NCBI GenBank assembly: GCA_964579265.1
Contig: CAZOFO010000004.1
Span: 1 to 48,297 of the forward strand
Origin: Candidatus Micrarchaeota archaeon
Lineage (GTDB): Archaea > B1Sed10-29
Direction: 5' to 3'
Length of the DNA stretch: 48,297 nt
Part shown: positions 1-48,297 of the stretch, in pieces
How positions within the stretch are numbered: the stretch's first letter is position 1
How the letters are laid out: the number at the start of each line of letters is the position of its first letter
Translations under genes and position numbers: made by a program
Notes under the pieces: model-generated
Database searches by the model: none
Seen by the model: the letters and a program-made list of their open reading frames with translations, nothing else
What the model was told of the DNA's origin: nothing

Positions 1-2
1 AC

Positions 3-482
3 ATCCCCTACACAGGAGGAAACTTCGCAAAAGTATGCAGCGAAGCAGGAGTAGACGCAGTAATACTCTTCCCACAAGCCGGACCAGAAACACAGAAACA
101 ATGGATAGAGGCAGCACAAGAAGAAAATTTAGGAATAATAGGAGGAGGACTAATGACACATCCTAAATATAAAAGAAGCGAAGGAGGATACCTAGCGGAC
201 GAAGCATTAATGGAGATGTACCTCAAATCAGCGGAAAAAGGAGTAAAAAATTTCGTGGTACCGGGAAACCGACCCAACGATATAAAAGAAATAAGAAAAG
301 AACTCAAAAACAACGGAGGAGTAAACCCAGTTTTCTACGCACCAGGATTCGTTGCACAAGGCGGAGAAATAGCAGATGCAACAGAAGCAGCGGGAAAAAA
401 ATGGCACGCGATAGTCGGAAGAGCAATCTATCAAGCAGACGACATAGAAAAATCCGCAAAAGAACTCACAAAAGACCTCTAA
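3..482 (+). CDS. pyrF: orotidine 5'-phosphate decarboxylase, 5'-truncated by the window edge
   Basis: The frame is open from position 3 (IPYTGGNFAKVCSEAGVDAVILFPQAGPE...GLMTHP...YAPGFVAQGG...AIVGRAIY), so the ORF-track start at 153 is internal. The MTH, PG..QGG and IVGRAIY motifs fit OMP decarboxylase. Confidence 0.88.
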   Translation: MPYTGGNFAKVCSEAGVDAVILFPQAGPETQKQWIEAAQEENLGIIGGGLMTHPKYKRSEGGYLADEALMEMYLKSAEKGVKNFVVPGNRPNDIKEIRKELKNNGGVNPVFYAPGFVAQGGEIADATEAAGKKWHAIVGRAIYQADDIEKSAKELTKDL

Positions 483-648
483 GAAAGAAGAACAGAGAAA
501 AATGTAGAAAAACCATGAAAAAATTCAAACCTCCCTTTTATTTTTTGGAGAAAATCCATCTAAAAATAAAAAACTCAAACATAAAAGCAATATCAACCTC
601 CTATTCACTATTAAATAAAATAATAAAGACAATATATAACTAGATATA

Positions 649-1497
649 ATGACCGAGAAAAAACAGAAACACAAAAAAATGGAAAACAAGATAGGCAAAA
701 CACACGAATACAAAGGAAAGATATACAGCGAAATACCAGAAGAAGTAGCCGAAACACTGGAAATAAAACCAGGAGAAGACCTACAGTTCAAGAACCCGTA
801 CAAGGACACCATAATACTAACTCCAAAACAGACAGAAGAAGAAAAAAGCAAAAAAGATGAAGATAAAAAAGAACTCGGTCCAATAGAACTAGAAACGCTT
901 CAGAAAATAGGTAAAATAAAACACTGGGAAAGAACACCGGAAAACATAAAGAAAAAACTGAATAAAAAAGAAGAAGAAAAATACGAAGAAATGACTGAAG
1001 AAAACATACTATTCGAATACACTAAAGAAGGAGAAAAAAGAATAGGAATAGAAAGAGAATACTTCCCACTAGCCACAGGTAAAAAAGAAGAAAATGAAGA
1101 AGATCCAAATAAACAGAGTAAAAACAAAGAAAAAATCAAAAAAACCTCTAAAAAACAGAAAAACCTACTGGAACAGCTTGAAGAGAAAAAACACCTCGTT
1201 GTAAAAGACGAAGAGAAAGCAAGAGAATTTCAAAAAACACTGAGAAAAAAAGAAATGGGAGAAGACGTAAAGGGAGTAAGGGACTTCAACAAAAAATACT
1301 ACATAATAAAAGAAGACGAACTGAGAAAAATAGAAGAAGAGATAGAAGAAAAAGACATACTGGAAGAAGAAAAAAGCATAGAAAAAACAGCTGAAAAGAT
1401 AGGTAGAAGCAAAACAATGACAAAAGCAGCACTAGTCATATTAAGGGAAGAAGGGAAAGTAGTGGAGAAAGGAAAAGACATCTACCAAACCACCTAA
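649..1497 (+). CDS. hypothetical protein with an N-terminal AbrB/SpoVT-like DNA-binding domain and a probable C-terminal winged helix
   Basis: GKIYSEIPEEVAETLEIKPGEDLQF resembles the AbrB/MazE signature. The C-terminal SIEKTAEKIGRSKTMTKAALVILREEGKVVEKG resembles a wHTH. Confidence 0.5.
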   Translation: MTEKKQKHKKMENKIGKTHEYKGKIYSEIPEEVAETLEIKPGEDLQFKNPYKDTIILTPKQTEEEKSKKDEDKKELGPIELETLQKIGKIKHWERTPENIKKKLNKKEEEKYEEMTEENILFEYTKEGEKRIGIEREYFPLATGKKEENEEDPNKQSKNKEKIKKTSKKQKNLLEQLEEKKHLVVKDEEKAREFQKTLRKKEMGEDVKGVRDFNKKYYIIKEDELRKIEEEIEEKDILEEEKSIEKTAEKIGRSKTMTKAALVILREEGKVVEKGKDIYQTT

Positions 1498-1519
1498 AAA
1501 ATAACCAGGAGGAATAAAA

Positions 1520-1891
1520 ATGAAGATTTTGATCCCGGTACTCACGGGAGAAGAAGACGAAGATGAATTCCTGGAAGAAGTAAAAAAAGAAGAACCAGAT
1601 AAAGTGATACTTCTAAATATAGTGAAAAGAGAGGAAGTAGAAGACGTGCCCGCGGGATATGCAGGAACAAAAATAAAAGAATCAGAAGAGATTATGGAGA
1701 AAATAAAAAAACAGTTACCTTCAAAAATAGAAGTAGAAGAAAATATAGAATGGGGAGATGTAAAAAAGAAAATAAAAGTAATTGCAAAGATAAAAAACAT
1801 AGATAAAGTGATATTAAACAAAACAGAACATTCAAAAGAAATTGAAGAAGAATTAAAAGATTTAGATATCAATATAAGGATAATAAACTAG
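1520..1891 (+). CDS. universal stress protein (UspA-like)
   Basis: MKILIPV start, VILLNIV strand and EWGDVKKKIKVIAKIKNIDKVIL match the USP fold pattern. A GGAGG SD lies upstream. Confidence 0.7.
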   Translation: MKILIPVLTGEEDEDEFLEEVKKEEPDKVILLNIVKREEVEDVPAGYAGTKIKESEEIMEKIKKQLPSKIEVEENIEWGDVKKKIKVIAKIKNIDKVILNKTEHSKEIEEELKDLDINIRIIN

Positions 1892-1964
1892 ACATAATTA
1901 ATTTAAAAGCATAGAAAGAGGATAATAGTTTTTTAAAATCAGATTAATCTATTTTTAGGCATTT

Positions 1965-2012
1965 TGCAAAAAACATAACATTTAAATATGTTACTATCCA
2001 CAAGTGACAACA
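1965..2012 (+). promoter_or_regulatory. promoter block with a TAACAT-N6-ATGTTA palindrome around TTTAAATA, copy 1
   Basis: Palindrome at 1976-1993. The block is nearly identical to 4726-4772, and each copy lies upstream of a surface-protein gene. Confidence 0.6.
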
Positions 2013-2044
2013 GTTTATGATATAAGTAGACATAGGTGTAAAAA

Positions 2045-4672
2045 ATGAATCTCGGAACAACTGAAAAAATAATCGGAATCACCCTCACCCTTCTCGCGTT
2101 AACCCTAGCAATGGGTCTATCAACAGGAACCACCGAAGACACATGGGAAGGATTCATAGAACCGGAAACAGGAGAAACATTCCAACCAGGAGAAATACCA
2201 GCACAAGTACAACCACACTCAGAAGCAGATGCTTACAGATGGGAAATAGTTGAAGACGAATTCTCATTCGGACAAGTAAACGGAAAGGAATACACCTTTG
2301 AAATAGAAGAAACAGGCACCCACACCCTAAAAACTACAGCTGAAAAACTAATATGCGTGGACGAACCTCACATATCACCTGAAGAATTAAAAGAAGAACA
2401 AAAAGATGATTTCTGTAGGAAAGAATTCATTCCAATAGAATCAGATACAGTTTCAATACAAGTAGGAGAAAGTAAAGAAGAAGTCTACTTCAAAGTAACC
2501 GAAGTAGAAACAGAAGACACATACCTAGGACAAGAAGCAGTAACAGAAGCATTAATTAAAAATACTGGAGAAACCAAAGGAACTCAAGATATAGAACTAT
2601 TAATACACGATTCTGAACCTGGAGAAGATCCATTGTTCAATCAAACCAAAGAAAAAGTAGAAATAAAAGCAGGAGAAAGCAAATTAATAGAATTCTCTGA
2701 AGAAGTACCAACAGAAGAAAAATACGTAGGAGAATACAAATCAACCGTATCATCCGAAGACAGCCAAGACACAGATCAATTCGAAATAAAAAACAATGAA
2801 AGCTCATGGAGAGGATTCATAGAGCCAAAACCAGGAGAAACATTCCAACCAGGAGAAATACCAGCACAAGTAGGAAAACACCCTAATCCAGAAGTAAATG
2901 CCTACCTATGGAGAACAGATGACAGAACTTATCCAGCAACAAGTCAAACAAACCACACTTTCAGAATAGAAGAACCAGGACAATACACCCTGGAATCAAT
3001 CGCAGTGAACATGGACATAGAACCACCAAAACCACCTGAACCACCATGGCCACCACAACCACCACAACCACCAGAGCCACCACACCCAAACATAACCACG
3101 GATTACCAAGAAGAATCCACCTCCGGAATAACCCCAATAGAAAAAGACACCGTAGAAATAGAAGTAGAAGAAGAGAAAGAGGAATACGAGCTAAAGATAA
3201 ACTCAACAAAAGGAGGGAACGTAACGGAACCAGGAGAAGGTAGATTCGAATATGAAAATAACACCGTAGTAAACATAACAGCAGGAAATAATCAAGGATA
3301 TGAATTCATGAATTGGACAGGGAACACAAGCACTATAGAAGATCCTGAATCACCAGAAACCAAGATAACAATAAGAGATAACTACACAATCACAGCAAAC
3401 TTCAAAGAAAAACCAGTAGATCAACCTTACTTCGAAATCAATATAACCTCACCAACAGACGGAACAGAATACGAAGAAGATGAAGAAATAAAAATAGAAC
3501 ACAGAGTTATAAACAAAGGAGGCGTCGAAGACACACAAAACATAACATTTGCAGTAGATGAAGATAATAACGTGGAAGAAAAAGAAAAATTCACCTTGAA
3601 ATCAAATGAAACCGAAGAAAACAGTTTCACTTGGACAGCAGATGAAGAAGGAACTTACGAACTAATTATCTCAAGCGAAGATCACACAGACACAGTTGAA
3701 ATAATAGTAGAAGAAGATACAGGAACAGGAGGAGGTGGCGGTGGCGGAACAGGCCCATCCCCAACCACCTACGACCTAACAATAAATACAGAAGGAGAAG
3801 GAGAAATCTCACCAGGAATCGGAACATACACATATACAGAAGGTACTGAAGTAGAAGTGGAGGCAACACCTGAAGAAGGATGGTACTTCCAAGAATGGAC
3901 AGGCGACCATACAAGCACGGAAGAAGAAATCACGGTGACAATGGACGAAGACAAGGAAATAACAGCACACTTCCAGGAAGAAATAGAAAACTACACCCTA
4001 ACAACCAACATAGATGGAGAAGGAGAAGTAGAGATAAATCCAGAACAAGACGAATACGAAGAAGGAACAGAAGTAACACTAACAGCAGAAGCACAAGAAG
4101 ACCATGAATTCACAGAATGGACAGGAGACCACACAGGCACGGAAGAAGAAATCACAATAACAATGAACGAAGACAAAGAAATAACAGCACACTTCACAGA
4201 AAAAGAACCTTACTTCGAGATAGTGAGAATAGAACACGATGAAGAAGTAACAGAAGGAGAAGAAACCACAATAGAGATTAGAATTGAAAATACCGGAGAA
4301 GCAACAGGTGCTCAAACAATAACACTTCATGAACAAGAAAACCCAGAGAACATGATAGACTCTAGAGAAATCACCTTAGAAGAAGGAGAAGAAACCACAG
4401 TAAACTTAAACTGGGAAACAGAACAATTAACCACAGGAGAACACACATTAACCGTTTCAAGCGGAGATCAAGAGATAAATATTGAAATAAGCATAGTAGA
4501 AGCAGAAGAACCTGAAGAACCAACTACAATAACAGGACTGGTAACAGGAGCATTCGCAAACCCAGTAGTAGGGATAATAGCTCTAATAGCATTAATAATA
4601 GCATCAATGGCTCTCTACAAAAGAGAAAATATAAAGAAAAGACTAAAAAACAATCTTGAAAAAGAAGAATAA
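2045..4672 (+). CDS. secreted modular surface protein (two variable-loop beta modules, CARDB-like domains, three InlB-B-like repeats, C-terminal TM)
   Basis: N-terminal signal peptide. Repeats of the type Y.LT....G.G......G.Y..GTEV...A....GW.F..WTGD......IT.TM..DKEITAHF. CARDB-like IENTGEATGAQTITL segments. Ends in ITGLVTGAFANP, a TM helix and a KR tail. Confidence 0.8.
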   Translation: MNLGTTEKIIGITLTLLALTLAMGLSTGTTEDTWEGFIEPETGETFQPGEIPAQVQPHSEADAYRWEIVEDEFSFGQVNGKEYTFEIEETGTHTLKTTAEKLICVDEPHISPEELKEEQKDDFCRKEFIPIESDTVSIQVGESKEEVYFKVTEVETEDTYLGQEAVTEALIKNTGETKGTQDIELLIHDSEPGEDPLFNQTKEKVEIKAGESKLIEFSEEVPTEEKYVGEYKSTVSSEDSQDTDQFEIKNNESSWRGFIEPKPGETFQPGEIPAQVGKHPNPEVNAYLWRTDDRTYPATSQTNHTFRIEEPGQYTLESIAVNMDIEPPKPPEPPWPPQPPQPPEPPHPNITTDYQEESTSGITPIEKDTVEIEVEEEKEEYELKINSTKGGNVTEPGEGRFEYENNTVVNITAGNNQGYEFMNWTGNTSTIEDPESPETKITIRDNYTITANFKEKPVDQPYFEINITSPTDGTEYEEDEEIKIEHRVINKGGVEDTQNITFAVDEDNNVEEKEKFTLKSNETEENSFTWTADEEGTYELIISSEDHTDTVEIIVEEDTGTGGGGGGGTGPSPTTYDLTINTEGEGEISPGIGTYTYTEGTEVEVEATPEEGWYFQEWTGDHTSTEEEITVTMDEDKEITAHFQEEIENYTLTTNIDGEGEVEINPEQDEYEEGTEVTLTAEAQEDHEFTEWTGDHTGTEEEITITMNEDKEITAHFTEKEPYFEIVRIEHDEEVTEGEETTIEIRIENTGEATGAQTITLHEQENPENMIDSREITLEEGEETTVNLNWETEQLTTGEHTLTVSSGDQEINIEISIVEAEEPEEPTTITGLVTGAFANPVVGIIALIALIIASMALYKRENIKKRLKNNLEKEE
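2169..2248 (+). repeat. 80-bp exact direct repeat, partner at 4954-5033
   Basis: caggagaaacattcc...gggaaata is identical in both surface-protein genes when compared by eye. Confidence 0.85.
2812..2872 (+). repeat. 61-bp exact direct repeat, partner at 4934-4994
   Basis: aggattcatagagccaaaacc...gcacaagta is identical in module 2 of gene 1 and the module of gene 2. Confidence 0.85.
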
Positions 4673-4725
4673 GAAAAAAACCATTATCTCTCTTACTAAA
4701 ACCAAAAGAAAAGTAGAGACAGTTA

Positions 4726-4772
4726 TGCAAAAACATAACATTTAAATATGTTACTATCCACAAATGATAACA
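4726..4772 (+). promoter_or_regulatory. promoter block with a TAACAT-N6-ATGTTA palindrome, copy 2
   Basis: Palindrome at 4736-4753. The block is nearly identical to 1965-2012. Confidence 0.6.
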
Positions 4773-4814
4773 CATATTGAATAGATAAAGATACGCTCAC
4801 CGAGAGGGAAAAAT

Positions 4815-7800
4815 ATGAATAGATTCAAAACAACGAAGAAAATAAGCATTATTGTAACAACACTCCTAGCGGTTATTCTAACGCTAGGAATCACACAAGG
4901 ATTCGCAGCAGAGACCACTACAAGCTCATGGGAAGGATTCATAGAGCCAAAACCAGGAGAAACATTCCAACCAGGAGAAATACCAGCACAAGTACAACCA
5001 CACTCAGAAGCAGATGCTTACAGATGGGAAATAATAAATAAACCTTCCTGGAATAGAAAAGGAACTTCTCACACTTATGAAATAAACGAGCCAGGACAAT
5101 ACGTACTAAAAGCCACAGCTGAAAAATTCTCTTTCCCACCTTACCCACCTTACCCACCCGGACCAATACCAAGAACAGAACAAAGTTCAACCCATTCCAG
5201 CAGCTTCGAACCAATAGCTACAGACACAGTTACCATTAAAGTTGAAGAAAAACCTAAAGAAATCAACACATGCAGCGAACTTCAAGACATAGGGAGATCA
5301 GGAGAGTACAAACTAGGAAACGACATAGACTGTAGCGGAATCAATAACTTCGATCCTATAACAGCCAACAGCAGAGACTCATTCTACTTAGACGGACAAG
5401 GCTATGCTATAAAGAATGTTAACATCGATAGACCCGACGAGAGCTACGTCGGAGTATTCGGACACCTGAAATACGACGCACTAGTAAAAAACGTTGGAGT
5501 AGAAGACGTAGATATAACAGGAAGAAACTACGTAGGCGGATTAGTAGGAAGACAATCCTACCAAGCAGAACTTAAAAACACTTACGCCACAGGAACAGTA
5601 GAAGGAAACAGAGACGTAGGAGGACTATCAGGACACAAATACGACGACATAACATGCAGCTGGGCAGACGCCAATGTAAGAGGAAACACAAACGTAGGAG
5701 CAGTAGTAGGAAATGACAGACAAAAGAAATCAGACTACACAAGAAAATCAACAACTCTTGACATAGGCACAACAGGACAAGGAGAAGTAGACATAAACCC
5801 AGAATACGACTACTACAGAAAAGGAAGCAAAACCACACTCACAGCACAACCTGAAAAAGGCTGGTACTTCCAAGGATGGAGAGGAGACCACAGCTGTACG
5901 GATAAAATAGTAACAATAACAATGGATAAAGATAAAGAGATAACAGCACAATTCACAGAAGAAAAAGAAGACCCATACTTCAAAACTAACATAATATCAC
6001 CAAAAGAAGGAGATTACTTCTACGAAGGAGAAACAGTACAAGTCTACCACTCAGTAAAAAACACTGGAGAGATAAAGGACACGCAGAAGATCCAGTTCAG
6101 AATCAACAGCCAATTCGAGGATAAAAAATACTTAACAATAAAACCAGGAGAAACAAAGTACCGTACTTTCACCTGGACTGCAGAAAAAGGATACCACGAA
6201 CTCAAAGTAAAGAGCGAAGACCACCAAGACACAGTAGGAATAAACGTAAAAGAAGAACCCCCAGAATACAAAGAGTTAAAGATCAATAAAGAAGGAAACG
6301 GAACCACACAACCAAAACCAGGAACACACATATACGAAAAAGGAGAAAAAGTAGAAGTAGAGGCAACTCCCGAAGAAGGATGGTACTTCGAAGAATGGAG
6401 CGGAGACCATAGTTGCGGGGACAAAAAAATAATCATAGAGATGAATGAAGACAAAGAAATAACAGCAAACTTCAAAGAAGAACCAACTGAATACAGAGAA
6501 CTTACAATAAACACAGAAGGAAACGGAACCACACAACCAAAACCAGGAACACACATATACGAAAAAGATACCGAAGTGGAAATAGAAGCAACAGCAGATG
6601 AAAACTGGTACTTCGAAGAATGGACAGGTGACAAAGAATCAAACGAGACAAAGATCACACTAAACATGACAGAAGATAAAGAAATAACAGCGAACTTCAA
6701 AGAAGAAGAACCAAAAATGGAAGCAGAACTAATAAAACCATTGGACGGAGCAACAGACGTATCCAAAGAAGCGGAACTAGAAGTAAGAATAACACATTCA
6801 GAAGAAAAAGAGACGAACATCTCATTCATAGACTCAAAAGAAAATAAAGAACTAGGAACCTACAAAAACGTGGAAAACGGAACAAGAGTACAACACACAT
6901 GGAAAGATCTGGATGGAAACACCACATATGAATGGTACGTACAGATGGAATCAGGAAACGAAACCGAAACCAGCGAAACATGGTCATTTACCACAGAGCA
7001 CATACCTGCAGACCAAATATCAGTAAGTGCAGGAGGAGACCGAGTAACCACTGTTAACACACCAATCGAACTAAGAGGAACAGCATCAAGCTACAAATCC
7101 AGAATAACAAAATACAAATGGGACTTCAACGGAGACGGAGAATGGGACTACAAATCCAACACCTCCGGAATCACAACAACAACCTACGACGAACCAGGAG
7201 AATACAAAGCAAGACTACAAGTAATAGACGCAAACAACAACAAAAACCACGATACCGCTAGAATAACCATAAGAGAAGAAATAAGACTAGTTCCAGATGA
7301 AGAAACAATAGTAGAACTAGAAAGAAAAACAAAAAACCAAGTCAGAATCACACCAACCTACATATACGACCCAGAGGGAAATACAACAAGAGTAGAATAC
7401 GAATTCAGGAACACGAAAAGAGAGAGCAGACACCTACAGATAAAAGCTGAAATACCAACAAAAGTAGCAGCCACCACGGAAGACCTCTTAATCCTACCCG
7501 GACCGGATGGAGAAGAGGTAAAAAACCTACCCTACTGGAACGTATCCCTAGCCCCAGAAGAAACAACAACAATAGCTATAGAGAAACAAGGATTCCTACA
7601 ACAAAGACACATAGAAGACATAGAGATAGATATAAGAGAAAGAGAACCAAGAGAACTAGAACCAGAAGAAGAAGTAGAAGAACCAGTAACAATAGGAGGA
7701 CTAGTAACAGGAGCATTCGCAAACCCAGCAATAGGAGCAGCAATACTACTAGCACTGATAATAATATCTCTAGCATACTACAAAAGAGAAGAAATAAAAG

Positions 7801-7829
7801 AAAGACTAGAAGAGAACCTTGAAAAATAA
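4815..7829 (+). CDS. secreted modular surface protein (variable-loop module, short GLUG-motif region, three InlB-B-like repeats, CARDB, FN3-like, PKD, C-terminal TM)
   Basis: Signal peptide. GLUG-type repeats (GRNYVGGLVG, GNRDVGGLSG, GNTNVGAVVG). PKD motif YKWDFNGDGEWDY...TYDEPGEYKARLQV. Ends in GGLVTGAFANP, a TM helix and a KR tail. Confidence 0.8.
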   Translation: MNRFKTTKKISIIVTTLLAVILTLGITQGFAAETTTSSWEGFIEPKPGETFQPGEIPAQVQPHSEADAYRWEIINKPSWNRKGTSHTYEINEPGQYVLKATAEKFSFPPYPPYPPGPIPRTEQSSTHSSSFEPIATDTVTIKVEEKPKEINTCSELQDIGRSGEYKLGNDIDCSGINNFDPITANSRDSFYLDGQGYAIKNVNIDRPDESYVGVFGHLKYDALVKNVGVEDVDITGRNYVGGLVGRQSYQAELKNTYATGTVEGNRDVGGLSGHKYDDITCSWADANVRGNTNVGAVVGNDRQKKSDYTRKSTTLDIGTTGQGEVDINPEYDYYRKGSKTTLTAQPEKGWYFQGWRGDHSCTDKIVTITMDKDKEITAQFTEEKEDPYFKTNIISPKEGDYFYEGETVQVYHSVKNTGEIKDTQKIQFRINSQFEDKKYLTIKPGETKYRTFTWTAEKGYHELKVKSEDHQDTVGINVKEEPPEYKELKINKEGNGTTQPKPGTHIYEKGEKVEVEATPEEGWYFEEWSGDHSCGDKKIIIEMNEDKEITANFKEEPTEYRELTINTEGNGTTQPKPGTHIYEKDTEVEIEATADENWYFEEWTGDKESNETKITLNMTEDKEITANFKEEEPKMEAELIKPLDGATDVSKEAELEVRITHSEEKETNISFIDSKENKELGTYKNVENGTRVQHTWKDLDGNTTYEWYVQMESGNETETSETWSFTTEHIPADQISVSAGGDRVTTVNTPIELRGTASSYKSRITKYKWDFNGDGEWDYKSNTSGITTTTYDEPGEYKARLQVIDANNNKNHDTARITIREEIRLVPDEETIVELERKTKNQVRITPTYIYDPEGNTTRVEYEFRNTKRESRHLQIKAEIPTKVAATTEDLLILPGPDGEEVKNLPYWNVSLAPEETTTIAIEKQGFLQQRHIEDIEIDIREREPRELEPEEEVEEPVTIGGLVTGAFANPAIGAAILLALIIISLAYYKREEIKERLEENLEK

Positions 7830-7837
7830 AAAACCAC

Positions 7838-7855
7838 TTTTTCTTCACTTTTTTT
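7838..7855 (+). terminator. oligo-T archaeal terminator
   Basis: A TTTTTCTTCACTTTTTTT tract starts about 9 nt after the stop codon. Confidence 0.5.
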
Positions 7856-7971
7856 AAATACAAAGACCAATGAAGTAGTCCCACGTATATCCAGAAAAAC
7901 CATAGAAAAAACCTTTAAACAACAAACACCTTAAAAAGACAAGGAACAAGATAAAAAAGCGAGGAAAAAAT

Positions 7972-8499
7972 ATGCCTTTACTAACAGAAGAAAAAATCAC
8001 AATAACCGACCAGGAACTGAAAAAAGAACTAAAAGAAAAAGGATACGGAGAAGAAGAAGAAAGAAAAAAAGAAAACGGAAAACTAGTCCTATCACCAGAA
8101 GAAACACTTTACTTAAAAGAAAAAAGAAAAAACTTCACAGTAAGAGACCCAGAGAACAAAGAACTCGGTGAAGAAGAACTGAAAAAACAATTCACCCGGA
8201 GAAACGAAGAATTCCCAAGAAAATACACAGTATACAAAGACCTAAGAGACAGAGGATTCTGCGTTAAAACAGGATTCAAATTCGGATCCCACTTCAGAGT
8301 ATATAAAAGAGGAGAAAAACCAGGAGAAGGACATGCAAAATGGCTAGTGCACGCAGTACCAGAAGAATACGAATGCAGTTTCCCGGAACTAAGCAGATCC
8401 ATAAGACTAGCTCAAAATGTCAAGAAAACAATGGTATACGCCGTAGTAGATAAAGAACAGGATATAACTTACTATAAAATGAAAAGAATAACACCATAG
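7972..8499 (+). CDS. endA: tRNA splicing endonuclease (about 175 aa, single catalytic unit, alpha4-type size)
   Basis: VYKDLRDRGFCVKTGFKFGSHFRVY, GHAKWLV and R.AQNVKKTMVYAVVD carry the Tyr/His/Lys catalytic triad. Confidence 0.93.
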   Translation: MPLLTEEKITITDQELKKELKEKGYGEEEERKKENGKLVLSPEETLYLKEKRKNFTVRDPENKELGEEELKKQFTRRNEEFPRKYTVYKDLRDRGFCVKTGFKFGSHFRVYKRGEKPGEGHAKWLVHAVPEEYECSFPELSRSIRLAQNVKKTMVYAVVDKEQDITYYKMKRITP

Positions 8500-8510
8500 A
8501 GGTATAAAAC

Positions 8511-8972
8511 ATGAGCGTTAGAGTAACAAACCCTGAAAAATGGAGAGAAAAAGGAGAAAAAGAAAGAAAGAAAGAGAGAAAAAAGAGAGAAGAAGAAATA
8601 AAGAGGAAAAAGGAATATCCAAACAAAATGGCACCGGAAGAATTCGAAGTGAAAAAAGTAGAAAACTACCTAGATAAACTGAAAAAAGAAACAGATAACA
8701 AAGAACAACTGAAAGAACATCTCAAAAGAAATAAAAAAACACTTGAGAGGACAGAAGAAAAATTCCACGAAGTATTCCAAGATAGCAAGAAGAAAAAAGG
8801 GAAGAAACTGAAAAAAGAAATAGAAGAAGAAAAAAAGAAATTAGAAAAAATACTAGAAAGAATGGAAAAAGAAGGAGAGAAAAAAGAGATAGAAGAAGAC
8901 ATAAAAGAAATTGAAAAAAAGAAGGAAAGAGAAAGAATAGAAGAAGAATGGGAAAAAAGACTGAATGAGTAA
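8511..8972 (+). CDS. K/E-rich coiled-coil hypothetical protein
   Basis: Typical coding-strand bias, a GAGGT SD, and tight packing between endA and dph5. Confidence 0.6.
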   Translation: MSVRVTNPEKWREKGEKERKKERKKREEEIKRKKEYPNKMAPEEFEVKKVENYLDKLKKETDNKEQLKEHLKRNKKTLERTEEKFHEVFQDSKKKKGKKLKKEIEEEKKKLEKILERMEKEGEKKEIEEDIKEIEKKKERERIEEEWEKRLNE

Positions 8973-9027
8973 AACAAACACAGAAAAACACCAACAAAAG
9001 AGAAGAAAAATACTGTAAAGGATTTAA

Positions 9028-9798
9028 ATGAAGAAATTAAGCCTAATAGGACTTGGACTATGGAACGAAAAAGACATAACAAAAAGAGGGCTAGAAAAAG
9101 CTAGAGAATCAGATGTCATATACCTAGAGAACTACACCAGCGATCTACCAGGAACCAAAAAAGAAAAAATAGAAGAAGAAATAGGCAAAAGAGTACAACC
9201 AGCGAACAGGAAATTCATTGAAGACGGAAAAATACTACTGCATGCAAAATCCAACCACATAGCACTCCTAGTGCCAGGAGACCCCTTAATAGCAACCACC
9301 CACACAGACCTGCTGTTAAGAGCAAAGAAAATGGATATAAAAACAGAAGTAATACATAACTCAAGCATATACAGCGCAATAGGAGAAACAGGCCTACAAA
9401 TATATAAATTCGGTAAAACTGCAACAGTGACTTTCTGGAAACCAAACTACAAGCCGGAGAGCTTCTACAATACTCTGAAAGAGAATAAAAAAAGAGGACT
9501 ACACACCTTACTACTACTAGATCTGGAGAAAACAAAAGAAAAATACCTCTCACCAAGAGAAGCAATAAGAACACTACTGGAAATAGAGAAAAAAAAGAAA
9601 GAAGAAATATTTACAGAAGAAACTGATACAGTCGCGGTTTCAAGACTAGGATCACCAAAGAGAAAGATAAAGTATGGAAAAGCAAAAAACGTAGCACAGG
9701 AAAAATTCGAACCTCCCAGCAGCCTCATAATACCTGGAGAACTACATGAAATGGAGAAAAAATACTTAGAACAGTTCAAAATCAGTAAAGAGGATTAA
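9028..9798 (+). CDS. dph5: diphthine synthase
   Basis: LIGLGL, YLENYTS, LVPGDPLIATTH, IHNSSIYSAIGETGLQIYKFGKT, GLHTLLLLD, and LIIPGELHEME. Confidence 0.93.
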   Translation: MKKLSLIGLGLWNEKDITKRGLEKARESDVIYLENYTSDLPGTKKEKIEEEIGKRVQPANRKFIEDGKILLHAKSNHIALLVPGDPLIATTHTDLLLRAKKMDIKTEVIHNSSIYSAIGETGLQIYKFGKTATVTFWKPNYKPESFYNTLKENKKRGLHTLLLLDLEKTKEKYLSPREAIRTLLEIEKKKKEEIFTEETDTVAVSRLGSPKRKIKYGKAKNVAQEKFEPPSSLIIPGELHEMEKKYLEQFKISKED

Positions 9799-9799
9799 A

Positions 9800-10075
9800 A
9801 TGAGTGAAGAAGAAATAAATAAACTGGAAAAATGTATGGAGATCACGGAAAAAGCTCTAAAAAAATCCGAGCCAAAGGATGAAAAGGGAGAAAAACTATT
9901 AAAATTCGTTGAGAATTACTACAAAGACGCTGAACACTATAAGTCAAAAAAAGATAGGGAAACAGCTCTAGAAGCAGTCTCCTACGCACACGGAATACTC
10001 GATGCAGGGGTACTAACAAAACACATAAAAACACCAAACTACTTATTAAATCCTGAAGAGGAAAACAAAAAATAA
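9800..10075 (+). CDS. DUF357 family protein
   Basis: YYKDAEHY...ALEAVSYAHGILDAG pattern. DUF357 is commonly found next to dph5. Confidence 0.8.
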   Translation: MSEEEINKLEKCMEITEKALKKSEPKDEKGEKLLKFVENYYKDAEHYKSKKDRETALEAVSYAHGILDAGVLTKHIKTPNYLLNPEEENKK

Positions 10076-10076
10076 G

Positions 10077-10556
10077 ATGATGAAAATGGATCTGGGCGGA
10101 AATACAGGAATGGGAAAAAACAGTAAATTGGAAAAAATAAAGGAACCAAAGATCATCGCAACCATAGCAATAGTAATAATACTAGGAGTCACCTCCATAT
10201 ACCTAGCAACATCTGCTCTGTCCGCTCCAGGTCCACTGGAAACATATATAAAAGAGACACAGCCAGTTGGAAAAGAAGATAATGTAACCCTAATAGTAGA
10301 GTATAGGAACACACTTGAAGAAGACGTGAGAGAAGTGAATATAGAAGTAGAGCCAATAGCTAAAGACAAAATAGAAGTAGTAGGGGAAAATGAAGTAACT
10401 GAGGAAAATATAGGTAAAGGACAACTAAGGCGTTTTGAGTTTCCAATAAGATTGAAAGATGTTACATCAGGAAGCACCTACGCGATAGAGACAAAAGCAA
10501 AAGCTAACGGAAATGAATTCACAAGCAGAACCTCTATAGAGATAGAGGAAAATTAG
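10077..10556 (+). CDS. membrane-anchored Ig-like (COG1361/CARDB-like) protein
   Basis: One N-terminal TM helix (IIATIAIVIILGVTSIYL) followed by alternating beta-strand segments. Confidence 0.55.
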   Translation: MMKMDLGGNTGMGKNSKLEKIKEPKIIATIAIVIILGVTSIYLATSALSAPGPLETYIKETQPVGKEDNVTLIVEYRNTLEEDVREVNIEVEPIAKDKIEVVGENEVTEENIGKGQLRRFEFPIRLKDVTSGSTYAIETKAKANGNEFTSRTSIEIEEN

Positions 10557-10572
10557 AAAAGGAGATGATAGT

Positions 10573-10758
10573 ATGAAAAAACCAGGAGATTTCGATGTTA
10601 ACCTAAAACACGAGGTAGATCAAGAACTAATAGAACTAGTGTACAAAGCGCTTAACCCAACATCAGTTAGACTGACAGAGCTTTCACTCAAGTACGATAA
10701 AGAACCGGAAGAAGTTATGGAAAGATATAATGAAATAAGAAGAAGGTTACTGGATTAA
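10573..10758 (+). CDS. small hypothetical protein
   Basis: GGAG/GATG SD-like sequence upstream and normal codon style. No family recognised. Confidence 0.5.
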   Translation: MKKPGDFDVNLKHEVDQELIELVYKALNPTSVRLTELSLKYDKEPEEVMERYNEIRRRLLD

Positions 10759-11027
10759 TCCTTATTTTTCTTTTCCCAAAGATCTCTTTTCTTTTTCATT
10801 ATCTCTCTAGATATTTCTTTAAGTTCTTCTCCTACTGTTAAAGCTTCTTTTGGTTCTAGTTTGAATGCTTTTTGTTCATCTTCTCCTTGAAGCCTTATCA
10901 TCACTGAACCATCATCAGGGTAGTTACCTTTCATCTTTGGATCTTCTACTTCTATCTGAAGCATGTTTCTATGGCTTTTTCCTTCGTTGTCTTCCCAGAA
11001 ATGTGGAAATTGAGCAGCTATTCTCAT
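10755..11027 (-). CDS. small hypothetical protein (beta strands plus C-terminal helix)
   Basis: A GAGGTG SD lies upstream on the minus strand. No family recognised with certainty. Confidence 0.6.
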   Translation of the reverse strand: MRIAAQFPHFWEDNEGKSHRNMLQIEVEDPKMKGNYPDDGSVMIRLQGEDEQKAFKLEPKEALTVGEELKEISREIMKKKRDLWEKKNKD

Positions 11028-11108
11028 ATTAACACCTCGTTTTTATCTATGTATTTAATTGGTGCATCGGGATATAAATCAATTTTAAACTGTTTTTCTA
11101 GAATTTAG

Positions 11109-11831
11109 TTATGCTCTTATGCAGTAGACTTCTCTTATTTTTCTTCTTCCGTTTTTATCCAGTCCGGCGTCCTGGGTGCTCTTCTCAGTTTTTAACCCGA
11201 ATTCCTCTTTTATCTCTTTCAGTACTTTTTTCCCTATCTCAGTGTAACCGTAGTAGAAGTTCCATCCTCCTTCTTTTCTTTTTCTGGTTCTCCAGGATGC
11301 TACTGCTTTGTGATCTCTTTTTATTTCTTTTTCCGTTGTTCTTTCAATGTGTTCTTTTATCTCCTTGAATCTCTCTGGATCGTGTTCCTCTTTGTTTTTT
11401 CTAAGCTGGATTTTTAATCTGTAATCCTTGTTTTTCAGCCTCAGGCAGACGCTGCAAAGGCCTTTTTCTTTTCTTATCTCTATCTTGGATTCTTCTTCAA
11501 CATCTATGAAACCCTCTGGATCCATTTTACCTTTTAATTTGACTTTTATTTTATCTCCTGCTTCTAGTATTCTATCGGGAGAATCTATACTTATAGTTTT
11601 CTGGTAGAGATTACTTTCGATTTCCTGTGAAACTATTTTTCTTAGAGAATAATCACTTGGATTTTTCCATTGGTCATGGTACTTCCAGGATCCGCATTCC
11701 GTGCATTCTGTTATTGTTATTATTTCCGGTATCTCTATAACTTTATTTTCTTCTTTATAACAATTCAAGCATAGTTTTTCGTAGAAATCAGTGTCTTCTT
11801 TCCCGCATTTTGGACAGAATTTTGTTGGCAT
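11109..11831 (-). CDS. NMD3-like Zn-ribbon ribosome biogenesis protein (short form)
   Basis: FCPKCG...LCLNCY, ECTECGSWKYHDQW and LCSVCLR...LKIQLR follow the NMD3 N-terminal architecture. Confidence 0.75.
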   Translation of the reverse strand: MPTKFCPKCGKEDTDFYEKLCLNCYKEENKVIEIPEIITITECTECGSWKYHDQWKNPSDYSLRKIVSQEIESNLYQKTISIDSPDRILEAGDKIKVKLKGKMDPEGFIDVEEESKIEIRKEKGLCSVCLRLKNKDYRLKIQLRKNKEEHDPERFKEIKEHIERTTEKEIKRDHKAVASWRTRKRKEGGWNFYYGYTEIGKKVLKEIKEEFGLKTEKSTQDAGLDKNGRRKIREVYCIRA

Positions 11832-11861
11832 TTTGTTTTCCTCGTTTTGATTAAAAGATAT

Positions 11862-13166
11862 TTAGATATAGTTCTCCATATCATGAGATTCATTTAATTC
11901 AGGGATTATTACTTCGGCATCTAGGTTTTCTCTCATCCAGTTTCCTAGTGCTTCCGTGTTTTCTTCATCCCCATGTATTATGAATGTTACTTCTGGTTCT
12001 ATCTTCTCTGCAAATTCTCTGAGTTTGTGCTTGTCGCTGTGTGCGCTGAAATCGTAGAACTCTATTTCAAAATTGGAGAGATCCATATCGTAGTTGTCAT
12101 GGGTGAATCTACCTGTTTCAAGTAGTTTTCTTCCTGGTGTGTCTTCAGGTTGATATCCTGTGAGGTATATTCCGTGTTCTCTTTCGTCTCCTTTTCTTTC
12201 TTTCTTCTTCAGTTCTGTTAGGTAGTGTATTATTGGTCCTCCTCCAAGCATCCCTGCGGTTGTTACTATTGCTCCGGGTTCTTCCAGAGCTTCGAATCTT
12301 TCTCCGTGGTCTTTTATCCATTTGGATCTTTTCATCCCTTCGTAGAAATCATCAAATCTGTTTATGTATTCCGGGTAATTCAGCATTATGTCAGCCGCGT
12401 CAGTTGACATTCCGTCCAGCCATATCTTGCCGTTGAAACCGTATTGTTCCAGTACGGTGATCACTTCCTGTGCTCTCCCCACTGCGAAGGCAGGTATGAG
12501 GGCTATACCTCCATTTTTCACTGTTTCCTGTACTGATTCGTAGAAATCTTTTTCTATCTGCTCTCTAGGAGGATGTTCTTCATCTCCATAAGTAGCTTCA
12601 GTTATCAGTATATCTATATCGTCCTTTTCTTCGCTGTAATCGTAAGAGGGTTCGTGTAGAGCGGTTTCGTTTAGTTTGAAGTCTCCGGTGTAGAGTATGT
12701 TTCCTTCGAGTGTATCCATTCTTATTGTAGATGCTCCGAGTATGTGTCCTGCATTTTCGAACTTGATGCTGGTTTCTTTACCTATTTCTTTTTTCCTGGA
12801 GTACGGGACTTTCACGGTGTTTCTTAGCATTCTCTTGAGGTGTTGTTTTGTGAATATCTTTTCGAGTCCCTCCATCTCCCTGATCTTTATCGAGTCTTTT
12901 ATCAATAGATCTATGACGGGCAAGGTAGGGGGGGTCATGTAGGTCTTGGGTCCGGTGACCTTGTATAGTAGGGGTATCGCTCCCGAGTGATCAAGGTGAG
13001 CGTGGCTTAGAACCACTTCATCTGCAAATCCTTGAACAGGTAAAGGTAATCCTGGGTTCTTATCCACTCTTATACCATAATCTAGGAGAGTTCTTTTCTT
13101 ATCTTGTTCTACTAATACAGCTGATCTTCCAACTTCTTTTGTTCCGCCTAAAAAATCTATCTTCAT
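11862..13166 (-). CDS. metallo-beta-lactamase beta-CASP ribonuclease (aCPSF2-like)
   Basis: FLGGTKEVGRS, LSHAHLDHSG, AGHILG, YTGDF, TEATYG, PAFAVGRAQE, FSAHSD and IHGD motifs. Confidence 0.88.
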   Translation of the reverse strand: MKIDFLGGTKEVGRSAVLVEQDKKRTLLDYGIRVDKNPGLPLPVQGFADEVVLSHAHLDHSGAIPLLYKVTGPKTYMTPPTLPVIDLLIKDSIKIREMEGLEKIFTKQHLKRMLRNTVKVPYSRKKEIGKETSIKFENAGHILGASTIRMDTLEGNILYTGDFKLNETALHEPSYDYSEEKDDIDILITEATYGDEEHPPREQIEKDFYESVQETVKNGGIALIPAFAVGRAQEVITVLEQYGFNGKIWLDGMSTDAADIMLNYPEYINRFDDFYEGMKRSKWIKDHGERFEALEEPGAIVTTAGMLGGGPIIHYLTELKKKERKGDEREHGIYLTGYQPEDTPGRKLLETGRFTHDNYDMDLSNFEIEFYDFSAHSDKHKLREFAEKIEPEVTFIIHGDEENTEALGNWMRENLDAEVIIPELNESHDMENYI

Positions 13167-13383
13167 GCTTTAAATCTCCTTTGTATACTTTTTTAAAGTC
13201 ATTTTTATTTATCAATACCTGAATCTTGTTCTAGATACGTTTCTAGTTGCTTTTCAAAGCATTTATTAATTTATTTATCTTCAGATTTATATAATTCCTT
13301 CTCTCTTTCATCCTTTGATAAAGAGTTTCACATTTATATAGACCAAGTGCTTTTTTTTCTAACGTAGGAAGGAGGAAGAATAG

Positions 13384-14040
13384 ATGAAGGAGATGCATTA
13401 CCTGGAAGCCAAGAAGATTCTTGAATCATATGGAATACCCGTGGTTAAATCAGGGTACATGACTAAGAAAACTGAGTCGGCTCAGAAATCAGCTGAAATA
13501 GGTTTTCCTCTAGTGATGAAGATAGATTCGGAGAAGCCAATACATAAATCCGATAGAGGATACGTAAAGACAGGTATAGTTTCAGTGAAGGAGATAGAAG
13601 AAGTATTTGAACAGATGAAAGAGAGAGCTGAGAAAGAAGAAATCGGATTCAACGGAGTAGTGCTTCAAAAACAGCTTGAAGGGAAGGAAGCCATAATAGG
13701 AGGTAAAAGAGATCCGCAATTTGGACCTGTGATACTGTTCGGACAAGGAGGAATATTCGTGGAGATATTTGAAGACACTTCCCTCAGAGTAGCTCCAATA
13801 GACCAAGAAGAAGCAATGGAGATGATTGGAGAGATAAAAACTCACGAAGTATTCACAGGAGCTAGAGGAGAAAAACCGGTTGACCTGAAAAAACTAAGTG
13901 AAACAATAGTCAAAGCCAGCGAAGTAATGGATGAAAACCCTGAAATAAAGGAAATGGACCTGAACCCTATTATCGCGAATGAAGAAGAAGCAAAAGCAGT
14001 TGACCTACGCATCATAAAGAAAGAAGAGGTGGGTAAATGA
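13384..14040 (+). CDS. acdB: ADP-forming acyl-CoA synthetase beta subunit (ATP-grasp)
   Basis: IGFPLVMKI...HKSDRG.V, IIGGKRDPQFGPVILFGQGGIFVE and EMDLNP. Its stop overlaps the alpha start (ATGA). Confidence 0.88.
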   Translation: MKEMHYLEAKKILESYGIPVVKSGYMTKKTESAQKSAEIGFPLVMKIDSEKPIHKSDRGYVKTGIVSVKEIEEVFEQMKERAEKEEIGFNGVVLQKQLEGKEAIIGGKRDPQFGPVILFGQGGIFVEIFEDTSLRVAPIDQEEAMEMIGEIKTHEVFTGARGEKPVDLKKLSETIVKASEVMDENPEIKEMDLNPIIANEEEAKAVDLRIIKKEEVGK

Positions 14041-15419
14041 AAAGTAAGGAAGAAATATTCAAGGAACTATCACCAATATTCAATCCAGATAAAGCAGCCG
14101 TGGTAGGAGCCAGTAGAGAAAAAGACAAAATCGGTCACTCAGTCTACAAAACAATGAAGGAATCAATGGAAGGTGAAGTGCACCCGGTGAACCCAAATGC
14201 TGAAGAAGTGCTCGGTGAAAAATCTTACGACTCGATCAAAGAAATACCTGGAAAAGTCGAACTGGCTGTAATATCCGTTCCAGCAAAGATAACTCCAAAG
14301 ATAATAGAAGAGTGTGGAGAAAAAGGAGTAAAAGGCGCTGTAATAATAACAAGCGGATTCTCCGAAATAGGAAACCAAGAACTGGAAGAAAAACTCAAAA
14401 AGAAAATAGAAGAAGCGGGAATACGTGTTATAGGCCCCAACTGCCTTGGAATACTGGACAACACCACGGGACTTAACACATTATTTTTACCACCTGAAAA
14501 GCTTGAAATACCTAAAAAAGGAGGAATAGGAGTAATAAGCCAATCAGGAGCCGTTGGATCAGTAATGGTCGACTGGTGTTCCTACGAAAACTTCGGGCTT
14601 TCAAGATTCATTTCATTTGGAAACGGAATAGATATAGACGAAAGAGAACTGATAAAATTCCTCGGAGGAGATCCAGAAACAAAAGTAATAGTGATGTATC
14701 TCGAAGGAACGAAAAATGGAAGAGAGCTCATGAATGCAGCTAAAGAAGTCACACCTGAAAAACCTGTGATAGTTTTAAAAGGAGGAAAAACAAGTGAAGG
14801 ATCAGAAGCAGTAGCTAGCCACACTGGAAGTTTAGCAGGATCAGCAGAAGTCTATAACTCAGCATTCAAACAATCAAACATCGTTCAAGCTAGAACAATG
14901 CTCGATTTACTCGATTACGCAGAAGTATTTGAAAAACAACCACTTCCAAACGGAAAAAAAGTAATGATAATGACAAACGGAGGAGGATACGGAGTACTTT
15001 CAGCCGATGAAGTCATAAATCAAGGATTAGAACTTGCCGAAATAAATTCAAACTTAAAGAAAGAACTCAGAAAAACAGTTCCAGAATACGGAGATATAGG
15101 AAATCCTCTTGATTTATTAGGAGATGCGGATGCAAGTAGATATAAAAAAGCATTGAAGGCAATTGAAAAATCCAAAGATATAGATGCTGTTATATGCGTA
15201 CAGTTATTTCAAACTGATCCTATGGAAGAGAAAGCAATAGAATCAGTGTTTGAATTTAACAAAAACTCGGATAAACCAATAATAGTTGTTACATCAGGAG
15301 CGGACAGAGTAAGGCGGTTAAAAGAAAAACTTGAAGATGAAGGGATACCGGTGTTCAACACACCGAACAGAGCTGTGGATGCATTGACATCAATGATAAA
15401 ATACAAGGAAAGGAAATAG
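14037..15419 (+). CDS. acdA: ADP-forming acyl-CoA synthetase alpha subunit
   Basis: AVVGASR, PVNP, VIGPNCLG, ISQSG, SHTGSLAG (phospho-His), TNGGG and NPLDL. Confidence 0.9.
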   Translation: MKSKEEIFKELSPIFNPDKAAVVGASREKDKIGHSVYKTMKESMEGEVHPVNPNAEEVLGEKSYDSIKEIPGKVELAVISVPAKITPKIIEECGEKGVKGAVIITSGFSEIGNQELEEKLKKKIEEAGIRVIGPNCLGILDNTTGLNTLFLPPEKLEIPKKGGIGVISQSGAVGSVMVDWCSYENFGLSRFISFGNGIDIDERELIKFLGGDPETKVIVMYLEGTKNGRELMNAAKEVTPEKPVIVLKGGKTSEGSEAVASHTGSLAGSAEVYNSAFKQSNIVQARTMLDLLDYAEVFEKQPLPNGKKVMIMTNGGGYGVLSADEVINQGLELAEINSNLKKELRKTVPEYGDIGNPLDLLGDADASRYKKALKAIEKSKDIDAVICVQLFQTDPMEEKAIESVFEFNKNSDKPIIVVTSGADRVRRLKEKLEDEGIPVFNTPNRAVDALTSMIKYKERK

Positions 15420-15430
15420 AAATATCGAAG

Positions 15431-16768
15431 TTAAAAATCCGTCAGAGTCTTTTTCTCCTCTTCTAAATCCTCTTCCCTTTCTTCTACTTCTCTTACTCTC
15501 TCTTTATCCTGATCTTTATCCACTTCACTTTCTTCGTATCTGTCCATTATTTCGTTAACTACTTCCGTGGCATCCTTATCGGAAAGCAAGTTAATCAGTC
15601 TTTCCGGATCTATAGAGTTGTAGTCTTCCCCTAGCATTTCCTTAAGTTTTCCCATCCCTTTCTGTCTAACGGATTTCTTTTCTCTCTGTGATTTTCTAAG
15701 GTTTTCTATCTGGTTTTTAAGTCCTTCTGCTTCGTAGTCTTTATCTATTTCTATTATTGCATCGAAACCTTCCTTTATCTCCTTTCTATCTATGTGAAGA
15801 GCCTGTGTTTCCTTTATTTCTCCCTTCAGTTTCAGCTTTATCATTGGATCTTCGTCACTTTCAGTTTCTTTTTTTATCTCTTCAAGAGATTTTTTAAGTT
15901 TTTCACGTGCTTTTTCTATTATTTCAGAGGATTTTTCTCCTTCCAGCTCCATTTCAATATATTCGAAAGGTCTTCTTTTTTCCAGAGAAATGAACTCTAT
16001 CTTCCATTCGCCATTATTTTTATCTGGAGCCGTGTCGATTATGTAGAATCCTTTTTCTTTTTCCGCTTCTACTTTTCTCATCTGTGTGGTCACGGTGCTT
16101 CCAGGGAACATTACTGTTTTCTCCTTATCAAGTACGTTTTGCCAGTGTATGTGCCCGTCTATGTATAGGTCGAATCCTTCTGGAAGATCATCTATCTTCA
16201 GGAAAGTGTTTTCAGAGTCGTATATGTATTCTTCAAGTGATTGGTGGAACATGAATATGTTCGGTATGTTCTTAACTGGTTCCGGGTTGAAATTTTGCAG
16301 TACTTCCCCTGCGTATTCTTCAGGTACTCCGGACATCCCGTGCACAGCTATCTTTTCTCCGTTTATCTTTAGAATTGTTTTATCACAGTGTAGATGTATC
16401 AAGTAACCCATGTCTTCAAGCATTTCCATCGGGTTCACGTATCCTTTGCTTCTTCTTTCATGTGTTCCGTGTATCGCTATTACAGGTACACTTGATTTGG
16501 ATAGTTTTTCTTCATTTTCTTCAGGTTCTTCTATTTTTATTTCTTTTTTAGTTTTTAGAAGTGGTTTTTTAAGTATTTTAAGTGCTCTGGACCATGTTTC
16601 AGGGCTAGGTGTTTTTTTGTCGAATATATCACCGGGTAATAAGATAAGATCAATGTCTCTTTCCAGTGCTTTATCCATTGCTTCTTCCGCTTGTTTGAAT
16701 GCGTCTTTTTCTCTCTCTGTTCCGGCTCCATAGCCCAGATGAGTGTCGGATATTACAGCTATCTTCAC
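15431..16768 (-). CDS. mre11: DNA double-strand break repair nuclease Mre11/SbcD
   Basis: GTG start. SDTHLG, PGDIFD, IHGTHE, MFHQS, DGHIH and PGST phosphoesterase motifs. Confidence 0.88.
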   Translation of the reverse strand: MKIAVISDTHLGYGAGTEREKDAFKQAEEAMDKALERDIDLILLPGDIFDKKTPSPETWSRALKILKKPLLKTKKEIKIEEPEENEEKLSKSSVPVIAIHGTHERRSKGYVNPMEMLEDMGYLIHLHCDKTILKINGEKIAVHGMSGVPEEYAGEVLQNFNPEPVKNIPNIFMFHQSLEEYIYDSENTFLKIDDLPEGFDLYIDGHIHWQNVLDKEKTVMFPGSTVTTQMRKVEAEKEKGFYIIDTAPDKNNGEWKIEFISLEKRRPFEYIEMELEGEKSSEIIEKAREKLKKSLEEIKKETESDEDPMIKLKLKGEIKETQALHIDRKEIKEGFDAIIEIDKDYEAEGLKNQIENLRKSQREKKSVRQKGMGKLKEMLGEDYNSIDPERLINLLSDKDATEVVNEIMDRYEESEVDKDQDKERVREVEEREEDLEEEKKTLTDF

Positions 16769-16849
16769 TCGAATCCCTCTAGATATTTTTGGTTCTTGCG
16801 GTAGATAAATATGAGTTTGGTTTGGAGAATAGGGATTTTGAATATAGGT

Positions 16850-17986
16850 TTATTCCCACATTTTTCTAGCTAGTTCGCCTTTGTATTTGTATTGATCCAC
16901 TTTGTCCTCGGCCTTTTCTCTTTTATCCTGGAAGTTCTTTAGGAAATTTTGTAGTTTCTCTATTGTTATCTGTTTTATTTCTCCTGTTAGCATTTCTCCT
17001 GAGCTGTATTCTTTTCTTATTCTTTCTATTTCTCCATCGTCATCTTCAAGCAGTATGTAGAGCCATTGGAAACATGTGTCTACCTCTGGGTTTCCTCCTT
17101 TTTCCCTGTGTTCTTCCAAGCTCGGTTTTCCTCCGGAATATGCGTATTTTTTAATCTTTTCCGGTATCTTGTCTATGTCTTCGTCAAGGAATACAGTGGT
17201 GCTTGGTTGGGATGAACTCATTTTTCCTTCAGGTCCTTTTAGACCTGGTAATAATTTGCTGTGTATTGCAGCAGTTTTCTTGTATCCTAGTTTAGGAGCA
17301 ACATCTCTTTGTAGTCTCCAGTACGGATCTTGTTCTATTGCTGAAGGTATTAAACATCTTTTATCTTCGAATAGAGTTGGAACCATCTGTATTGCAGGGT
17401 AAAAAAGGCTTCCTATGTTCGAGCTGTTATCTAAACCAAAAGTGGATCTTACTTGGGAATACGTGAGCCTATCCGCTATCTTTACTGCTTTCTCGTATAA
17501 GTGACCTGAATATTCTGTATTTTTAAATATGAATGTTTTATCTTCATCGAACCCTAATGCTGCTATATCTTTTATGTTTTCGTCGGCGTATTCTTGAACT
17601 TCTTGGTATTCTTTGTCTTTGAAAAGGAATTTCTCGTCGTCAGTTACCTGGATATAGAGGTTGACGTTGAAATTGTCCTGTAGCCATCTGGTAAACATCA
17701 AGGCGGGTAGGTGCCCTATATGCATCTGGCTGGAGGGACCCATTCCCGTGTAGAGGAAGAATCCTTTTCCGGACTCGTGATCATCAAGTACTTTATCCAT
17801 GTCACGGTGTGAGTAAAAGTATTCTCTTCTTAGGAACTTGTGAAGATTTCCAGTATTATTCTTTATTCTTTTGAGAAGTTCTTCGTCTATCCTTTCGGTT
17901 CCGAACTTCTCTATAAGTTTTTCGTACTCGACTTTTCCCTCTACTTCGAAGGGAGTTACTTTGAAACCGTTTTCTTCTTTGCTCAT
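16850..17986 (-). CDS. trpS: tryptophanyl-tRNA synthetase (archaeal type)
   Basis: FLYTGMGPS...HIGH, QVTDDEK, EQDPYWR, KMSSS and YAYSGG. Confidence 0.95.
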   Translation of the reverse strand: MSKEENGFKVTPFEVEGKVEYEKLIEKFGTERIDEELLKRIKNNTGNLHKFLRREYFYSHRDMDKVLDDHESGKGFFLYTGMGPSSQMHIGHLPALMFTRWLQDNFNVNLYIQVTDDEKFLFKDKEYQEVQEYADENIKDIAALGFDEDKTFIFKNTEYSGHLYEKAVKIADRLTYSQVRSTFGLDNSSNIGSLFYPAIQMVPTLFEDKRCLIPSAIEQDPYWRLQRDVAPKLGYKKTAAIHSKLLPGLKGPEGKMSSSQPSTTVFLDEDIDKIPEKIKKYAYSGGKPSLEEHREKGGNPEVDTCFQWLYILLEDDDGEIERIRKEYSSGEMLTGEIKQITIEKLQNFLKNFQDKREKAEDKVDQYKYKGELARKMWE

Positions 17987-18113
17987 TTTGGGATCACGTG
18001 GTTAATCAAGTTACTCGGTCTTTTTATTTTTATAGTGATGTTTATTTTTATCGACTTTATCCATTCGTACAAGTTTGTAAAGGTTTAAATAAATCCATTA
18101 CCTTGTTTTATGT

Positions 18114-19997
18114 ATGAGGCTTCTTAAGGAAAGCGGAGAAGAAGTGCCTTTACTAGGGAATGAAGCAATAGCTAGGGGAGCTATAGAAGCAGGTGTTGGT
18201 TTGGCAGCTTCTTATCCCGGTACACCTAGCTCCGAAGTACCCATGACTCTTTCAAGATTATCTGATGAACTTGATTATTATTTTGAATACTCTTCCAATG
18301 AAAAAGTAGCTTTTGAAACAGCAGCAGGAGCAGCATGGAGTGGAGTAAGATCCATAGTAGCTATGAAGCACTTTGGGATGAATGTAGCTGCTGATTCCAT
18401 TTCACCAGTAGCTTATTCAGGAGTGAAAGCAGGGATGGTCGTGATGGTGGCTGACGATCCAAAAGGATGGAGTTCAGCCCAGGCAGAGCAGGATACCCGT
18501 TACTACGGAGAGATGTGCAGGTTACCTATAATAGAACCAGCAAGTCCTCAAGAAGCTCTGGAATTAACCAAGAAAGCCTTTGAATTATCCGAAGAATTCG
18601 GAATACCTTTCATATTGAGAACAACCACGAAGATAAGTCACTCCATAGAGACAGTGGAACTAGGTGAAAGAAAAGAGATAGAGAAGGACGGACACTTCAA
18701 GGGAGAAGAAGAAATGTTTGACAACGTGGGACCGGGACTTCAAAAACAACACAGAAGAGTGAACAGAAAAATAGAGAACATAAAAAAAGAGTACGGTGAA
18801 AAACTGAATAGGATAGAAAATGAAGGAGGAAGTGAAATAGGCGTGATAACCTCTGGAGTGAGCTATGAATACGTTAAAGAGACGATGCAGAAACTAGATA
18901 TAGATGCTCCGGTGGCGAAGCTCGTTATGACGTACCCCATATCAGAAAGATTCGTAGAGAAATTCATAGAAGATAAAGAAGAGGTTCTAGTTGTTGAAGA
19001 ACTCAGACCATTCATAGAAAAAGAAGTGGAGAGAATAGCTAAAGACGTGAATCCAGAATTAGAAGTACGTGGGAAAGATTTACTCCCTCTGGATGGAGAG
19101 TACAACCTAGAGACAGTTATACCTGCATTTGAAGAAGTATTCGATAAAGAGTTAGGAGTAGATTTTGAAGAGCACGAGGAAAAAGCTGAAAAAGCAATGG
19201 AAGGACTCCCGCCTAGAAAACCTGTTTTCTGTCCAGGATGCCCACACAGATCAACATTCTACGCGTTGAAACAGATCTACGGAAAGGAAAACATGTACGG
19301 AGGAGACGTAGGATGCTATGCCCTTGGCAAGTTTGAACCCTATGACATGCAGGATTTCCTGATAAGCATGGGAGCAAGTCTAGGGCTAACCCACGGAGTC
19401 AAAAAAGTCAGCGACCAGGACGCAGTTGTAACTGTTGGAGATTCAACATTTTTCCACGGAGCAATGCCCGGATTAGCTAACTACGCTTATAACGACGGAG
19501 AATCACCCTTGATAGTAGTATTTGACAACAGATGGACAGCGATGACAGGTCACCAACCTCACCCTGGAACCGGGAAAACAGGTATGGGAGAAGATGTAAC
19601 TCCATTAAAAATAGAAGACGTGGCAAAAGCAATGGGAGCAAAAGTAGAAGTTGCAAATTCTTTCAGTCAAGAGGAACTAGTTAATAAAATAAAAGAACTG
19701 AAAAAAGAAGAAGGATTAAGAGTACTGGTAAGTAAAGGAGAATGTAGACTCGTTACAAGGAGAAGGAAAAGGAGAGAAGAAGAAAAGATCGTGAAGTTCA
19801 AAGTAAATCAGGAGAAATGCACGAAATGCGGGATCTGCACAATGAAGTTCGCCTGTCCTGCAATAAAGGAGATAAGAGAGGAAAAAGGAGAGGAACCAGA
19901 ATACATAATAGACCCGGAAATATGCCTAGGATGCAGTGTATGTAGCCAAGTATGTCCTCAAGACGCGATAGAACCAAGAAAAGGTGAAGAACAATGA
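18114..19997 (+). CDS. iorA: indolepyruvate:ferredoxin oxidoreductase alpha subunit
   Basis: GNEAIARG, YPGTPSSE, NEKVAFE, FCPGCPHR, TPP motif GDSTFFH, and C-terminal 2[4Fe-4S] cysteine motifs. Confidence 0.93.
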   Translation: MRLLKESGEEVPLLGNEAIARGAIEAGVGLAASYPGTPSSEVPMTLSRLSDELDYYFEYSSNEKVAFETAAGAAWSGVRSIVAMKHFGMNVAADSISPVAYSGVKAGMVVMVADDPKGWSSAQAEQDTRYYGEMCRLPIIEPASPQEALELTKKAFELSEEFGIPFILRTTTKISHSIETVELGERKEIEKDGHFKGEEEMFDNVGPGLQKQHRRVNRKIENIKKEYGEKLNRIENEGGSEIGVITSGVSYEYVKETMQKLDIDAPVAKLVMTYPISERFVEKFIEDKEEVLVVEELRPFIEKEVERIAKDVNPELEVRGKDLLPLDGEYNLETVIPAFEEVFDKELGVDFEEHEEKAEKAMEGLPPRKPVFCPGCPHRSTFYALKQIYGKENMYGGDVGCYALGKFEPYDMQDFLISMGASLGLTHGVKKVSDQDAVVTVGDSTFFHGAMPGLANYAYNDGESPLIVVFDNRWTAMTGHQPHPGTGKTGMGEDVTPLKIEDVAKAMGAKVEVANSFSQEELVNKIKELKKEEGLRVLVSKGECRLVTRRRKRREEEKIVKFKVNQEKCTKCGICTMKFACPAIKEIREEKGEEPEYIIDPEICLGCSVCSQVCPQDAIEPRKGEEQ

Positions 19998-20593
19998 AAT
20001 TCGATCTAGTATTAACAGGAGTAGGAGGAGAAGGAGTTCTGACCACAGGAGTAATAGTTACAAAAGCAGCTCACGAAGAAGGTCACTACGTTAGAGGAGT
20101 TCAACTACACGGTCTAGCCCAGAGAGGAGGGACCATACCCACTTACTTAAGGTTCGGTGATAAAGAAGAAATTCATTCTCCAAGTCCAATGAAAACCGAT
20201 GCCGATTTGATAATGTCTTTTGAACCAATGGAAGCAGTTAGAGCTACTGAATACGCTAGAAAGGATAAAACTAAATTCATACTAAATACTCATCCTTACA
20301 TGCCGATTTACGGTAATCTAGAAAACGTTCCTTACCCAGGAATGGAAGAGATAAAAGAGAGAATAAAACCATTTGCAAAAGACATAGGAGTATATGAAAC
20401 TGACTTGAAATCTAAAGAAGAATTTGGGGACATAATCTACGGTAACGTAATGTTAGTAGGTGCTGCAATATCATCAGGTGACCTGCCTATAGATAAGGAC
20501 ATAATGAAGGAATCTATTGAAGAAGTAGCTCCAAGAGATATAGAGGAGAATCTAAAGGCTTTCGAAATAGGATTGAAGATAGGTAGAGAATAA
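19994..20593 (+). CDS. iorB: indolepyruvate:ferredoxin oxidoreductase beta subunit
   Basis: GVGGEGVLT, HGLAQRGG, FEPMEA, and NVMLVGA. Overlaps iorA at ATGA. Confidence 0.9.
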   Translation: MKFDLVLTGVGGEGVLTTGVIVTKAAHEEGHYVRGVQLHGLAQRGGTIPTYLRFGDKEEIHSPSPMKTDADLIMSFEPMEAVRATEYARKDKTKFILNTHPYMPIYGNLENVPYPGMEEIKERIKPFAKDIGVYETDLKSKEEFGDIIYGNVMLVGAAISSGDLPIDKDIMKESIEEVAPRDIEENLKAFEIGLKIGRE

Positions 20594-20599
20594 TAATCT

Positions 20600-20791
20600 T
20601 TAAAGAACATTATCAGATTCTTTTATAATATGTTTTACCTTTTCTTCCCGGTTGAATTCCTTAGCTTTTTCCTTAAGACTTTTAGAACCTTTACTCTTTT
20701 TTCCAGTTTTTATCATCCTTACACCCCGATTAATACTTTTGCAGAATACTTTATATCTTTTTGGTTTTACTTTTTGCCTTACTTCTTTCAC
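20600..20791 (-). CDS. small basic hypothetical protein (start uncertain)
   Basis: ATGA overlap with the upstream DUF429 stop. An alternative internal start at MIKTG has a GGGGTG SD. Confidence 0.35.
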   Translation of the reverse strand: MKEVRQKVKPKRYKVFCKSINRGVRMIKTGKKSKGSKSLKEKAKEFNREEKVKHIIKESDNVL

Positions 20792-21528
20792 ATGAATTCG
20801 TTTATTTTGGTGTTATTCTCTATCAAAGTCAATATGTATCCTTCTTCTTTATTACCTATTAACTCCACGCTTGAGATATCTTTATAATCAAGTAGAAGCA
20901 CATAAGCGCAGAAAAAGGAATCTAATAGATCTCCTTTTCTTTTCAGGTCTTTGGCAGATAATTCTTCCTTTTCAGTTAATAGTTCCTGGAAGTTTTTCAA
21001 ATCTACTTCTACAGGTAGTTTTCTCTTCTTTATTCTGCCCCATATTTCTCTAATTCCTTTTTTTACTTCTTCTTTTTTCACGTTCTTGTAGTCTGGGATC
21101 TCTCCTAGTAATGCTTTTATTGTTGGATTCGGGTAGACCTCTATAACTCCTTCTTCATTATCTTTGGTTCTCTCTATGAAAGGGTAATTATTCTCTTGGG
21201 ATTTTTTAACAAGTCTTTCTCCTCTAACTCCTCCGTAGTGTTTTTTGAAGAATTTTCTATTTGCAGGGTACGCTGGTCTTCCTCTTTTTGCCAGTTCTCT
21301 TTCCACTGGTCTTGAACCTTCTTCATTAGGAATTTTTAAAGGAGCATCTATCCCTATATATTCTGCTCCGTGTTCTTCAGCTAGTTCTACTATTTCTTTG
21401 TCTTTTCCAACGTGTTTCATTTCTAGTATCTCGCCTTCTTCGTTTAGAAGACAGGCTCCGCTGCTCTTGGGCTCCGGTTCCATGCTCCAGGATAGATCGA
21501 TTCCAAGAAATTTGGTCATTTTACTCAA
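20788..21528 (-). CDS. DUF429 family predicted RNase H-fold nuclease
   Basis: FLGIDLSW, IGIDAPL, R.VEREL, IEVYPN, and DLLDSFFCAY. Confidence 0.85.
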   Translation of the reverse strand: MSKMTKFLGIDLSWSMEPEPKSSGACLLNEEGEILEMKHVGKDKEIVELAEEHGAEYIGIDAPLKIPNEEGSRPVERELAKRGRPAYPANRKFFKKHYGGVRGERLVKKSQENNYPFIERTKDNEEGVIEVYPNPTIKALLGEIPDYKNVKKEEVKKGIREIWGRIKKRKLPVEVDLKNFQELLTEKEELSAKDLKRKGDLLDSFFCAYVLLLDYKDISSVELIGNKEEGYILTLIENNTKINEFM

Positions 21529-21554
21529 TATTTTTTACTCTTCCTTGTTTTTGT

Positions 21555-21998
21555 TTATTTCTTCTTAAGTTCTTCCATAACTATCGCGGGGCAGAGGTTT
21601 TTGACTCCTTCTATTTTACCTATTTTTTCAGACATTATTTTGCTTAAGTGGGAATTGTCTTTTGCCCATATCTCGGTCATTATCATGTGGTCTCCAGTGC
21701 AGGTAGTTACTCTTTTTGCTTCTTCTATTTCACTTATCTCTTTAGCTGCTTCTACTAAGCTTTCTGGTTCAACGTCCAGTCCGAGCAGAACTACTGTATC
21801 GTAACCAAGGGCAGAAGGGTCTATTTCTAGGGAGTAACCTTTTATTATTTCATTTCTCTCCATTTTCCTTACTCTTTTTCTCACAGTCGCTTCACTAATT
21901 CCAAGAGTTTCGGCTATCTCTGTGAAGGGTTTTCTGGAGTTTTCTTTGAGCATCTTTATTATTTTTTCATCTAATTCATCTGCTTCATTCATCTTCAT
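21555..21998 (-). CDS. Lrp/AsnC family transcriptional regulator (LrpA-like)
   Basis: [31 protein letters not shown]...IKGY, TGDHMIM, and [13 protein letters not shown]. Confidence 0.92.
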
Positions 21999-22103
21999 TC
22001 ACCACAACCTTATACGATATTCGAACCAAAATCTTTTATATTAGTACCTATAAATATTATGTTAGTTAAAATATTTAAAGCTTTTCGTAATGGAGGTGAA
22101 AAT

Positions 22104-22769
22104 ATGGAAAAAGAAGAAAAGAAAATGCCTTTGATAGGTGATGAATTTCCAGAGCTAGAAGTAAACACTACACACGGAGAAATCAATCTTCCAGAAGAAT
22201 ATGAAGGAAAATGGTTCATTCTATTTTCCCATCCAGGAGACTTTACACCAGTATGTACAACTGAGTTCTACTCCTTCCAAAAAAGATACGAAGAATTCAA
22301 AGAAATGAAAACGGAACTAATAGGACTCAGCATTGATCAAGTACACAGCCATCTCAAATGGACTGAATGGATAGAAGAAGAACTGGGAGAAGAAATAGAT
22401 TTCCCGATAATAGCGGACGGAAACGGAAAAGTAGCGGAAAATCTAGGGCTAATACATAGCGAAGGAGGAACAGCCACAGTCAGAGCAGTATTCATAGTTG
22501 ATCCAGATGCAAAAATCAGAGCAATACTCTACTACCCAGCAGAACTAGGAAGAAACATGGATGAAATCGTAAGAATGATAAAAGGATTCCAGAAATCCGA
22601 CGAAGAAGGCGTGGCAATACCTGCAAACTGGCCCGACAACGAGATTGTCGAAAGCGACGTGATAATGCCACCTGCATCGAACGAAGAAGAGATAAAAAAG
22701 AGAAAGAAACAAGAGGAAAAAGGAGAGATAGAATGCTACGACTGGTGGCTATGCCACAAAAAACCCTAG
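22104..22769 (+). CDS. peroxiredoxin (archaeal Prx6/AhpC type)
   Basis: [30 protein letters not shown] and CYDWWLC. Start moved to the ATG after the GGAGGTG SD. Confidence 0.93.
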
Positions 22770-22809
22770 AAAACAGAAAAAACAAGTTTCAAAAAGGAGG
22801 TGATTTAAA

Positions 22810-23169
22810 ATGAAACTAGAAGAATATCTTGAAGAATGGTTCGCCGACGAGACCGAAGAAGTAGGTCTCTACATGGCAATGGCAAGAAAAGCCGAGGAGG
22901 AAGGCTACCCAGAGATCGCGAGACAATTCAGAGAAAACGCGATAGCAGAAGCAGAACACGCAGGAATAGCAGCAGAACTAGGGGGAAAAATAGGAAACAC
23001 TAAAGAGAACCTAGAAAAGATGATAGGAGGAGAAGACGAAGCAAACAGCACAAGATTAGAGATAGCTGAAAAACAGGAAGATCCGGAGAGATCCTACCTA
23101 GTGACCACGGCCAGAGACGAAGAAAGGCACAAAAAAGCACTGAAAGGACTTTACGAGGAGAAATTCTAG
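22810..23169 (+). CDS. rubrerythrin/ferritin-like di-iron protein without a rubredoxin domain
   Basis: Y.AMARKAEEEGYPEIA..F...A..EAEHA and DEERH di-iron motifs. GGAGGTG SD. Confidence 0.85.
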   Translation: MKLEEYLEEWFADETEEVGLYMAMARKAEEEGYPEIARQFRENAIAEAEHAGIAAELGGKIGNTKENLEKMIGGEDEANSTRLEIAEKQEDPERSYLVTTARDEERHKKALKGLYEEKF

Positions 23170-23223
23170 AAATCTCCTCCCAAAACCTCTTTTCTTATAC
23201 TCTCATTCTTTATTATCCTGATT

Positions 23224-24444
23224 TTAATACTCTATACCCCTATCAAATACCCAGAGTAAAACCGAACAAATCGCTGCTACGATAAATATTACCCTAAAAC
23301 TAATTTCTGCTGAGAATACGCTCCAGAGAAGTAAGAAAACTATACCAGTTACTACTTCCCCGAAAGAAGTAAATATCTCCTTAAGAGTATAGAACTCGGA
23401 CTTACTCTTTCTATCCGCCTGATCAGCAAATTCAGAGAAAAGAGGAACATGGAAGAGTTTGAATGAGATCCCGCCTAGCAGAGCTATGATAAACGCTTCC
23501 AAAGGAGCTCCTACCAATGCCCGCATCAAGTAAAAGAAAGCTGTTAAAAGGCTTCCTACCATTATTATCCTCTTTCTACCGTATTTTGATGCCAGTAAAC
23601 CAGCTGCATAAGCAGTTAAGATAAATCCAAGAGTATCTAGGGATCTCACCATCCCCGCACTTAGAGGACCTCCAACCACCACGTAGATGAATAGAGAAAA
23701 GATCGCAACTCCCGTGATCCCCTGCACCCCTCTAAGAAAGAATAAAGGAAAGTACTTACTATAATCCTTATCGTAAAAAAGACAGGTATCTATCTCCAAA
23801 CCTGTCTTCTTCTCTTCTATAAACAATAGAGGTAGAATCGAAATTAATATCACAGTCAGAGAAGCAAGTAGAACCCAATGGAAACCTAAAGTTGCGGCTA
23901 GTAATCCTCCTATTATTGGTCCTAAAAACCTACCGAGATTAGGTATACTCATCAACTCTGCGGCCTTCATACTTCTTTCTTTTGAAGAAGTATCCGATAC
24001 GAACTCTAAATTAAGACCCCCGAAATGAAAACAGTGGCCGATAGAATACAAAAACCCAATTAAAATCACACTAGATAAATTAAATTCCAGGTAGATAGCC
24101 AGAACAATTGAAGGTAGTAAGAATAAATATGATAGACCGAGTCCAAGGTAAAATCCCTTTCTACATATCAGCTTCATGATAAAAGGAGTGAGAACAATAC
24201 TAGTAGTTCCTAGAGCAAGAAGGAATACCAATGGAAGAAATACTGTTCCCGTGGCCTTGTAAATCATTATAGGTATGAATATACCTAGCATGCTTAGAGC
24301 TATATTTTTCAAAAATTCATAAGCCAACAGCTGCTTGAAGTCCGTATGGAAGAATCTCTCAATACCTCGAAAATGCCAGATATTACCACCGGTAACCTTT
24401 AAAAACTCTAGGAATTTAAGTCTATGCTGAAGAAAAGACTTCAA
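23224..24444 (-). CDS. MFS transporter (start uncertain)
   Basis: About 12 hydrophobic segments, with G.LASKYGRKRII and LGPIIGGLLA MFS motifs. Confidence 0.8.
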   Translation of the reverse strand: MKSFLQHRLKFLEFLKVTGGNIWHFRGIERFFHTDFKQLLAYEFLKNIALSMLGIFIPIMIYKATGTVFLPLVFLLALGTTSIVLTPFIMKLICRKGFYLGLGLSYLFLLPSIVLAIYLEFNLSSVILIGFLYSIGHCFHFGGLNLEFVSDTSSKERSMKAAELMSIPNLGRFLGPIIGGLLAATLGFHWVLLASLTVILISILPLLFIEEKKTGLEIDTCLFYDKDYSKYFPLFFLRGVQGITGVAIFSLFIYVVVGGPLSAGMVRSLDTLGFILTAYAAGLLASKYGRKRIIMVGSLLTAFFYLMRALVGAPLEAFIIALLGGISFKLFHVPLFSEFADQADRKSKSEFYTLKEIFTSFGEVVTGIVFLLLWSVFSAEISFRVIFIVAAICSVLLWVFDRGIEY

Positions 24445-24470
24445 AAAAATTGTTCTGAAAAAATGAGAAA

Positions 24471-25277
24471 ATGATGAAAAAACACAAAGACCAACACATG
24501 ATGGAAAGCGAAGAGCATCTGAAAAAAGTAGTAAAGACAGCTGAATTATCTGAAGAGGACAAAGTACTGGAGATAGGTGGAGGAACCGGCAACCTTACTG
24601 AGAAAATCGCGGAAAAAGCAGGTGAAGTTCTAACCGTGGAAAAAGACCCTGAATTAATACCAGAACTAAAATCAAAGTTAGATAGATTCAATAATATTAA
24701 AATAAGAAACGAAGACGCAATGAATACAAAGATAAAAGGATACAATAAAATAGTGTCCAATCTACCGTATCAATTAACCCAACCAATACTAAGAAAACTA
24801 GAAGGAAAAAAATTTGATCTAACAGTACTTACAGTCCCGGAGAATTTTTCAAAGAGATTAAGAGCAGAAAAAGATTCAAAGGAATACAGCAGTCTCTCAA
24901 TCAGAGCTCCAGTTTATTTCAAGATAAAAAAAATCGATGAAGTTCCAAGAGAATCATTCGAACCAGAACCAAAAGTAGATTCAGAAATAATAAAAATAAA
25001 ACCAAGAGATGAAGAAGAAATCAAAGAAAACAAAAACTTATTCATCAAGAGGTACCTCTTTGACTCGGATCAAAAAATCAAGAACTATTTAAGAGATCTA
25101 TTCTGGAATAACGGTAAGAAAATCACAGGAAAGGAATACAACAAGAAGGAAGCAAAGGAAAAAGCCAGAGATATTCTTAAAGAAGTCCAAGAAGATTTAA
25201 GTGAGAAAAGACCCTCAAATCTCTCTAAAAAAGAACTGGAAAAACTTTTCGAAGAAATAAAAAGAGAAATAAAATAA
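24471..25277 (+). CDS. ksgA: 16S rRNA adenine dimethyltransferase KsgA/Dim1
   Basis: DQH, VLEIGGGTGNLT, VEKD, IVSNLPY, YSSLSI and FEPEPKVDS. Confidence 0.9.
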   Translation: MMKKHKDQHMMESEEHLKKVVKTAELSEEDKVLEIGGGTGNLTEKIAEKAGEVLTVEKDPELIPELKSKLDRFNNIKIRNEDAMNTKIKGYNKIVSNLPYQLTQPILRKLEGKKFDLTVLTVPENFSKRLRAEKDSKEYSSLSIRAPVYFKIKKIDEVPRESFEPEPKVDSEIIKIKPRDEEEIKENKNLFIKRYLFDSDQKIKNYLRDLFWNNGKKITGKEYNKKEAKEKARDILKEVQEDLSEKRPSNLSKKELEKLFEEIKREIK

Positions 25278-25322
25278 GGTATTTTTATAAAAGACTAGAC
25301 CTTAATTCTAAACGTGATAAAC

Positions 25323-25460
25323 ATGGACTACTCAAAACTAGGTAACTTAGGATTCCTCGGATTTTTAGGATTCCTGGGTTTCATATGGGGACCGGAACTT
25401 CATTATCTGTTCTTCCTATTCTTCCTGTACTTCCTGTACTTCCTGCCTGAAGGAGAATAG
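25323..25460 (+). CDS. 45-aa hydrophobic micropeptide with (GFL)n repeats, DUF3796-like (absent from the ORF track)
   Basis: Translates as MDYSKLGNLGFLGFLGFLGFIWGPELHYLFFLFFLYFLYFLPEGE*, with a GTGAT SD 5 nt upstream. Confidence 0.65.
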   Translation: MDYSKLGNLGFLGFLGFLGFIWGPELHYLFFLFFLYFLYFLPEGE

Positions 25461-25516
25461 AGTAAATCTTTAAAATAAATTAATTCTATAAATAGCCATA
25501 TCAAGAGGTTAGAAAT

Positions 25517-26062
25517 ATGATAGAAGGTGAAAAAGTCAGGCTTAGAGGATTTGAAAAAGAAGATGCGGAAGAATTGCACGAAGCAATGAATAACCCGGAT
25601 ATGATTCGTTTTCTATCCGTATATAAACCTCATTCAAAAGAAGAGGAAGAGGAATGGATAGAGAAAACATGGGAAGAAAGGAAAAAAGGAGAAAAATACG
25701 CTTTTGCAATAGAAGAAAAAGAAAATGGAGAACTCATAGGCAGTATAAGTCTAATGGATATAGAGGATAATAACAAAAGAGCAGAGATAGGAGCATGGAT
25801 AAAACAAGAGTACTGGGGAAAAGGATACGGAACGGAAGCAGAAAAATTAATAATTAAATACGGATTTGAGGAGTTAAATCTCCATTCGATCTACGGTAGA
25901 GTATACGAATTCAACAAGAGAAGCCAGAGAGCAGTTGAAAAAACAGGTTTCAAAAAAGCAGGACGTTTCAGAGAAGCAATCTATAGACATGGAGAATACC
26001 ACGATGCCATTCTCTACGATATCTTGAAGGAAGAATATATGGAGAATAAAGAAGAAATTTAG
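25517..26062 (+). CDS. GNAT N-acetyltransferase, RimJ/RimL family
   Basis: LIGSISL, AEIGAWI, YWGKGYGTEA, LNLHSI, N.RSQRAVEKTGF and HGEYHD. Confidence 0.9.
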   Translation: MIEGEKVRLRGFEKEDAEELHEAMNNPDMIRFLSVYKPHSKEEEEEWIEKTWEERKKGEKYAFAIEEKENGELIGSISLMDIEDNNKRAEIGAWIKQEYWGKGYGTEAEKLIIKYGFEELNLHSIYGRVYEFNKRSQRAVEKTGFKKAGRFREAIYRHGEYHDAILYDILKEEYMENKEEI

Positions 26063-26069
26063 GAAACCT

Positions 26070-26627
26070 TTATATCTGTATTAATTTCTTTACTTTCTCT
26101 ATTACTTCTTCAACAGATCTTTCAGCATCTATTACGTAGTCAGCGTGTTTTTTAGTTGGCTCTATGTATTTTTTGTATGCTGGATATACTTTCTCATGGA
26201 AGTATTTTTCATCAGTATCAAGTTCTCCTTCCTTGAATCTTTTTATTCTTCTCTTAAGCTGTTCTTCTTTCCCTATGTCCAGATAAACGGATCTGTCGAG
26301 AATTTTATTTATTTCATCATTATGCAGGATCATGAATCCATCAACTAGAATCAGTTGCGCTGGCTCCATAGTTCTCTCTCCCGTGATTTCATTCTGCATC
26401 TTGTCGAATACAGGTATTTCAACTTCTTGGTCTTTTTTCAGCATCTCCAGAGCCTTAGCCGCTTCTTCAAATTTAATTGCTTCTGGATGATCGTAGTTTC
26501 CATCCTTCCCTCCTGGTTTGTAGAAATTATCAAGAGAGAATCTATTTACTTCTTCGCCTTCAAGGGCTCTGCATACAGTGCTCTTGCCCGAACAAGATGG
26601 ACCTGTTATCCCTATGATTCTAACCAT
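26070..26627 (-). CDS. udk: uridine kinase family protein
   Basis: IIGITGPSCSGKST, LDNFY, NYDHPEA, LVDGF, RRIKR and YIEPTKKHAD. Confidence 0.8.
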   Translation of the reverse strand: MVRIIGITGPSCSGKSTVCRALEGEEVNRFSLDNFYKPGGKDGNYDHPEAIKFEEAAKALEMLKKDQEVEIPVFDKMQNEITGERTMEPAQLILVDGFMILHNDEINKILDRSVYLDIGKEEQLKRRIKRFKEGELDTDEKYFHEKVYPAYKKYIEPTKKHADYVIDAERSVEEVIEKVKKLIQI

Positions 26628-26701
26628 GTTTTCTCTTCTTTAGTTACTTTTCATAAAGAATTATTATTCTCTAAATACTTAAAAATTTACGGTGGATTTG
26701 T

Positions 26702-27721
26702 TTAGTTTTTGTATCCCCAAGTATCTAATACATTATCGGTTTTTTCCTTATACTCTTTTGCTTTTTCCAGAGCTTCTTCAGCATCTAGTTTCCCCTTCTC
26801 AAATTTCCTTTTTAACTTAGAGATATCGTTATTTATAAAATGCATATCCTTAGATGCTTGTTCTTGAATTACTTCTTTCTCACTTGGGTTTAATCCTCCA
26901 AATGGATATTGATTATTAACTTTTTTAGTGGCATTTTCTACATATTCTATCATATTTCTTACCTTTTCTACCTTTTCTTCCTGTTTTTTCTCCATTCCTT
27001 TCCTTATATTTTCTTTTACTTCTTTATCGGCTTTTTCACGGTATTCTCTAGGGATTATCGATGGTTCTTTTCTCTTCAGACTCTCGTATACCTCATCTAT
27101 TCTTTTCTTAACTGTCTCTTCTCCAAAACCGTACTGAGTTTTAAGATTTTCTTTTTCTCCTTTTATTTTAGTTCCTTCTTTAGGCTTCATCCTCATTATC
27201 CTATCGATCAATTCTTCTTTGGAAGGCATTTCTCCGTCTTTCCTCATTCTTTCTTTAACTATTTCTCTAGCAACGTCATTTATCTCTTCTTTCCTTATCA
27301 GCATCTTTCTATGCATTCCTTCCGCTCCTTTTCCTGTTTCACCTGCTTTCTTACCTCCTTCTGCTTTTTTCCAGGCAGGCAAGTCGGCATACCATGGTTT
27401 CCCTCCTTCCTCTTTAATCTCTTTAAATGACTCTTCTTCCTTTCTTTCAGAGCCTTTCTTTTCCATTAGCTCTTTAAGTCCTTCTGCAGATTTTTTAGAT
27501 GGATCAAAGGATTTACCAATAAGTTCTCGAAATGCATTCTCTACTTTTCTAGCTTCAACTTGCTTTTCTCCTTTTTCTATCTTTTTAAAAGCATTTTTAA
27601 GTTTCTCAGTCTCTTCTTGAGTTAGATTCTCTATTTTTTTATCCTTAGGCAGTTTTTTAAGAGATTTTTTGCTCAATACATCCTTTAAATCCTTTACTCT
27701 TCTACTCATATAAATCCTCAT
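26702..27721 (-). CDS. K/E-rich hypothetical protein
   Basis: 339-aa ORF with coding-strand bias and a GAGG SD. No family recognised. Confidence 0.6.
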   Translation of the reverse strand: MRIYMSRRVKDLKDVLSKKSLKKLPKDKKIENLTQEETEKLKNAFKKIEKGEKQVEARKVENAFRELIGKSFDPSKKSAEGLKELMEKKGSERKEEESFKEIKEEGGKPWYADLPAWKKAEGGKKAGETGKGAEGMHRKMLIRKEEINDVAREIVKERMRKDGEMPSKEELIDRIMRMKPKEGTKIKGEKENLKTQYGFGEETVKKRIDEVYESLKRKEPSIIPREYREKADKEVKENIRKGMEKKQEEKVEKVRNMIEYVENATKKVNNQYPFGGLNPSEKEVIQEQASKDMHFINNDISKLKRKFEKGKLDAEEALEKAKEYKEKTDNVLDTWGYKN

Positions 27722-27779
27722 GAAACAAAATTACTCTGTTTTATTTATTTCTTTTGGTAAGGGATTAATAAAGAGATTC

Positions 27780-28163
27780 TCAATCCGAATTCAAGTAGAT
27801 AAGAAAACCTATTAAAGTTCCGAGAACCAGACCAGTGATTGAACTGGTATATATTGTTGAAACGTACTGGACTTCATGAGTCCAAGAATTTAGGATACCT
27901 ATCAGTATCCCTACAAATAATCCGCATCCAAGTCCTAAAGGGATTATCATCCTTTTGTTTCCTTTAATCCAGTCCTTCTCCATCGCTAGACCGATTATCG
28001 ACCCTATTATTATTCCGCCAGCTATCCCGCTGGTCATTCCAACAGTAGTCAAACCAGATCCAAGTAGAATTGAGACTAAAGATCCGAAAGAAACTCCAAA
28101 TATCAATCCTAGTGTAAATCCTGTTTGTCCTGGGTCCATATTCATCTTACTAGCTATTTTCAA
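27780..28163 (-). CDS. Gly-rich small membrane protein (about 4 TM helices)
   Basis: Repeated GxxxG hydrophobic helices. Confidence 0.6.
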   Translation of the reverse strand: MKIASKMNMDPGQTGFTLGLIFGVSFGSLVSILLGSGLTTVGMTSGIAGGIIIGSIIGLAMEKDWIKGNKRMIIPLGLGCGLFVGILIGILNSWTHEVQYVSTIYTSSITGLVLGTLIGFLIYLNSD

Positions 28164-28173
28164 ATCTTTAAAT

Positions 28174-28491
28174 TTATTCTTTTAGTTTCACTGCGGTACC
28201 GTAGGCTATTATTTCTGCTCCTCCGCTGGATATCTTCGAAGTCATGAATCTAAGGTTCACAACAGCATCAGCTCCCATCTCTTCCGCTTCTTCTACCATT
28301 CTCTCTGTTGCTTCGTTCCTGGATTCTGTCATTAATTCAGAGTAAGCTTTCAGTTCTCCTCCAACTATATTTCTGAAGAACTGAGTTATATCCCTTCCAA
28401 CATTCCTTGCTCTCACAGTATTTCCTCTCACAACCCCTAGAGTTTCCTCTATTTCTTTGCCCGCTATACCAGGTGTGTTAGTAACGATCAT
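28174..28491 (-). CDS. YbjQ/UPF0145 family protein
   Basis: LGVVRG..VRARNVGRD...NIVGGELKAY..R.EA..RM..A..MGADAVVNLRF...AYGTAV. Confidence 0.92.
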   Translation of the reverse strand: MIVTNTPGIAGKEIEETLGVVRGNTVRARNVGRDITQFFRNIVGGELKAYSELMTESRNEATERMVEEAEEMGADAVVNLRFMTSKISSGGAEIIAYGTAVKLKE

Positions 28492-28583
28492 ATCTAAAAC
28501 CTCCGTTTTAACTCTACTTTTAATTAGCTTTACAATATTAAATTATTCTTCTACTTTATCTTCTCAGATGTATTTATCATTCA

Positions 28584-28925
28584 CTATTTACTTTTCTCTA
28601 TATCTTTCTTAATTTCTTTTAGTTCTTCCAATGCATTCTCCGCGGATTCTTTTAGTTTTTGAGATTCTTTCAAATCTGATTTATTTCCTTTTTCTCTCGC
28701 TTCTTTTATTCTATCTTTTGATCTTTCCAGATCCTCTTTCACTAGCTTCAAATCTTTTTCTAATTTAGAAATATTTCCCTTGTAGCTTTCCTTGAGATAT
28801 AACTTTCTTTCTAATCTTTTCTTCCTCTTCTGTATCTCGTACGGTGTTCCTCCTTCGTAATGAAGTTTACCTTCTCTTTCCGCTTGCTTTTTTCTTTTTC
28901 TAAACTTATTCTTTTCTTTGCTCAT
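28584..28925 (-). CDS. basic coiled-coil hypothetical protein
   Basis: ORF with coding-strand bias, in an apparent operon with 28935-29117. Confidence 0.5.
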   Translation of the reverse strand: MSKEKNKFRKRKKQAEREGKLHYEGGTPYEIQKRKKRLERKLYLKESYKGNISKLEKDLKLVKEDLERSKDRIKEAREKGNKSDLKESQKLKESAENALEELKEIKKDIEKSK

Positions 28926-28934
28926 ATCGATCCT

Positions 28935-29117
28935 TTATTTCTTTTCTGGTCCCATTCTTCTTCTCCTTTCTTCCTTCAACTTATCCTCTAGTTCTTTTGC
29001 TCTTCCATACTTTCCCTTTTCTTCCAGTTTTTCTATGCGCTCTTCCAGCCGTTCTATTACCTTTGCCTTCTTCTCTTTCTTTTTCTCTATCTTTCTTTCA
29101 ACCTGAGGTTTGGCCAT
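28935..29117 (-). CDS. small basic helical hypothetical protein
   Basis: AGGTGA SD upstream and coding-strand bias. Confidence 0.5.
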   Translation of the reverse strand: MAKPQVERKIEKKKEKKAKVIERLEERIEKLEEKGKYGRAKELEDKLKEERRRRMGPEKK

Positions 29118-29288
29118 CCTATTTCACCTATTATATTTTATTTTTCCATTCGAATTAGTTTACCAGGTTTAAGTTTAAATAATTAATGCTCTTTAGAAGT
29201 AAAACAATCGAAACAGAAAGTTGTGAGTGAGAATAATACCACTCAAGAATTTAAGTAAGGAACGGGAAAAAAGATACGTGATTTTAAT

Positions 29289-30374
29289 ATGAAAACGAGC
29301 TACATAAAAGAAGAATTAAGCAGAGGTAAGGACTTTATAGAATCAATTGAAGAGGATTCAAATGCTCTTATAGTTAGCCACAGCGACGTGGACGGATTAA
29401 TAAGCGCTTCAATAATATCACAGCTTCTAGAAGAAGAAGGGATAGAGAAACAGAGTCAGATGTTCCTACTTGACCGTGGAGAAGAAGTAAAGAAAAGGAT
29501 ATTGAACAAAACAGAGGAACTCGATGCTGATTCAATTATTTTCTTGGATTACACTCCCCCTAAAGATACGTATGAAGGATTAGATGATAGAGATGTCCTT
29601 ACCATAGAACATCATCCAGTACGGGAAGTTCCTGATCACGGTGTATTCGTAAATCCACAGGAAGGAGAACCTCCAGCAGCTTCAGTTCTATGCCATATGC
29701 TCTACAAACAGATGGAAGGAGAGAAAGATACTAAACCTTGGGCGCTCATGGGAACATATTCGGACATGATGCTGGACCAAGGATTGGAACACCTTGAATT
29801 AAACGAAGAAGAAAAAGAATTATACCTACACAACGGAGTGATGAACTGGAACCTCCAGACCATCATACAGCTAGTAAACGTGAGTTATATAGATAAAAAA
29901 GAATCTTCAAAGATATTCAAATTGATAAAAGAAAGCATAGAAAAAGAAAACCCATTATTAATAGAGGAAGAAAGCAGAGGAAGAGCAAAGCAGATCATGG
30001 AGAAAAAAAGAAAAGCAGAGAAAGAAAAGATAGAGACATTAGAAAGAAATTCGAACCTTGAAGTAGATAAAGAAGCAAGATTAGTGTTTGTAGAGTTCTC
30101 CTCAGACCTCAGGATAAAAAGGATACTGGCAAATCATCTAAGAACAAGACACCCTGGATACACTATAGCGATAGCGATGAAAAAAACAGGAAAATATTCA
30201 ATGAGTGTAAGAAGCTCCACCGCGGATCTAAGCAAAGCAGTACCAAAAGCATGCGAAGGAATAGACGCACATGGAGGAGGACACCCAGGAGCAGCAGGAG
30301 CAACAGTAAATGAAAACGATCCTTCTAAATTCATAGAAAATCTTAAGGAAGAGCTTAAGAAACAGAAAAAGTAG
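29289..30374 (+). CDS. DHH/DHHA1 family phosphoesterase (RecJ-like, EHH variant)
   Basis: HSDVDG, FLD, IEHH, GTYSD, SMSVRS and GGGHPGAAG. Confidence 0.82.
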   Translation: MKTSYIKEELSRGKDFIESIEEDSNALIVSHSDVDGLISASIISQLLEEEGIEKQSQMFLLDRGEEVKKRILNKTEELDADSIIFLDYTPPKDTYEGLDDRDVLTIEHHPVREVPDHGVFVNPQEGEPPAASVLCHMLYKQMEGEKDTKPWALMGTYSDMMLDQGLEHLELNEEEKELYLHNGVMNWNLQTIIQLVNVSYIDKKESSKIFKLIKESIEKENPLLIEEESRGRAKQIMEKKRKAEKEKIETLERNSNLEVDKEARLVFVEFSSDLRIKRILANHLRTRHPGYTIAIAMKKTGKYSMSVRSSTADLSKAVPKACEGIDAHGGGHPGAAGATVNENDPSKFIENLKEELKKQKK

Positions 30375-30399
30375 AAATAGACATACAGGTAATCAATAC

Positions 30400-30921
30400 A
30401 TGTCAAAAAAAGGATGGCAGAAAGAATCCGAAGAATGGCAGGAGAAACTATTTGATGAGAACGGTAATTTACGTTCAGTTATAAACTGTATCTTTAAGAG
30501 AACATCTAATGGAGATAAAATCCTGATGTTCAAAAGATGTGGAGAAGAATGGGAACACGGTTACGAACCTATAAAAGGAGCAATTCATAAACAGGAAAGA
30601 GAAAAAGAAGCGGCAAAAAGAGAGCTAAAAGAAGAGAGCGGTTTAAGTATCGAGAACAATGATGTAAAAATGATAGGTAGCCTTGAAGGTTACCTTCACG
30701 GAACCAGGCCCCACCCAGTCAAGAAAGGTAAACTAAATGTAAGGGCCAGAGTCTTTGTTTTTGAGTATACTTCACTTGGAGATATAAGAATCGGTGAAGA
30801 AGAACATGTGGGGTATAGATGGATGGATATTGAAACCGCTATTAAGAAAAATTTTCTACGTGAATCAGGACAGGAAATGATCGAGCCTGCATATAACCTA
30901 TTCTCTAAGGATAAGACTTAA
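30400..30921 (+). CDS. NUDIX hydrolase
   Basis: Nudix box G-AIHKQ-E-REKEAAK-RELKEESGL, plus EEH..YRW. Confidence 0.88.
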   Translation: MSKKGWQKESEEWQEKLFDENGNLRSVINCIFKRTSNGDKILMFKRCGEEWEHGYEPIKGAIHKQEREKEAAKRELKEESGLSIENNDVKMIGSLEGYLHGTRPHPVKKGKLNVRARVFVFEYTSLGDIRIGEEEHVGYRWMDIETAIKKNFLRESGQEMIEPAYNLFSKDKT

Positions 30922-32321
30922 CTATGTTCTTCATCCTTCTTTATTTTCTCTATCTCTTCTTCCCAGTGTTTACATACTTTCTCTACCTTTTCCGGTGCTT
31001 TACCTATGTAATTTCCTGGATCACTGATTATTTCTTTCTGCTCTTCCGTGAACTTGTCTAGGTAGGGCTCTAATTCTTCGTCTTCGAACACCAGTTCGGT
31101 CATTGGTTTTTCTTCTTTGTAGGACCGCATGGTTAGCTTCCTCACCTTCTCGTGTGCATCGGGGTGATCGTGGTAGGATAGCAGTATCTGCAGTGGCTCC
31201 GCTGCTATCTTGTCCTTGCTGTTCTCCAGGTTCTCCCTCATGTTTTCTTCGTCCACCTGTAGCTTTTTGGATATTCTCTGCATTCTTTTTAGAGAAGAGT
31301 CGAACATTACTAGAGTCTCAGGTATATATCTCTGTGTGAGGGAGTTCGATAGATCTCTCTGATGCTCGGAGATCTGGTCCATATAGCTGGTTAGTGCTCT
31401 AGGTGTGAATTCCTTCCAAGCGCTCTTTACGTTCTCGAAGTTTATCGGGTTTCTTTTCTGGGGCATTGTGGAACTTCCCACTTGTTCTTCTTCAAAAGGC
31501 TCTCCGACTTCTCCTATCTCTGTTCTTTGAAGATGTCTCATATCGTCCGCGTAGTTCGCTATTACTCCAAGCCCGGATGTAACTGCATTTATCAGATCAA
31601 GGGTTCTTTCAAAGGGAGTTATTTGGGTAGAAACCCTGGCTGGCTCCAGATCAAGTTTATCCATTATGTCTTCTTCGAATTCTTCAGGATCCTCTATTAA
31701 TAAGTCCGAGGCATTATAAGCTCCTACTGCTCCGGAGAATTTTCCAACTAGGTTATCCTTTGCTCTTTTTAGTTCTTTTATTCTGTTTCCCAGTCTCTCC
31801 ACGTATTCAGCCATTGTGTACCCGAAGGTTGTGGGTTCGGCATGTTGACCGTGTGTCCTACCTATCTGTATCGTGTTTTTTTCTCTTCTAGCTATTTCTA
31901 TGAATATTTCTTCTAGTTCTATCATATCAGGCAGTAAGACGTTCTCTACTGCGTCTCTATACATCATGGCTCTTGCCGTGTCTATTATGTCGTAGGAGGT
32001 CGCGGTTGCGTGTATATATGGTTTTGTTTCATCACTCACGTATTTTCTCATCATATTCACTAGAGCTCTGATATCATGGTGTATTCTTTTTTCTTCTTCG
32101 TAGACTTCTTCAGTCGTTATTTTCTCCGCTGCCTCTCTAGTTTCTTCAGCTGCTTTTTCCGAGCATACTCCGTGCTCAGATAATGTCTCAACTAAAGCCG
32201 TTTCCACTTTCGCTTTGTAATTGGTAAAGGCATCTTCGGATAGATACTGCTCCAGTTCCTCTACCGGGTACCTGAAATCAGTTGGTGAAAAGGCTCTGTA
32301 TCTATTCATTTCTGTATCCAT
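30918..32321 (-). CDS. purB: adenylosuccinate lyase
   Basis: HATATSYDI, IGRTHGQHAEPTTFG, GAVG, and the signature GSSTMPQKRNP. Alternative start at 32309. Confidence 0.93.
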   Translation of the reverse strand: MDTEMNRYRAFSPTDFRYPVEELEQYLSEDAFTNYKAKVETALVETLSEHGVCSEKAAEETREAAEKITTEEVYEEEKRIHHDIRALVNMMRKYVSDETKPYIHATATSYDIIDTARAMMYRDAVENVLLPDMIELEEIFIEIARREKNTIQIGRTHGQHAEPTTFGYTMAEYVERLGNRIKELKRAKDNLVGKFSGAVGAYNASDLLIEDPEEFEEDIMDKLDLEPARVSTQITPFERTLDLINAVTSGLGVIANYADDMRHLQRTEIGEVGEPFEEEQVGSSTMPQKRNPINFENVKSAWKEFTPRALTSYMDQISEHQRDLSNSLTQRYIPETLVMFDSSLKRMQRISKKLQVDEENMRENLENSKDKIAAEPLQILLSYHDHPDAHEKVRKLTMRSYKEEKPMTELVFEDEELEPYLDKFTEEQKEIISDPGNYIGKAPEKVEKVCKHWEEEIEKIKKDEEHS

Positions 32322-32488
32322 TAAATCTACCTCCAGATTATCATACCTTCTATTATCTCCCTGGCATAGTTATTACAGCCAGGAAATAAAGAGTTTTGGA
32401 TTCATCCTCATATAACCAGGATGAGTGAAGATGAGTTAAAAAAGTATAATAAACTCGGGTTACTACAAAGTCCTAGAACACTTTTCGT

Positions 32489-33154
32489 TTGGGGAAAATC
32501 ATGATAGATTTCAACGAACTGATAGACGAGCACCTGGAGAGGGAGAAGAGTGAGAAGAAAATAGGTAGGTACTGGCCTTCAGAGGTAGGAGGTTGTCTCA
32601 GGGAAACCTGGTTCAAGTATAAAAAACCGAAGAAGACACCAGTGGAGAGCCTCAGGCACTTCGAAGTAGGGAACATGGTACACGATTTCATAGTAGAAGT
32701 GCTCGAATCAGAAGATAATAGCGATGTGGAGCTACTAAAGAGCGAACTTCCCTGTAGATTAGACAGAGAGAATTACGTGATATCAGGAAGAGTCGACGAC
32801 GTCGTACTGGTAAAATCAGAAGGTAAAACATGGTTAGTGGAAGTAAAATCAACCAAGAACCTGAACTATTGTGAAGAACCAAAAAAAGACCACGAAATGC
32901 AGTTGATGTTCTACATGCACTCCACAGGGATAAGGAACGGTGCCCTGCTGTACCTGCAGAAGTACGATCTAGAAGCAAAAACTTTTGAAGTTGAATACAG
33001 CGAGGAAAAATCTCAAGAAGTTCTCGAAAGATTTGACAAGCTCCATGAATCTCTTACGAATGATAAAATTCCGGAACCCGAAGCTAAAAAGAATGAAGAA
33101 ATCAAATGGAAATGCAGGTACTGCGACTATAAAGAAGAGTGTGAAGATGAGTGA
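32489..33154 (+). CDS. solo Cas4-like PD-(D/E)XK nuclease with Fe-S cysteines
   Basis: WPSEVGGC, GRVDD...VEVKS, QLMFY, and C-terminal CRYCDYKEEC. Confidence 0.85.
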   Translation: MGKIMIDFNELIDEHLEREKSEKKIGRYWPSEVGGCLRETWFKYKKPKKTPVESLRHFEVGNMVHDFIVEVLESEDNSDVELLKSELPCRLDRENYVISGRVDDVVLVKSEGKTWLVEVKSTKNLNYCEEPKKDHEMQLMFYMHSTGIRNGALLYLQKYDLEAKTFEVEYSEEKSQEVLERFDKLHESLTNDKIPEPEAKKNEEIKWKCRYCDYKEECEDE

Positions 33155-33159
33155 TAAAT

Positions 33160-33576
33160 ATGAAGATAGTGAGCGCGTGCCTAGCGGGAATAGAATGCAA
33201 TTATAAGGGAGAATCAAGACCCTGTGAAAAAGTCATAGAGCTAGTTAAAAAAGGAAAAGCAATTCCTCTCTGTCCAGAACAACTAGGAGGTCTACCAACC
33301 CCTAGATCAGCAGCGGAGCAGAGAAACGGAAAAGTATTTACTGAAAAAGGAAAAGATGTTACCGAAGAATTTCAAAAGGGCGCGGAGGAAGTTCTTAGAA
33401 TAGCGGAGCTACTGGACTGTGAAGAAGCGATCTTAAAATCCAAATCACCATCCTGCGGATCAAAGAGAATATACGACGGAACCTTCACCGGAACCCTTAA
33501 GAAAGGAAAAGGAATAACCGCAAAACTGCTCGAAGAAAACGGAATAGAAGTAAAGAACGAGAAAGAACTGGAATAA
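33160..33576 (+). CDS. DUF523 family protein (TudS-like thiouracil desulfurase)
   Basis: VSACLAG..CNY, LCPEQLGGLPTPR, ILKSKSPSCG and G.GITA.LL. Confidence 0.88.
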   Translation: MKIVSACLAGIECNYKGESRPCEKVIELVKKGKAIPLCPEQLGGLPTPRSAAEQRNGKVFTEKGKDVTEEFQKGAEEVLRIAELLDCEEAILKSKSPSCGSKRIYDGTFTGTLKKGKGITAKLLEENGIEVKNEKELE

Positions 33577-33679
33577 AAAACCCTATTTCTCGATTATCAA
33601 CGTATATACGTTAAACGTCTAACGAAAGGCTTTTATTGATGGAGAACCTGAAATAATTAGCCAGAAGAGGAAAGATAAA

Positions 33680-34732
33680 ATGACAGGAATAACTTCTTAC
33701 GGAACATCAATCCCGCTCAGAAGAATAAAAGTAGAAGAAATAGCCAAGCAATGGGGAGAAAACCCGGAGAACATAAAGAAAGGACTAAAAGTAAAAGAAA
33801 AAACAGTCAGAAACTACGATGAAGACAGCGCAACACTAGCAGTAGAAGCAGCAAGAGAAGCAGTGAACACAAACCAAGTAAACCCGGATAAAATACAGGC
33901 AATATACATTGGATCAGAATCCCCACCATATGCAGTCAAACCAACCTCAGGAATAGTTGCAGAAGCAATAGGAGCCACTCCCGATCTCACTGCAGCTGAC
34001 CTAGAATTCGCATGCAAGGCAGGAACAGCTGGAATACAAGCAGCACTAGGGATGATAAAAAGTGGAGAAGTAGAAAAAGCAATGATAATAGGAACGGACA
34101 CCTCACAATCAAGCCCAAACAACGCCCTTGAATACAGTGCAGGATGCGGAGCAGGAGCACTTATACTCGAAGAAAACCCAGAACTAGCAGAAATAAAGAA
34201 AACCACATCCTACACAACAGACACACCGGACTTCTGGAGGAAGGCTCACAGCGAATTCCCAGAACACGGAGGAAGATTCAGCGGAGAACCCGCATACTTC
34301 AAACACGTCATAAACTCCACGGAAAAACTACTGGAACAAACAGGAAAGAAAAAAGAAGAATTCGACTACTACGTATTCCACCAACCAAACGGAAAATTCC
34401 CGTTAAAAGCAGCTAAAAAACTAAACGTACCAAAAGAAAAAGTAGAACCAGGACTAGTAACACCAAAAATAGGTAACACGTACTCAGCAGCCACCTTCCT
34501 CGGATTATCAAACGTCCTGGACAGAGCTAAACCAGGTGAAGAGATACTGCTAACATCATACGGATCAGGAGCAGGAAGCGATTCATTCTGGATAAAGATA
34601 AAAGAAAAACCAGAAGAAGAACTAGAGAAAAAGAAACCAGTAAAAACACTGGAGGAAAAAATCCAGGACAAAAAATACGTGGACTACGGGACCTACGCAA
34701 GCTACATGAACAAACTGAAAGAGGTATACTAA
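33680..34732 (+). CDS. mvaS: hydroxymethylglutaryl-CoA synthase (archaeal type)
   Basis: DEDSATLAVEA, GSESPPYAVKP, EFACKAGT, DTPDFWR, FHQPNGKFP, GNTYS and SYGSGAGSD. Confidence 0.93.
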   Translation: MTGITSYGTSIPLRRIKVEEIAKQWGENPENIKKGLKVKEKTVRNYDEDSATLAVEAAREAVNTNQVNPDKIQAIYIGSESPPYAVKPTSGIVAEAIGATPDLTAADLEFACKAGTAGIQAALGMIKSGEVEKAMIIGTDTSQSSPNNALEYSAGCGAGALILEENPELAEIKKTTSYTTDTPDFWRKAHSEFPEHGGRFSGEPAYFKHVINSTEKLLEQTGKKKEEFDYYVFHQPNGKFPLKAAKKLNVPKEKVEPGLVTPKIGNTYSAATFLGLSNVLDRAKPGEEILLTSYGSGAGSDSFWIKIKEKPEEELEKKKPVKTLEEKIQDKKYVDYGTYASYMNKLKEVY

Positions 34733-34747
34733 AAAGGTGAACCAAAA

Positions 34748-35911
34748 ATGAGAGACGTAGTAATAATCGGTGCAGGACAGACGGAATTCGGAGAAAAATG
34801 GGAAAAGAACCTGAAAGAACTAATGGCAGAAGCAGGTACAAAAGCAGTTAAGGATGCAAGGATAAAAGGAGATAAAATAGACGCACTATACACAGGATGT
34901 ATGGCCTCAGGCAGACTAGTGGGACAAGAACACGTAGGAGCCCTAGTAGCAGATCAAGTAGGTTTAAACCCGATACCATCGACAAGAATCGAATCCGCAT
35001 GCGCCTCAGGAGGAGCTACACTCAGAACAGCCTACCTATCAGTAAAATCAGGAGAACACGACACAGTAGTAGCAGGAGGAGGAGAAAAAATGATAGACGT
35101 GCCAACAGAAAGAGTAAACTACGCATTAGGAGGAGCAGGAGACCAGGAAACCGAAATATTTAACGGAGCAACCTTCGCAGCACTCTACGCCCTAATGGCT
35201 AGAAAACACATGGAAGAATACGGAACAACAGAGAAACAACTCGCGGAAGTATCGGTAAAAAACCACGAAAACGGAGCAAAAAACCCATTAGCACAGTATC
35301 AAAGAGAAATATCAGTTGAAGCAGTCATGAAATCACCGGAAGTAGCCTCACCATTAAAATTATTCGATTGCTCACCAATAACAGACGGAGCAGCATCAGT
35401 AGTACTAACAACAAAAGAAAAAGCCGAAAGAAAAGGAAAAGAATACATAGAAATAGCAGGATCAAGCCAAGCAAGCGACACACTCGACCTAGCAAACAGA
35501 GATTCGATAACAGAGATAAAAGCAACCAAAATAGCAGCTAAAAAAATATATAAACAAACAGGAATAAATCCAGAAGACATAGACTTCGCAGAAGTACACG
35601 ATTGCTTCACCATCGCAGAAATAATGGCAATGGAAGACCTTGGATTCTACGAAAAAGGAGAAGCAGGAAAAGCCGTGGAAAAAGGAGAAACAAAACTAAC
35701 GGGAAAAATACCTATAAATCCTTCAGGAGGATTAAAAGCAAAAGGACACCCAGTAGGAGCAACAGGAGTAGCTCAAGCAGTAGAGAACTACAAACAATTA
35801 ACAGGAAACGCAGGAGAAAGACAACTGGAAAATCCTGAAATAGGGCTAGCACACAACGTAGGAGGAAGCGGAGCAACCGCAGTAACACACATATTCAAAA
35901 AACCAAAATAG
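34748..35911 (+). CDS. acetoacetyl-CoA thiolase (archaeal SCP2-type)
   Basis: ESACASG, DCSPITDGAA, EVHDCFT, NPSGGLKAKGHPVGATG and HNVGGSG. Confidence 0.93.
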   Translation: MRDVVIIGAGQTEFGEKWEKNLKELMAEAGTKAVKDARIKGDKIDALYTGCMASGRLVGQEHVGALVADQVGLNPIPSTRIESACASGGATLRTAYLSVKSGEHDTVVAGGGEKMIDVPTERVNYALGGAGDQETEIFNGATFAALYALMARKHMEEYGTTEKQLAEVSVKNHENGAKNPLAQYQREISVEAVMKSPEVASPLKLFDCSPITDGAASVVLTTKEKAERKGKEYIEIAGSSQASDTLDLANRDSITEIKATKIAAKKIYKQTGINPEDIDFAEVHDCFTIAEIMAMEDLGFYEKGEAGKAVEKGETKLTGKIPINPSGGLKAKGHPVGATGVAQAVENYKQLTGNAGERQLENPEIGLAHNVGGSGATAVTHIFKKPK

Positions 35912-35923
35912 GAGGAAAACAAA

Positions 35924-36319
35924 ATGGAAGAAGCAATACCACTAAACTGGAGAAAATACCCTGAAAGATACAGGTTAGAAGGAACCCACTGTAAAAAATG
36001 CGGAGAAGACTTCTACCCAAAGAGAAGCATATGCCCAAACTGCAGAAGAAAAGGAGAACTAAAAGACAAAGAAATGCCTAGAAAAGGAAAAATAGTAAGC
36101 TACTCAAAAGTAAAATCCTCACACAAAGACTTCTCAGACGAAACACCGTACTACGTAGCATTAATAGAGCTGAAAAACGGAGTAAGAGTATTCTCCCAAG
36201 TGATCGACTCAGAAGAAAAAGTAAAAACAGGAGCCGAAGTAAAAAAAGTATTCAGAAAAGTAAACGATAAAAAAGACGGAGTAATAGCCTACAGCCACAA
36301 ATTCAAAGTAGAAGAATAA
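35924..36319 (+). CDS. DUF35 Zn-ribbon/OB-fold CoA-binding scaffold of the thiolase-HMGCS complex
   Basis: RYRLEG..CKKCG..FYPKR.ICPNCRR, G.IVSYS and PY.VALIEL. It is the third gene of the known archaeal triad. Confidence 0.9.
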   Translation: MEEAIPLNWRKYPERYRLEGTHCKKCGEDFYPKRSICPNCRRKGELKDKEMPRKGKIVSYSKVKSSHKDFSDETPYYVALIELKNGVRVFSQVIDSEEKVKTGAEVKKVFRKVNDKKDGVIAYSHKFKVEE

Positions 36320-36334
36320 AAAAAACTATACATC

Positions 36335-37882
36335 TTAATTTCCCATTAATCCCTTTTCAGATTCAGTTGACCTCCTCTCATGGAGAATAATAATTAATAC
36401 AACAAACACTAGAGAACCAAGCAGTAATTGAAGAATCAAATTACCACCAAGACCACCCTTGAAATAACCGGTAAATCTAGATCTAACCCCCTCATCAATA
36501 TCACTACCATCCTCAACTAGTTCTTCATCCTCTTCTAAAGACTCTAAATCCTCTACTTCAGTCAAAACAAACTCCACACTGTTCTTACCTGAATCAGAAA
36601 CATTTAAAACCTGTTTACAGCTGTAAAAATCGCTTTCTTCGATGCAGCCGTAACCCTCTATATCCCCCTCAGGATCAAGCTCGTAACTTACCAATAGTTC
36701 TCCTGGGAAATGATTTATTATTTCTTCAAAGGACAGAATAATCTCTTCTTCACCCTCAATATGTTCTTCGCGAATATCGATTCTTCTCACATCTAGGCAA
36801 TTCGCTGTGGATTCGGCACTGAAAACACCTGTCTCATTTTTATCCAAAGAAACTTTCATCTGCTCGATTTCAACTTCTCTACATTCATTTAAATCACCTG
36901 TCTCTGGATTGTAATAGAATTCTATCGGTCCGGGTAAGTTCTCATGCGCCTGCAGAGTTACTTCTTTTTCAAAGTGAACTTTGTTCTGAGTTGAGATTTC
37001 ATCCTTATCCTGTTCCCAACCAGTAGTACTCTTCTCCAGCCAGTCTCCATCCCAGGAAGACTCTACAGAATCATTTTCTCCAGGTTCTATCCCTCCTATG
37101 AAGCTATCTTCTTCAATGAGATCCGCTTCACCGATATCTCCATAATTCAGTTCATAGTATAGTAGATCTTCTCCAAGATTGGTTATCTCATCTTTTTTGA
37201 TGTATAATTGTTCTTCAATATCTCCGGATTGAAACTCTAATTCACTATCTGTCAATTCATACTTCAATTCGAAGATCTTTTTGTTACCAGCTTCATCTAT
37301 AAACTCTATATTCTTTTCATATATATCTGAAGATCTATTAAGATCTTCCGTAAGGTTTAAAGTGTATTTTTCACCATCTTTATCCACGATAGGGTAACTA
37401 GCGTTTTTAATTTCGGATAAAGAATCTGCAGTCACTTCTAGTTTCTTTTCAGATTTATTTTCATTTCCCCAGTTTTCCACTATTAACCAGGGATCCCTTA
37501 TTTCAGGGGGTGTATCATCCACTCCTATCTGAATTACCTCTGTCACGGTCCAGCAGACAAATTCAGAGGGACATTCCCGTCCATCAACCCTGAGATAGAA
37601 GCCATCCGATTCAGGCAGTTCGGAAAAATTTAGTTCTGTAGAAACATTGCTTTGATCCTCTTCCAGATCAAATGAAGCTAATTCTTTCCAGCTCCTTGGA
37701 TCCGATTCAGAGTTCCAAAAAATATTCATTTCCTCCAGATTTCTTTCCTCGTAATTAACCTCTAGATTAGTTAAACCAGAGATAAAAGAACCTTCTTCAG
37801 GCTCCTCTATTGACAGGGAAAATGAAAGAGGCATGATCATCAAACATATCAAAGCTAGTAAAATTACTTTTCTCTTCATCAT
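36335..37882 (-). CDS. acidic secreted surface protein with a C-terminal TM anchor
   Basis: Signal peptide MMKRKVILLALICLMIMPLSFS, several Cys pairs, and a C-terminal FTGYFKGG, TM helix and HERR tail. Confidence 0.7.
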   Translation of the reverse strand: MMKRKVILLALICLMIMPLSFSLSIEEPEEGSFISGLTNLEVNYEERNLEEMNIFWNSESDPRSWKELASFDLEEDQSNVSTELNFSELPESDGFYLRVDGRECPSEFVCWTVTEVIQIGVDDTPPEIRDPWLIVENWGNENKSEKKLEVTADSLSEIKNASYPIVDKDGEKYTLNLTEDLNRSSDIYEKNIEFIDEAGNKKIFELKYELTDSELEFQSGDIEEQLYIKKDEITNLGEDLLYYELNYGDIGEADLIEEDSFIGGIEPGENDSVESSWDGDWLEKSTTGWEQDKDEISTQNKVHFEKEVTLQAHENLPGPIEFYYNPETGDLNECREVEIEQMKVSLDKNETGVFSAESTANCLDVRRIDIREEHIEGEEEIILSFEEIINHFPGELLVSYELDPEGDIEGYGCIEESDFYSCKQVLNVSDSGKNSVEFVLTEVEDLESLEEDEELVEDGSDIDEGVRSRFTGYFKGGLGGNLILQLLLGSLVFVVLIIILHERRSTESEKGLMGN

Positions 37883-38029
37883 ATTAGTAGGTAAGGAAGC
37901 CGGGAAATAAAAAACTTACATAAGAAAGAGGATACACAGAGAGATTTTAATTAAACTTTTTTATTCGCGAACGGAGTTCGCGATATATATCGGAAACCGC
38001 CAGGTTTCTCGAATATCTAAAAAGTTTAG

Positions 38030-38113
38030 TGCACGGGGAGAGATTTGAACTCTCGAAGGCACTAAGCCACTAGGTCCTAAGCCTAGCCCCTTTGACCACT
38101 CGGGCACCCGTGC
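38030..38113 (-). tRNA. tRNA-Leu(TAG), no intron, CCA not encoded
   Basis: GCACGGG/CCCGTGC acceptor stem, CTAGG-CTTAGGA-CCTAG anticodon arm, long variable arm, and GTTCAAATC T-loop. Confidence 0.96.
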
Positions 38114-38135
38114 TTAAAATAAAAATAAAGCAAGA

Positions 38136-38260
38136 TGCTCCGACCGGGATTTGAACCCGGGTCTCGGGCTTTCTCCAATCCTGAGAATTTTCAAATCTAT
38201 AAAGATATTTTACTCAAGATTTCGAAAGGCCCGAATCCTTGGCCACTAGACTATCGGAGC
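38136..38260 (-). tRNA. tRNA-Glu(TTC) with a 52-nt intron at 37/38 (38171-38222)
   Basis: GCTCCGA/TCGGAGC acceptor stem and CGGGC-CTTTCG^A-GCCCG arm. BHB central helix CUUU/GGAG and a 9-bp outer helix AAUCUUGAG/CUCAGGAUU. Confidence 0.95.
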
Positions 38261-38432
38261 ATGAGATTTAGTCCACCATTATTCCTCTTTGTTATCACTA
38301 TTTTTTGTTACTCTCTTTATTTAATTTCTCCCTCTTATTAAAATCTATTTCTCCAAACCTCTTCAATCATTATTGAAACTAAGGTATCTACAATGCTTAA
38401 ATATGGTGACCTTAATAAATATATTGATTAGT

Positions 38433-38582
38433 ATGACTTCAACCGAAGTGAAAGAAAGAAGACTAAAGAGAAAAATATGCAGAAAATGCAATGCGAGGAA
38501 TCCTCCCAACGCTGAGAAATGCAGAAAATGCGGTTCCAAGCAATTAAGAATGAAGAGCATGGAAAGAAGAGGAATAGCTTAA
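38433..38582 (+). CDS. rpl40e: 50S ribosomal protein L40e
   Basis: [28 protein letters not shown]. Start moved to the internal ATG giving 49 aa. Confidence 0.93.
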
Positions 38583-38734
38583 ATATAGGTCTAATGTAGC
38601 TTATAAGCAGTTTTAAAGCTTTTTAAACCTCATATAAATACAATTGATGCTTTTCAATAGATAAAAGACGAATAAAAGATAGATTTAAATTCGTTCTGAA
38701 GGCTTTTTTTCAAGGACTAATCCTGACCAAAAGA

Positions 38735-38785
38735 TTTATATATCATGACTTCATCATGATATGTGTGACTCCAACATAGGAGTCA
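38735..38785 (+). promoter_or_regulatory. TATA box followed by a 9-5-9 palindrome and a 7-bp hairpin
   Basis: TTTATATA (38735-42), ATATCATGA-CTTCA-TCATGATAT (38740-62) and TGACTCC-N6-GGAGTCA (38766-85). Confidence 0.6.
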
Positions 38786-38841
38786 TGATTGGAACCCGAC
38801 CCCAATATTCAGAAATAAATCGGATACCGGTGAATCTTTAG

Positions 38842-39279
38842 ATGGATATCGAACCAGAAGACGAAACCGAAAAAGAATTCAGCAATCTAATGTTCGATGT
38901 AAAGTACGATAAAGAAGAATTCAATGATCCGGAAACAATAGGTTTACTGCTATACAGACTCTCTAAAGAAAGAAAAAAAACAAACCATCTGTTCAAAGAA
39001 ATAACAGAGAAACTTGAAAACATAGAAGAAGGAATTGAAAACAAATCAACTACAAAAAATACAAATAAAGATAGAAAAAAACAAATGCTTTCAAAGACAG
39101 ATCAAAAAGTATACGATTACGTTAAAAGAAATGGTAAAGTCGACGCAGCCGATTTAAAAGAAGAATTTGGATATAAAGGGAGAAATGCCGCATCCGCAAG
39201 ACTTAACTCCCTGTACAAGAAAGACCTCCTGGACAAGGAACGCGTTGGAAAAAGGGTTCTATACTGGGCCAAGGGGTAG
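38842..39279 (+). CDS. coiled-coil plus C-terminal winged-helix putative DNA-binding protein
   Basis: LSKTDQKVYDYVKRNGKVDAADLKEEFGY..RNAASARLNSLYKKDLLDKERVGKRVLY follows a wHTH pattern. Confidence 0.7.
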   Translation: MDIEPEDETEKEFSNLMFDVKYDKEEFNDPETIGLLLYRLSKERKKTNHLFKEITEKLENIEEGIENKSTTKNTNKDRKKQMLSKTDQKVYDYVKRNGKVDAADLKEEFGYKGRNAASARLNSLYKKDLLDKERVGKRVLYWAKG

Positions 39280-39299
39280 TTCAGCCATAATCCACCTCC
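39259..39299 (-). pseudogene. possible 5' stub of an archaeal histone gene (MAELPLGPV*) with its SD
   Basis: GGAGGTG-GATT-ATG GCT GAA CTA CCC CTT GGC CCA GTA TAG closely resembles archaeal histone N-termini (MAELPIAPV). It overlaps the 3' end of the wHTH gene on the opposite strand. Confidence 0.4.
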
Positions 39300-39403
39300 A
39301 ACACTCTAGAACTTACCCCCTTGCGCCTTCTTTCTCATTTTTTTATATCTCTTGAATTAGAAATACCTGTCTCTAGGATAAGTAAAAAGAAAAAGAAAGA
39401 TTT

Positions 39404-39863
39404 AAATAGAGGTTTCAAATATTTTCACTATCTTAGTTGCAGTGGAATGTTATATCTGGGAAGTCACCGTCAACAACAGTGTACTGCGTACCGGATGTAA
39501 AGTGGTCTTCATCTGTTGATACTAGATCTACGTATGCTTCTTCACCAGCTTCTAATCCTAAATCGAATGATATGTTTCCTCTGTGTTCTCCTTCTGAGTA
39601 TACTGTTACCATTCTATCGGACCCTATATTTACTCCACCAGTATTTACTATTCTTGCACTGGCATTACTTGGGGTTTCAGCTTCGTTTAGGTTGCATTCT
39701 CCTACGGTGAATGCTGTTTGTGCTGTTTCTGCTCCTGGAGGTTTGTCTGCTAGTCCGGCTGCCCAGTACCATACACCTACTGCTGCTATCACTGCAATTG
39801 CTATCAGTAGTACAACTGCTATAACTGGGGATATACCTTTCTTCATATATATTCACCTCCTTT
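39404..39863. repeat. 460-bp exact direct repeat, copy 1 (period 622)
   Basis: Identical by eye to 40026-40485. The ORF-track shadow ORFs are also identical in both copies. Confidence 0.95.
39433..39846 (-). CDS. archaeal type IV pilin (class III signal peptide), copy 1
   Basis: MKKG^ISPVIAVVLLIAIAVIAAVGVWYW prepilin motif, GGAGGTG SD, and a C-terminal Cys pair. Confidence 0.88.
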   Translation of the reverse strand: MKKGISPVIAVVLLIAIAVIAAVGVWYWAAGLADKPPGAETAQTAFTVGECNLNEAETPSNASARIVNTGGVNIGSDRMVTVYSEGEHRGNISFDLGLEAGEEAYVDLVSTDEDHFTSGTQYTVVDGDFPDITFHCN

Positions 39864-39914
39864 AAATTTTGATCTTGAATATTCTCTTTTGGATTATAAA
39901 AAATGAATTGATCA

Positions 39915-39929
39915 CTTATAATACTTTCT
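39915..39929 (-). promoter_or_regulatory. BRE-TATA candidate for pilin copy 1
   Basis: Minus-strand AGAAAG-TATTATAAG about 70 nt upstream of the ATG. Confidence 0.45.
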
Positions 39930-40025
39930 ATATGTTTAGGTAAGCGATCTGGGAGATAGAAACATATAATGATTATAGAAATCCCTAGTGAAAGATAAAG
40001 AGAAACAAAGAAAAAGAAAATTAAA

Positions 40026-40485
40026 AAATAGAGGTTTCAAATATTTTCACTATCTTAGTTGCAGTGGAATGTTATATCTGGGAAGTCACCGTCAACAACA
40101 GTGTACTGCGTACCGGATGTAAAGTGGTCTTCATCTGTTGATACTAGATCTACGTATGCTTCTTCACCAGCTTCTAATCCTAAATCGAATGATATGTTTC
40201 CTCTGTGTTCTCCTTCTGAGTATACTGTTACCATTCTATCGGACCCTATATTTACTCCACCAGTATTTACTATTCTTGCACTGGCATTACTTGGGGTTTC
40301 AGCTTCGTTTAGGTTGCATTCTCCTACGGTGAATGCTGTTTGTGCTGTTTCTGCTCCTGGAGGTTTGTCTGCTAGTCCGGCTGCCCAGTACCATACACCT
40401 ACTGCTGCTATCACTGCAATTGCTATCAGTAGTACAACTGCTATAACTGGGGATATACCTTTCTTCATATATATTCACCTCCTTT
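40026..40485. repeat. 460-bp exact direct repeat, copy 2
   Basis: Identical by eye to 39404-39863. Confidence 0.95.
40055..40468 (-). CDS. archaeal type IV pilin (class III signal peptide), copy 2
   Basis: Identical to copy 1. Confidence 0.88.
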   Translation of the reverse strand: MKKGISPVIAVVLLIAIAVIAAVGVWYWAAGLADKPPGAETAQTAFTVGECNLNEAETPSNASARIVNTGGVNIGSDRMVTVYSEGEHRGNISFDLGLEAGEEAYVDLVSTDEDHFTSGTQYTVVDGDFPDITFHCN

Positions 40486-40525
40486 GAATTTCGTTAATAT
40501 GTTTGTTGTTATGAAACGAATTGTT

Positions 40526-40540
40526 CTTTATAAGTCTTTC
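40526..40540 (-). promoter_or_regulatory. BRE-TATA candidate for pilin copy 2
   Basis: Minus-strand GAAAGAC-TTATAAAG about 60 nt upstream of the ATG. Confidence 0.45.
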
Positions 40541-40541
40541 G

Positions 40542-42458
40542 TTATGTTTTTTTCTTTAAGGATGATTTTTCTTTTTTCTTTTCTTTTTCATCTTCATTTT
40601 TGACTTTTTTAACGATTTTACCTAAAAAACCTGTATTTTTTGATTGATCTTTGTCTTTATCTTTTTCCTTTTCCGTATCTTTCGATTTTTCTTTACCCTT
40701 TACTTCTTCTTTATCTTTCTTCTCTTTTTCGGGTTTTTTATCTTTTTTATCTTTTTTCTTCTCTATCTTCTTTATCTTCTTTTCTTTTCCTGTTAGTTTT
40801 CCTTTTATACCTGTTCCTATCAGTTTTATGTCTTTTCTATCTTTTATTTCTTCTTTGATGTATTTTATGAGTCTTTTTTCCGGTATTTGAAGTCTTTTTT
40901 CCAGTGTCTTTATCTCCATTTCTTTTCCTGGTCTCATTATATCTAGGTATTTCTTTGCTCTTTCTTTTCTTCTTTGTTTTATTTCTTCAGTATGTTCTTT
41001 TATTTCTTCTGCTTTTTTTCTGGTTTTTTTGTGTTCTTCTTCGTCTTTTTTTAGTTTTGAGGTTATGCCTCCTATTTTTTCCTCCATTTTCTTCATTTTT
41101 TCCGATTTTTTCTCTTCTTCGGTTTCTTCGTGCATTTGGCTTTTGTGTATTTTCATTCCTTTTTTGGAGCTGAATTCTTTTCCGCATACTGGACAGGTGT
41201 TTCCTTCAGGTTCTTCCTGTTCTTCGGTCTTTTCTCTGATCTTTTTCATTTTTTCTTTTGCTTTTTCAAGTTTTTCTTTTTTATCTTTAGACATCTTTTT
41301 TGCTTTGGGAGGTTTAATTTCAGATAGTTTTTGTTTTAGTTCTTCTTTTTCTTTTTTAGATGGTTCTTCTTCTTTTGCTTCTTCCACTGCTTTTTCTGCT
41401 TTCTCTATTTCTTGTTTAGTTTTCTTTATTTCTTTTCCTGAGATGTGTTTGGTTTCTATTCCTTGACTTATTTTTCCTAGAAGGGTTTCTATGTTGGATA
41501 GGTCTTTTCCCATTGCTTTGAAGTACTGTCTGGTTTGTTTTCCACTTGCTTTTTCCACTTCGTCCAGTTGTTTGTCTATTTCATCTATTTTTTCATATAG
41601 TTTATCTATTGATGCTTCCATTTCTTTGCTTGGTCCTGATCTGTCTATACCTTCTATTCTTTGTTTTATCTTGTTTAGGGAGTTCTTTATATTTTCCATT
41701 TCTTCTTTTGTTTCTTTTCTTTTTTCCTTTTCTCTTTCCCTTGCTTTTCTTATCTGTTTGGTTAAGTCTTCTATTTTTTGCTCGAGCTGTGTTTCTCCTT
41801 CTACAGTGGTTTCTTCAATGGTTTCTCTGATCTCTTGTATTTGTTCTTTTAGTTCTTTTCCTTTTTCTTCCATTCCACTGTATTTTTCTTCTTGTTTTTT
41901 CACGAGTTCGTCTGGTAGTTCCTTTAGTTGTTCCTGTAGTGATTCTATATCTTTTTGAAGTACTTCAGCTTTAGGTGCGTGTTCCTCTGGTTTTTCTTGA
42001 GCTTCATCTATTTTTTCAGTCATTTTTTCTATTTCTTCATCTAGTGATTCTATTTCTTTTTCAAAGGAACTTATTTTTTCTTCTTTTGGTATATGGTGTA
42101 GTGCTTTGTTTATTTCGTCTATTCTTTCTTTGAGTTCTTCTCCTGTTGTTTCTTCTTTTTTGGATTTTAGTTTTTGTACTTCGTTTAGAAGTTTTGATTG
42201 TGATTCCGCTATTGTTCTTATGATTTCGTTAGGTGTTTGATCTTCTTCTGTTTCTTCGGCTGCTTCCTGTATTACTTCGGTGAGTCTTTCTATTTTATTA
42301 TTTATCTCTTTGTTCTTTTTCAGGTTTCTTTGTACGAGTTTTTCGAGTTTTTCTTCTTTTCCTTCATCCATTCCTCTACTTTTTTCTTTTTCCAGTTCCT
42401 GTATTTGTGATTTTAGTTTTTTCTGTGTTTCTTTGAGTTCTTCTGCTTTTTCAGCCAT
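40542..42458 (-). CDS. long coiled-coil protein with one C2H2 zinc finger and a K-rich tail
   Basis: Heptad-rich K/E sequence containing CPVCGKEFSSKKGMKIHKSQMH. No Walker motifs. Confidence 0.7.
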   Translation of the reverse strand: MAEKAEELKETQKKLKSQIQELEKEKSRGMDEGKEEKLEKLVQRNLKKNKEINNKIERLTEVIQEAAEETEEDQTPNEIIRTIAESQSKLLNEVQKLKSKKEETTGEELKERIDEINKALHHIPKEEKISSFEKEIESLDEEIEKMTEKIDEAQEKPEEHAPKAEVLQKDIESLQEQLKELPDELVKKQEEKYSGMEEKGKELKEQIQEIRETIEETTVEGETQLEQKIEDLTKQIRKAREREKEKRKETKEEMENIKNSLNKIKQRIEGIDRSGPSKEMEASIDKLYEKIDEIDKQLDEVEKASGKQTRQYFKAMGKDLSNIETLLGKISQGIETKHISGKEIKKTKQEIEKAEKAVEEAKEEEPSKKEKEELKQKLSEIKPPKAKKMSKDKKEKLEKAKEKMKKIREKTEEQEEPEGNTCPVCGKEFSSKKGMKIHKSQMHEETEEEKKSEKMKKMEEKIGGITSKLKKDEEEHKKTRKKAEEIKEHTEEIKQRRKERAKKYLDIMRPGKEMEIKTLEKRLQIPEKRLIKYIKEEIKDRKDIKLIGTGIKGKLTGKEKKIKKIEKKKDKKDKKPEKEKKDKEEVKGKEKSKDTEKEKDKDKDQSKNTGFLGKIVKKVKNEDEKEKKKEKSSLKKKT

Positions 42459-42546
42459 TTGGAAGGTCCTCCGCTCTGTTTATTATTTCCAGGTAAAACC
42501 TGTTTAAGTAAAAAAGGAGTTACTTAATAAAAAGGTTTTTGATTTT

Positions 42547-43320
42547 TTATTCTTCTTCGTCTTCTCCAGCTATATATTTTATCCATATTATCCATAGCAG
42601 TAGTGCCCATATTATTAGTAGTGTTCTCCATAGGAAGTCGTGTACCAGGTCGAGGAACTGTATTCCTCTTGCCCATCCTGCATATATTGTTGTTGAGAGC
42701 CTTACTATATTCATTAGATGAACTAGAGGGATTGATAGCACTATTCCAAGGAATTTATCTTTTTTATTGGCATCTGGATAGGCTATTATCAGTGAGACTA
42801 TGGCGAACATTCCTATCCATCCAACGCATTCAGGTATTATGTCCACCTGGAATGGTTCATCCGTTCCTTGTATGTCTATGAGCGCGGGTGAGGTGTATAC
42901 TATATGTCCCTGTGCTCTCAGGTTTTTAGTGTATTCGTCCACTATATTTTCATCTTCTGGGTGTAGTGAAGTTGCTAGAAATTGTCTTGATCCTTCTATA
43001 TCTCTTTCTTCCATCCCTATTCTTGTTAGTTTTTCACTGGCATCTTCAAGGACTGGAGAATCTTCCGGTATTATTATAGAGTGTTCGTAGAACTGAGTAT
43101 CGACACTTGAGGCTTGTAGTACTGCATTGGTGTGCATTGCTACCTGTCTTCTTGGAAAACGCATTTCTAGGTTAAGAGAAGATATGAATGACATTAGTAT
43201 TGCGGCTAGAGCTAATACTGATGCGAATTTAGCTATCTTTATTATTTTTTCTTTTTCTTGGATTTTCTCAGTGAATTCAGATAATCTAGATTCTTTTATT
43301 TTTTCAGAAAGTTTCTTCAT
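42547..43320 (-). CDS. archaeosortase/exosortase family transpeptidase
   Basis: IIPECVG (Cys), MNIVRL (Arg) and LVHDFLW (His) catalytic triad set within TM helices. Confidence 0.85.
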   Translation of the reverse strand: MKKLSEKIKESRLSEFTEKIQEKEKIIKIAKFASVLALAAILMSFISSLNLEMRFPRRQVAMHTNAVLQASSVDTQFYEHSIIIPEDSPVLEDASEKLTRIGMEERDIEGSRQFLATSLHPEDENIVDEYTKNLRAQGHIVYTSPALIDIQGTDEPFQVDIIPECVGWIGMFAIVSLIIAYPDANKKDKFLGIVLSIPLVHLMNIVRLSTTIYAGWARGIQFLDLVHDFLWRTLLIIWALLLWIIWIKYIAGEDEEE

Positions 43321-43354
43321 GACTTTTCACTCTTTAAAGAAGTTTTTTGATTAT

Positions 43355-43801
43355 TCAGAACTGTGTTTTTCCATATTCTTGGCTTCTACCTACTTTTCTT
43401 CTGTTGTAGCTTCTTTTCTCAATATTTTCCTGCATGTATTCTTCTATATGTTCCTTGAAGGATTTATTAACTTTATATCTTTGTGATTGTTTTTTCAATA
43501 TCCCTACATTGGTCATTAGATCCAGGAAAGTTTTTGATTCTTTTCCAACGCAGAATATTATGTTTTTTTCTTCTGTCGTCCCGTTGTCAAGTAGGAATTG
43601 TAGTGTTTGTATACCTGTCTTGTTATTTTTGAGTTTCTCCAGCATCCTGGTCAGAGATTGTTTTGAAAACTCTTCTGACTTTGTTGCGATGATGTGATTG
43701 AGTTCATCGCATTTATGGCATCTTCTCCATCCTTCGAAGTTCTCGTTTGTCGCCAATTGTTTTACTGGTGCTTCGCAGTTCGAACATTTTACTGTTTTCA
43801 T
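43355..43801 (-). CDS. Zn-ribbon protein with a probable C-terminal helix-turn-helix/winged domain
   Basis: CSNC...CHKC, followed by FLDLMTNVGILKK...RYKVN. Confidence 0.55.
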   Translation of the reverse strand: MKTVKCSNCEAPVKQLATNENFEGWRRCHKCDELNHIIATKSEEFSKQSLTRMLEKLKNNKTGIQTLQFLLDNGTTEEKNIIFCVGKESKTFLDLMTNVGILKKQSQRYKVNKSFKEHIEEYMQENIEKRSYNRRKVGRSQEYGKTQF

Positions 43802-43894
43802 GTGTTTAAATAACTAGTTTTCTCTATATAAAACTTTCCTTTAAATTTTAGGGAGAGAATAATGTTTTAAGAAGAGAGGTAAATTAGTGGTTAG

Positions 43895-44407
43895 GTGCAG
43901 GATAATAGTTTTTCGAACGATATATACGGTTCATGGAAGGATAAACAGATTGAGAAGTACAGTGAGATATATAAAGAGATCAAGGAGTATTTAAAAGATT
44001 TTGAAAAAGCTTTAGATATAGGTGTAGGTAGGGCTTGGTTATGGGAGTATTTAAGTAAAAAAGAGATTAATTTTGGAGATATAGTGGGAGTAGAGGTATC
44101 TGAGGATGCTGTGGGAAGAGAAAAGAACTATATAGATTATTTTTACGTGGATGGATCCAGGGAAAATCTAGGTTTGGAGGAACTAGGAGAGGAAAAGTTT
44201 GATTTAATCGTTGCTTTTGATTCAATTCATCTGGTTAATTACGGTGGAGATCTGCCCGAATTGTTGAGAGAAGGTGGATTAATGCTTCAGTCCGTTCCCC
44301 TGAAGTTCGAGGATGACCTCAAGCTGTATCCGGGAATGAAGTTACTGGAGAAAGGTAGGATAGGTAAAGAGGAAGTCGATAGATATGTACTTCAGAAAAA
44401 GATTTGA
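43895..44407 (+). CDS. class I SAM-dependent methyltransferase
   Basis: ALDIGVGRA (motif I), VGVEVS, and KFDLIVAFDSIH. GTG start. Confidence 0.8.
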   Translation: MQDNSFSNDIYGSWKDKQIEKYSEIYKEIKEYLKDFEKALDIGVGRAWLWEYLSKKEINFGDIVGVEVSEDAVGREKNYIDYFYVDGSRENLGLEELGEEKFDLIVAFDSIHLVNYGGDLPELLREGGLMLQSVPLKFEDDLKLYPGMKLLEKGRIGKEEVDRYVLQKKI

Positions 44408-44469
44408 TTCTTAAAATCACGGGTATATAAGGAAAAAGGATAAATAAAGGGAATTGATTATTAATCACG

Positions 44470-44850
44470 GTGGAAAAAATGAAGGAAATAGAAGAATTAG
44501 TTGAAGAGGCAAAATCTCTTAAAGAGCTAAAAGAGAAAGAAGAAGAGAAAAAGATTACGGAAGAAGAAAAACAGAAGTTGAAAGAACTTGAAAAACCTTT
44601 AAAGGAGTTAAAAATAGTTAATGTAACTGATCAGACAATAAGAAGATCTTCTCCCAAACAGATAGCTGAATTTATAAGAGTTGCCGAAGCAAAGAAAAAG
44701 AAAAATTTAAAAGAAAAGAACAAGAAGAAGATAGAGGAATATATAAAGACAATGGAAGAACAAAAAAGGAATATAGAGAGACTTAGAAATAGAAAAGGAG
44801 GAGAATTAATCCAGGGCTCTTCCAAGAAAAAGAAGAGAAAAAGGAAATGA
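44470..44850 (+). CDS. K/E-rich hypothetical protein with a basic tail
   Basis: ORF with coding-strand bias. No family recognised. Confidence 0.5.
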   Translation: MEKMKEIEELVEEAKSLKELKEKEEEKKITEEEKQKLKELEKPLKELKIVNVTDQTIRRSSPKQIAEFIRVAEAKKKKNLKEKNKKKIEEYIKTMEEQKRNIERLRNRKGGELIQGSSKKKKRKRK

Positions 44851-44853
44851 TTT

Positions 44854-45792
44854 CTACATCCTGAATTTCCCTCTTTCCATTATTACTTCTCCATCAGCTT
44901 CTAAAGTAGGTTCTTCTATCAAGAAGTCATAATGATAAGATGAACTGTTCTTTCCTATATCGTATGAGTCTCCTATAGCGAAGTGAACTGTTCTCAATGC
45001 TTTTTCAGATTCCAGGAAACCTCTGTCAGGTCTTGCTTCTGGATTGGTTCCTATCCCAAATTCTCCGATAGTTCTATTGTTCTGATCCTCCATTATCTCC
45101 TCCAGTTCTTCAGGCACTCCGTCGTATTCAACTACTTCTCCTTTTTCAAATTTAAAGTGTCCTTTCCCGGTTCTAAAGTCGCTGAGATGATCGAAGTATA
45201 TTTCTCCGGTAAAGCTATTTTCCACTGGAGCTGTGAAGGTTTCTCCACTGGGTAGGTTTCCGTAACTTCCTCTTCTGGTTATTTTACCTGTTTCCTGGTG
45301 GAATTTCCTGCCTTTAACTGAAAACTCTACATCTGTTCCCTTTTCATCAGTTACTTTTATTTTTTCTTTTTCATTCATCTTCCTAGTCAGTTTTGAAGTG
45401 AATTTTCTCAGTTCATCGTAGTCAACGTGGAGTGTGGACTCTATCATTTCTTCGGTTACTCCCGGCATCATGCATACTCTCGCGTATTTTCTCCCTAATT
45501 TAACTACTCTCCCTCTGAATGGTTTTTCTTCCGGTTTATTCTCCAGTAGATATATTATCAGGTCTAGTGTTTCGATACCGGAGTCAAAATACGGGGTAGT
45601 TTTTTGGATCGGCCTTATTTCCTTTGGTATGAGGTATGTGTCGACGTCCGCTCCTATTGAATTCATTTCGTTGATGAATACTTTGGATATCGGTAATTTA
45701 CTTTCATCGGTAATAACTAGTACGTCCTCTCCTCTGGTAAGTTCGAATGATTTTTTTATTGTGTTTCTTATCGGTTTTCTTATATTTTCCAT
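44854..45792 (-). CDS. thermophilic metalloprotease M29 family aminopeptidase
   Basis: GNLPSGETFTAP, IGEFGIGTNP, ESEKALRTVHFAIGD, and HYDF. Confidence 0.88.
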   Translation of the reverse strand: MENIRKPIRNTIKKSFELTRGEDVLVITDESKLPISKVFINEMNSIGADVDTYLIPKEIRPIQKTTPYFDSGIETLDLIIYLLENKPEEKPFRGRVVKLGRKYARVCMMPGVTEEMIESTLHVDYDELRKFTSKLTRKMNEKEKIKVTDEKGTDVEFSVKGRKFHQETGKITRRGSYGNLPSGETFTAPVENSFTGEIYFDHLSDFRTGKGHFKFEKGEVVEYDGVPEELEEIMEDQNNRTIGEFGIGTNPEARPDRGFLESEKALRTVHFAIGDSYDIGKNSSSYHYDFLIEEPTLEADGEVIMERGKFRM

Positions 45793-45809
45793 TTTATCTT
45801 ATCCTGTTT

Positions 45810-46310
45810 TTATTCTATAAACCCTGGTTTATCATCTTTAGAGTTTAGAAATATCGCTTTTACTATTCTAGCGTTTTCTTTAATCTCAAATCCATTTTTG
45901 TTGTTTATTGTTAGGGTAAATTTTGGTTTGAAGGGTTCTTCAGATCCTATTATCCTGGTATCAACGCTTACTCCTGATTTTGCCAGGGTGAATCTCGGGT
46001 GCATTATCATCAGTGTCTCTTCAGGTAGTTTTACTTTTTCGTTTGTTTCAATGAAGTACGTTCCTTTTGGCAGGTTCCACCATCCGTAATCATCTTCTTT
46101 GTTCTTCTTTCTAGGATTGATCTTGTTTTTAGAGGGTATTTGTCTTTCGTCATTGCTGAAGTCTATTTTTCCAGGTCCTTTGTATTCCTCTATCCTGGAT
46201 ACTGTTAAGTCGAATGAGTTTTGATCCAACTGAGTCTCTAAGTGTATGTAGTCTTCAATAAGATTCTCTTCTTCTATCTTCTCTTTTATTTCTTCCTTAT
46301 CCATGTACAT
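45810..46310 (-). CDS. trimeric dUTPase/dCTP deaminase-fold protein with degenerate catalytic motifs
   Basis: QNSFDLTV, YGWWNL.KG.Y..ETNE and ENARIV are present. PRSS is replaced by PRFT and no (W/I)DxG(Y/F)xG motif is visible. Start set after the GGTGAT SD. Confidence 0.7.
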   Translation of the reverse strand: MYMDKEEIKEKIEEENLIEDYIHLETQLDQNSFDLTVSRIEEYKGPGKIDFSNDERQIPSKNKINPRKKNKEDDYGWWNLPKGTYFIETNEKVKLPEETLMIMHPRFTLAKSGVSVDTRIIGSEEPFKPKFTLTINNKNGFEIKENARIVKAIFLNSKDDKPGFIE

Positions 46311-46333
46311 ATTGATCACCTTGGTTCTCGAGA

Positions 46334-46454
46334 CGGATCCGAGGGGATTCGAACCCCTGACCTACGGCTTTCTTCCATCTCCGTCATCGCTTTGCACGTG
46401 AGCGGGAGAGATTGTTAGAAGGCCGTTGCCCTATCCGAACTAGGCTACGGATCC
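46334..46454 (-). tRNA. tRNA-Arg(TCT) with a 46-nt intron at 37/38 (46370-46415)
   Basis: GGATCCG/CGGATCC acceptor stem, ACGGC-CTTCTA^A-GCCGT arm, and a perfect BHB central helix CUUC/GAAG. Confidence 0.95.
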
Positions 46455-46470
46455 TTTTCTTATTTTTTTA

Positions 46471-46689
46471 TTATTCTTGGTAGTATTCTATGTCTTCTTC
46501 TTCAGCTATGTCTTTTAACTCTTTTTTTGTTTCGTTTTTCAGGTCTTGGAATCTTTTTATTTCTCCGTTTTCTATTTTTTCTTTTATTTTTTTTAATGTT
46601 TTTTCTCTGTGTTCTTCTGTGAATCTGGATTTGGTGGCTTCTCTTTTAACTATTCCTTTTGCTTTCTTTTTCAATATTTCTTTATTCAT
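46471..46689 (-). CDS. small helical hypothetical protein
   Basis: GGAGG SD at 46696-46700. It lies between argS and tRNA-Arg. Confidence 0.6.
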   Translation of the reverse strand: MNKEILKKKAKGIVKREATKSRFTEEHREKTLKKIKEKIENGEIKRFQDLKNETKKELKDIAEEEDIEYYQE

Positions 46690-46746
46690 TTTTTGCCTCC
46701 GTGTGTTTTTGTTTTCGTTTTCGTTTTTGTTTGTTTCGTTTTTTTG

Positions 46747-48297
46747 TTACATTTCTTCTAGGGGTTTTATCTCCAGTAGTTCCAGTCCTCTTGCAAGGGT
46801 GTTTTTGAATGCTTTTACTGTTTTTAATCTTATACTTTTGAGTTTCTTGTTTTTCTCCTGTTTCACAGGGCATTCTCTGTAGAAATCCATGAATTTATGT
46901 GATAGTTCTACCAGGTAGCTGGTTATTTGTTGTGGTTCTTTTTGTTCTTGTGATTCTTTGATTTTTTCCGGGAATTCCGCTATTTTCTTTATAAGGTTCT
47001 CTGTTTCTTCGGATATTTCTTCATCTTTAAGTATTTCTTTTATTTTCATTGTTTGTTCCAGTTCTCTCCCTTGAGTTTCTTTTATTATTCCGCTTGCTCT
47101 TGCATGAGCGTATTGTAGGTAGGGACCTGTATCTCCTTCGAAGTTCAGTGCTTTTTCCCATGTGAATTTTATGTCTTTGTTTTTTCTTTGATTTAGGTTT
47201 ATGAAGATGAGTGCTGCTTTTCCCACTTCATCAGCTACTTCTTCCTTGTCCTCTAGGCTAGGGTTTTTTTCTTCTATTGCTTTTATTGATCTTTCCTGTG
47301 CTTCATCAAGCACGTCTTCGAGTTTTACTACTTTTCCTTTTCTTGTTGACATGCTGCCTTCGGGAAGCTGTACCATTCCGTAGGATAGGTGTTTGCATTT
47401 GTCGCTCCAGTCGTATCCCAGTAGTTCCAGGGTTTTGAATACTTGTTTGAAGTGTAGGTTCTGTTCTGATCCTACCACGTATAGGTTTTCGTGGAAATTG
47501 TTTTCTCTCCATCTGTGTTTTGCTGCTGCTAGATCTCTCGTAGGGTATATTGTTGCTCCGTCTTCTTTTTGTACTATCATATTTGTTAATCCGTGTTCTT
47601 CCAGCGGGATCACTATTGCTCCTTCTTCCTCTTTCTCTGCAATGTTTTTTTCAAGGGCTTCTTTCACTATTTGTTTTGATTTTCCCGATCTCACGTAGTG
47701 AGCTTCTCCTCTGTAGGAATCAAATTCTACTCCAAGTCTTCTATATGTCTCTTTGAATTTCTTTATACTTAGTTCTCTGAATTTTTCCCATAGTTTTTCT
47801 TCCCTTTCAGCCCCGTCTTCCAGTTTCTTGAAGTTTTTTCTAGCTTCATCTTCTATTTCAGGGTTTTTTTCTGCTTCTTCGTGGAATTTTACGTATAGGT
47901 CGAATAGGTGTTGTATCGGGTCTTTTTCCAGTTTTTCAGGATCTCCCCATTTATTGTAGGCTGTGATTATTTTTCCGAACTGGGTTCCCCAGTCTCCTAG
48001 GTGATTTATTGCTATTGTTTCGTATCCTAGGTATTTATAGATGTTTTTCAGTGATTCTCCTATTATCGTTGATCTCAAGTGTCCTATGTGGAATGGTTTT
48101 GCGATGTTGGGACTTGAGTATTCCACTATAACTGTTTTTCCTTCTCCTTGTGAACTCTTTCCGTAGTTTTTTTGTTCTGCTTCTTTCAGAATTTCAGGGT
48201 AGTATTTTTCTTTTTTTACATGGAAGTTTATGTACGGTCCTTTTGTTTCTATTTTATCTATCATATTAGGGTTTATCATTTTCTTTATCTCTTCAGC
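46747..48297 (-). CDS. argS: arginyl-tRNA synthetase, 5'-truncated by the window edge
   Basis: GPYINF, VEYSSPNIAKPFHIGHLRST, HLGDWGTQFG, MSTRKG and EGDTGPYLQYAHAR. The frame is open to 48297. Confidence 0.96.
   Translation of the reverse strand, partial: AEEIKKMINPNMIDKIETKGPYINFHVKKEKYYPEILKEAEQKNYGKSSQGEGKTVIVEYSSPNIAKPFHIGHLRSTIIGESLKNIYKYLGYETIAINHLGDWGTQFGKIITAYNKWGDPEKLEKDPIQHLFDLYVKFHEEAEKNPEIEDEARKNFKKLEDGAEREEKLWEKFRELSIKKFKETYRRLGVEFDSYRGEAHYVRSGKSKQIVKEALEKNIAEKEEEGAIVIPLEEHGLTNMIVQKEDGATIYPTRDLAAAKHRWRENNFHENLYVVGSEQNLHFKQVFKTLELLGYDWSDKCKHLSYGMVQLPEGSMSTRKGKVVKLEDVLDEAQERSIKAIEEKNPSLEDKEEVADEVGKAALIFINLNQRKNKDIKFTWEKALNFEGDTGPYLQYAHARASGIIKETQGRELEQTMKIKEILKDEEISEETENLIKKIAEFPEKIKESQEQKEPQQITSYLVELSHKFMDFYRECPVKQEKNKKLKSIRLKTVKAFKNTLARGLELLEIKPLEEM

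What the first reader, a model, noticed from the sequence alone, without database searches (positions are those of the whole stretch)
2144..5243. Constant-framework, variable-loop module in three copies (antibody-like design) at surface-protein N-termini
Seen: three modules of about 105-120 aa (2144-2464, 2807-3166, 4929-5243) share W.GFIEP..GETFQPGEIPAQV, then AY.W, then (H/Y)T(F/Y).I.E.G..(T/V)L, and end in PI..DTV.I.V. Between the last two strands each carries an unrelated insert. Copy 1 has a Cys-bracketed loop (LICVDEPHISPEELKEEQKDDFCRKEF). Copies 2 and 3 have Pro-rich loops (PPKPPEPPWPPQPPQPPEPPHP... and FPPYPPYPPGPIPR...). Inference: an Ig/PKD-like sandwich presents a CDR3-like hypervariable loop at the membrane-distal tip, possibly for host or partner recognition. 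I know of no named family for it.
Basis: partly seen in the sequence, partly recalled or inferred. Interest (0 to 1): 0.72.

Follow-up and report, generated by a model that had tools for sequence, protein, structure and literature searches.

The report
PKD-like head domains with fixed hairpins
Two neighbouring surface-protein genes of an uncultured soda-lake archaeon carry three copies of a divergent PKD-type Ig-like domain; each copy has its own long hairpin insert, but these inserts are conserved rather than antibody-like hypervariable, so this is an unusual member of an ordinary kind.

Summary
Three homologous modules of 105-120 aa sit at 2144-2464, 2807-3166 and 4929-5243, and there are no others in the window. 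They lie in two tandem genes that encode C-terminally anchored surface proteins.

The fold inference also holds. The module is a divergent PKD-like beta-sandwich (hhalign 97% against PKD domains; AlphaFold pLDDT 82). In the modelled copy the insert lies inside the domain, as a long F-G hairpin.

The antibody/CDR3 reading does not hold.
- Between orthologues, the Cys-bracketed hairpin is the best-conserved segment of the domain: 77% aa identity against 49% for the whole protein.
- Across eight soda-lake metagenomes the three inserts show three SNPs, two of them synonymous, and no indels.
- No ORF of 200 aa or more in the window matches a reverse transcriptase.
- The variable part is the middle of the "framework" (strands C-F).
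- The framework's near-identical first 35 codons (96-97% nt identity) look like a gene-conversion tract.
- The Pro-rich inserts are 9-nt (PPx) tandem-repeat expansions.

Most likely these are adhesin-like proteins whose tip domains carry fixed, paralogue-specific hairpins. One metagenome seems to hold an in-frame recombinant between modules 1 and 2. The module is lineage-restricted, with only two protein clusters among 1.84 billion representatives. Interest is modest.

The parts
1969..2012 (+). Conserved upstream island of ORF A. It holds the palindrome AACAT-TTAAAT-ATGTT over a TATA-like box and is probably a shared promoter or operator.
   Evidence: It is 95% identical to 4729-4772, while the flanking 5' leader and signal-peptide DNA have diverged. 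The 35-nt core occurs exactly twice in the window against 0 expected. The promoter function is inferred.
2045..4672 (+). ORF A, 875 aa. Order of parts: signal peptide, module 1, CARDB-like domain, module 2, InlB B-repeat, Big_7/CARDB, Gly-rich linker, two B-repeats, CARDB, C-terminal TM anchor.
   Evidence: ORF. Pfam hits: Flg_new_2 2e-44, CARDB 7e-10, Big_7 6e-9. It is collinear with the orthologue P0003 at 49% identity.
2045..2128 (+). Predicted Sec signal peptide of ORF A (MNLGTTEK + hydrophobic core + STG).
   Evidence: Read from the sequence. No predictor was run.
2144..2464 (+). Module 1, a PKD-like domain at aa 34-140 of ORF A.
2144..2248 (+). The first 35 codons of module 1. This is a near-identity island shared with modules 3 and 2 and is a putative gene-conversion tract.
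   Evidence: 101/105 nt are identical to 4929-5033. The next 93 aligned nt are only 58% identical.
2348..2428 (+). Insert 1, the Cys-bracketed F-G hairpin LICVDEPHISPEELKEEQKDDFCRKEF.
   Evidence: In the AF2 model the F and G strands extend into a hairpin with a helical tip. C104 and C124 are the only cysteines in ORF A. The insert is 77% conserved in P0003.
2807..3166 (+). Module 2, an internal PKD-like domain at aa 255-374 of ORF A. P0003 has an InlB B-repeat at this position.
3011..3133 (+). Insert 2, 41 aa, Pro-rich (PPKPPEPPWPPQPPQPPEPPHP...). The core 3021-3088 is a 9-nt tandem repeat of 7.6 units.
   Evidence: Unitigs are identical in seven runs.
4535..4618 (+). C-terminal hydrophobic anchor of ORF A (GLVTGAFANPVVGIIALIALIIASMALY), followed by a basic tail.
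   Evidence: Read from the sequence. The 176 nt at the 3' end are 75% identical to the 3' end of ORF B (family D10).
4729..4772 (+). Conserved upstream island of ORF B, with the same palindrome and TATA-like box as 1969-2012.
4815..7829 (+). ORF B, 1004 aa. Order of parts: signal peptide, module 3, GLUG region, B-repeat, Big_7/CARDB, two B-repeats, Big_5, PKD, C-terminal TM anchor.
   Evidence: The exact protein is found in two ENA soda-lake assemblies.
4929..5243 (+). Module 3, a PKD-like domain at aa 39-143 of ORF B.
5127..5210 (+). Insert 3, Pro-rich (FSFPPYPPYPPGPIPRTEQSSTHSSSFE). The stretch 5131-5158 is a 9-nt tandem repeat of 3.1 units.
   Evidence: The only population variant seen is the synonymous 5156 A>G.
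7698..7781 (+). C-terminal hydrophobic anchor of ORF B.
   Evidence: Read from the sequence.

Best explanation
ORF A and ORF B are tandem paralogous genes with a shared promoter element. They encode adhesin-like surface proteins of an uncultured soda-lake archaeon. Each protein has a signal peptide, a stalk of Ig-like domains (CARDB, Big_7, InlB B-repeats, PKD, GLUG) and a C-terminal membrane anchor.

The repeated module is a lineage-specific, divergent PKD-like beta-sandwich. Its F-G turn has grown into a long hairpin. By Ig-fold topology the F-G pole lies opposite the domain's C-terminus, so in modules 1 and 3 the hairpin would be the outermost tip of the protein.

Each paralogue has its own fixed hairpin:
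- one braced by a Cys pair;
- two made by expansion of a 9-nt (PPx) repeat.

The hairpins are under purifying selection, not diversification. They most likely act as paralogue-specific contact elements for a partner surface or ligand.

The near-identity of the first 35 codons among copies is concerted evolution by gene conversion. The same island appears to support in-frame recombination between modules.

Shown: homology of the modules, PKD-like fold, intradomain position of insert 1, conservation of the inserts, repeat origin of inserts 2 and 3, and the mosaic DNA pattern. Inferred: surface exposure, tip position, the disulfide, a binding function, and the recombinant in run X7.
For: Homology and fold: for the three modules. 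hhalign against PKD domains gives 97.2% probability. The HMM hits beyond the family are Pfam PKD-repeat proteins. AF2 gives pLDDT 82 with a long F/G hairpin. Foldseek finds FN3-like and PKD domains.

Conservation of inserts: copy 1 against P0003 has the loop at 20/26 aa, the first 35 aa at 24/35, the middle at 12/33 and strand G at 7/11. Fisher's test of loop against middle gives p = 0.002. Whole-protein identity is 49%. Across eight runs the loop variants are only 5156 A>G (synonymous), 2431 T>A (synonymous) and 2423 G>A (E127K), with no indels.

Repeat origin of the Pro-rich inserts.

Concerted evolution: the island is 96-97% identical between copies, within paralogues that are otherwise 55-65% identical.

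Domain shuffling: P0003 has a B-repeat where module 2 sits, and the ORF B orthologue in L003 has no module.

No reverse transcriptase among the ORFs of 200 aa or more, and housekeeping archaeal neighbours.

The middle of the framework is the mosaic part in the sister lineage. A 121-nt stretch (L003 231-351) is replaced in a co-occurring haplotype.
Against: - No functional data exist, and no RNA run holding the locus could be listed.
- Only module 1 was modelled, and its MSA is shallow: 4 true family members plus 21 remote PKD segments. The hairpin has pLDDT 72-82 only.
- The single-sequence model of aa 1-402 failed, with pLDDT 36.
- The intradomain status of inserts 2 and 3 rests on homology of the flanking strands, not on a model.
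- Orthologue conservation could be tested for insert 1 only. No orthologue of modules 2 or 3 is known.
- Logan unitigs drop rare variants, so low-frequency loop variants cannot be excluded.
- Foldseek E-values (2e-3 and weaker) are not significant in the strict sense.
Confidence: 0.6

Rival explanations
1. One reading: the module is a constant scaffold that presents a CDR3-like hypervariable loop, diversified within populations for host or partner recognition.
For: The three paralogous copies do carry unrelated inserts at the topological equivalent of CDR3, the F-G loop. L003 and L005 differ at 4 of 26 loop residues, while the 67 residues before the loop are identical.
Against: - The loop is the most conserved segment between orthologues.
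- There are three SNPs, two synonymous, and no indels in 291 nt of insert across eight metagenomes.
- The L003/L005 differences continue at about 10%, including synonymous sites, beyond the module. That is a recombination breakpoint, not loop-targeted mutation.
- No reverse transcriptase and no template/variable repeat pair were found.
- The strongly divergent part is strands C-F.
Confidence: 0.05
2. The inserts have no specific binding role. The PPx inserts are neutral replication-slippage expansions or rigid polyproline spacers tolerated in a surface loop, and the Cys-bracketed hairpin is a stabilising decoration. The domain is just one more stalk element.
For: Inserts 2 and 3 are imperfect 9-nt tandem repeats. 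Module 2 is internal and interchangeable with a B-repeat in the orthologue. The ORF B orthologue does without the module altogether.
Against: Insert 1 is more conserved than the rest of the protein. The repeats show no length polymorphism in any of the runs that cover them: seven runs for insert 2 and eight for insert 3. Both points argue for constraint rather than drift.
Confidence: 0.25
3. Cassette exchange: the near-identical 5' island of the module serves as a recombination handle. In-frame recombination between modules changes which hairpin sits at the tip of ORF A, giving population-level surface variation.
For: The islands of modules 1 and 2 are direct repeats 663 nt (221 codons) apart.

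In run X7:
- the ORF A 5' unitig (1974-2198, depth 9.5) and the remainder of module 2 (2843-3861, depth 8.1) are present;
- nothing maps to 2250-2800, even at 80% likeness;
- the shared 2180-2248 unitig runs unbranched into the module 3 continuation;
- the depth of the shared 41-mer fits two copies rather than three.

Mosaic breakpoints are also seen in the sister lineage.
Against: - The junction cannot be seen with 31-mers.
- The predicted 654-aa hybrid protein is not in the protein collection.
- Only one run of eight shows the pattern.
- Recombination between repeats happens without being a selected mechanism.
Confidence: 0.15

Closest known systems
PKD domain (Pfam PF00801 / PF18911, E-set beta-sandwich) of prokaryotic surface proteins and collagenases
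   Same: Same strand order, and the core positions are conserved: P.PGE at strand A, Y.W at strand C, and H.F...PG.Y.L at strands E and F. hhalign gives 97% probability. Solved PKD domains are among the structural neighbours: AAVR 7wjx_R, ColH 4u6t, ColG 2y72 and polycystin-1 1b4r. The setting is the same: tandem Ig-like arrays in secreted or anchored proteins.
   Different: The module stays below Pfam thresholds. It lacks the WDFGDG motif beyond the W. The tight F-G turn is replaced by inserts of 27-41 residues. The N-terminal W.GFIEP..GETFQPGEIPAQV signature is found in only two protein clusters among 1.84 billion representatives.
F-G loop binders on Ig-like scaffolds: antibody CDR3 and FN3 monobodies (from general knowledge)
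   Same: The insert occupies the F-G connection, the position of CDR3 in V domains and of the main diversified loop in FN3 binders. The modelled stalk-like hairpin with a braced tip loosely recalls long CDR H3 architectures.
   Different: There is no diversification. The loops are conserved between orthologues and across populations. No somatic or retroelement mechanism was found. V-set domains rank below FN3-like and PKD domains in the fold search.
Targets of diversity-generating retroelements in DPANN archaea (C-type lectin-fold variable proteins; PMC5006420, PMC7443923)
   Same: These are surface-exposed proteins of small symbiotic archaea, proposed to mediate host contact. This is the known route to real hypervariability in such organisms.
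   Different: The fold differs (C-type lectin against PKD-like). No ORF of 200 aa or more in the window matches a reverse transcriptase, there is no accessory gene, and there is no template/variable repeat pair. No adenine-directed variation is seen in the metagenomes.
Large multidomain surface proteins of symbiotic archaea, such as the SPEARE proteins of Ca. Nanohaloarchaeum antarcticus (as cited in PMC9765267 and PMC7443923) and the SNP-rich hypothetical surface proteins of Nanoarchaeota (PMC6142677)
   Same: Long, membrane-anchored proteins rich in Ig-like domains, in reduced archaea from saline habitats. They show mosaic evolution and elevated variation relative to housekeeping genes.
   Different: No protease or nuclease domains are present. 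The proteins are much smaller. Assignment of this organism to DPANN was not tested here.

Membership tests
PKD domain (Pfam PF00801 / PF18911) | Sequence match to the family HMM above the gathering score | tested here: not met
   No PKD hit falls on the modules in the whole-protein scans. When each module was scanned alone, one of four reached E = 0.025 (PKD) and 0.041 (PKD_4), below threshold.
PKD domain (Pfam PF00801 / PF18911) | Remote (profile-profile) homology to bona fide PKD domains | tested here: met
   hhalign of A2 against A3 gives 97.2% probability and E = 3e-11 over module columns 1-67. A3 holds ten domains, taken from proteins with Pfam PKD hits and from the window's own PKD domain. 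Caveat: the members of A3 were picked from hits of the module's own HMM.
PKD domain (Pfam PF00801 / PF18911) | Seven-stranded Ig-like beta-sandwich resembling solved PKD domains | tested here: inconclusive
   The AF2 model has pLDDT 82 with strands A to G. Foldseek finds PKD domains at target-normalised TM 0.52-0.59, but with E values of only 3e-3 to 4e-2, and FN3-like domains rank equally.
PKD domain (Pfam PF00801 / PF18911) | Conserved WDFGDG motif after strand C | tested here: not met
   Only Y-x-W is kept (AYRWEI, AYLWRT). No FGDG follows.
DGR variable protein | A reverse transcriptase gene near the target gene | tested here: not met
   No RVT family appears among the Pfam hits of the two surface-protein genes and 20 further ORFs of 200 aa or more; the remaining one, at 11862-13166, carries Lactamase_B/Beta-Casp families in the precomputed table for the near-identical locus L001. 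Smaller ORFs and the rest of the genome were not screened.
DGR variable protein | A template repeat / variable repeat pair differing at adenines | tested here: not met
   The direct repeats that touch the modules are the paralogous module segments themselves (families D8, D13, D11). None covers an insert.
Antigen-receptor-like hypervariable loop (functional class, not a family) | Loop variability exceeding framework variability among close relatives | tested here: not met
   Between orthologues the loop is 77% identical and the middle of the framework 36%. Populations show three SNPs, two synonymous, in eight runs. Rare variants are not testable with unitigs.
Archaeosortase substrate (PGF-CTERM-type sorting signal) | A C-terminal tripartite signal with a conserved motif, plus a cognate archaeosortase | not tested
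   Both proteins end in TGLVTGAFANP + TM helix + basic tail. An exosortase-family ORF lies at 42547-43320. No signal HMM was run.

The most novel reading that the evidence does not exclude
The three hairpins are alternative contact tips for different partners. On this reading the near-identical 5' island of the module, kept homogeneous by gene conversion, lets the population exchange or delete modules in frame, which changes the hairpin at the distal end of the adhesin. That would be a recombination-based surface-variation system in a small archaeon, built on a PKD-like scaffold.
Probability: 0.15. Interest if true: 0.6.

Novelty: new variant of a known kind. Interest (0 to 1): 0.3.

Why it matters
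If the hairpins are contact elements, these two genes are candidate determinants of how an uncultured soda-lake archaeon attaches to a partner or substrate. The fixed, paralogue-specific tips would then be a simple handle for pull-down experiments.

The value of this check is mostly corrective. An apparent "antibody-like" design turns out to be a PKD-like domain with three ordinary features: an expanded F-G hairpin, concerted evolution of its first third, and ordinary mosaic evolution of a surface protein. It also shows that paralogue-only comparisons can mislead. Gene conversion can make a "framework" look constant, and old divergence can make a "loop" look hypervariable.

Tried and rejected
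- The word-indexed protein search, with the module alignment and with aa 1-402 of ORF A, found nothing. The proteins are nevertheless in the collection.
- A PDB sequence search with the module profile gave only a chance hit at E = 0.83.
- Two scans of GTDB species genomes for the module found no relative. The organism therefore could not be named. Archaeal identity rests on the neighbouring genes: tRNA-intron endonuclease, diphthine synthase, NMD3, and HMG-CoA synthase/thiolase.
- Single-sequence AlphaFold of aa 1-402 failed, with pLDDT 36.
- The DGR idea was rejected.
- Assembly artefact as the cause of the identity island was rejected. Independent ENA assemblies and Logan unitigs reproduce the copy-specific differences.
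- No RNA-seq run holding the locus could be listed.
- An exact look-up of the predicted 654-aa recombinant protein gave no hit.
- The viral fold library gave only generic Ig-like, Hoc and FN3 neighbours.
Full report
LOCUS. The finding lies in two tandem + strand genes: ORF A (2045-4672, 875 aa) and ORF B (4815-7829, 1004 aa). Both begin with a Sec-type signal peptide and end in a hydrophobic helix followed by a basic tail; this is read from the sequence. Between the ends Pfam finds InlB B-repeats (Flg_new_2, E = 2e-44 and 1e-39), CARDB and Big_7. ORF B also has GLUG, Big_5 and a canonical PKD domain. Nothing in Pfam covers the three modules.

The neighbours are housekeeping genes of archaeal type: tRNA-intron endonuclease, diphthine synthase, NMD3, a beta-CASP nuclease, ADP-forming acetyl-CoA synthetase, aminoacyl-tRNA synthetases, and HMG-CoA synthase/thiolase. 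Two of the three tRNA hits span 121 and 125 nt, longer than a standard tRNA and possibly intron-bearing. The window is an NCBI contig. The same proteins occur in two ENA soda-lake assemblies and in eight or more soda-lake sequencing runs. The phylum could not be determined, because both scans of GTDB genomes for relatives of the module found nothing.

The three modules align with 39 invariant columns. The most distant pair gives BLASTP E = 2e-20. An HMM finds only these three sites in the six-frame translation. The inserts lie at 2348-2428, 3011-3133 and 5127-5210.

Two corrections are needed.
- Module 2 is internal to ORF A, not N-terminal.
- The framework is not uniformly constant.

WHAT THE MODULE IS. 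An exhaustive HMM search of 1.84 billion representative proteins returned only two proteins with the whole module. One is ORF B itself. The other is P0003, an 836-aa orthologue of ORF A from a Kulunda soda-lake sediment metagenome. The weaker hits match profile positions of about 20-70 and are multi-repeat proteins. Five of the eight that I scanned carry Pfam PKD domains.

Three lines of evidence place the module in the PKD-like beta-sandwich class.
- hhalign of the four-module profile against ten such PKD domains gives 97.2% probability and E = 3e-11 over strands A-F. The alignment stops exactly where the insert begins.
- AlphaFold with a 25-row alignment gives pLDDT 82 and pTM 0.70. It shows short strands A to E, then a long F strand (residues 62-77), a turn with a short helix (88-91), and a long G strand (95-111).
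- Foldseek finds FN3-like and PKD domains, among them AAVR, ColH, ColG and polycystin-1. Target-normalised TM is 0.52-0.59, at weak E-values.

The module is therefore a divergent PKD-like sandwich. At least in copy 1 the insert is an intradomain F-G hairpin, not a linker. C104 and C124 bracket that hairpin and are the only cysteines in ORF A, which suggests a disulfide; this is inferred. For copies 2 and 3 the same topology is inferred from the conserved flanks TAEK/IAVN and PI..DTV.I.V.

THE INSERTS ARE NOT HYPERVARIABLE. Four lines of evidence bear on this.

- Orthologues. Window copy 1 was compared with P0003 segment by segment:

| Segment | Identical aa |
|---|---|
| First 35 aa | 24/35 |
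| Strands C-F | 12/33 |
| Insert | 20/26 |
| Strand G | 7/11 |
| Whole protein | 49% |

  The insert is the best-conserved piece (Fisher's test against strands C-F, p = 0.002).

- Populations. In eight runs from three studies, unitigs over the inserts are identical to the window except for three SNPs. These are 5156 A>G (Pro, synonymous), 2431 T>A (Ile, synonymous) and 2423 G>A (E127K). There is no length change in the PPx repeats. By contrast the B-repeat region, 3880-4240, is full of variants, and the three assemblies differ there.

- Mechanism. No ORF of 200 aa or more in the window matches a reverse-transcriptase family, and no repeat pairs with an insert.

- The sister lineage. L003 and L005 are identical for 363 nt and then differ at 21 of 209 nt, including many third-codon positions beyond the module. 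That is a recombination breakpoint, not loop-targeted change. A third co-occurring haplotype replaces 121 nt of strands C-F and keeps the L005-type loop.

The fast-evolving, mosaic part is therefore the middle of the "framework".

WHY THE FRAMEWORK LOOKS CONSTANT. The first 105 nt are 96% identical between modules 1 and 3. The first 73 nt are 97% identical between modules 2 and 3. The signal-peptide DNA upstream and the DNA downstream are only about 55-65% identical. Between species the same 35 residues differ at 11 positions. The within-genome identity therefore reflects concerted evolution, not extreme constraint.

A second identity island lies upstream of both genes, at 1969-2012 and 4729-4772. 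It contains a palindrome over a TATA-like box and probably acts as a shared promoter or operator.

ORIGIN OF THE PRO-RICH INSERTS. Both are 9-nt tandem repeats encoding PPx, with 7.6 units in module 2 and 3.1 units in module 3. Their difference in length is a repeat expansion. They are probably related to each other, sharing 9 of 28 aligned residues.

DOMAIN SHUFFLING AND A LIKELY RECOMBINANT. P0003 has a B-repeat where module 2 sits. The ORF B orthologue in L003 has no module and starts with an extra GLUG region.

Run X7 shows the following pattern.
- The ORF A 5' unitig and the remainder of module 2 are present at equal depth (9.5 and 8.1).
- Nothing maps to 2250-2800.
- The shared unitig 2180-2248 continues unbranched into module 3 sequence.
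- The depth of the shared 41-mer fits two copies.

The simplest reading is an in-frame 663-nt deletion between the islands of modules 1 and 2, which would put the Pro-rich hairpin at the tip. This is inferred from the unitig graph. The predicted hybrid protein is not in the protein collection.

MECHANISM PROPOSED. These are adhesin-like, C-terminally anchored proteins. Their distal PKD-like head presents a fixed, paralogue-specific F-G hairpin as a contact element. In Ig-like folds the F-G pole lies opposite the domain's C-terminus (general knowledge). In modules 1 and 3 the hairpin therefore points away from the stalk. Function, exposure and binding are inferences. I put this at about 0.6.

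The rivals are:
- inert spacer or slippage products (0.25);
- recombination-based cassette exchange (0.15);

COMPARISON WITH WHAT IS KNOWN. The module works like, and is distantly related to, PKD domains. It fails the Pfam thresholds and lacks the WDFGDG motif, so I file it as a new variant of that kind rather than as a member of the Pfam family. True hypervariable surface proteins of small archaea use DGRs and a C-type lectin fold (PMC5006420, PMC7443923), and none of that is present here. Surface proteins of symbiotic archaea are known to be SNP-rich and fast-evolving (PMC6142677). The mosaic pattern seen here fits that general picture.

VERDICT. The fold and the loop position are supported. 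The antibody analogy is not supported. The module is lineage-restricted and mildly interesting, chiefly for its recombination behaviour.

Noticed in passing
window 1969-2012 and 4729-4772: A 44-nt island, 95% identical, lies upstream of both surface-protein genes. It holds the palindrome AACAT-TTAAAT-ATGTT over a TATA-like box, amid otherwise diverged leader DNA. It is probably a shared promoter or operator.
   Followed up: partly
window 2250-2800 (run X7): One soda-lake metagenome has both flanks of this stretch at equal depth but no unitig for the stretch itself. This fits an in-frame 663-nt deletion between the identity islands of modules 1 and 2.
   Followed up: partly
window 2142-2250 (run X7, 351-nt unitig, depth 4): A further module variant is present at low depth. 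It is about 82% identical over the first 35 codons, has a different signal-peptide end, and has a different continuation (...NEPSWEMGGK...). The family is therefore larger in the metagenomes than in the protein collections.
   Followed up: no
window 3880-4240: The InlB B-repeat region of ORF A has 5-40 times the local depth and many variants and joints in the metagenomes. It is also the only place where the window and the two ENA assemblies differ. The cause is either repeat-driven misassembly or real recombination.
   Followed up: partly
window 39433-39846 and 40055-40468 (- strand): Two tandem genes encode the same 137-aa protein, which starts MKKGISPVIAVVLLIAIAVIA, an N-terminus like those of archaeal type IV pilins. 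A 300-nt stretch inside the two genes (39385-39684 and 40007-40306) is 97% identical.
   Followed up: no
window 42547-43320 (- strand); 4494-4669 and 7657-7832: An exosortase/archaeosortase-family ORF lies in the same window (Pfam Exosortase_EpsH, E = 2e-6). Both surface proteins share a conserved C-terminal TGLVTGAFANP + TM + basic tail. This may be a sorting signal and its processing enzyme.
   Followed up: no
L003 2647-5340: The ORF B orthologue of the sister lineage lacks the module and instead starts with an additional GLUG-type region. The N-terminal head domain is exchangeable between lineages.
   Followed up: partly
L003 231-351 (runs X13, X14, X1): A co-occurring haplotype replaces exactly 121 nt, covering strands C-F of the module, with sequence less than 85% identical. 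The flanks stay about 92% identical. The replacement sequence could not be retrieved.
   Followed up: partly
window 40542-42458 (- strand): A 638-aa ORF, very rich in Glu and Lys and coiled-coil-like, contains a single C2H2-like motif (CPVCGKEFSSKKGMKIHKSQMH). It has no Pfam match.
   Followed up: no
window 38136-38260 and 46334-46454 (- strand): Rfam tRNA hits span 125 and 121 nt, longer than a standard tRNA. They probably carry introns, which would fit the tRNA-intron endonuclease gene at 7972-8499.
   Followed up: no

Follow-up and report, generated by a model that had tools for sequence, protein, structure and literature searches.

A conserved C-terminal membrane module on large surface proteins of halo-alkaliphilic DPANN archaea and an archaeosortase of no named subfamily

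Surface proteins with C-terminal membrane helices

The window, by which we mean the whole 48,297-nucleotide stretch of DNA analyzed here, from an uncultured DPANN archaeon of a soda lake, encodes only three real proteins with a C-terminal transmembrane (TM) helix, of 875, 1004, and 515 aa. The 875-aa protein (2045..4672, plus strand) is a secreted surface protein with domain matches to Flg_new_2 (2.1e-44), CARDB, and Big_7. It comprises a Sec-type signal peptide, two copies of an N-terminal 'WxGFIEP..GETFQPGEIPAQV' domain, and a PPxP linker, after which come three InlB B-repeats of divergent sequence, Ig-like Big_7/CARDB domains, and a C-terminal tail that we call type A, ending in ...EEPEEPTTITGLVTGAFANPVVGIIALIALIIASMALYKRENIKKRLKNNLEKEE. 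In this tail, the extracellular juxtamembrane motif TTITGLVT-GAFANP (residues 827-840; 4523..4564, plus strand), whose conserved core is G835-x-F-A-N-P840, precedes the TM helix VVGIIALIALIIASMALY (4565..4618, plus strand), assigned from hydropathy and from the helix in the AF2 model of its paralogue. The helix is followed by a conserved cytoplasmic extension, KRENIKKRLKNNLEKEE (4619..4669, plus strand), an instance of [KR][KR][ED]x[IVM][KR]x[KR]LxxNL.

The 1004-aa protein (4815..7829, plus strand) is a secreted surface protein and the tandem paralogue of the 875-aa protein. Its signal peptide is followed by a GLUG region, three InlB B-repeats, Big_7/CARDB and PKD domains, a membrane-proximal beta-sandwich, and a type-A tail, and the protein ends in ...EEVEEPVTIGGLVTGAFANPAIGAAILLALIIISLAYYKREEIKERLEENLEK. 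Here the juxtamembrane motif is PVTIGGLVT-GAFANP (residues 957-971; 7683..7727, plus strand), with the conserved core G966-x-F-A-N-P971, followed by the TM helix AIGAAILLALIIISLAYY (7728..7781, plus strand; hydropathy and AF2) and the conserved cytoplasmic extension KREEIKERLEENLEK (7782..7826, plus strand). The AF2 model places the membrane-proximal beta-sandwich at pLDDT above 90. At low confidence, it predicts a short helix over GGLVTGA that breaks at FANP, and one continuous helix running from just after the proline to the C-terminus. The N-terminal signal peptides of the carriers (MNLGTTEKIIGITLTLLALTLAMGLSTG... and MNRFKTTKKISIIVTTLLAVILTLGITQGFAAE...) were read directly from the sequences, with no predictor.

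Overall, the two large proteins share 42% identity, their N-terminal block being almost the same in both, and their genes share ~80% DNA identity across the tail. Since they are tandem paralogues, the common tail reflects common descent and does not represent two independent occurrences. A first-pass annotation of this DNA described each tail as (I)(T/G)GLVTGAFANP and a TM helix, preceded by an acidic or Pro linker and followed by YKR. The order is as described, but the tail continues for 15-17 residues past the TM helix.

The third protein, of 515 aa (36335..37882, minus strand), is also secreted, and carries a different C-terminal anchor ending in ...SRFTGYFKGGLGGNLILQLLLGSLVFVVLIIILHERRSTESEKGLMGN. 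Its parts are FTGYFKGG (36452-36475), a TM helix (36383-36451), and HERRSTESEKGLMGN (36338-36382), all on the minus strand. The FTGYFKGG, TM, and HERR elements reported earlier are thus present, but the protein does not end at HERR, as 15-17 residues follow the TM helix. A hidden Markov model (HMM) of the type-A tail gives no score at all for this tail, relatives of the protein were absent from JGI metagenomes, and profile searches returned no family match. The 515-aa protein lies outside the type-A tail family. As previously noted, none of the window's three C-terminal-TM proteins has a PGF-type tail.

Conservation and distribution of the type-A tail

We aligned 13 tails from related soda-lake MAGs representing at least 6 genomes. 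Their shared order is an acidic/Pro/Thr linker, a hydrophobic juxtamembrane segment, the TM helix, a basic pair, and a cytoplasmic continuation of the helix. The juxtamembrane segment is short and ends in G-x-[LF]-A-[NSE]-P beside the TM helix, with the proline capping the helix. The helix has a fixed length of ~20 residues and a Kyte-Doolittle hydropathy of 2.3-3.2 in 17-19-residue windows. After it, a stop-transfer pair (KR, KK, or RR) opens the conserved mixed-charge motif [KR][KR][ED]x[IVM][KR]x[KR]LxxNL, whose 13 residues form the best-conserved segment of the last 190.

Columns that reach 90% conservation or more in the 13 tails are, on the outer side or within the membrane, G, G, A, P, G, L, and L, and, on the cytoplasmic side, K, R, E, K, R, L, N, and L. 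The extracellular signature reads G...G-x-[LF]-A-[NSE]-P-x-x-G, and its G, G, A, and P are kept at this level. Mean pairwise identity is 34-39% in the ectodomain, 40-46% in the linker, 52-58% in the motif, 38-44% in the TM helix, and 62% in the cytoplasmic tail. In ~300 kb of related sequence, GxLAxP and the cytoplasmic motif occur only together and at fixed spacing. The length after the TM helix ranges from 13 to 36 residues, 11-34 of them past the basic pair, and the homology module spans the last 50-75 residues, reaching the stop codon in every one of the 13. No type-A tail matches a known CTERM model above cutoff (NCBIfam models for PGF, PEF, VPXXXP, PIP, PEP, IPTL, and others), the best scores below cutoff being PEP-CTERM (E = 2.1-3.8; 8.6-9.4 bits, cutoff 16) and PExPT-CTERM (E = 0.54). 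The type-A tail is a real, strongly conserved C-terminal module outside the known CTERM models.

A search of 1.84 billion representative proteins with the tail profile found eight carriers, all of one mosaic InlB-repeat/PKD/CARDB family. The tail HMM gives true members at least 76 bits and everything else at most 6.6 bits. The carrier locus is constant, upstream of a tRNA-splicing endonuclease gene. In these partial genomes, carriers stand as two tandem copies in the window, L011, L012, L013, and L014, and as one copy in L015 and L030. The carrier-bearing MAGs, labeled publicly as Candidatus Iainarchaeum or Micrarchaeota, are from halo-alkaliphilic DPANN archaea.

Homologues of the carrier domains end in other ways. 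Two (P0051 and P0104) have genuine PGF-CTERM signals at the same position, ending 4-8 residues after the TM helix. Another (P0091) has a T9SS type A domain at its end, as P0083 likely does too, its tail being nearly identical, and some domain homologues elsewhere have no anchor. A variant from the same population (L027) has a surface-protein TM anchor with a long cytoplasmic tail, and the related hits P0006 and P0069 likewise have TM anchors followed by long cytoplasmic tails.

The archaeosortase and its gene cluster

The archaeosortase reported earlier at 42547..43320 (minus strand) was confirmed. The 257-aa protein, of an unnamed clade, passes the exosortase/archaeosortase signature model TIGR04178 with 45.8 bits (cutoff 23) and PF09721 with 27.5 (cutoff 25.7). 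It comprises an N-terminal TM segment, an extracytoplasmic insert of ~100 residues, and a core with the catalytic residues C165, R207, and H227, which are invariant among 10 homologues. Because its cytoplasm-facing parts are poorly conserved, the enzyme is an unlikely reader of a conserved cytoplasmic motif. It reaches none of the named subfamily cutoffs (ArtA-F, pacearchaeosortase, XrtA-Y), and neither do relatives with 43% and 38% identity. The best subfamily score is to XrtH (60 bits, E = 2.7e-16, below the cutoff of 86); ArtA gives 25.6 bits (cutoff 75), and ArtB, ArtD, ArtE, and pacearchaeosortase are far below cutoff. Judged by its sequence, the archaeosortase is intact, active-looking, and of no named subfamily.

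The enzyme is encoded in a conserved cluster (38842..43801) whose gene order is the same in the genome with the 38%-identical sortase. Besides the sortase gene, the cluster contains on the minus strand the genes for a 148-aa Zn-ribbon protein (43355-43801) and for a coiled-coil protein of 638 aa that has a C2H2 finger (40542-42458), as well as two identical type IV pilin genes (40055-40468 and 39433-39846), and on the plus strand a gene for a 145-aa wHTH protein (38842-39279).

Tail and sortase occur in the same assembly in the window, JBMCFZ01, CAYLXZ01, and PWMI01, and in the same metagenome in JGI 3300027784 and 3300000557. Every assembly or metagenome with the tail has the sortase, but this co-occurrence says little, being confined to one narrow clade of vertical descent. 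The tails that diverge most (P0136 and P0134) come from genomes whose halophile sortases are also the most divergent (51% and 43% identity). In distant sortase-bearing genomes (L025, 38% identity; L021, short form) the 1.84-billion-protein search detects no tail, possibly through divergence past detection. The two genes are not neighbors: in the window, the nearest carrier ends at 7829, ~35 kb from the sortase, in the MAGs the carriers and the sortase lie on separate contigs, and no type-A tail lies within 10 kb of the sortase at ~12 sortase loci.

Interpretation and comparison with known systems

On sequence grounds, the chances are roughly even that the tail stays in place as a type-I anchor and that its cytoplasmic helix is functional. 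The module would be a lineage-specific anchor, restricted to a single family of large, mosaic surface proteins that have Ig repeats and are adhesin- or S-layer-like. Most likely, the carrier would be exported by Sec and would remain in the membrane as a type-I (bitopic) protein. Its cytoplasmic segment would be conserved because the mature protein uses it, perhaps for docking on a cytoplasmic or membrane partner or for oligomerization, while the archaeosortase would act on other proteins and not on this tail. Such retention is favored by the conservation of the tail, the identities of its segments, the integrity of the module, the length after the TM helix, and the single family and locus. It is further favored by the distance of every carrier from the sortase, by the two of Haft's attributes and the gene adjacency that the tail lacks (see below), by the continuous helix that AF2 predicts at low confidence, by the other TM-anchored surface proteins with long cytoplasmic tails, and by the poor conservation of the cytoplasm-facing parts of the sortase. 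Against it, an intact archaeosortase needs at least one substrate, the carriers are the most prominent proteins with a signal peptide and a C-terminal TM helix, and alternative archaeosortase substrates were not found in the ~65 kb of genome inspected. The conserved extracellular motif also abuts the TM helix with a proline, as in PGF, PEF, and PEP signals, and follows an acidic/Pro/Thr linker, as in known substrates. Further points against retention are the PGF-CTERM or T9SS signals that domain homologues in other lineages have in this place and the co-occurrence of tail and sortase.

Less probably, the tail could be a new sorting signal with few substrates that is cleaved by the clade-specific archaeosortase. 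The tentative cut site would lie at G-x-[LF]-A-[NSE]-P or close to it rather than at TG[AY]F, with re-anchoring thereafter, for example to lipid, as ArtA does with PGF-CTERM proteins; the cytoplasmic helix might serve as a retention or recognition element before cutting. A sortase with Cys/Arg/His that fits no named subfamily leads one to expect an undescribed cognate signal, and no type-A tail matches a known CTERM model. Tail and sortase share four assemblies and two JGI metagenomes, and the most divergent tails pair with the most divergent halophile sortases, but the co-occurrence stays within the one clade, and the distant sortase genomes show no tail, which may there have diverged past detection. 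Haft lists eight attributes of sorting signals, plus gene adjacency for dedicated systems, in which the enzyme/target neighborhood criterion replaces attributes 2, 7, and 8 (bioRxiv 10.1101/2023.06.07.544157). The type-A tail has five of the eight: it is C-terminal, has at least three signature residues that are nearly invariant, contains a TM helix, occurs on proteins with a signal peptide, and has carrier homologues elsewhere that bear other signals. Its copy number (attribute 2) is borderline. It lacks attribute 5 (2-5 basic residues clustered at the end), as its basic pair is not terminal, and attribute 7 (carriers without similarity outside the signal), as there is one family at one locus. 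Nor are enzyme and target genes consecutive or nearby; the carriers number one or two per genome, are all homologous, and never stand beside the sortase. Cleavage would, moreover, discard the cytoplasmic segment, where conservation is strongest. The module suits retention as an anchor no less than cleavage as a new sorting signal. Of the earlier proposal of such a signal, the conserved module without a known CTERM match, the real sortase, and the co-occurrence of the two stand, but the carriers form one family and the basic residues are not terminal.

It is improbable that the archaeosortase serves another tail class and that the type-A tail is unrelated to it. The candidate class, from the PWMI01 MAG, would consist of VTPIT[PA]ASG[IL]T, a TM helix, and a Lys-rich end, on two architecturally unrelated proteins, namely a 1021-aa NosD/CARDB surface protein (L020, 6403-9468; ending in ...VVVTPITPASGITGISLTALLLASIGIYYYFQNTKKEERAKSL) and a 751-aa GLUG/InlB protein (ending in ...IIVTPITAASGLTYALVIALIAIAIALYTLNKKKGK). 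In L020 the gene of the 1021-aa protein is followed by a Zn-ribbon gene and the sortase, so that this carrier lies two genes upstream of the enzyme. Two unrelated carriers and adjacency suit Haft's attributes 2, 5, and 7 better than type A does, but the class consists of two sequences from one genome, is absent from the window and the other loci examined, and matches no NCBIfam model; we estimate the probability of such single-genome adjacency by chance at roughly 1-4%. Far more remote is a TG[AY]F tripartite signal common to the two large proteins and the 515-aa protein, which the first-pass annotation had offered as a possible substrate class. T-G-[AY]-F does lie within 15 residues of the C-terminal TM helix in all three, but the orthologue alignment contradicts it, with T in 4 of the 13 tails and I, V, or L in the others. 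Given the silence of the tail HMM, the 515-aa protein does not join such a class either; two 15-residue segments share the TG.F word, three of four positions, by chance in 8-14% of comparisons, and the loose pattern also occurs internally in that protein.

Attachment to other cells is the way of life of DPANN archaea, whose giant surface proteins with Ig repeats are likely contact organs. If the anchor is retained, the conserved cytoplasmic peptide marks an unstudied link between surface adhesins and the cell interior. If the tail is cleaved, the archaeosortase system would extend to DPANN, with a new signal architecture containing a conserved element after the TM helix; current detection rules would miss it because they expect a short terminal Arg cluster. 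In that less probable case, a previously undescribed DPANN (Iainarchaeota-like) archaeosortase clade would process a signal of four parts instead of three, with the signature G-x-[LF]-A-[NSE]-P and, after the TM helix, a conserved cytoplasmic recognition helix (KRExIKxRLxxNL) that sets it apart from every sortase-type signal described so far. Conceivably, this signal would serve only the major adhesin or S-layer-like proteins of the cell. Either way, the archaeosortase clade has neither a subfamily model nor an assigned substrate, and the conserved link of its gene to a type IV pilin cluster is notable.

Compared with XrtH, the window enzyme aligns over a core of ~100 residues, but it is archaeal and has an extra N-terminal TM segment and the ~100-residue insert. 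The partner of XrtH is IPTLxxWG-CTERM, which is unlike the type-A tails. The PGF-CTERM/archaeosortase A system of the Haloferax volcanii S-layer glycoprotein resembles the present one in its large secreted protein with a low-complexity linker, its short, Pro-containing motif directly before a C-terminal TM helix and basic residues, and its Cys/Arg/His archaeosortase-family enzyme in the same genome (PMC6098224). The type-A tail differs in lacking PGF and a PGF-CTERM model match, in having a conserved 13-36-residue extension after the TM helix where PGF-CTERM has a terminal Arg cluster, and in occurring on one or two homologues where PGF-CTERM occurs on many unrelated proteins. With Haft's tripartite class (PEP-, PEF-, VPXXXP-, PIP-, GlyGly-, and MYXO-CTERM, among others) it shares signature residues, a TM helix, basic residues, and a signal peptide, as well as carrier homologues that bear other signals in other lineages (bioRxiv 10.1101/2023.06.07.544157). 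Plain type-I TM anchors of archaeal surface or S-layer proteins, such as Sulfolobus SlaB (PMC6098224), have the same signal peptide, large ectodomain, single C-terminal TM helix, and positive-inside stop-transfer pair, and no processing need be assumed for them. Unlike these, the type-A tail is unusually conserved on both sides of the membrane, with GxLAxP outside and KRExIKxRLxxNL inside, which suggests that it takes part in specific interactions and is not just a passive anchor.

The C-terminal tail of the large surface proteins

A C-terminal TM helix is present in just three real proteins of the window: the 875-aa (2045-4672) and 1004-aa (4815-7829) surface proteins and a secreted 515-aa protein (36335-37882, minus strand). 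As stated in the first-pass annotation, none of the three has a PGF-like tail. Both large proteins end in what we term the type-A tail, in which an acidic or Pro spacer is followed by ITGLVTGAFANP or IGGLVTGAFANP, a hydrophobic helix, and YKR. The ORF ends match the initial description of these elements exactly. YKR does follow the helix, but it does not end the tail, as 15-17 more residues lie beyond the helix. The two proteins are tandem paralogues with 42% identity overall and ~80% DNA identity within the tail; their shared tail is therefore one observation, not two.

To define the tail, we aligned 13 examples from at least six genomes, taken from homologues of the 1004-aa protein and their contigs. 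All 13 come from a single locus immediately preceding the tRNA-splicing endonuclease gene, where one or two genes carry the tail. The consensus reads eePTTI.GLv.GA[LF]A[NSE]Pa.G, TM helix, yyKRE[DE]IK.RL..NL. Four extracellular columns are at least 90% conserved (G, G, A, P), as are eight more in the cytoplasmic stretch beyond the TM helix (K, R, E, K, R, L, N, L). In the 1004-aa protein, the juxtamembrane residues are G966, A969, and P971, and the cytoplasmic segment is KREEIKERLEENL. Mean pairwise identity is 34-39% in the membrane-proximal ectodomain, 40-46% in the linker, 52-58% in the juxtamembrane motif, 38-44% in the TM helix, and 62% in the cytoplasmic segment. No other stretch in the C-terminal third of the protein is as well conserved as the cytoplasmic motif. 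The two motifs are found only together, at a fixed spacing. One tail (L014a) extends 36 residues past the TM helix.

In the AF2 model of the C-terminal 186 residues, a confidently predicted beta-sandwich is followed by a disordered acidic linker, a short helix spanning GGLVTGA, and a break at FANP; from residue 153, a single helix then continues to the C-terminus, with low confidence in the tail. Foldseek comparison of the model with the PDB returned only generic beta-sandwich matches (E >= 2e-3, TM-score <= 0.36). Neither the tails nor the 186 membrane-proximal residues had a significant match in NCBIfam or Pfam; DUF7549 reached E = 0.002 for one sequence only, below the cutoff. The cytoplasmic motif is not claimed to be amphipathic, its helical hydrophobic moment being not significant against shuffled sequences (p = 0.1-0.4).

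The window is AT-rich (33-42% GC), and its proteins are rich in Glu and Lys. An N-terminal domain, WEGFIEP..GETFQPGEIPAQVQPHSEADAYRWEI, is near-identical in both paralogues (2138-2248 and 4923-5030) despite their 42% overall identity, and the 875-aa protein has a further, more diverged internal copy (2834-2940); judged from these sequences, the near-identical copies suggest recent gene conversion or domain shuffling. The InlB-repeat region at ~3840-4190 shows a collapsed or branched assembly graph, with short unitigs and a depth that climbs to 158 over a baseline of 23. All four runs contain a 393-bp skip joint (3487>3881). At position 4189, four runs contain an alternative continuation into another C-terminus (TM, KRRW, and a ~270-aa acidic cytoplasmic domain), and a 156-kb contig (L027, 11397-14462) contains the assembled form, a 1021-aa version of the 875-aa protein. 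This could be a second locus joined via the repeat or a strain-level anchor swap.

Distribution of the tail and the TG[AY]F word

A word-indexed homologue search with only the 56-aa tail as query found nothing, no candidate having three 5-mers in common with it. We then built a profile from five tails and used it in a HMMER search of 1.84 billion representative proteins (E <= 0.001). The profile returned 13 matches, eight of them real and all from the type-A-tail surface-protein family; the other five were multi-stretch repeat matches and were rejected as carriers. We also ran an HMM of the 13 tails on 2233 six-frame ORFs from the window and 25 related loci. Members scored at least 76 bits and everything else at most 6.6 bits.

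The first-pass annotation had proposed a TG[AY]F substrate class for the window's archaeosortase that included the 515-aa protein, which ends in FTGYFKGG, a TM helix, and HERR. This protein obtained no score at all in the 13-tail scan, placing it outside the tail family, and it has no relatives in JGI metagenomes and no family match. The T of the motif is kept in only four of the 13 tails, being I, V, or L in the others. For the TG.F word common to the 515-aa and large proteins, the chance expectation is 14% for random segment pairs and 8% for real pairs. Given this rate and the missing HMM score, the TG[AY]F class dissolves. The tail is left as a family-specific module.

The archaeosortase and its gene neighbourhood

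The 257-aa protein encoded at 42547-43320 (minus strand) belongs to the exosortase/archaeosortase family, in line with the first annotation (TIGR04178, 45.8 bits; cutoff, 23). None of the subfamily cutoffs is reached; XrtH gives the highest score (60 against 86). Only ten homologues are present in a 5.8-billion-cluster database; genome and metagenome scans added relatives with 43% and 38% identity, and the clade including these has no NCBIfam subfamily match. Residues C165, R207, and H227 are invariant among 10 homologues. Members of the clade carry an additional N-terminal TM helix and a ~100-residue insert, and the cytoplasm-facing parts of the sortase are poorly conserved.

The sortase lies in a cluster of conserved order (window, 38842-43801; related contigs L025, 9165-15763, L006, 9535-14724, and L007, 3340-8127): first a ~145-aa Zn-ribbon protein, then the sortase, a coiled-coil protein of 570-810 aa, between one and four type IV pilin genes, and finally a ~145-153-aa wHTH protein. 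The order is retained on a 568-kb contig of a non-halophilic genome with the 38%-identical sortase. This conservation suggests a functional link between the sortase clade and the pilus genes. The pilins themselves were rejected as sortase substrates because they have no C-terminal TM helix; they end in a conserved F-x-C. A ~470-bp tandem duplication (39402-39875 and 40024-40497; 622-bp period, six mismatches) yields two identical 137-aa pilin genes. A C2H2 zinc-finger peptide, NTCPVCGKEFSSKKGMKIHK, is near-identical in the sortase-adjacent 638-aa coiled-coil protein (40542-42458) and the cytoplasmic domain of the L027 variant.

Window-identical or related contigs come from soda-lake metagenomes. 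The closest relatives are in public MAGs labelled Candidatus Iainarchaeum archaeon (PULY01, PWFL01, PWMI01), archaeon C5M10_49 (JBMCFZ01), and Candidatus Micrarchaeota archaeon (CAYLXZ01), and the lineage is halo-alkaliphilic DPANN. In CAYLXZ01, a HerA/DUF87 ATPase encoded upstream of ArgRS (L006, 655-4546) has an intein with a LAGLIDADG domain, and this intein is missing in the window lineage; in L007, a LAGLIDADG gene stands on its own close to the pilins.

Tail and sortase share an assembly in four cases, namely the window, JBMCFZ01 (L013 and L016), CAYLXZ01 (L014 and L006), and PWMI01 (L015 and L020), and they share a metagenome in two, JGI 3300027784 and 3300000557. This co-occurrence is confined to one narrow clade with conserved synteny and thus carries little weight.

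Retained anchor or sorting signal

Haft described eight attributes of C-terminal sorting signals and a neighbourhood criterion for dedicated systems (bioRxiv 10.1101/2023.06.07.544157). The type-A tail has attributes 1 (C-terminal location), 3 (signature residues), 4 (TM helix), and 6 (signal peptide). Attribute 8 (homologues elsewhere with other signals) also applies: the domain homologues P0051 and P0104 have textbook PGF-CTERM tails, with only 4-8 residues past the TM helix. Copy number (attribute 2) is borderline at one or two tails per genome. The tail lacks attributes 5 (short terminal basic cluster) and 7 (carriers otherwise unrelated) and the adjacency expected of dedicated systems, with none within 10 kb of any sortase locus. 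Known CTERM HMMs do not match it.

The cytoplasmic motif is the feature that best separates the hypotheses. As the most conserved segment, it implies a sequence-specific interaction, and the sortase, with its poorly conserved cytoplasm-facing parts, is no obvious reader of it. The simplest account, to which we give roughly even odds, is that the surface protein would stay in the membrane as a type-I anchor and that the cytoplasmic peptide would work in the mature protein. We consider it rather unlikely that the tail is a dedicated new sorting signal of the archaeosortase. The extracellular GxLAxP abutting the TM helix, the linker preceding it, and the presence of an orphan archaeosortase in these small genomes favor such a signal, but the conserved cytoplasmic motif stands where described signals have a discarded cluster. 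Alternatively, the sortase's real substrate class may be a different tail, VTPIT[PA]ASG[IL]T followed by a TM helix and a Lys-rich end. Two architecturally unrelated proteins of the PWMI01 MAG carry it (L020, 6403-9468, PWMI01000023.1; L015, 1-130, PWMI01000094.1), and the gene for one of them, the NosD/CARDB protein of L020, lies two genes upstream of the sortase gene. This second tail is a better match to the classical definition than the type-A tail is, but comprises two sequences from one genome.

Our literature search found no paper linking an archaeosortase to Iainarchaeota or Diapherotrites, and both the type-A tail and the sortase clade are outside NCBIfam and Pfam coverage. As established here, the type-A tail is a new, lineage-specific member of the C-terminal TM anchors known from archaeal surface proteins, and the genome also encodes an uncharacterised archaeosortase. 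To our knowledge, all sortase-type signals described so far have, after the TM helix, a short Arg/Lys cluster that is discarded on cleavage, whereas the type-A tail has a strongly conserved cytoplasmic motif in its place.
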